Part shown: one piece after another, positions 1-64,000 of the stretch
Layout of the letters: every line of letters begins with the position of its first letter
Position numbering within the stretch: position 1 is the first letter of the stretch
Position numbers and translations under genes: made by a program
DNA from: Macrostomum lignano
Lineage: Eukaryota
NCBI GenBank assembly: GCA_002269645.1
Contig: NIVC01000201.1
Span: 372,001 to 436,000 of the forward strand
DNA length: 64,000 bases
Direction of reading: 5' to 3'
The notes under the pieces: model-generated
Database searches by the model: none
The model's input: the letters and a program-made list of their open reading frames with translations, nothing else
Told to the model about the DNA's origin: nothing

Positions 1-319
1 AGCCGCTGATATCTGGTTCCCTGCAGAGAGCGTACCCGCTGGCCACCCACAGGGTGAGAGCCGAAAAAAATGTGCGCACAAGACGTACAAGTGTACCCTC
101 CGGCCGCCTAAAAATAGAAGGGCCGAGAAGGGAGAACTGGCAGGAGTGCCAGTCTTTGAAAAGCGGGAAGATGTAAGCGATAGCTTACTGATAGTAAAGC
201 TATTTGAACATGGCGCGAATTCCTCACATGGTGGACTAGAAAATTTCGCCATGTGCAAGGGCGCATAAATAGCAGTTCCACTCAGTTGGCTAGAGGTGGA
301 GCCGACCTCGTGTGGCTAT

Positions 320-362
320 GACTGACTGACGAGGGCAAACAAGCCCGAAACCGGTCTCAGTC
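320..362 (+). ncRNA. Type I hammerhead ribozyme, copy 1
   Basis: Stem I GACTGA(320-325)/TCAGTC(357-362); core CTGACGA(326-332); stem II GGGC-AAACAA-GCCC; GAAA(347-350); palindromic stem III ACCGGT; GUC cleavage triplet, cut after 356. Confidence 0.92.
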
Positions 363-709
363 TGCCCCGCATGGTTCGATTCCCACTTTTAGCCGCTGAT
401 ATCTGGTTCCCTGCAGAGAGCGTACCCGCTGGCCACCCACAGGGTGAGAGCCGAAAAAAATGTGCGCACAAGACGTACAAGTGTACCCTCCGGCCGCCTA
501 AAAATAGAAGGGCCGAGAAGGGAGAACTGGCAGGAGTGCCAGTCTTTGAAAAGCGGGAAGATGTAAGCGATAGCTTACTGATAGTAAAGCTATTTGAACA
601 TGGCGCGAATTCCTCACATGGTGGACTAGAAAATTTCGCCATGTGCAAGGGCGCATAAATAGCAGTTCCACTCAGTTGGCTAGAGGTGGAGCCGACCTCG
701 TGTGGCTAT

Positions 710-752
710 GACTGACTGACGAGGGCAAACAAGCCCGAAACCGGTCTCAGTC
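710..752 (+). ncRNA. Type I hammerhead ribozyme, copy 2
   Basis: Identical to 320-362; predicted cut after 746. Confidence 0.92.
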
Positions 753-1099
753 TGCCCCGCATGGTTCGATTCCCACTTTTAGCCGCTGATATCTGGTTCC
801 CTGCAGAGAGCGTACCCGCTGGCCACCCACAGGGTGAGAGCCGAAAAAAATGTGCGCACAAGACGTACAAGTGTACCCTCCGGCCGCCTAAAAATAGAAG
901 GGCCGAGAAGGGAGAACTGGCAGGAGTGCCAGTCTTTGAAAAGCGGGAAGATGTAAGCGATAGCTTACTGATAGTAAAGCTATTTGAACATGGCGCGAAT
1001 TCCTCACATGGTGGACTAGAAAATTTCGCCATGTGCAAGGGCGCATAAATAGCAGTTCCACTCAGTTGGCTAGAGGTGGAGCCGACCTCGTGTGGCTAT

Positions 1100-1142
1100 G
1101 ACTGACTGACGAGGGCAAACAAGCCCGAAACCGGTCTCAGTC
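1100..1142 (+). ncRNA. Type I hammerhead ribozyme, copy 3
   Basis: Identical to 320-362; predicted cut after 1136. Confidence 0.92.
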
Positions 1143-1429
1143 TGCCCCGCATGGTTCGATTCCCACTTTTAGCCGCTGATACTGAAGCATCACAAATATT
1201 TTAGCTGTGCGGACTGGTTCCGTCATTTTACAAGCGCAGATATATGTATCTTCACTACGCCACTTTGATAAATTACCAATTTGAAATGCCACGATTTTGT
1301 GGCCGCTTGACTCCCTAAATTATTTTAAAATGAAATACGCCTTGGATAATAAACGCACCAAAATGAAAAGTGTATTTCATTAATTACCAAGCCAAGTCGC
1401 TAAGACATCTGCAGGCTATGAGCCCAGTG

Positions 1430-1975
1430 TCATAGCTGCAGCCGAACAGGTTCGTGCCCTGTGTCCGATAAAAACCCGACAAAGTCGGGCACAGACAGGG
1501 ACAAAGTGGCGGCATTGCAGCCCACCGGGTGGCAGTTCAGCTGTTCAGTTTCTGCCGGCTCCAGCAGCGCGGAGTCACACAGGAAGGTCACCAACTTAGC
1601 CGCATCGTTAGCCAAAGCCAGCGGAGTCACGCAGCCCTGCCTGACACCCAGCGTGTCTAACAGGGTCGGCTCCTCAGCCAGGCGGAAACTGCCAGCCGCG
1701 AGGCCAGCAGGTAGCCGCTTGTGCAGGTCCGACAGGCGGATTTGAGCGTCGTGACGAGCCGACAGCAGAAACAGCCGGCGCTTCTTGTCCTTGAGAAACA
1801 GATTCTTCAGGGTGCAGCCCGGCAGCTTGGCCACCGCCGGCTGCTGCAGCATCGCGTCCACGGTGAACACCTCATCGTGAGCCACTATGGAGTGGGAGAT
1901 GCCCAGCTGAGTCAGGTAGGCCGAGGTCTCCGAGCTGTGGCGGGCGATTGTGGCAGAGTCTGGTTGAAGCTGCAT
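1430..1975 (-). CDS. PRORSD1: Prolyl-tRNA synthetase associated domain-containing protein 1 (YbaK/ProX-type tRNA editing domain)
   Basis: 181-aa ORF with H-x-EVFTV, KNLFLKDKK, L-GV-x-QGC-x-TPLAL, HP---NAAT and TGH-x-P motifs that I recognise from PRORSD1/PrdX. A small upstream exon cannot be excluded. Confidence 0.88.
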   Translation of the reverse strand: MQLQPDSATIARHSSETSAYLTQLGISHSIVAHDEVFTVDAMLQQPAVAKLPGCTLKNLFLKDKKRRLFLLSARHDAQIRLSDLHKRLPAGLAAGSFRLAEEPTLLDTLGVRQGCVTPLALANDAAKLVTFLCDSALLEPAETEQLNCHPVGCNAATLSLSVPDFVGFLSDTGHEPVRLQL

Positions 1976-1983
1976 ACTTCTCG

Positions 1984-2222
1984 GAGTTAAGGGGTTCTAC
2001 AGGTGAGTTAAGGGGTTCTACAGGTGAGTTAAGGGGTTCTACAGGTGAGTTAAGGGGTTCTACAGGTGAGTTAAGGGGTTCTACAGGTGAGTTAAGGGGT
2101 TCTACAGGTGAGTTAAGGGGTTCTACAGATAGGGTGAGTTAAGGGGTTCTACAGATAGGGTGAGTTAAGGGGTTCTACAGATAGGGTGAGTTAAGGGGTT
2201 CTACAGATAGGGTGAGTTAAGG
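1984..2222. repeat. Minisatellite, 21/26-bp unit AGGTGAGTTAAGGGGTTCTAC, about 10 copies
   Basis: Direct inspection; the 21-bp unit contains CAG|GTGAGT on the + strand. Confidence 0.95.
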
Positions 2223-3036
2223 GGCGATTTTTGAGGAGAGTTAGGAGCAACTCTTGAGGATAAAGGGGCGGTTCATGAGGAGGATTAGGAACAGATATTT
2301 ATAAGCGATACTTCTAAGGACTTCGATGTCATAGCACAACTTAGTACAACCAGACCTGTTATTCAACTTGAATGTCTTGGCCTCCGTTGCCGGGACAGGA
2401 GCAGCTTGCTCTTCACTTTCAGTAGCCTGAAGGTAAGAAGCATTGCATGCATGTAGCAGGGCTCTGCTTTCTATACAATTAGAGGCAGGAGTTCAGAAGC
2501 CAAACACGAGAAAGCTTTTATTCAGCCGTCAGTTTCCGCAGGCACTATATTTTATATTTGCATGAGAGTCCTAAACAGCTCTGACGCACCCTTCCTGCTC
2601 AGACCGGCCAAGTCTTTCCTGATCATCTTAATCGCATATAATTTCTCTCCTAAAAATTAGCGAGATTTTTTAGCTTTCAGCACTAAATTTACAGTTACAC
2701 CATCGTCTTTGCTGCCCCAAGTAGTGCAGTAAGCAACTGAAAACAAAGTTTAAAAGACACAGAAAAAATGTATGATTTTTGAAAAAAAACAATCGACGTA
2801 TATTTATTTTATACTGGAAACTAGGAAGAAGCACAAATTGCACAAATTAAAATGCGATATAATTATAAATCTTAAATAGGATTAACATTATGCACCCAGC
2901 GGTAAGCCGGTTTTAAAATACAGATTCAAGGGAGAAAATGCAGTGCAGAGCCCTACGAAAATAGCGCCGATATGTTGTGAAAAATGGTTTGGGTAAATAA
3001 ATACGGGATTGAATAAAATACTCTATTTGATGCAAT

Positions 3037-3891
3037 CTAGTCTTCGGATTAGGGAATAGAATGAATTGCTAATCTAGCCTACAGATTAGGGAATAGAACG
3101 GATTGCTAATCTAGTCTACAGATTAGGTAATAGAATGGATTGCTAATCTAGCCTACAGATTAGGGAATAGAACGGATTGCTAATCTAGTCTTCGGATTAG
3201 GGAATAGAATGGATTGCTAATCTAGCCTACAGATTAGGGAATAGAACGGATTGCTAATCTAGTCTTCGGATTAGGGAATAGAACGGATTGCTAATCTAGT
3301 CTACAGATTAGGGAATAGAATGGATTGCTAATCTAGCCTACAGATTAGGGAATAGAACGGATTGCTAATCTAGTCTACAGATTAGGTAATAGAATGGATT
3401 GCTAATCTAGTCTACAGATTAGGGAATAGAATGGATTGCTAATCTAGTCTACAGATTAGGTAATAGAATGGATTGCTAATCTAGTCTACAGATTAGGGAA
3501 TAGAATGGATTGCTAATCTAGTCTACAGATTAGGGAATAGAATGGATTGCTAATCTAGTCTACAGATTAGGGAATAGAATGGATTGCTAATCTAGTCTAC
3601 AGATTAGGTAATAGAATGGATTGCTAATCTAGTCCACAGATTAGGTAATAGAATGGATTGCTAATCTAGTCCACAGATTAGGGAATAGAATGGATTGCTA
3701 ATCTAGTCTACAGATTAGGGAATAGAATGGATTGCTAATCTAGTCTACAGATTAGGGAATAGAATGGATTGCTAATCTAGTCTACAGATTAGGTAATAGA
3801 ATGAATTGCTAATCTAGTCTACAGATTAGGTAATAGAATGGATTGCTAATCTAGTCTACAGATTAGGGAATAGAATGGATTGCTAATCTAG
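3037..3891. repeat. Minisatellite, 37-bp unit, about 23 copies, with internal 7-bp inverted repeat CTAATCT/AGATTAG
   Basis: AGATTAGG recurs at 37-nt spacing (e.g. 3083, 3120). Confidence 0.95.
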
Positions 3892-3963
3892 CCAAACTCA
3901 CCTCAATCTAGCCTACAGAAGCAGCATGCGGCATTTGATTTATTTGCTATTAAAAATCAATTA

Positions 3964-6607
3964 TCAAAGCTCAAAGCCCCGGTCAGCAGCCAGCAGTGCA
4001 GCGGCCTGAGCCATGGAGTCCAACGCCAGCAGCCGCCGAGCCACGTCCAGCAGCGCCTGCGCCAGCGCCATGCGGGGCAGTTGGGCGCCGTCCGTCGCGC
4101 TTAACTGGCGCAGCAGAGTCGCCAGCGCCGTCAGCGCCTCCCGGTCGCGCGCCAGCTGCTCAGCCGAGATCGCTGTTGCCGCCGACTTTGTCGAATCGTC
4201 GGCAGTTGCAGACGCGGCCCAGATGGACACCTGGGTGGCAACGGCGGCGGCCAGGCAGTTGGTGCTGGCAACAGCAGAAGCAACAGACTGCTGCTTCTGT
4301 CTGCGAGCAATCCGAACCGAGCACCGACCCCAGGCGAAGCTGTTGCTAAGGAGAGAGGATCGCTGCTGCGGCAGTTCGAATCCCACCGAGGAGCTGAGGT
4401 GGCCGCCGCCGCAGCCGAGCAGGGAGTCGCCGCCAGCGGACAGCGGGAACTGCGGACAGGCCAGCAGAGACAGGGGTGTCCACGGCCGCCTGTCCACCGG
4501 CGTTGTGGAGACGGCAAAGTCCGTGAGCTGGGATGAAATTTTTTAATTGAAGGTAAATTAGACTTGGCACACGTAGTACCAGATAGATGACGACGCATTC
4601 AGGCTTAATTATACAGTCATAGTTACTCCTGCCGTTTACCCAAAATTACGTTAATTCGTCCAAGTTGTGCTGGGTGCTTAACCTAAACTTTTCTACTAAC
4701 TCAAGTAAACTAAATAGACGCAGCTCAGCGATTCCACAGCGACTCTGGCACGTGTCGGATACGACTCTGCGGCCCCAGAGTCACTTGCGTCGCAGACATC
4801 GCAGACTTTTACCGTGACTTCTTGTCGTTTAAGAGTCGTCTGGAGCCGTCTTTCCTATTTTGGGGCGACGCAAGTGACTCCGAGGCGCTTCTTGGCCTTG
4901 ACCGGGAAAACCCACGCCGCCGCCGCTCACCCAGAATGATCTCGTAGCCAGGACGGCAGCTCCCAAAGTCGAAGGCGCGGCCCCGGGCCAGGCGGCCAAG
5001 CCGAGAGACAGCCGGGCGATCAGAACCGGCTGAAGGAACTGCTCGCCACCCGAGCAGGTGGGGGAGTTGGAAGCCGCCGGAAGCGGCAGGTGAACCTCAC
5101 CATCAGTCAGCGGGAACTCGATGCGCTGTCGCAGCCGGCCAGCCGCCGGCCACCGCAGCTCAAGGACGCAGCGCCAGCCGCTGGCCGGGCCGGGCAGCCA
5201 GCGGCAGCCCGCCTGCGCATTCGCAGCGGCAGAGTTGACAGCCACGCTTAAATAGCAAAGCCGGCCGGAATGCCGAATCTCCATAGCAACGGAGATGCCG
5301 CAGCTTTTGGCCGGCTTAATGGAGGCGCGCAGCCGCAGCAGGTGGGCCAGCTGGGCCAGCCGGCGGGTCACGGTCCGGTCAGCGGCAGCCAGAGCGGCCA
5401 GGCGGTCCAGGCCGCCGTTAAGCCGCTCAGTCAGCCGAAGCAGGCAGGCCTCGCCGTCGCCATCATCGACATCCTGAATTCTTACATCCTGTTGGGCGTC
5501 GGCTCGGCACAGCCAGTCCAGCAGGCGGCCCAGCGGGTAGCAGCACTGGCTGAAGTCGGCGAACTGCACCAGCAGCTCGGCCGGGCTGTCCGTGGCCGCG
5601 ACGATGCTCCGACAGTCGGCGAGCCCGGGATCCACGCCAGCGCTGACGCCGCCGCTGCCGTCGTCGAGAGCAGCGGCGGAAACGAGCCGCAGTCGGCCGT
5701 CGGTCAGCAGGCAGGTCAGCACAGCGCAGCGACCTTGGCGCACCAGCGCGCAGTCGGCGACTTGAACCCCGGCGCCGACGCCGGCACCGAGAAGGCTGCC
5801 GCGGTTCACCAGACGCAGATTGACGCCCGAGTGGGCGAAGGTCATCAGCAGCAGGCGAGCGTCGGCAAAGATCAAAGCGACCCGATCTGAGCGGCCAAGT
5901 CGCCAGCCGAGGACTCGAAGCAGAAAGGAGCCGCCGAGTCTGAAAGCAGACTCTGCAGCAGCGGCAGGTTCAAAGTCGGCCGCTGTGCCACTAGCGGCAA
6001 AGTCAGTCGGGGAGGCGACTTTCAGGCAGGCGGATTTCCCGGGCGAGAGGCAGAACAGCTCGCCACCATCGACTGAGCAAAGAACGGCAAAGGCTGCTGA
6101 TTCAGCATCCCCGTGAGCACCATTTCTTGCACATTTACCAGCCAGAAAGCGGGCCAGGTTCTCGGGCAAGAGCTCCAGCACGGTTGGAGAGCCGCGCTGA
6201 TCATCGACATCTGCAGCCTCCAGCGCCGAGACCGAGGATGCCAGGATGCAGACGGATACCGGCCGCCGGTTCTCCTGGTTGCCATGGAAACAGCGACGCT
6301 GCAAACTGGCGGCGGCATCCTTGGCGCCCAGCTCAACCAGCTGCACAATCAGACCGAACAGATTTGGTGAGGCGGCGCTGGAGTCATTCTCAGCCAGCAC
6401 CTGCAGCAGGAACTGGCGCCTCCGCTGAACACCTTCAGCCTCTGCTGCACAGCTGATGCGAATCTCCTGCAGCGGCTGCTGTGAAGGACAGGCGGGCTGC
6501 GGATGGCGGTCGGGGCTGTGATGAGACCTGGCGATATCGCAACTGCTGTCGCCTTCCAGGTAAGTGTTGGGCAGCTCTGCAAACAGGTCGTCATCGTCCG
6601 AGTCCAT
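3964..6607 (-). CDS. Two-exon gene of about 746 aa; possibly a divergent Fanconi anemia core complex-associated protein 100 (FAAP100-like)
   Basis: Exons 6607-4931 and 4527-3964, joined by phase-0 TGG|GTGAGC...TTCATCCCAG|CTC; AATAAA about 20 nt past the stop. Weak recalled resemblance to FAAP100 (AVLCSVDGGELFCL vs VVLCGLPDGQLCCV, coiled-coil segment, W-x-C-V strand). Gene structure is well supported; identity is tentative. Confidence 0.45.
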
Positions 6608-7102
6608 CGCTGGAGCAATAATATTAATTTTACTATATTATTTTTGTAACCAAAAGTGAAAGATTTCATGCTACCGAGGGTCGAACCCTATATCAAAATA
6701 CCCTGAAATTTCCCTAAACATTGAGTCTAAAATACTCGAACAGAAAATTTCGTAAATAACCAGAGACCTTTACAAATCCTGCTATCATTGGGAAGCTTGT
6801 ATTAAGGAGCGGGGATCGTGCTGTGAAACTAACTTGCGGTTAAAAATATTTATTATGTATTTGCGCTGAATGTAATATTACAAATTCCTTAAGGCCTTTT
6901 TCACACTGCTCTATGTTCATAGGTTTCATGCGCATTGTGAGAAACATCGTGTACAATTGTGACTTTTGTGCAACGTTGCGTTGCTTAAATCCCATCTAGT
7001 GTGCAGGGTGACCACAGTGCAGAGTATTGAAGGAGGTCTTTAGGCTTTAGACAATGACTTAGATTGTCATAAAAAACTAAAGGCGTACTGCTTTTATTTT
7101 GC

Positions 7103-7797
7103 AATTGTATGTATATTCACTCATTTCAGCTGACAATCAAACCAATTGTATGAATACTCACTCATTTCAGTTGCCAATCAAACCAATTGTATGTATATTC
7201 ACTCATTTCAGTTGCCAATCAAACCAATTGTATGTATATTCACTCATTTCAGTTGCCAATCAAACCAATTGTATGTATATTCACTCATTTCAGTTGCCAA
7301 TCAAACCAATTGTATGTATATTCACTCATTTCAGTTGCCAATCAAACCAATTGATGTATATTCACTCATTTCAGTTGCCAATCAAACCAATTGATGTATA
7401 TTCACTCATTTCAGTTGCCAATCAAACCAATTGTATGTATATTCACTCATTTCAGTTGCCAATCAAACCAATTGATGTATATTCACTCATTTCAGTTGCC
7501 AATCAAACCAATTTTATGTATATTCACCCATTTCAGTTGCCAATCAAACCAATTTTATGTATATTCACTCATTTCAGTGACAATCAAACCAATTTATGTA
7601 TATTCACCCATTTCAGTTGCCAATCAAACCAATTGTATGTATATTCACCCATTTCAGTTGCCAATCAAACCAATTTTATGTATATTCACTCATTTCAGTT
7701 GCCAATCAAACCAATTGTATGTATATTCACCCATTTCAGTTGCCAATCAAACCAATTTTATGTATATTCACTCATTTCAGTTGCCAATCAAACCAAT
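7103..7797. repeat. Minisatellite, 41-bp unit TTGTATGTATATTCACTCATTTCAGTTGCCAATCAAACCAA, about 17 copies
   Basis: Direct inspection; ORFs 7099-7884 etc. are by-products. Confidence 0.95.
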
Positions 7798-10700
7798 CAT
7801 CCGACCTCAGTTTTTGTAATTTTTCTTTTTAAGCTTGTAAAATTCGAGAAGCCTGAATCCAAGAAGCCTGAGAGCTACCTATAAAAAATTGCTCAACACC
7901 AACGCTGCATCAAGCAGCAACTGAAAGGCTCCTTTGACCAAATTGAGCGTGCAGCAAGCTGTCTTCAAAAGATAAGAGTCAGCAAAAAGTCAGCAAAGAA
8001 GTCAAACTTTGCAGACATTGTCATTGAAAAGCAGACTAAAGTTGCTAAGCTTCGACGGACTTTAGTGGAGAAAGAGCTCATCATCACAAGCGAGTGGGAA
8101 CAGTTAGAGAGCCTGCTAGGAGAGGTGGCGTGTGCACCACCCGATGATAGTGGACAACACACCTCAAAACTCGTGGAAGAGGTATTCTGTGCAGGATATC
8201 AGCAATTCGACTTAAACAAAATGAAATGCCAAGGCAGAAGAAAATTTATAGCAACATCAGGTTGACTTTCTAACAATTGTAACAAAAATTGCTGGTACTG
8301 CAGAGCAGAGAGCAGAAATGGACTTTCTGCTACCTATCTCCCATTGCAGATCTAATAAAATAACTCCAAAAAAAGATTGGGCGCATTATGAATTACTACT
8401 GCCCTCGAAGTAAAAGGATATGACATAAGGAGAATATTTCTGCAATGCTTTCAAATTCTGTGGGACCTGAAGCTGTCCCATAAGTTTTTTTGTGTAAATT
8501 ATTATTTATCAATTGTACATATACTGTCTTTGAATGTCAATAATTATATGTGTGCATATTTTTGCAATAATCATGCTTGTACAAATTTAAATATACTTAT
8601 GGATCAAAATTCTGTATGCTTTGAAATACTTTTTGGTTTTTTATCTTAAGTTGTACATTAGGTTTTAAGGTTTTAATTTTTTTATTTAGACCTTAGCAAC
8701 CTGGTCTAAAAGATCCTGATTTTAGACCTCAATGCAGAAGAGGAAGTCTGTTATACTGAAAATCACAAAAGGAAGGAGGAATTGGATGCATTGTGGTGGG
8801 AGATTGAACCACATCTCTATTCTACACTAGGCAAGTTTTACCAAAGCAGAATGAATTGCTGTCTTTGTGGCTCTACCAATGCAATATTTTGCTGTGTATT
8901 ATGCTATCTGATGGAAGTCTGTGAATCTTGTTTATAGCATCATCACAGGCATAGGCCTCTACATAGAGTAGAAAGTTAGAATTTTAGTACATATTTAAAG
9001 TGGTTTTTATTATTCTCATATTTAATTATCAATAATCACTGCTCTAAGGAAGTGTTTTTCTTTATGAATAAGAGTTGTTCTATATAAAAACTCTTCATAA
9101 GCAATGCATGCATGCAAGTTAGCCAATGGATACATTTGTTTCTATTTTTAACTCTCCTGCTATGTTAATTATTTTTTTCATCAAGATACACCAAAATTTT
9201 TGTGAAGGTAAAATATTTGCAATTCATTTTAGAAAAACAAGATGCTAGCAATTGTAGAGGTATACCTATGCACAACTGTCTAAGGTTCATTAGTTTGGAT
9301 TTTAGCCAGTGCAGGTATAATTGGAAAAACTATTGCAAACCAGGGCCATTGCAATTGAACTGATACTACATCTAGAATCAATAGTTGAACATGATGCAGC
9401 TTATTATATGTTTGCAGCCTGCAAGGAATTTGCCAAGTTTTGCTCTCTATTATGGAGTGATCCTAGGATAAATAGCTTTTCTTTCTTTCTAGTAAAAATT
9501 CAATATTGTTTTTCATCTGACCCTATTTAATTGTTAACCCTATATTTTTGTTACTAAAGTATATACACTTGTTAATCAGATTCACATCTTCAGGATCAAA
9601 TTCTTTTGCAATTTTAGATAAATGTTTACAGGATAATTGGCACCTTTGGAAGCATTGCAGCTTTTTTAACTATTAGAGAATGTTCAATGGTCAAGTAAAG
9701 CAGACTGTCCCACTTGATTTATGGTTCCAAAAGTGCTATGCAAAGATTTTATCTTGGCCTAGGCCTATTACAATATTTGGTATTAGTGGTTTACACCTTT
9801 CAGGAAATTTTCCAATGTACACTAGAGTTCTTTTGGCAAAACTTTAGGTATATATACCAAGTATGCCAAAAAAATGAAAATGTGACTTTGTTAAATACAA
9901 TAAAACTTCTAAATTATGCAACCTCACTTAAGTACTGCAACAATAAAGGACATTTTTTCCATTGTTATGGTTAATGTTTATATGCACATAATCAATATCT
10001 AAATTCTTTAAAAATAGCACTATCACATTCAATTAATATTTTTATTCTTTTCATTTGCATTTATGTTGCCTCTTAACTGTTTACCTTTCTCTTTGAAATG
10101 TTCTATCTTTCATTACAGAAACTGGAAGATAGGCTACTTGCATCTATTTTTAAGTTGCTTTTTATATCACTTTTTTGTACACCAAATACAACTTTTTAAG
10201 ATTCAAGCATGCCAAATTTGCATGCCAATGAACTGAGTATAAAGGGCTAATGCATGCCAGAAAATTCTGGCATACAAGACATTTTACTGACTATGGCCTG
10301 GGTGGTTTAGAGTTTAAAACCCTAAAGCAAATTGATGGCATCTAATGAAAAAAGCAAAATATAAGAGCCCTATTAAAACATTGACATTGGTGACCATTTT
10401 GGATAAAAGTACAACACTTAAAAATAGTTTTATCAAAATATAAAAATAAATTTAACTTAGATTAGAATAATAAATAATAATCTTCTGATTCTATGCTATA
10501 ATAAACAAAGCCATAGCAAAATAGGCTTAAGCCTAGTGTATTGTCTTGGCTAAAAGCATAAAGATATATAGGCCTATGCCTATGTCCTAACTAAATATAA
10601 TTATAAATTATATTACTTGATAATTAGGTCAAAGCATCATGTAATACATAGTTAAAAGTTATTGCCTGAACTAAAGTGTAATGGGTATTATGATATAGTC

Positions 10701-11737
10701 TACAAGCTAAAATGTTAATAATTCAAAAACTTTATAAGAAGTAATGCACAGAGAATTGATGTTTATCATGAATTCAAGCTTCACACAAATCAATCTATTA
10801 CTTTGATTTAGACAGTGTAAATTTTGTAGATTTAATAACTCAGTCATAATCATTGACTAGCTGTGCTATGAGTCAAGATGATCATCACAAAAGGAAGCAA
10901 GAAGTATGACACATAGTGCTCAAGCCGTCAGCTACCCTAAACCCTACTATCTAAATGCAGACAAATTTGGTCCAACTAGAAGAGGTAATATGCACTCTAT
11001 CACTCTGCTCTAATGCATCTAGTGCATCATCTAATGTGCTTTAGTAGCTACAATAGTGGCAATTTAAATTCTTGTTTGGACTATTTTTTTATTTAATTGG
11101 CAATTTTATCAAATAGTCATTCATAGAAATTGAGAGTGTTTTAAGGTTTTTCCTTATATTAGCATCAGCTATTTATTAGGCCCTAGAGTGAATAGAATAG
11201 AATTGTATAGGTCTAATGGTTTGGTATCAAGTGTCTATATCTAGATTAGGCCTAACCATTGTAAGATTATGGTTAGGCCAGATAGCTCAAACTTCTAGGC
11301 CCTAATATTAAAGAAAAGAGCATTGGATAGGCCTATAGCCTAGGGTTAAGATTAGAACATAATTTGGCATTACATTTATCATTGCTTTTAGAATATTCTC
11401 ATTCCTAGCAACACTTAATCCTAGACTTATTAGGTGTATCCATTGTTATTTTTTGGAATTTAAAAAGTAAGAACATATAGAAAGTAATTGCAATCAGGTA
11501 AAAATAATGGTCTAGAAAGTCTAGAAAGTAATTCTATAAGAAAATTGAAGAATTTGTGAAGATAAAAAGAGGATTTTTGATGGATATTATAAAAAATTGT
11601 TATAAAGAGATATATGTTGAGCTATCAACTTGTTTAGTTAGAGATATTTTCTATAATTGTTTATATTATATGAAAGATTTTTTATTTTGACTTTAAAGTA
11701 ATTAAAGGAAAGTTGAAATTTTATAACTAATTAGATA

Positions 11738-12035
11738 CATACATGCGCAACCTCCAAAATTCTGTCGGCCGTGCGACTTAGTTTTAACAAAAATGCGACA
11801 TAGTTTTTTGGCTAAAAATGCGACTTACATTTTAAAAAATCCTAAAGCAAAATTAACGCAACTTAGGGTAAACGGCAGGAGTAACTATGACTGTCTTATT
11901 AGGCCAAAATGCCTCGTCAGCTACTTAGTATTACTACTTGGGTGTTTTTTGGGTGGGCATTTTTGCAACTTCTTTGATTGGCCGCCAAATCGGTCGGCCG
12001 GATCGGCCGACTCGGCCGACTGTTGCGCATGTATG
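11738..12035. mobile_element. Non-autonomous hAT-type MITE (298 bp)
   Basis: 14-bp perfect TIR CATACATGCGCAAC (11738-11751)/GTTGCGCATGTATG (12022-12035); 8-bp TSD ATTAGATA (11730-11737, 12036-12043); subterminal TCGGCCG repeats; CpG-rich relative to flanks. Confidence 0.88.
11866..11929 (+). other. Diverged 28S rRNA fragment (helix 69 to R2/I-PpoI target region) embedded in the MITE
   Basis: GGGTAAACGGCAGGAGTAACTATGACTGTCTTATTAGGCCAAAATGCCTCGTCAGCTACTTAGT vs conserved eukaryotic 28S GGGTAAACGGCGGGAGTAACTATGACTCTCTTAAGGTAGCCAAATGCCTCGTCATCTAATTAGT. Confidence 0.85.
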
Positions 12036-15000
12036 ATTAGATAGATAAAGATAAGTTAGATAACTATATTGAATAAAGAAACATTACTTGAGCCTAAAGC
12101 TTATATATAGCCTCATACTTATTCATAACATGAATACTGTTTCTTAGGCAAAATATCAATGTGTTCTGTTTTATTCAACTTAAATTAACACATCTATCAA
12201 TATTTATATTAGTTTGCTGCATTAGCAAACTTCTATGCCAAAATCCATATGCATTTTTGGTCTATTTGTAAAAGATAATAACAAGATAAATGATGATTAT
12301 TTATAATATATTTCAGCAATTGCAATGAAGAAATGACTTTTATATTACCATGTCAAATGACTACATGGAGAAGGCTCATATAGTATTTGTTTAAAAAACC
12401 AAATGGAGACCCAAACAGTTCCCTGCATTGCAATGCCTAAAGTGTTTCTACTGGAGCCAATTCTGACTGGCACGAAGAACTACATAGCCCCTCATCAACA
12501 CCAAACCCTAAGCCAATGACTGCTACATGGAAAATCCCATTGCACCCTAAGAGTTTTAAGTCATGTGAAGAGCACTTTTGCAATAAGGCTGTATTTGGTG
12601 CACTTCAATGAAGGCTCAATTCTACTATTACACATGTTTTGCTCATTTCTGCTTGGCATGCAAGATTTGTCATGGACAGTTCCTTGCATATTGATTCTTA
12701 GAGTGGAATGTTGAGTTTTATAAGCATTTTTCAAAGAATTATAAGTACACATTTACTCTTCAAACACACTGTAAGAAGCCAGAGTTTTATGCAAATCAAT
12801 TGTGTGGAACACATTGACCTTCAATATTGCTTCATTAAAAGATTAAATCTATGATCTAATACAAAACCTTAGGATAAAAAAATCTAAACTCTTTCTGCTT
12901 TGTTTTAGGGATGCATGTATCAACCAAAAGAAGAAATTATTGGAGCAAAATGAGATATTGCCAGTCAGCACAAGGAAACACAGTTGCTTCTGATTTGTCT
13001 GCTTTTCTAATTGGCAACTATGGTGGTAAGTTGTAATTCTTACAGCTTGAAGATTAGGTCTTGTATATGAAGTATCAGTATATAAGAAGAAACTATTTGT
13101 TTAGCTTTTGCAAGCCTAGCATATTTAAATTTCCCACTTAGCCAAAAAGTGTACTTTTGCAAGGTAGAAAACATATGTTGAGCATAAAAATGTATGATAA
13201 AAGTGATAAGAGAAGCAATATTTAGGTTATAAAAAAAGATACAAATAATTTAGTTGAATATATAAAATAGAACCATATACACAAAGAAGGGCTTTGCATA
13301 GCAGCTAGCAGGAAACCATTTTTGTTGTTCTCACTCCTATTTAGATTCTTATCATATTCTAAATCCTAGGATTCAATCAGGCCTAAATCCCTAGATCACA
13401 ATGGTCAAGGATTCAAAAATCTTGGGATCAACCATTGGGATCTCAACCCTGCTTTGCAATAGTTCCATTATTCATTTTTAAGTAGTATATATAGTATCTA
13501 CAAGTGAGATACTTGTTAGGTGAAAATCATAACCTAGTTTTCCTGCTTTGATTTATTATTTTTTTAATCATATAGGCTTGTAAGTAGAAGGCTAGGGCTA
13601 CAGGGATACAAAATAGTAGCTGTTAGCAAATCATAAGGAGATTTAAGGTGTAATAATGTAGAACTACTTTAATCAGTCTATACATTCAAAACTCCTGGGT
13701 AATAATTGGGATTAGAATAGTGGGACCTTGCTATCAGACCATAACCAAAGCTACCAATTCTTTATCTAGGGCAAATGCCCCTGGGAAAGTGATGCCTAAT
13801 CTTTTTCTACCCTATCTCACGCCATATAGCTCATAAACTAAAATTTCCCAGGTTATATCATAATCAAGTTTGATTTTACTGAGCTGATAGTGGCGTATAA
13901 AAGTATATCTATTATGCCAGCCTGTACATAACACACTAATTCAGAGCCCATTGTCAGTTTCTTATTTGCAAATCCTTTATGGCTTCTTAAACCAAAATTG
14001 CTCTAATAGAGATTACCAATTGATAAAGATTATGGGATTGGCAAAACTTGGGATTTTATATTCCTAGATCCCATTCCACAACAGTTTTTATCTAATGTGC
14101 CTAAGCCTAATGCTTTTAGTGTTTAGCCCTTTTACTTTGCTGTTTCTGATCAATCAACATTCTGAGTCATAAGACTTGAACTACTGTGGCACTATAACCA
14201 AAATCACTAAAATGCCATTAGCTAAAAGAATAGAGACAGCACCAAGAGGAACTGAAGGAGGCAGCCAAGAAAATTAATAAGGAAATTAATTGATTGGTCT
14301 TGCCCTTGCAATTTTCATTTATTTTGAATTTGAATTAATAAATAAATTGAAAGTGTAGTACAGTTGCATAATGTTTAGAATCAGCATTTTTAAACTTTGG
14401 TTGCTTCTAACACAGAATTGAATTATTGGCCTGGTTGTCACAAATTGACATAATAGCAGGTTAGGGTGCCCTTAGATTTACAAAAAAATGTATATGCAAT
14501 GTCCTACCAATAGCTTTCCTACTTGGAAATATGTTTCAACACTACTAATAGCAACATGCAAAGAAAATATAGTGGTTAAATAGAAGATATAATATAGAGC
14601 TATATGATCAAACAGCAATACAATAGTAGAAGACTTAATTTAATAGCTTGTAGCAGTCATTTTTACTAATTTGTACTTTATTTATAAATTCCTAAGACCT
14701 TTATTCTATCAATAATGCATCCTTGCCCAAAGACATAAAACCAATACTGTACCGATGCAAACTAATGTTAAAGCCCCCTGTGCATCAAGTGACAAAATAC
14801 ACTCGCATTTCCACTGTTAATAAATTCTACTTGTAGTAGCAGCTACAAACTAGCTAAGTAAGCCATCAAGCTATATGATTAATTTTTTTTACTTAACCTA
14901 GACCATTAAAATTTAAACCAATGACTAAAAAGTTGCTATATAGGATTATGGGATTAAAGAATATGGATGTAGTACTTAATTAGATTCCGAGGCATTTAGG

Positions 15001-16458
15001 CCTGATAAGACGTCATAGTTACTCCACTCTAGAATAGAGTGGGTATAAAGAAAATGGGTAGTGAATGTTCAATTTGGTCTAGCTTGGATGTTGTTATATG
15101 TAATATAAATTCCAAGAGTCACTGTCAAAATTTGTCAAACCTGATGCATCACCTACTTAAACATTTGCATTAACATGGAATACTACATGTACCATTATTT
15201 TACTACTTGAAGTTTTAATGCAATGCTATATTTTATGAAGTCTGTGAGCTGTATTTATTCATTATTATTATGACAATGGCATGCTACATATACCATTTTA
15301 AATAATTTTAGTACTTTGATTTTTTTGCAATACTAGGCCTACTACAATGCACTGCTACGCACTCAAATTCACCCTCACCAAAACACTTCTATGAATTAGA
15401 CTAAAATTTGTATATCAAACTTGGACAAAATGTTGTACCCAATAGATGAAATGCCATACCCTTCAGACAAAATGTCTTATCCAAACAAAGAGACCTGGGC
15501 AAAAAAGTCTTTGGACAAAATGTCTTATTCCTCTTGTGTGCATGTTAGGATCAAATAATGCAACATGTAACACTACTATATGCAACACCATCAACATAGA
15601 ATATAAGGAATAAGGAACTTAGTCTAGACTCTAAGATTAAGACTTAAGAGTAGCAAAGAATGGGAATGCTCTAAAAGCAAAGATAAATATAATACCAAAT
15701 TATGTTCCAATCCCAACCTTAGGCTACAGGCTTATCCAATGTTCTTTTCTATAATATTAGGCCTAGAAGTTTGTTGAGCTATTGAGCTACCTGGCATAAT
15801 CTTACAATAATATAGTCATAGATAGTTACACCCCTAGGCCTAAACATAATATAGACACTTGCAGTATACCTAAGTAGTATTCCTATTTGTATGGCCTCAT
15901 TTTAATCAGAAACACCAATGAACTCTATTAAAATTAGTTGAAAAGTAACAAAACATAGTACCACATTATATTATGCTTTTGTGGTTTTTATGATTGAAAA
16001 CTATTGGAAACTTTTATTAGAGCATTTTTGGAGCACATTTTTACTTAATTATAGAATTCAAAACTAGGAAACATTGTCTATAGGTATATATCTGATGATA
16101 TGGCCTCATTTCAATTAAAAGCGCCAGTTAACCTTATGAATATTACTTTTACATTGCTTTGCAATGTAATTTTCTTGCCTTTCAGCCATCTGCTAGTGAC
16201 TGCGACCAGCATGTGCTTAAGGCACTGCAGGTTTTGTTTAAGTTGGTTGCTGTTTCTGTTTCTGATTTCTGCTCCGGCACTTCAAAATCAGTTTACTCTG
16301 CTCTGTTAAGCCAGTTAAATGTACTTTATCTAGGTAATTATAGTGAAAAAGATTTAAACTTCACTGTGATATTCAGCAAAATAGACGACAGTTGAAGAGC
16401 AACCTTTTTTTACTCAAGCGCCAGATGAAGTTTTCAGTTTAAAACCACAGTTTAAAAC

Positions 16459-16627
16459 TTCCAGAATCTGCCCCTGGGTCTTTACCCTCCAGAATCCACC
16501 TTTGGGTCTTTACTTTCCAGAATCCACCTTTGGGTCTTTACTTTCCAGAATCCGCTTTAGGTATTTACTTTCTAGAATTTGCCCCCTGGGTCTTTACCTT
16601 CTAGAATCTGCCTCCTAGGTCTTTACT
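16459..16627. repeat. Degenerate minisatellite, 28-bp unit, about 6 copies
   Basis: CCAGAATC recurs at 16461, 16489, 16517, 16545. Confidence 0.85.
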
Positions 16628-17056
16628 ATAATACTACATTTGTACCTTCATTATTGGCCTGCCACCATCTCACTTTCCTTCAATTGTTATAGTTGGTAGG
16701 CCCTATGGAAATAGTATAGTTAAAATTGTTAAAAGCTACAAGAATAAACAAATGAGTTTTTATTTTAGAATATATTTTAACGAAATTGTCCTAATTAAAT
16801 GTTTATAATATAATTTACTATTTTGCAATCTAAATTACTAATAATAATACACCATAATAGTAGTATGGTGTATGGCATAATAATAGTAATAATAATAGTA
16901 TTAGAAATATATTACTAATAAGCCTAATAATAAATAAGAATTTGAAAAACAAAATGAAGAGAGAATAATATTATAATTGAATTTAAAGGGATAACTCAAA
17001 AAGCATATTATTTCGTATCCTATAAAATTATTAATAACTTATTACATTTAGCCATT

Positions 17057-17262
17057 GTATATTTTTATAGGCCTATATAGATTAATTAAAGCCTATAATA
17101 CCCCTTATACCACTATAATATCCATTACTATAATATTGATAGGCCCCCTATAATTGGCCCCCTATAATTACTATACTGCCATGATTTAGGTTATTATATT
17201 AGTTAACTATACTGTGGGTATTATAGCCTTTAATTAATCTATATAGGCCTATAAAAATATAC
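17057..17262. mobile_element. Foldback/MITE-like element with 47-bp inverted arms
   Basis: 17057-17103 is the reverse complement of 17216-17262 with one mismatch; possible TA TSD. Confidence 0.65.
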
Positions 17263-18207
17263 TTTTGTTCCTAACAGCTAAGTTTCCAACTAAGGAAAAG
17301 CTATCCGTGCCATGAATTATACTAGGGCCTATTTATATGATCTAATTGTCATTTCTACTACTAGGCCTATTTATATGCATAAAGCAAATATATCACTTTT
17401 GACTAAATATAGGCCCCTATTGTTATTTGTTTGTATAATCTTTTTATTTTCAAGTAGGCCCTACTAAGAATTTTAGATAGGCCTAGGCCTGCACTAGGAG
17501 GGCTGGCTAATGCATTAGGGGCCAATGACTAGCTATCTACCACAATCTACATATATAGTCAGAATTAGATAGGCCTATTGTGTTGATTGTTTATAGTGAC
17601 TTATTGTATTTGTATAATAGAGTTCCACATTAGCTAGAACTAGGCCTAAGCTAAGGCCTAAGCCATATTACTCCTAGAGCCTCTTTATATCGCCAGTTTA
17701 AAAAATGGAACCAGTTCTAAACCAGTTTGACACTCTTCATGATGGTTAAAAAACAGAATCAGTTCCAGAACATGGTTCTGGTTCTAGAATATGGTTCAAG
17801 AAAGTTTCTCAAACTGTTGCCATGTTTATATTTTAACAGTAAAATATTTTAAATTGTCAATTTTTTATTATTGTTATATAATTATTCCTTTTTTCTCATA
17901 TCCAAGAAATAGGCCTAAAGTCAAAGAACGACAAAATTAAATTGTAAAGACTATCAAACATAAAATGGGTTCGAAGCTCCTCATTTTACATAGGTTCTGG
18001 TTCTAAAACTGATTGCCATGAAGAGGCTCCTAGTCTTTCATTTTCCATTAGTTTTAGCAAAGGCCTACACTGACACAACTTATTAGGGCCTAGGCCCTAG
18101 GCCGTAGGGTAATGGCTAGGGTTCCAGCACTAGAACCCATTTACTAATGGCTAAGGATCCGGCAGTCTTCTGCAGGCAGTTATCTATAGGCCTAAGGCTT
18201 TTCATAT

Positions 18208-19300
18208 TGTGGCAGGCGAGCGAGATGCCACGAAGTATGATCTGAAAACTTACATTTTGAACTTATTGTGCATGCGGTATGCCCTTAACATGGAATAACG
18301 TCACTCCCGTTGCGGTGTTTCTTTTCCGCCTGTTCCAGTTTTGTTTGTCACATGTAACGGGGATTTGCTTATTATTTTTTGTTTTTTAAGTGTTTTATGC
18401 CGCACCGCCTCTTGTCCTTATTGCGTATTTTCTGCCCCCTGAAACATGTCCACCCCGTGTCCATGTTGCGTGGTCAATGTCCCTTTTTATATATATATCG
18501 CGATGAATTTTGCATGTTGGTTAGAAGTTGGGCATTGTTTAAAGTTTTAATTTTTTAATTTTAGTATTTATTTTCTCTCCTGCTCTACGTTTCTTTTACT
18601 TCTTCGTGGTTGGTTTTGCCCCCGATTTCCTCTAAGAAGCGTCGTGATTAATATCTATCTTTGCTTATTCAGCCTGCTCTAATAAGACTTTATAAATTTA
18701 ATAAACTTAATAACTTCATTAACAACCATTTATTCATTAATCCAAAGCCACAGTATTTTCTTGAGTCATTTGCCCGTGGGGTGTAAAATAACCAAGTTCT
18801 CATCTCAAAGAAAGCTCTGAGGCTTTTTCGTTCCGTAATACATAAATTACGGTGGTGGCAGCAACAACCCTACTGAAAGTAACGAGTTCAGATAATCGAC
18901 GCATTAATTTACAGAGTCAGAAACCTCTGGTGTTTCAATGCTTTGAACGACTGCGCCACTAACGACCGCTCTGCTACGATTACGACTAGGGCCTACCCTC
19001 CCCCTGGAACTTGAGGACTCCGGCTGTCGGAGTAAAAGGAGAAGATTTTCGTTGTGATTCGTCTGCGCGATTTTACAGCTTCATTCGTGTTTCATCAACA
19101 CCGGTGGCAATTCAAACGAGGAATCCGCCCCACCTCTGGGCTCTGGTGTCAGCAAATTTTTCAAACCCAAGAATTCCAAGAAAATTCTTCTCCACCCCCA
19201 CCTCAATATTACCAATTCCAGAATCAGAATTGGTTCAGATCTTCCAAGAAAAACAGCAGTATAACTATTTAATTCTGTTGAATGTTTGACTGCCTTAACA
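18208..19300 (+). mobile_element. Solo-LTR-like element 1 (about 1.09 kb)
   Basis: Starts TGTGGCAGG, ends CTGCCTTAACA; shares long blocks with 19890-20988; no PBS or internal ORF; TSD not evident. Orientation arbitrary. Confidence 0.45.
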
Positions 19301-19889
19301 ACTTCACGGCTCACTTAGCAAAATTTTTCACTTTCTTCTTGACAATACAATTGTCATTCAATATTAAAAACTTTATAGCACGTATCTCCCTCTAGTTATG
19401 GAGACAAAAAGTTATACTTCACAAAATGGTTCTGGTTCTGGAACCAGAACAAGCAATATGAAAAGGCCCTATTAATGAAGTCTTGAACATTAGAAGTGTC
19501 TTGATTTGAATCTCATCGTTTCGTTTTGATCTTATCTTGAACAAAATCTCAATATCAACCACCCGTTAAAAAGTAAAATGTTTCTGCTATATTATACCCA
19601 TAAATTGCACTACTGGAATACATGTACATACCACTGCTGGATCCATAGCCGTTAGAAAATGGGTTCCGGTGCCGGAACTCTAGCCATTGCCACTTAATTA
19701 GACCTCTTAAATTTTTGGCGGTTGCATGCACGTTGGCATGTTATAGGCCTAGTATTAAAAATTCAAAAGAATTTCTTTCTAAAAATTTAATACAGCGTAA
19801 ACACTCGCTACGAGGATAATATATCGTTGTAGTGTACCGTGCCAATAAGTAAGTTCAAGTTTTCTACAACAAGCACTACCTTTTAAATA

Positions 19890-20988
19890 TGTGGCAGGTG
19901 GCTGCCCCTGTTTCTTTAATATTTATTTTTGCAGTTTTAAAACTTTCAAAATTCAAAATTGATGCTTCACGTTAAGTGCACATTTCCCAAGCCGGGACAG
20001 TTTTTCGAAAAGTTTATCACGCACCCCATCCCGCTATGGGATTTCTTTAATTCCCATCCCGTGTAAGTGTTTCCCTCCGTATGCCCCCTTTCGTATCACG
20101 CTTAATTGTATGTTTTTGTTACTTTGCTGCCGCTGGACCAAACGCGTATGTGTAATTTTCCTTATTCTGGTCCAGCCGCGGTTTTCGCTCATTTTTGCTT
20201 ATATACGAGTATGTGTGAGTTTATGTTTTTTAACCCTTTTTCTCGGCTCCGCTTACGTCCATCTCTCTCTCTCTCCGTTTTGTTTGTCTTTGCCTATCTT
20301 AGTTGTATAAGTTTTGGTCAATTTATTAGTTAATTAGTCGTCGCACCGCGGCACGCCGAGTCCATCTCCGTCAATAATTAAATAATCTATCAGTTATCCT
20401 GCTCAAACCAATAAATAAAATTAATATCCCGCCAGTTTATTAATATTCATTCGTTGACATTAAGCCATAGCCTATCTTGAGTAATTTTGCCAGTGGGGCG
20501 TTAAATAACCAAGTTTTCTCAGCTCAAAGAAAGCTCAGAGACTGATTCGTTCCGTAATACGTAAATTACGGTGGTGGCAGCTCTACCCTACTGAAAGTAA
20601 CAAGCTCAGCAAATCGACACATTAATTTACGGTGTCCGTATCTCCGGTGTTTCATCGCTTTGAACGACCGCGCCGCTACACGACCGCTCCGCTACGACTG
20701 CAACTATACCCTCCCCCCGGACTTGAGAACCCGGCTGTCGGAGTACAACAGGAGAAGAAATTTCGTTGTGATTCGTCTGCGCGTTTTTTCCGGTTTTATT
20801 CGTGCGAACTCATTTTATTCGGCAATTCAAACGAGGAATCCGCCCCACCTCACTGGTGTCTGCAAATTCAAAACAACCGTGCAAGAAAAGATCTTCTCCA
20901 CCCCCACCTCAAATATACCTGAGCGCATTAAAATAAAATTCACAAACAAAATCTATGCGTTAGCCTGGGTTTAAAGCAAAGCGCCACG
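19890..20988 (+). mobile_element. Solo-LTR-like element 2 (about 1.10 kb)
   Basis: Starts TGTGGCAGG, ends GCCACG (degenerate GCCACA); flanks AAATA/AAATG (4 of 5 TSD match); colinear similarity with element 1. Confidence 0.5.
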
Positions 20989-21594
20989 AAATGTACTTTT
21001 TAGATTTTACATACTGCGATGCATAAGTTCTAAAAGATTCTTCAACGCAATCCGCCGCCGGACTAGTTACACAGCTTAGTCTACTCGAAAATTATCGTAT
21101 AATTAGAAATAGCTGTATAGGTGTGAGAATAGCTCAGCAAAAACAATTCTAGCATGATTTGCAAATGCTTATGTACTTAATTTTTACCTTTCTTTTTTGC
21201 ACGACCCGTTTGAAACCTTTTAAAGGCAGTAATTAGGTTCACCCCCCCCAGAATATAACAAACAACTGCTCTCCTAAAGACTAGAGGCCACGCGCAAGTC
21301 TAAAACTCTATGCGCAAGTATGACTTTTCGTGTGCTATAGAATAAATATATTTTTCAGTCTGATTTTTAAGGAAAAATTTGGGTGAACCCGAGTAGGGGT
21401 GCATGAATTCAGTAGTTAGTCAGTTTGCAAGCGTCTGCTCATGCAGATCCGTTAAATTTGGACAATTCCCAGAAAAGACGTCCGTATATTACGTCCTTCT
21501 TTGCGTTAGCCTATACGTCAAAGTGGATGTACGTCAAGTACTCAAAGTGAAAAGAATATGAATTTTTAGATTAAATGGAACTCTAGAAGTAAAA

Positions 21595-21905
21595 GTCTTA
21601 GTTTAGCAACGTCTGACTCTCGCAGCGTAAAGCAAACGTAACCCCCAACCAAGCCATTGAGCTACAATTTGTGTCCTTGAGCAAGACAATTAACTCTGCA
21701 TTGCTTCAGTTCACTTAGCTGTAAAATGGGTGCCAGCGTTAGCTGGGGTAATTGAGGGTGTGTGTGGCGACCCCCTGTCCTTGGACTGAACAGCCGTACG
21801 CAGCCTTCAGATGCGCCGCGCAATAGCTGCTTCTGAGCTGTCGGTTGCATATCTGCCCATTAGGGCAGGTGTAATCGCAAATTCAATTAAAATTATAATT
21901 TAATA
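21595..21905 (+). mobile_element. Degraded CORE-like SINE
   Basis: TGTGTCCTTGAGCAAGACAATTAAC...CAGTT...CTGTAAAATGGG (about 21670-21731) resembles the MIR/CORE-SINE central domain; AAT-rich tail; tRNA head degenerate. Confidence 0.5.
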
Positions 21906-22239
21906 GTTGCATGTGCATACATGTACTAATTTATTGTTGTGTCCGGTTACGCATGCACCGATGAGCAATCTCTGGATCTCGGGGCCGCGGGCATTGCACT
22001 TAACAACCATTTCCCCACAGCATTTGTTTAACCCTCCCACATTTGGCTGTCTGCCCCGGCTCGTGTGGCATGTCCAAAAATGTCCTGATTGGCTAGTACA
22101 TGTACCCCTCGTCCCAGGCGGGGGGGGAGGGGGACATGTCCCCCCAGTATAAAAGCTTTGGGGGGACATGCCAATGCTTTGTCCCCCACCCCACCAATTG
22201 TGACTCGTTGTGGTAATCAATAATTTTTCTTCAGGGCGT

Positions 22240-22600
22240 CAAAATGAGAGCCTACGGCGCTAAATGAGTGCCTGCGGCTCTAAAATGAGTGCCTGTGGCG
22301 CTAAAATGAGTGCCTGTGGCGCTAAAATGAGTGCCTGTGGCGCTAAAATGAGTGCCTGCGGCTCTAAAATGAGTGCCTGTGGCGCTAAAATGAGTGCCTG
22401 TGGCGCTAAAATGAGTGCCTGTGGCGCTAATGAGTGCCTGCGGCTCTAAAATGAGTGCCTGTGGCGCTAAAATGAGTGCCTGCGGCGCCAAAAGATCAGA
22501 GTTCCTGCGGCGCCAAAATGAGTGCCTGCGGCGCCAAAATGAGTGCCTGCGGCGCTAATGAGTGCCTGTGGCGCTAAAAAGAAGTGCCTGCGGTGCCAAA
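22240..22600. repeat. Minisatellite, 21-bp unit AAAATGAGTGCCTGTGGCGCT, about 16 copies
   Basis: Direct inspection. Confidence 0.95.
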
Positions 22601-23164
22601 CTGTAGCCATGTAACTTTACCTAACAGCTGTCCTGAGGCTCGACTCTCTCCTCACTTCTTTCCGGGATTGTGTCTCGGGAACATACGGTCCGGGCCGGAC
22701 TCTCGTAGGAGGGACTGACCGCGGTCACTCGACTCGACACGTACGTAGTTAGCTCGTACTACTCTGCTAGTGGATGCTATGTTTAAGACCGCGCCGTGTC
22801 GTAAGTATAAAATAGTTATTATCGTTCTGTCTTCACTGTTTTCTCGTAGTTTGATGGAACTACTATGCATTTCATAGTCGACGACGCTATCTAAAAATTA
22901 GCAGATTTTTGTGAAGTTGATATTCAAAGAAAAAATGACTGTATAAAACAATTTCCAGCTTAAAAATTATCAGACGGATAGAATTGTTTGAAGACCTTGT
23001 AGTAACGAATAAAATATTGGATGTTATATATCATAAATATTTCAACTAAACAATAGCTGTTGCGCTATTATAATGGGGTAGTGCAGGGGAAACAGCAAAG
23101 CCTTATAAGTACAGGAAAAAGTGCCGGCCGAAATAGCCAAGCAAAGAACAGGCGGACATCGGGC

Positions 23165-23250
23165 GTGCCTGCGAGACGATATATCGTCCGGATGGAGACT
23201 GTTGAGTCAACAGCTTTGCCCCATCAGGAGTCATAGGTCCGAGTCGCCTG
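23165..23250 (-). promoter_or_regulatory. Type II (form 2) SECIS element of SELENON
   Basis: Minus strand: AUGA(23234-23231) C UCCUGAUGGGG C AAA G CUGUUG-ACU-CAACAG U CUCCAUCCGGA C GA U. Helix II has 10 of 11 positions paired, apical AAA, 6-bp helix III, tandem GA core, imperfect helix I (GCGA..GAC/GUC.UCGC). Confidence 0.88.
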
Positions 23251-23756
23251 CTAATTGAGGACTAAACCGGTGCATGGGCACGGTGCCCCAGTGATCGACT
23301 TGCAGCAGAACTTGCTCAGACAGACCGCAATCTGAGTAAGCTTTGCTGTACCATCGAGCACTTGATCGGAGCGAAGATAACTACCACAGGTGTACAGAGT
23401 CGCGAATTTGAGATTAATTCTCTTGCTTTAAGCCACAAAATTGGTTTACACACAGCAGATATATAATAAAGTCTTTAATAGAAAATAGTGGCAGAGTAAA
23501 AGTAAAACTTAATTTAAAGTACAAATGTACTTGTAGAAAAAAAATTGTCCTGCCAAAATATGCTCATTCTGTCGGAAAAAAAAATGAACGGATTTTTAAA
23601 TTAATAAAATTCACACCACTGCAGCTTTGGACCGGTCTTTTGGTTTAGAAAATGTAAATTAGGAATGCATTAAATAACTGATATTGGTAGGGAGCTCCTT
23701 GGGATTGGATTGGATGATAGCTCGTGCATGCAAGAGACTTCTAGTAATTTGGCAGG

Positions 23757-24605
23757 GACTGCTTAGCTGATAAGGAAGGAGTGCACAATGGGGTGGCTGG
23801 GGCTGCTTAGCTGATAAGGAAGGAGTGCACAATGGGGTGGCTGGGCCTGCTTAGCTGATAAGGAAGGAGTGAACAATGGGGTGGCTGGGCCTGCTTAGCT
23901 GATAAGGAAGGAGTGCACAATGGGGTGGCTGGGCCTGCTTAGCTGATAAGGAAGGAGTGCACAATGGGGTGGCTGGGGCTGCTTGGGTTGGCTGATAAGG
24001 AGGGAGTGCACAATGGGGTGGCTGGGGCTGCTTGGGTTGGCTGATAAGGAAGGAGTGCACAATGTGGTGGCTGGGGCTGCTTGGGTTGGCTGATAAGGAA
24101 GGAGTGCACAATGGGGTGGCTGGGGCTGCTTGGGTTGGCTGATAAGGAAGGAGTGCACAATGGGGTGGCTGGGGCTGCTTAGCTGATAAGGAAGGAGTGC
24201 ACAATGGGGTGGCTGGGGCTGCTTGGGTTGGCTGATAAGGAGGGAGTGCACAATGTGGTGGCTGGGGCTGCTTGGGTTGGCTGATAAGGAAGGAGTGCAC
24301 AATGGGGTGGCAGGGGCTGCTTAGCTGATAAGGAAGGAGTGCACAATGGGGTGGCTGGGGCTGCTTGGGTTGGCTGATAAGGAGGGAGTGCACAATGGGG
24401 TGGCTGGGGCTGCTTGGGTTGGCTGATAAGGAGGGAGTGCACAATGTGGTGGCTGGGGCTGCTTGGGTTGGCTGATAAGGAAGGAGTGCACAATGGGGTG
24501 GCAGGGGCTGCTTAGCTGATAAGGAAGGAGTGCACAATGGAGTGGCTGGGGCTGCTTGGGTTGGCTGATAAGGAAGGAGTGCACAATGGGGTGGCTGGGG
24601 CTGCA
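23757..24605. repeat. Minisatellite, 44-50-bp unit, about 18 copies, between the SELENON stop and its SECIS
   Basis: Direct inspection (GCTGATAAGGAAGGAGTGCACAATGGGGTGGCTGGG core). Confidence 0.95.
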
Positions 24606-24874
24606 CAACTGAGTTGAGTAAAATGATCAGTTAAATTCTAAGAATTCTATATCCAAACTAAGCGCACGGAAGTTACAAAGTTTGGACACTTTCTTGGACG
24701 TATCTTTAATTGTAAAAAATGAGTTTCATAGTCATATACCAGAGTAGCGTAGGGTGCAAGTAGGCACAAAAGCCATTTTGGCTGCAAATAGTTCGGTAAA
24801 AAGTGTCATCGGATAGAATGAGAGCATCGGAAAGAATAAAAATGAAGATAGATAAGCAGCTGTCGAGTTTCCTT

Positions 24875-27800
24875 CTATTTTTTGTCCGCAATGGCTAAGC
24901 CGTCTTCCAGGAACTTCAAGTAGGCCTCGCCGTGAGCCTCCTCGACTCTGCAAGCAGTTTTGGATTGAAGACTCTCTTAGTTAACACTCTCAGACCCTTC
25001 AGCAGGGCATCAGCTACCTGATCTCAGATCCTTCAGCAGTCTACCTGATCTCAGATCCTCCAGCAGGCTACCTGATCTCAGATCCTCCAGCAGGCTACCT
25101 GATCTCAGATCCTCCAGCAGGCTACCTGATCTCAGATCCTCCAGCAGGCTACCTGATCTCAGATCCTCCAGCAGGCTACCTGATCGCAGATCCTTCAGCA
25201 GGCTACCTGATCTCAGATCCTCCAGCAGGCTACCTGATCTCAGATCCTCCAGCAGGCTACCTGATCGCAGATCCTTCAGCAGGCTACCTGATCTCAGATC
25301 CTCCAGCAGGCTACCTGATCTCAGTCTTTAGCAGGCCACCAGCTCTGATCTCAGATCTTTTGATCCTAATTACTTCAGGGAAAATGACACAGCTACTCAC
25401 GAGAAGTTGCTGGTGATTTTCTTATCCGCAGAATCCAGCATAGCGTTGGCGTAGAGGCTGTGCACCACAGTCCCGTTGCCGTCGCTGATGAGGGATGTCA
25501 CGGGGAAACTGTAGGCCTCCAAAGTCCTGGTCGACACCTGCGCTAGCCAAGGATCTTGATCCTTCTCCTGCTGCCACTTCTGCAGGTCGATAATCAGCAC
25601 CCAGGTGCTCACAAATCGACGCTCCAGCAGCGACTGGACGGCCGGGTTCTCCAGCGCGGTCTTGCGGAGAACCCGGCCGGAGCCTCAGCAGCTCTGGTCG
25701 TCCAGGGAGCCCCAGAGCACCACCGAGTGCACCAGCCGGGGGCTTCCCTTGCCGTCGTCCGCGTCGGACTTGGCGGCGAGCTTCGCCCGGCGAAAGGCCT
25801 CCGGGAAGGGTAGGTAGGGCACCCGCTTGAACGGGTACAGCTCCACTTCCAGCAGGCTGAAGGCGCGGTCGAAACTCATCGGCTGTTCTGAGGGCTTCGC
25901 CACTGCCGCCAGCTGATGGTCATATCGACCTGCGGGATGGCCACAATCTCCTTACCGCTCCGATCCTCTCCTTCCGCTCCCGGTCTTTTCTTCTTCCGCC
26001 CCCGATCCTCTCTCGTTCCGCCCCCGGTCTTTTCTTCTTCCGCCCCCGATCTTCTCTCCTTCCGGCCCCGATCCTCTCTTCTTCCGCCCCGATCCTCTCT
26101 CCTTCCGCCCCGGTCTTTTCTTCTTCCGCCCCCGATCCTCTCTCCTTCCGCCTCCGATCTTCTCTCCTTCCGCCCCCGATCTTCTCTCCTTCCGCCTCCG
26201 ATCTTCTCTCCTTCTGCCCTCATCCTCTCCTTCCGCCCCCGATCCTTATTTCATCCGTCCCGGATCCTCTCTCCTTCCGCCCCCTATCTATCCTTCTTCC
26301 GCCCCCAATCCTCAATCGTTCCGCCCCGCATCTTTTATGTATCCGCTTCCATGCTCTCCTCTCCCTCGCTGTTCCCCTAGCATTTCCCCCCAGCATACCA
26401 ACAGCCTCGGGCTTCAGCTTGCACGCATTCTCCGTGCACAGTCGCATACTACTCGAGTAGCCAATATCGACTTCGACAAGCAGTTCATCTGGCGCGCCGG
26501 ACATCCCGGCCTGCACCCACTCCATGTCGACGTTGAGATTCTTGTCGGCGGGCAGGTCCATGTCCAGCAGCAGCAGGCGGGAGAAATCGGCCGAGAACAC
26601 GGCGTGCCCGAACCAGAAGCTGGGCGTGAACCAGAACGGATAGGCTGGGGGGCGGGCCAGCTGGAACTCGCCGTGCAGTCGGAAGGCCACCTCGACGTGG
26701 TCGGGCCCAACCGAGCGCACCAAAGCGACGCTGCTGTGCGGCGGGTGACGCGTGGAGGCGAAGGCACCAGGGTGGAAGGCGGATAGCAGGGCGCTGATGG
26801 CGCGGGCTCCGGGCGAGTCCGAGTAGCTGGGCGGCAGGTAGCGGTTCATCGAGTGCGCCGTCTCGTAGTCGAACTCGTCGCGAATCCCGACGCCCGACTG
26901 ACTGTCGTCTAGCGGCCGGCGGGTGACGTAATAGGGCCGCCCGATGGACTGGTTGGCTGGCGGGCGGAGCCCCGCGATGATCAGCGACTCGGGCAGGTCC
27001 AGGGGACAGCGATGGGGCCGAGTCCAGTTGAACAGGGCGTTCAGGTAGTGCAGGTTGGTGCCCCTCTCCTGGGTTGGCGGCGAGACGGGGAAGGGTTGAT
27101 ACAGGTGAGATATACTCGTAATTAATGCAACCGGTGCAATGGGGTGGTAGGGTGGCGGCATCTTAATTGCAGAGTGGGTGGCGGCATCTTAATTGCAGAG
27201 TGGGTGGCGGCATCTTAATTGCAGAGTGGGGTGGCGGCATCTTAATTGCAGAGTGGGGTGGCGGCATCTTAATTGCAGAGTGGGGTGGCGGCATCTTAAT
27301 TGCAGAGTGGGTGGCGGCATCTTAATTGCAGAGTGGGGTGGCGGCATCTTAATTGCAGAGTGGGGTGGCGGCATCTTAATTGCAGAGTGGGGTGGCGGCA
27401 TCTTAATTGCAGAGTGGGGTGGCGGCATCTTAATTGCAGAGTGGGTGGCGGCATCTTAATTGCAGAGTGGGGTGGCGGCATCTTAATTGCAGAGTGGGGT
27501 GGCGGCATCTTAATTGCAGAGTGGGTGGCGGCATCTTAATTGCAGAGTGGGTGGCGGCATCTTAATTGCAGAGTGGGTGGCGGCATCTTAATTGCAGAGT
27601 GGGGTGGCGGCATCTTAATTGCAGAGTGGGGTGGCGGCATCTTAATTGCAGAGTGGGTGGCGGCATCTTAATTGCAGAGTGGGTGGCGGCATCTTAATTG
27701 CAGAGTGGGTGGCGGCATCTTAATTGCAGAGTGGGTGGCGGCATCTTAATTGCAGAGTGGGTGGCGGCATCTTAATTGCAGAGTGGGTGGCGGGTCAGAG

Positions 27801-29786
27801 AGTTAAATAAACCAGTTTGCCGGTACAAACCGCGGACAAATCCTTAGTGATTGTGTCCAGGTGAAGCGGATCGAATTCGCAGTACAGGCGAGTCATTCGC
27901 TCTTCTTTGTTGGCCCCGCCGCCTTCGAGCGCGCGATAGCTGGTCGCCATCGGCGGGTTGAAATCCTGCAAAGTACAACGGGTAAAGGTGCATGCATATT
28001 TATTAAGGCTTTGCCAGGTGTTAGTAAAGGCCAGCTAATTATCCCACCTTGACAGGTCCAAGCCGGTCCATCAGCTTCCCAAACTCAGCGGGATCCAGGT
28101 AGTCATCGTCTTCGGAGTCCACGGTGCGGAACAGGCGGAAGAAGGACTCGCCGATGTAGCCAATCACCGCTTCCGAGCTCATCGGCATGCTGACCGGCTT
28201 GCGGCCGGCCAGATCGTCCGAGGGCACATCCAGGCCTTTGCTGGAATGTTGGGATTGAGTGAGCTGCGCAACTCCACTTAACACCTGCACTATATTGGAG
28301 ATGCCGAAGACCTGATTAGACAAGCTAAGAGTTGATTGCACACCTTAAATACCTGTTTGAAACCCTCGAAAAACCTATGAAACACCCACAGAACCAAATC
28401 GGACACCCATAAACCCTGATTGTACACCCATAAACCCCGATTGTAGACCCATAAACCCCGATTGTACACCCATAAAACCCGATAGGACACCCATAAACCC
28501 AATTGGACACCCATAAAACCCGACTGGACACCCATAAAACCCGACTGGACACCCATAAACCCTATCGGACACCCATAAAACCCGACTGGACACCCATAAA
28601 CCCTATCGGACACCCATAAAACCCGACTGGACACCCATAAACCCTATCGGACACCCATAAAACCCGACTGGACACCCATAAACCCTATCGGACACCCATA
28701 AAACCCGATTGGACACTCATAAACCAGCCTGGACACCCATAAACCCCGATTGGAAACCCATAAAACCCGACTGGACACCCATAAAACCCGACTGGACACC
28801 CATAAACCCGATCGGACACCCATAAAACCCGACTGGACACCCATAAACCCGATCGGACACCCATAAAACCCGATTGGACACCCATAAAACCCGACTGGAC
28901 ACCCATAAAACCAGATTGGACACCCATAAAACCAGATTGGACACCCATAAAACCCGATTGGACACCCATAAACCCCGATTGGACACCCATAAACCCAATT
29001 GGACACCCATAAAACCCGACTGGACACCCATAAACCCGATTGGACACCCATAAACCAGACTGGACACCTATAAATCCCGATTGGACACCAATAAAACCCG
29101 ACTGGACACCCATAAAACCCCGATTGGACACCCATAAACCCCGACTGGACACCCATAAAACCCCGATAGGACACCCATAAAACCCGACTGGACACCCATA
29201 AAACCCGACTGGACACCCATAAAACCAGATTGGACACCCATAAAACCCGACTGGACACCCATAAAACCCGACTGGACACCCATAAACCCGATCGGACACC
29301 CATAAACCCTATCGGACACCCATAAAACCCGATAGGACACCCATAAAACCAGACTGGACACCCATAAAACCCGATTGGATACCCATAAAACCAGACTGGA
29401 CACCCATAAAACCCGACTGGACACCCATAAAACCCGACTGGACACCCATAAAACCCGACTGGACACTCTGCTCAAGCAAATAAACTTTGACGATTTAGCT
29501 TGGCACTGGTTAGTACGAACCGGTTAAGCACCATCTCTAGATTCGGGTCGCCAACACCCAGCCGTTCCGCGATCCCAAATCCCAGCACCAGTCGTTTGAA
29601 ATTAACGTAGGCCTTGGCCTGCAGCGCCGGTCGCTGGTAGAGAGACGCCAACGCCAGCGCAGTGAAGAGAACGGCCACAGCCGAGGTGATGTACAGAGTT
29701 CGGGGCTTGAATCTGAACACCAGGTGCCGACGGTTAAGCGACACCGACGGCAACGACAGAGGAGGCCCGGCGTCAACCGACGCCAT
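24875..29786 (-). CDS. SELENON: Selenoprotein N (6 exons, about 641 aa, Sec at about residue 523)
   Basis: Exons 29786-29532, 28311-28048, 27965-27831, 27068-26399, 25929-25401, 24947-24875, all GT-AG with consistent phases (exon-1 donor is the weakest). N-terminal TM, EF-hand [87 protein letters not shown] all match SelN as I recall it. Confidence 0.95.
25000..25350. repeat. Intronic minisatellite (SELENON intron 5), 27-bp unit, about 12 copies
   Basis: GCAGGCTACCTGATCTCAGATCCTCCA repeats. Confidence 0.95.
25639..25679 (-). promoter_or_regulatory. Sec redefinition element (SRE)-like hairpin downstream of the Sec UGA
   Basis: Minus strand: UGA(25687-25685) GGCUC CGGCCGGGUUCUCC-[13-nt loop]-GGAGAACCCGGCCG; perfect 14-bp stem starting 5 nt after the UGA. 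Confidence 0.8.
25960..26335. repeat. Intronic strand-asymmetric degenerate minisatellite (about 21 bp; SELENON intron 4)
   Basis: TCCGCCCCCGATCCTCTCTCCT-like repeats; purine-rich on the coding strand. Confidence 0.9.
27140..27792. repeat. Intronic minisatellite (SELENON intron 3), 26/27-bp unit, about 24 copies
   Basis: GGTGGCGGCATCTTAATTGCAGAGTG(G) repeats. Confidence 0.95.
28375..29466. repeat. Intronic minisatellite (SELENON intron 1), 20-22-bp unit, about 50 copies
   Basis: GGACACCCATAAAACCCGACT repeats. Confidence 0.95.
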
Positions 29787-30348
29787 TGTCTTCTTTGATA
29801 CAAATTAGTTGACGCAATGAGTGGGCTTGTGCGTGTTTAGTGCACTTCACTGAAACGGGAAACATGTTTATTGAAAATATTTTAAATAGAGAAGTAAACA
29901 CAGAACAAAGAACTAAGCGAAAATTCCAAGAGCCAGTAGGAAAATATCAATAGGATTATTAGCTAGTTTTTTTATTAAAAAGCCACAAGCACGTCAAACT
30001 ACGGTAGGCTTAGGTTTCGCGGTCGCAACTTGTACTTTCGTGTTTGTGCACCATCAGACGAATAGTCTCATTATTGCTTCACAGTCCAACAGAGCTATGT
30101 ACAGAGTTCTAAAAATAGATCCTGGACCAAGGGTAGCTAAAACGCTTAACTTTCTATTAATGTACGCAGGCAGGGAGAGAGGAAAACGATAGGCGGAAAA
30201 CCAAATGTACATTGGCTAGAATAACTCTTACCCCGCCCTACACCCCTCAGACCTGTACATTCTTTCTAACAATAAAATTAGAGTGGGCCAGCGAGAGGGG
30301 CCATAAAAATTGGAAAAGTATTCAGGCGTAAAATCAAGCCAGCCAGCC

Positions 30349-31665
30349 ATGCAGAACCCACCCAACCCCAGCATACGCATCGACGGACCAGCAGCGGGCG
30401 AAGACGAGAACAACAACGAGATTGTCTCGGCATTCGCCGCCGCGGCCTCTCCAGTCTGGCGGCAGGAGGCGCGCAGCCTCTGTCGCGAGTACATCGGCCA
30501 TCGACTGTACCGCGCCGGCTGCATGACCCCCAGCCTGCTGTACAGCCTGCCGCCAAATGCTGGCTCCCAGACTAGCCAGCGCCTGCGGCGTCTCTGCCAC
30601 AGACTGGAGCTGCTGCACCCAGCTGTGTTCGCTCAACCGCTGACTGGCCAGCTGGGCCTCACCCTGCTGCCTACCAACGGCGTCACCGACGCTGTCGCTA
30701 TGGCAACGATTCGCCGAGCGTATCGCAAGTTTGCCAGACGCCTGTTAAGCATGCCGCCAGACTGTGACTGGGACTGGGGCAGGCCGGTGGCGCTGTTCTG
30801 CATGGCTGGAGCATTCGCTGTGGATTATGCGAGTGCAAGGATGCAGCTCAGGCTGCTGGGAGGCCGCTCCTGCGAGCAGGCTATTGAATCTCTGGCCGAG
30901 TGCCTGTCCGAGTGCCTGGCAGAGTGCGCAGTAGAGTGCTCGGAGCTGTTTGACTGGCTGACCGAACGAGGCGGTTGGGTCTTTGTGAGAACTGGATGAC
31001 GTTTGTGTTGGAACTCATTGTTCGTGTGGAGTGGTCCATGTAGCATCAGGGAGGGTAGGAAGCAATGGACCACTGAAGCATCAGGGAGGGTAGCAAGCAA
31101 TGGACCACTGTAGCATCAGGGAGGGTAGCAAACAATGGACCACTGAAGCATCAGAAAGGGTAGAAAGCAATGGACCACTGAAGCATCAGGGAGGGTAGCA
31201 AGCAATGGACCACTGAAGCATCAGGGAGGGTAGCAAGCAATGGTTCACTAAAGCATCAGGGAGGGTAGCAAGCAATGGACCACTGAATCATCAGGGAGGG
31301 TAGCAAGCAATGGGCCACTGAAGCATCAGGGAGGGTAGAAAGCAATGGACCACTGAATCATCAGGGAGGGTAGCAAGCAATGGGCCACTGAAGCATCAGG
31401 GAGGGTAGAAAGCAATGGACCACTGAAGCATCAGGCAGGGTAGCAAGCAATGGGCCACTGAAGCATCAGGGAGGGTAGCAAGCAGTGACCCACAAAATGA
31501 CTGCCGACAAAATACCTAACGAGTTAACCTCGCATCTTTCAGCCCGACCCGGAGACCTCAGCGTTTGCAAACAGAAGCGGCCAACACGATGGCGCAACTG
31601 TTTGGCAGAAAATACTCGCCCGTTGCGTGCAATACTACTATCAGCTGCTTGGGCGCTGTGCGTGA
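30349..31665 (+). CDS. BOK: Bcl-2 family protein, BOK-like (2 exons)
   Basis: Exon 1 30349-30984: BH4-like CREYIGHRLYRAG, BH3-like LRRLCHRLELLHP, BH1 WDWGRPVALFCMAGAFAVD, BH2 WLTERGGW. Donor TTT|GTGAGA, branch-like CTAAC and acceptor CTTTCAG|31543, stop 31663-31665. The second exon assignment is less sure than the first. Confidence 0.75.
31035..31485. repeat. Intronic minisatellite (BOK), 35-bp unit, about 13 copies
   Basis: AGCATCAGGGAGGGTAGCAAGCAATGGACCACTGA repeats. Confidence 0.95.
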
Positions 31666-32174
31666 TATTGTGCCAAAAAACATGCTGAATGTCGAACTGC
31701 TTTTCCTGACTACTTTTGTGAATTTTAAACCTTCATGCACTAAATAAATTAACGAAAGCATAACTTTCTGTTCCTCGTAAACAAAAAAGCCGATGGTGCA
31801 ATTTATTAATAATTGGAATAGGCAATGGGAGTGAAGTGTAAGTGCAACAAAGTTGAGAAATGTGTGAAACAAAATAACATAGTGGGAATGAGCAATGCAA
31901 GGGATATGCATGACGACAATATTAATTGGAGATAAATATTTTTACACGTGTCTGTACACCTAACATGCGGTACTACGAGCAAAAACCGGATTCGCAACTA
32001 AAACTTCATGATTCGGTGGCAGCCAGATCTTTGTTTTCATCAAAAATACAATTCAGTTCAGACAATTTCGACTAGATACAGGCCGAAATGCCAGTAATGG
32101 TTGGTTATAAGCATTTTTGACTTAAGCTTTTCAAGTTTGGTTTCATTCAGCTTTCTAAACCTAATGAATATAAT

Positions 32175-32570
32175 GTACACAAGCCTATCCGCAGCCCTCT
32201 GATCCCAATGTACACACGCCTATCCGCAGCCCTCTAACCCCAATGTACACACGCCTATCCACAGCCCTCTAACCCCAATGTACACACGCCTATCTGCAGC
32301 CTTCTAACCCCAATGTACACACGCCTATCCGCAGATCTCTAACCCCAATGTACACACGCCTATCCGCAGATCTCTAACCCCAATGTACACACGCCTATCC
32401 GCAGATCTCTAGCCCCAATGTACACAGGTCTATCCACAGCCCTCTAACCCCAATGTACACACGCCTATCTGCAGCCTTCTAACCCCAATGTACACACGCC
32501 TATCCGCAGATCTCTAACCCCAATGTACACACGCCTATCCGCAGATCTCTAACCCCAATGTACACACGCA
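32175..32570. repeat. Minisatellite, 36-bp unit, about 11 copies
   Basis: CCCCAATGTACACACGCCTATCCGCAGATCTCTAAC repeats. Confidence 0.95.
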
Positions 32571-32721
32571 AGAGACAAAAAAATAGTCGAAGCACTATCC
32601 AATATAAATCTGCTGTAGATCAACTGGATCCTAAAAATTACAAACTGAATTGATTAAATAGTTATCATGATATGCCATCCCGAATAATAATATTTAATCA
32701 GCTCGAATTTCAGCTCCCGAG

Positions 32722-33852
32722 TCAATCGTCTTCATCCGAGTCCTCAAGCCCGTCCAGCTCGCCCTCCGGCATCCCCAGCTCGCGCCAGAGTCCGGCAATG
32801 ACGTTGGCCGCCAGCTCGCGCCTCTCGGCGCTGTGCACCGGCAGCTGGTCCGCCTGCGCCTTGGCGCGCATCACCCGAGTGAACAGCGACTCCAGCCGGC
32901 GCCCGTCCTCGTCGTCGTCGTAGACCCGATCGAGCAGCGCTTCGTCAACGATTGCCGCCGAGGCCGAGTTGGGTGCCGATTCGCTGATTGCGGAGGCCAC
33001 AGCAGCTGCTGCAGCTTCCGGTTCAACAATTGCATCTTCATCTTTGTCGAGATTTGCCTCAGCCGAAGCTTCCGCATCAGCTTCCGGCTCGCCACTGTTG
33101 GCTGTGTCGGCGGCGGCGGCGGCTTGCTCAGCCAGCAGCTGTTCACGAATCCGGCGCATGGACTCGGACTCCTGGCGCTCGCTGTCCGGCCGCATGACCA
33201 GATTCGGCCACGGGTGCGAGTGCAGCGCCTGCCGCATGCGCTCCAGGCCGCAGCGGTCCTCGTCTTCATCTTCCCCGTCGGAGTCTCCAGCCTCCCCGAC
33301 CCCGTTGCTCCTCTCGTCGGCCAGTTCGATCAGTTCGAACCCGTTGCTGACGCACCAGCCGACTGCTTCGTCCCGAGTCACCAAGCCGGCACTGTTGTTG
33401 CCATGGCTACGGTTGCTGGACCGATCGGAGGTCACCAGGAAGCGCACCTCCGGCTCCAGGTGCTCCAGGTAGGCCAGCCACGATTTGGCTACGTCAAAGC
33501 AGCGCCGCTGGCCGGGGCAAAAGTACAAACCGACAGCTTCGACAGCGTCGGCCAACTGCTGGCTGCCGAGCAGCGGCTCCGGCACCTGCAGAATCTCCAC
33601 CTCTGCCTCGTAGTACTTGTTGCTGAGGCGCCACGAGTACGCGCTGCACTGCCCAGCTGGCAGCCCGGTGTCGCAGCTCGGCGCTTCCAGAGCCGGCGGC
33701 GGCCCCGCCGGACTGCCGAGAAGGCCGCCAACGAGGCCCGGGTAGAGCGAGGCGGCCGGGTCGCTGCGGCCGGACTGGCAGCAGGCGGACAGCAGCAACA
33801 CCGGCCTGGCCGATGCGGCGGCGGGGCTGTCGGCGTCGGCGGCGTGCGACTG
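32722..33852 (-). CDS. AAGAB: Alpha- and gamma-adaptin-binding protein p34; no ATG in this exon, begins at a splice acceptor
   Basis: YSWRLSNKYYEAEV, EAVGWCVSNGFELIEL, GLERMRQALHSHPWPNLVMR and C-terminal LESLF...RRELAANV match AAGAB as I recall it. The frame begins at TTTGCAG|CAG with an in-frame stop upstream. Confidence 0.85.
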   Translation of the reverse strand, partial: QSHAADADSPAAASARPVLLLSACCQSGRSDPAASLYPGLVGGLLGSPAGPPPALEAPSCDTGLPAGQCSAYSWRLSNKYYEAEVEILQVPEPLLGSQQLADAVEAVGLYFCPGQRRCFDVAKSWLAYLEHLEPEVRFLVTSDRSSNRSHGNNSAGLVTRDEAVGWCVSNGFELIELADERSNGVGEAGDSDGEDEDEDRCGLERMRQALHSHPWPNLVMRPDSERQESESMRRIREQLLAEQAAAAADTANSGEPEADAEASAEANLDKDEDAIVEPEAAAAAVASAISESAPNSASAAIVDEALLDRVYDDDEDGRRLESLFTRVMRAKAQADQLPVHSAERRELAANVIAGLWRELGMPEGELDGLEDSDEDD

Positions 33853-34064
33853 CTGCAAAGTTTGCAGGAGTTCAAAATGCTCGAATCAACTTTCAACGCT
33901 TGAAGAAATTGATTTATTGCGTCCGTGTGACTGTCTATAATCGATCCGTATCAATTCCCAATCTCAGATCTCCGATTCCTTTGGCACTTGGTTTTGAAAA
34001 TATTAATCACAGATACTAAATCCCCTGGTACTTAATTCACAATACCCGAAAACCTGATCATTAA

Positions 34065-34900
34065 TCTCCCAATATTTTGAGACCCCTAATCTCCCATGCT
34101 CAGATCCCCAATCTCTCATTCTCAGATCTAAAATCTCCCAGTCTCAGATCCGAAATCACCTATTCTCAAATCTCTAATCAACATTTTCAGATTCTTAATC
34201 TCACAGTCTCAGATCTCTAATCCTCCATTCTCAGATCCCCAATCTCCCATTCTTAGATCCCCAATCTCACAGTCTCAGATCCCAATCTCCCATTCTCAGA
34301 CCCGAAATCTCTCATTGTCAGATCCCCATTCTCACAGTCACAGATCTCTAATCCTCCATTCTCAGATCCGAAATCTCACAGTCTCAGATCCCCAATCTCA
34401 CAGTCTCAGATCCCAATCTCCCATTCTCAGACCCGAAATCTCTCATTGTCAGATCCCCATTCTCACAGTCTCAGATCTCTAATCCTCCATTTTCAGATCC
34501 GAAATCTCCCATTCTCAGATCCCCAATCTCACAGTCTCAGATCCCTAATCTCCCATTCTCAAATCCCAAATCTCCCATTCTCAGATCCGAAATCTCTCAT
34601 TCTCAGATCCGAAATCTCCCATTCTCAAATCCCAAATCTCCCATTCTCAGATCCGAAATCTCTCATTCTCAGATCCGAAATCTCTCATTCTCAGATCCGA
34701 AATCTCCCATTTTTAAATCCCAAATCTCCCATTCTCAAATCCCAAATCTCCCATTCTCAGATCCGAAATCTCTCATTCTCAGATCCGAAATCTCCCATTT
34801 TCAAATCCCAAATCTCCCATTCTCAAATCCCAAATCTCCCATTCTCAGATCCGAAATCTCCCATTCTCAGATCCCTAATCTCCCATTCTCAGATCCTTGC
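34065..34900. repeat. Degenerate minisatellite, about 21-bp unit (AAATCTCCCATTCTCAGATCC)
   Basis: Direct inspection. Confidence 0.92.
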
Positions 34901-35809
34901 TCTCCCAGAGATCCCAAAAGTCAGATCCCAGAAGCTTAGCTTGTACACATATTCCCTGCCATACTAAGATTCCAAAATCCAAATCCAACTACCATTATTC
35001 AACCTCTAAATTTTAAGCCTTTAAAACTTTAAGCCTCGTAACTTTAATACGATCACAGCAAACAGCCTCAGAGAAATGTTTTCCCACAAAGCAAGACGCG
35101 AAAGCCTCACAACAGTGGAATCCATGATAAGCTGTTTATTATAATCAAAATTTATTTCTATATATCCGTCAGAATATGGTGACGCAAAAACAGCACATTT
35201 GTTATTAATTTTCAGAATAATAAATTCTGTCATGTAGTTCATGTCTGAGCAATAAAAATAAGTATTAAGCTTAAGCTAAATTACAGACTTGGGCAAGTTA
35301 ACAGAATAGAGAACAACAGCAAAACACACAAACGGTAAAAGCGAAGCGCAATGCCAGGTGTGGAATATTCCTTCATCTATTTAACACAGTGCTCAGTTTA
35401 TATGCTCAGTAAGAAGCTAAGAAAGCAACGATTAAGAGATCCTCAGTGTGAACACAGAGTGCATAGTGTACTCTAAATAACTCGTAGCAAAGACAAGGAA
35501 AAGTAAGGGAAACACAGGATAATCAATAATATTTATGATTGTTGATTCTTGGGCTGCTTTTGATGCGGTGTGCCAGGTAAATTATTAGCAAAAGTTAAAT
35601 AAATTGTCTTGTGCAGCAAGTGGCCCTTCGAAATGACTCGAAAAATGGTTTTTACGAAATAAATGAAATTTTGTGGGCCGATTGACAAATTCTCACTGCA
35701 CTGGCAGAGCAACAGCAATAATTTATACTACTCATGAGTAGCTATAGTATTAGAAATGTGCAGCCGCGTCCGTTTGTTAAACAGTCCTTTGTTTACTTGG
35801 CTTTCTTGC

Positions 35810-36436
35810 TCTGATACCCGTACAGACTTGCTCTGATACCCGTACAGACTCACTCTGATACCAGTACAGACTCACTCTGATACCAGTACAGACTCACTCT
35901 GATACCAGTACAGACTCACTCTGATACCAGTACAGACTCACTCTGATACCAGTACAGACTCACTCTGATACCAGTACAGACTCACTCTGGTACCCGTACA
36001 GACTCACTCTGACACCCGTACAGACTCACTCTGGTACCCGTACAGACTCACTCTGACACCCGTACAGACTCACTCTGATACCCGTACAGACTCACTCTGA
36101 TACCAGTACAGACTCACTCTGATACCAGTACAGACTCACTCTGATACCAGTACAGACTCACTCTGATACCAGTACAGACTCACTCTGGTACCCGTACAGA
36201 CTCACTCTGACACCCGTACAGACTCACTCTGATACCAGTACAGACTCACTCTGGTACCCGTACAGACTCACTCTGACACCCGTACAGACTCACTCTGATA
36301 CCAGTACAGACTCACTCTGGTACCCGTACAGACTCGCTCTGACACCCGTACAGACTCACTCTGACACCCGTACAGACTCACTCTGATACCAGTACAGACT
36401 CACTCTGGTACCCGTACAGACTCGCTCTGATATCCG
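35810..36436. repeat. Minisatellite, 22-bp unit ACTCTGATACCAGTACAGACTC, about 28 copies
   Basis: Direct inspection. Confidence 0.95.
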
Positions 36437-37033
36437 CACACTCTAAAAGAAAGATACACCCAATAAAACATATTACTAAAAGTAAAAAATAGCATTGGTA
36501 CAGTGTCGCGTGGATACAATACACTGCATTAGACACATGTTTTCACAAAAACAGTTGAAGCATTCAATGCTTGTAAATTGTAAACAAATTTAGCTAAACA
36601 GAACAGGTCATACAAAACACGGAATAAAAAACAGTTCCTCGCAGGCAGTTGTGGACAGTTCAATATCTGGATTAATTTCATGCCTGCACACGATTTGATT
36701 GTGGTGCAGTCGAACGAACAACACAGATGGAAGCAATAAGCACAGGCAGCTAATGCAATGAGCGAAGCGTATTGATCATGAAATAGTTAAAATAATACGT
36801 TACATACTACTCAGCATTGAATGTCATCAAGTCTGTAACAAAAACTATAATGAATTGGCTCAAAACAGATTGAAAAACCATCAGTAGACGGCATTTTGTT
36901 AGATTTTTAAAAAACTAATATAAGAAGAGTAGATGAAATTTCTATTTTTGGAATCGCGTTTGAATTCGTCTACTGACAGTAGCGAGCAAAGAAATGGACA
37001 ATTATCGTATATTTGACAAGATCAGTTCGGCTT

Positions 37034-64000
<26,967 letters not shown>

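Follow-up and report, generated by a model that had tools for sequence, protein, structure and literature searches.

The question raised by this locus is whether an in-frame UGA codon, lying within sequence similar to the selenoprotein SelN, ends the protein or is read as selenocysteine (Sec). It was examined in a window of 64,000 nucleotides, which is the whole stretch of DNA analysed and the one to which all positions below refer. An earlier reading, here called the preliminary description, had proposed a Sec-encoding SelN with the SCUG motif that was split by the ORF finder. This proposal is supported by the homology flanking the UGA and by the conservation of the UGA itself. On these grounds we hold it very probable that the gene is the Macrostomum lignano orthologue of SelN (SELENON, SEPN1), that is, a complete six-exon minus-strand gene of 621 residues in which UGA 503 is read as Sec.

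Gene structure and family membership

The gene was located on the minus strand of M. lignano contig NIVC01000201.1, where six GT-AG exons between 29786 and 24875 (Table 1) give one continuous reading frame of 1866 nt, or 621 codons, with Sec predicted at codon 503. The start ATG is at 29786 and an in-frame stop lies 7 codons upstream of it. One of the introns has 82 nt. On the minus strand, the preliminary description had read GAC CAG AGC TGC TGA GGC TCC GGC CGG around the UGA, the TGA being at 25687-25685, and this is confirmed to the base. It had also joined the ORFs 25685-25903 and 25397-25612 into one exon of the same frame; the two ORFs are 291 nt apart and in frame, and the exon that holds both was found to run from 25929 to 25401. 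The two exons it had added, one of 45 codons (27965-27831) and the last one (24947-24875), are exact, and both find support in other gene models and in a relative's mRNA. The mechanical ORF list does not show exon 6, whose length is below its limit, and has exon 3 inside a 58-aa ORF. Exon 6 aligns with the C-terminus of the relative's mRNA (L002) and with that of primate SelN.

Table 1. Features assigned to the SelN gene of M. lignano and to its putative mRNA, with positions in the window.
Feature	Position	Strand	Description
Coding exon 1	29521..29786	-	aa 1-89 (codon 89: first two bases); basic N-terminus and single hydrophobic segment; GT donor CG/gttcgt
Predicted signal-anchor / transmembrane segment	29640..29696	-	aa 31-49, R/K-rich residues before; only Kyte-Doolittle peak >2 (2.07)
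Coding exon 2	28048..28240	-	aa 89-153, EF-hand within; acceptor ttccag/C, donor AAG/gtggga
EF-hand loop	28084..28119	-	aa 130-141; aligned with DTDGDMYISPEE loop of primate SelN
Coding exon 3	27831..27965	-	aa 154-198, 45 codons; in GenBank model P0001 and relative's mRNA L002
Coding exon 4	26399..27068	-	aa 199-422 (codon 422: first base); conserved SelN core EFQL..PP..PFWF..LNVDMEW..EVDIG
Coding exon 5	25401..25929	-	aa 422-598; Sec codon and SRE inside; boundaries cag/GTC at 25929, CTC/gtgagt at 25401
UGA, putative Sec codon 503	25685..25687	-	S-C-U-G motif, context DDQSC-U-GSGR
SRE-type hairpin (selenocysteine codon redefinition element)	25639..25679	-	12+2 bp stem, begins 6 nt past UGA
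Coding exon 6	24875..24947	-	aa 598-621 and TAG at 24877-24875; in UniProt model P0010
Candidate SECIS, type II	23184..23234	-	AUGA, 13 nt, AAA bulge, 7-bp apical mini-helix, CGAU

The alignment with SelN of Rhinopithecus extends from the EF-hand to the C-terminus, with 34% identity over 538 aa and E 4e-81. The preliminary description had noted SelN-like sequence on both sides of the UGA, and this holds: besides the value for the whole protein, the 118 residues after the TGA alone match the SelN C-terminus with E 4e-22. When exons 4-6 were used as the query, primate SelN was the top named match (E about 1e-56, 90% coverage). By these E values, such a match to SelN upstream and downstream of the TGA is far beyond chance. 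In the alignment of flatworm, invertebrate and primate SelN, about 100 columns do not vary.

Among 1.84 billion representatives scanned with HMMER, the named proteins closest to the M. lignano protein were SelN of a spider, a bivalve, an octopus, a cuttlefish and a whelk. Its identity to every 50%-identity cluster except its own was below 40%, and therefore it represents a divergent lineage. A word-indexed protein collection queried with the family alignment returned 2 proteins only. Pfam has no SelN family, and exon 5 alone gave only a chance-level match there; likewise, the family-profile search of PDB found no SelN structure. The SelN family itself is already known, and the M. lignano gene is an added member of it.

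The UGA codon in annotation and in related genes

There are four public M. lignano protein models, and all of them are wrong at the UGA: two stop there and two excise 60 nt containing it. The GenBank models PAA88127.1 and PAA75298.1, which belong to both gene copies, end at ...DDQSC, and in the UniProt models A0A1I8FYM7 and A0A1I8GCW3 the 20 codons around the UGA are cut out. The automatic mis-annotation that the preliminary description had thought likely is thus true of every one of the four. We account for these models, which are truncated or without the active site, by automatic pipelines having taken the UGA as a stop. Our reading would correct all four records, none of which shows the active site or is named SelN. 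The same is seen in the library of 1.84 billion proteins, where most SelN relatives stop at the residue before Sec, and so the whole SelN family is systematically truncated by automatic annotation.

The sequences compared were the window, a second syntenic M. lignano copy (L004, on NIVC01000891.1) and RNA-seq contigs, free of introns, from four other SelN genes. L004 has the same TGA at the same codon. Between the two copies, 14 of the 15 exonic differences are synonymous, including all 11 in exon 4 and the single one in the 357 coding nt past the TGA; exon 6 is 100% identical, and the introns are about 6% divergent. The SC-U-GSGR context with UGA is also kept in the relatives' transcripts (L002, L003, L005, L007, L008 and L009, six contigs from five other sequencing runs), and the ORF goes on for about 120 codons in each of them. 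L002 and L003, from two separate runs, belong to a close relative and have 68% aa identity to the M. lignano protein. When the window was compared with L002 (dS about 1), dN/dS was 0.25 upstream of the UGA and 0.19 downstream. At the protein level, purifying selection on the 118 post-UGA codons is of the same strength as that on the remainder of the gene.

These values bear on the first alternative, namely that the UGA is a true stop, giving a 502-residue protein that ends in ...DDQSC, with the downstream sequence being 3'UTR or a decaying remnant. Both copies are annotated by NCBI in this way, and curated models confirm no SECIS. However, the dN/dS ratio is no higher after the codon than before it, the 118 post-UGA codons match the SelN C-terminus as given above, and the frame continues over a GT-AG intron to a conserved end. 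Moreover, the truncated product would have neither the catalytic Sec nor the C-terminal part of the following domain. We therefore consider a true stop highly improbable and continue with the UGA as a predicted Sec codon.

The downstream hairpin and the candidate SECIS

The SRE-type hairpin in Table 1 has a fold energy of -48.8 kcal/mol (z -4.6), and none of 200 shuffles was as stable. Over five SelN mRNAs, all 14 of its pairs are 100% paired and 5 of them show compensatory changes. The covariation score was reached by 0 of 500 shuffles, and slid controls were at most 59% paired. As Howard et al. reportedly described in 2005, the redefinition hairpin of vertebrate SEPN1 begins 6 nt after the UGA, and the same spacing from UGA to stem is seen directly in the vertebrate-type contigs L008 and L009. 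SEPN1 carries an SRE next to its UGA, which is known to promote Sec insertion (PMC8704476, PMC12839072). Compared with human SEPN1, the conserved arginines R507 and R510 of M. lignano correspond to R466 and R469, which are within the SRE (PMC3541580). The hairpin is kept by compensatory changes from the flatworm to vertebrate-type genes, which points to an ancient element of functional importance.

The second alternative is that the TGA is an error for TGC, so that the protein is a Cys form, or that near-cognate readthrough inserts Trp, Cys or Arg without selenium. Many selenoprotein families do have Cys homologues. Nevertheless, the TGC that the preliminary description had considered was not found, since TGA stands in two independent, separately assembled contigs and in the six transcript contigs from five other runs. 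Furthermore, the hairpin downstream is the element that promotes Sec insertion in SEPN1 (PMC8704476, PMC12839072), and Sec is decoded by all flatworms surveyed so far (PMC3828610). An error or a selenium-free readthrough is thus very unlikely. The least probable of all is that the UGA is spliced out as a 60-nt intron at 25720-25661 (GTGCTC...CGCAAG), as in the two UniProt models: GT and AG are in place, the frame is kept on removal and the gene does own an 82-nt intron, but the segment is the most conserved stretch of the family, in which many columns do not vary between flatworm and primate, the transcripts of the close relative (two separate runs) and of three other SelN genes keep it and all run through the UGA where the preliminary description had considered splicing around it, and the model looks like a gene predictor's detour around an in-frame stop.

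In the proposed mechanism of Sec decoding, the ribosome would read UGA 503 as Sec, the adjoining SRE-type hairpin would aid this decoding, and SBP2, eEFSec and Sec-tRNA would be brought in by a SECIS in the 3'UTR. The SECIS is the weak point of the case, and the best element, at 23234-23184, is a good candidate only. It shows the AUGA_AA_GA pattern, correctly spaced and with a type II apex. In its predicted fold a U.U / G.A / A.G quartet is possible, and helix I reaches about 23248 and 23172. Custom scans over 5.2 kb past the stop gave it as the sole strong match, with -22.2 kcal/mol against -12.1 for the next best; of 150 dinucleotide shuffles, 1 reached it. The window has no other such element, and the second gene copy carries it unchanged, but this identity is not significant alone, since the two copies agree at about 97-98% over all of 23750-22990. 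The candidate, separated from the stop by 1.64 kb that include a minisatellite, would be a putative 3'UTR element, and a 3'UTR reaching it might have an intron at about 24739-23570. No canonical poly(A) signal was found within 1.2 kb after it, and ATTAAA signals are at 24710 and 23479, ahead of it.

Rfam detected no SECIS in the window at the gathering threshold, nor when matches with E as high as 10 were admitted, and a slice of only 77 nt gave none either; the search was run without a known SECIS as positive control. The four other SelN mRNA contigs were also blank, and therefore Rfam is a weak and uninformative test here. Custom scans of L002, L003 and L005-L009, whose 3'UTRs may be incomplete, gave nothing convincing, and a BLAST comparison of the relative's 3'UTR with the window gave no similarity. 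No tRNA at all, and hence no tRNA-Sec, was found within the 64-kb window. Flatworms in general make use of Sec, with 7-19 selenoproteins, including SPS2 and TR, in three species (PMC3828610).

Putative function, distribution and comparison with known systems

The protein consists of a short basic N-terminus, a membrane anchor, an EF-hand, the SelN core and a C-terminal domain with Ser-Cys-Sec-Gly. The predicted membrane segment fits a type II orientation. In the EF-hand loop of the protein, positions 3 and 6 are E and D; the match of Pfam EF-hand_6/7 to the M. lignano protein is below the cut-off (E 0.03), and the family profile matched the EF-hands of calbindin and calmodulin in PDB (1.6e-5). 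Vertebrate SelN is anchored in the ER membrane and lies mostly in the lumen, where its EF-hand senses luminal Ca2+ and the Cys-Sec pair, acting as an oxidoreductase, maintains the activity of the SERCA pump (PMC12839072). By analogy drawn wholly from vertebrates, M. lignano SelN would share the ER localisation, the Ca2+ sensing and the redox control of SERCA.

Loss of SelN from flatworms was inferred in a 2013 survey, SelN being absent from the three flatworms surveyed (PMC3828610); it is present in 5 of 6 invertebrates (PMC3473315). The patchy invertebrate distribution mentioned in the preliminary description is therefore a fair statement. SelN in M. lignano contradicts the published phylum-wide loss and would place the loss inside the flatworms. 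We lean, with some reserve, towards the view that this is the first recognised flatworm SelN, that the loss came later, once Macrostomorpha had split off, in the line to planarians and the parasitic classes, and that the SRE is bilaterian-wide (protostomes and vertebrates) although described only from vertebrates. A loss within flatworms would sharpen the view of how selenoproteomes were reduced as parasitism evolved. Fly and nematode are not known to have SelN. RNAi and transgenesis can be carried out in M. lignano, and for both reasons it could become an invertebrate genetic model for SelN and for SRE/SECIS recoding. The known picture of how selenoproteins work is unchanged by this gene.

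When compared with invertebrate SelN, the best HMMER matches were from the spider Stegodyphus, octopus, cuttlefish, the bivalve Potamilus and the whelk Nucella, at 31-39% identity and with E values from 1e-36 to 1e-44. Automatic annotation has cut the majority of these records at the UGA as well, and several are just named 'hypothetical' or 'EF-hand domain-containing'. None of the matches is from a flatworm, and the M. lignano protein is divergent from all of them.

Like vertebrate SelN (primate proteins P0002-P0005), the M. lignano protein has the architecture from EF-hand to C-terminus (34% identity over 538 aa), the SC-U-GSGR active-site context, a single N-terminal membrane anchor and a hairpin 6 nt past the UGA whose pairing is kept by compensatory changes. 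The differences are also clear. In M. lignano there are six coding exons compared to 13 in human (PMC12839072), and 621 aa compared to 590. An extra acidic insert of 15 residues stands directly before the active site, while a segment near the C-terminus is shorter. Unlike in vertebrates, the EF-hand loop is less canonical and the SECIS is only a candidate.

A further comparison is with thioredoxin reductase (TR), to which no homology was detected in any search, the two families being unrelated. The likeness is in the adjacent Cys-Sec redox pair followed by Gly, and in a review on SelN the SCUG motif is said to recall the GCUG of thioredoxin reductases (PMC12839072). On the other hand, TR is a flavoenzyme with the motif as its penultimate residue pair, whereas in M. 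lignano SelN the motif is internal and followed by 118 residues.

Gene model and public annotation

The gene model was built by mapping the public protein PAA88127.1, together with the frame downstream of its end, onto the window. It has six minus-strand coding exons, separated by GT-AG introns throughout, and the coding sequence of 1866 nt (621 codons) has one sole internal stop, a TGA at codon 503 within GAC GAC CAG AGC TGC TGA GGC TCC GGC CGG. The preliminary description had given the position and context of this TGA exactly to the base, as read on the minus strand, and had joined ORFs 25685-25903 and 25397-25612, both in the mechanical ORF list, into one exon in one frame; this is borne out (acceptor ccgcag/GTC at 25929, donor CTC/gtgagt at 25401). 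The 45-codon exon and the last exon that it had added are also exactly right.

Features of the selenoprotein N (SelN) locus and of the rest of the window
Feature	Coordinates	Strand	Remark
Exon 1	29786-29521	minus	begins with ATG at 29786, preceded 7 codons earlier by an in-frame stop
Exon 2	28240-28048	minus	EF-hand
Exon 3	27965-27831	minus	45 codons
Exon 4	27068-26399	minus	conserved core
Exon 5	25929-25401	minus	contains TGA
TGA	25687-25685	minus	codon 503
Pseudo-intron of UniProt models	25720-25661	minus	60 nt, GTGCTC...CGCAAG
Hairpin	25679-25639	minus	GGCCGGGUUCUC...GAGAACCCGGCC; starts 6 nt past UGA
Exon 6	24947-24875	minus	TAG at 24877-24875
Candidate SECIS	23234-23184		1.64 kb past TAG, beyond a 0.84-kb minisatellite
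SelN-locus minisatellites	28382-29466, 27150-27793, 25947-26334, 24988-25335, 23766-24604, 22235-22600		units 21, 26, 22, 27, 49, 21 nt; 12-52 copies
Other minisatellites (examples)	3034-3891, 7102-7797, 34080-34896, 41378-42612, 45131-46353, 55725-56346, 62197-63102
Long spurious ORFs from minisatellites (examples)	23851-24606, 28644-29303, 45253-46746
390-bp unit at window start	1-1181		3.0 repeats, 100% identity
(TGAT)n	56732-57919		about 296 copies
Upstream neighbours of SelN	30300-33860		Bcl-2-like gene; adaptin-binding (p34) gene at 32722-33858, minus
ORFs with spectrin repeats	42883-44178, 59268-60083	minus	E 6e-32, 3.5e-6
ORF with aminoacyl-tRNA editing (YbaK-like) domain	1430-1975	minus	E 9e-15

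The translation of exons 4-6 is 100% identical to Macrostomum lignano PAA88127.1, a GenBank model of 502 aa that terminates at the TGA and is named 'hypothetical protein BOX15_Mlig016072g1' (in UniProt, 'EF-hand domain-containing protein'). The window belongs to contig NIVC01000201.1 in assembly GCA_002269645.1. A second, syntenic copy on NIVC01000891.1 (L004) is likewise annotated, as PAA75298.1. The older UniProt models A0A1I8FYM7 and A0A1I8GCW3, one of which includes the last exon, pass the TGA site only through the loss of 20 codons; the 60-nt pseudo-intron that takes them out bypasses the in-frame UGA at the cost of the SelN active site. Since two models stop at the TGA and two delete 20 codons around it, the active site is missing from all four public models, and none of the four is named SelN, which confirms the suspected mis-annotation.

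Among named proteins, exons 4-6 match primate selenoprotein N (E about 1e-56, coverage 90%). When the full 621-aa protein is compared with Rhinopithecus SelN, 538 residues are aligned at 34% identity (E 4e-81), from the EF-hand through the core (blocks EFQL..PP.FPFWF, LNVDMEW, EVDIGY, YPFK..YLPF and LWG.LDDQSC) to the C-terminal FL..GL. The 118 post-TGA residues alone also match SelN (E 4e-22), so SelN-like sequence does lie on both sides of the UGA, as had been claimed. There is one strongly hydrophobic segment (aa 31-49) with basic residues ahead of it. The EF-hand loop aligns with the primate SelN loop and scores below the Pfam cut-off, but a family profile finds calbindin and calmodulin EF-hands in the PDB.

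When 1.84 billion cluster representatives were scanned in full with HMMER, a small family of 137 matches emerged, the closest named members being SelN of spider, freshwater mussel, octopus, cuttlefish and whelk. Most alignments stop at query residue 502, just before Sec, and at the final residue of the target; public records therefore cut most members of the family short at the Sec codon, and the truncation is family-wide. Where relatives among P0020-P0069 carry a name, the label reads 'hypothetical protein', 'EF-hand domain-containing' or 'partial'.

Evidence for decoding of the UGA

Four lines of sequence evidence say that the UGA is decoded. An assembly error for TGC was one alternative; the codon is not an error, for this TGA also stands in the second copy, where the 71 nt of context are identical. 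Splicing around the UGA was another, and it was addressed in the mature mRNA of relatives. Intronless Logan RNA-seq contigs keep the UGA in SC-U-GSGR, the frame stays open for about 120 further codons, and their exon junctions agree with the six-exon model. L002 and L003, from two runs, represent a close relative at 68% aa identity; L005 and L007 represent a distant gene of invertebrate-like type, and L008 and L009 are two genes of vertebrate type.

The exons of the window and of the second copy differ at 15 sites, 14 of them synonymous; a single difference, also synonymous, falls in the 357 coding nt past the UGA, and the introns are about 6% diverged. Against L002, dN/dS is 0.25 upstream and 0.19 downstream of the UGA, at dS about 1. 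These values indicate that selection acts at the protein level on the frame past the UGA.

The stable hairpin just past the UGA has a fold energy of -48.8 kcal/mol (z -4.6), and none of 200 shuffles was equally stable. Pairing over its 14 pairs is 100% across five SelN mRNAs, with compensatory changes at five pairs and a covariation score that 0 of 500 column shuffles reached; when the partner was slid one column as a control, pairing was 59% or less.

Candidate SECIS and surroundings

Rfam gave no match on the window at gathering threshold and, at E up to 10, no SECIS in the 10 kb downstream or in 221 nt or 77 nt around the candidate. It also found no SECIS on four other SelN mRNA contigs, and therefore its silence here says little. 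Two custom pattern-plus-folding scans both point to one site, with AUGA, 13 nt, an unpaired AAA, a 7-bp apical mini-helix (type II) and C-GA-U in order; a U.U / G.A / A.G quartet is possible, helix II has 10 bp and helix I about 9 bp. Its energy is -22.2 kcal/mol versus -12.1 for the runner-up in the 5.9 kb scanned downstream, and when the 5.2 kb past the stop were dinucleotide-shuffled 150 times, it was equalled only once. The site has no other occurrence in the window and is identical in the second copy; this identity is not decisive because its whole 0.8-kb neighbourhood agrees between the copies at 97-98%. Closely downstream there is no canonical poly(A) signal. A putative 3'UTR intron is conceivable from donor-like CTG/gtatat at 24739 and acceptor-like tttttttttccgacag/AATGAG at 23569 (minus strand); it would remove the 49-nt-unit array and, if true, would place the candidate about 0.47 kb from the stop. 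We consider the site probably, not certainly, the SECIS.

The sole poly(A)-like hexamers near the gene end are ATTAAA at 24710 and 23479, ahead of the candidate, and AATAAA at 21935. Each long SelN intron and the post-stop stretch are filled by their own, mutually unrelated minisatellite, and the arrays are not of equal length in the two genomic copies (intron 3, about 0.64 kb versus about 3 kb at 11478-14550 of L004). About 18 distinct arrays with periods of 20-56 nt occur in the whole 64 kb. The upstream neighbours have the same order in L004 (4935-9425), and therefore the two loci are syntenic homeologues or uncollapsed haplotypes. The spectrin repeats suggest that a large minus-strand gene of the spectrin family covers at least 42.9-60 kb. 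An unrelated Logan contig (L006, 2139-2203) holds a near-perfect 24-bp palindromic hairpin with several weak miRNA-family matches on both strands, probably an inverted repeat or assembly artefact with no bearing on SelN.

Proposed mechanism and comparison with known systems

The existence of the gene and its family membership, conservation of the UGA, translation of the region downstream and a hairpin of the type of a selenocysteine codon redefinition element (SRE) are directly supported, and a mechanism can be proposed on them. UGA 503 would be recoded to Sec via the SECIS, SBP2, eEFSec and Sec-tRNA pathway, with assistance from the SRE. By analogy, the product would be a type II ER membrane protein; if it resembles the vertebrate proteins (PMC12839072), its luminal EF-hand may sense Ca2+ and its Cys-Sec pair may be an oxidoreductase acting on SERCA.

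The M. lignano SelN belongs to a family already known and is no new kind of thing. That pipelines cut selenoproteins short at UGA is well known (for example PMC13134290 and PMC2958745). Our literature search found no paper linking Macrostomum with SelN. SelN is present in five of six invertebrates (PMC3473315), and the sole comparative study of flatworm selenoproteomes, covering Schmidtea, Schistosoma and Taenia, inferred flatworm SelN loss (PMC3828610). M. lignano belongs to the flatworm group Macrostomorpha, and its two intact, selected copies therefore contradict a flatworm-wide loss and place that loss within the phylum. The hairpin corresponds in position and form to the SRE of SEPN1 (PMC8704476, PMC12839072, PMC3541580), and R507 and R510 of M. 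lignano SelN are the counterparts of R466 and R469, disease residues of the human SRE.
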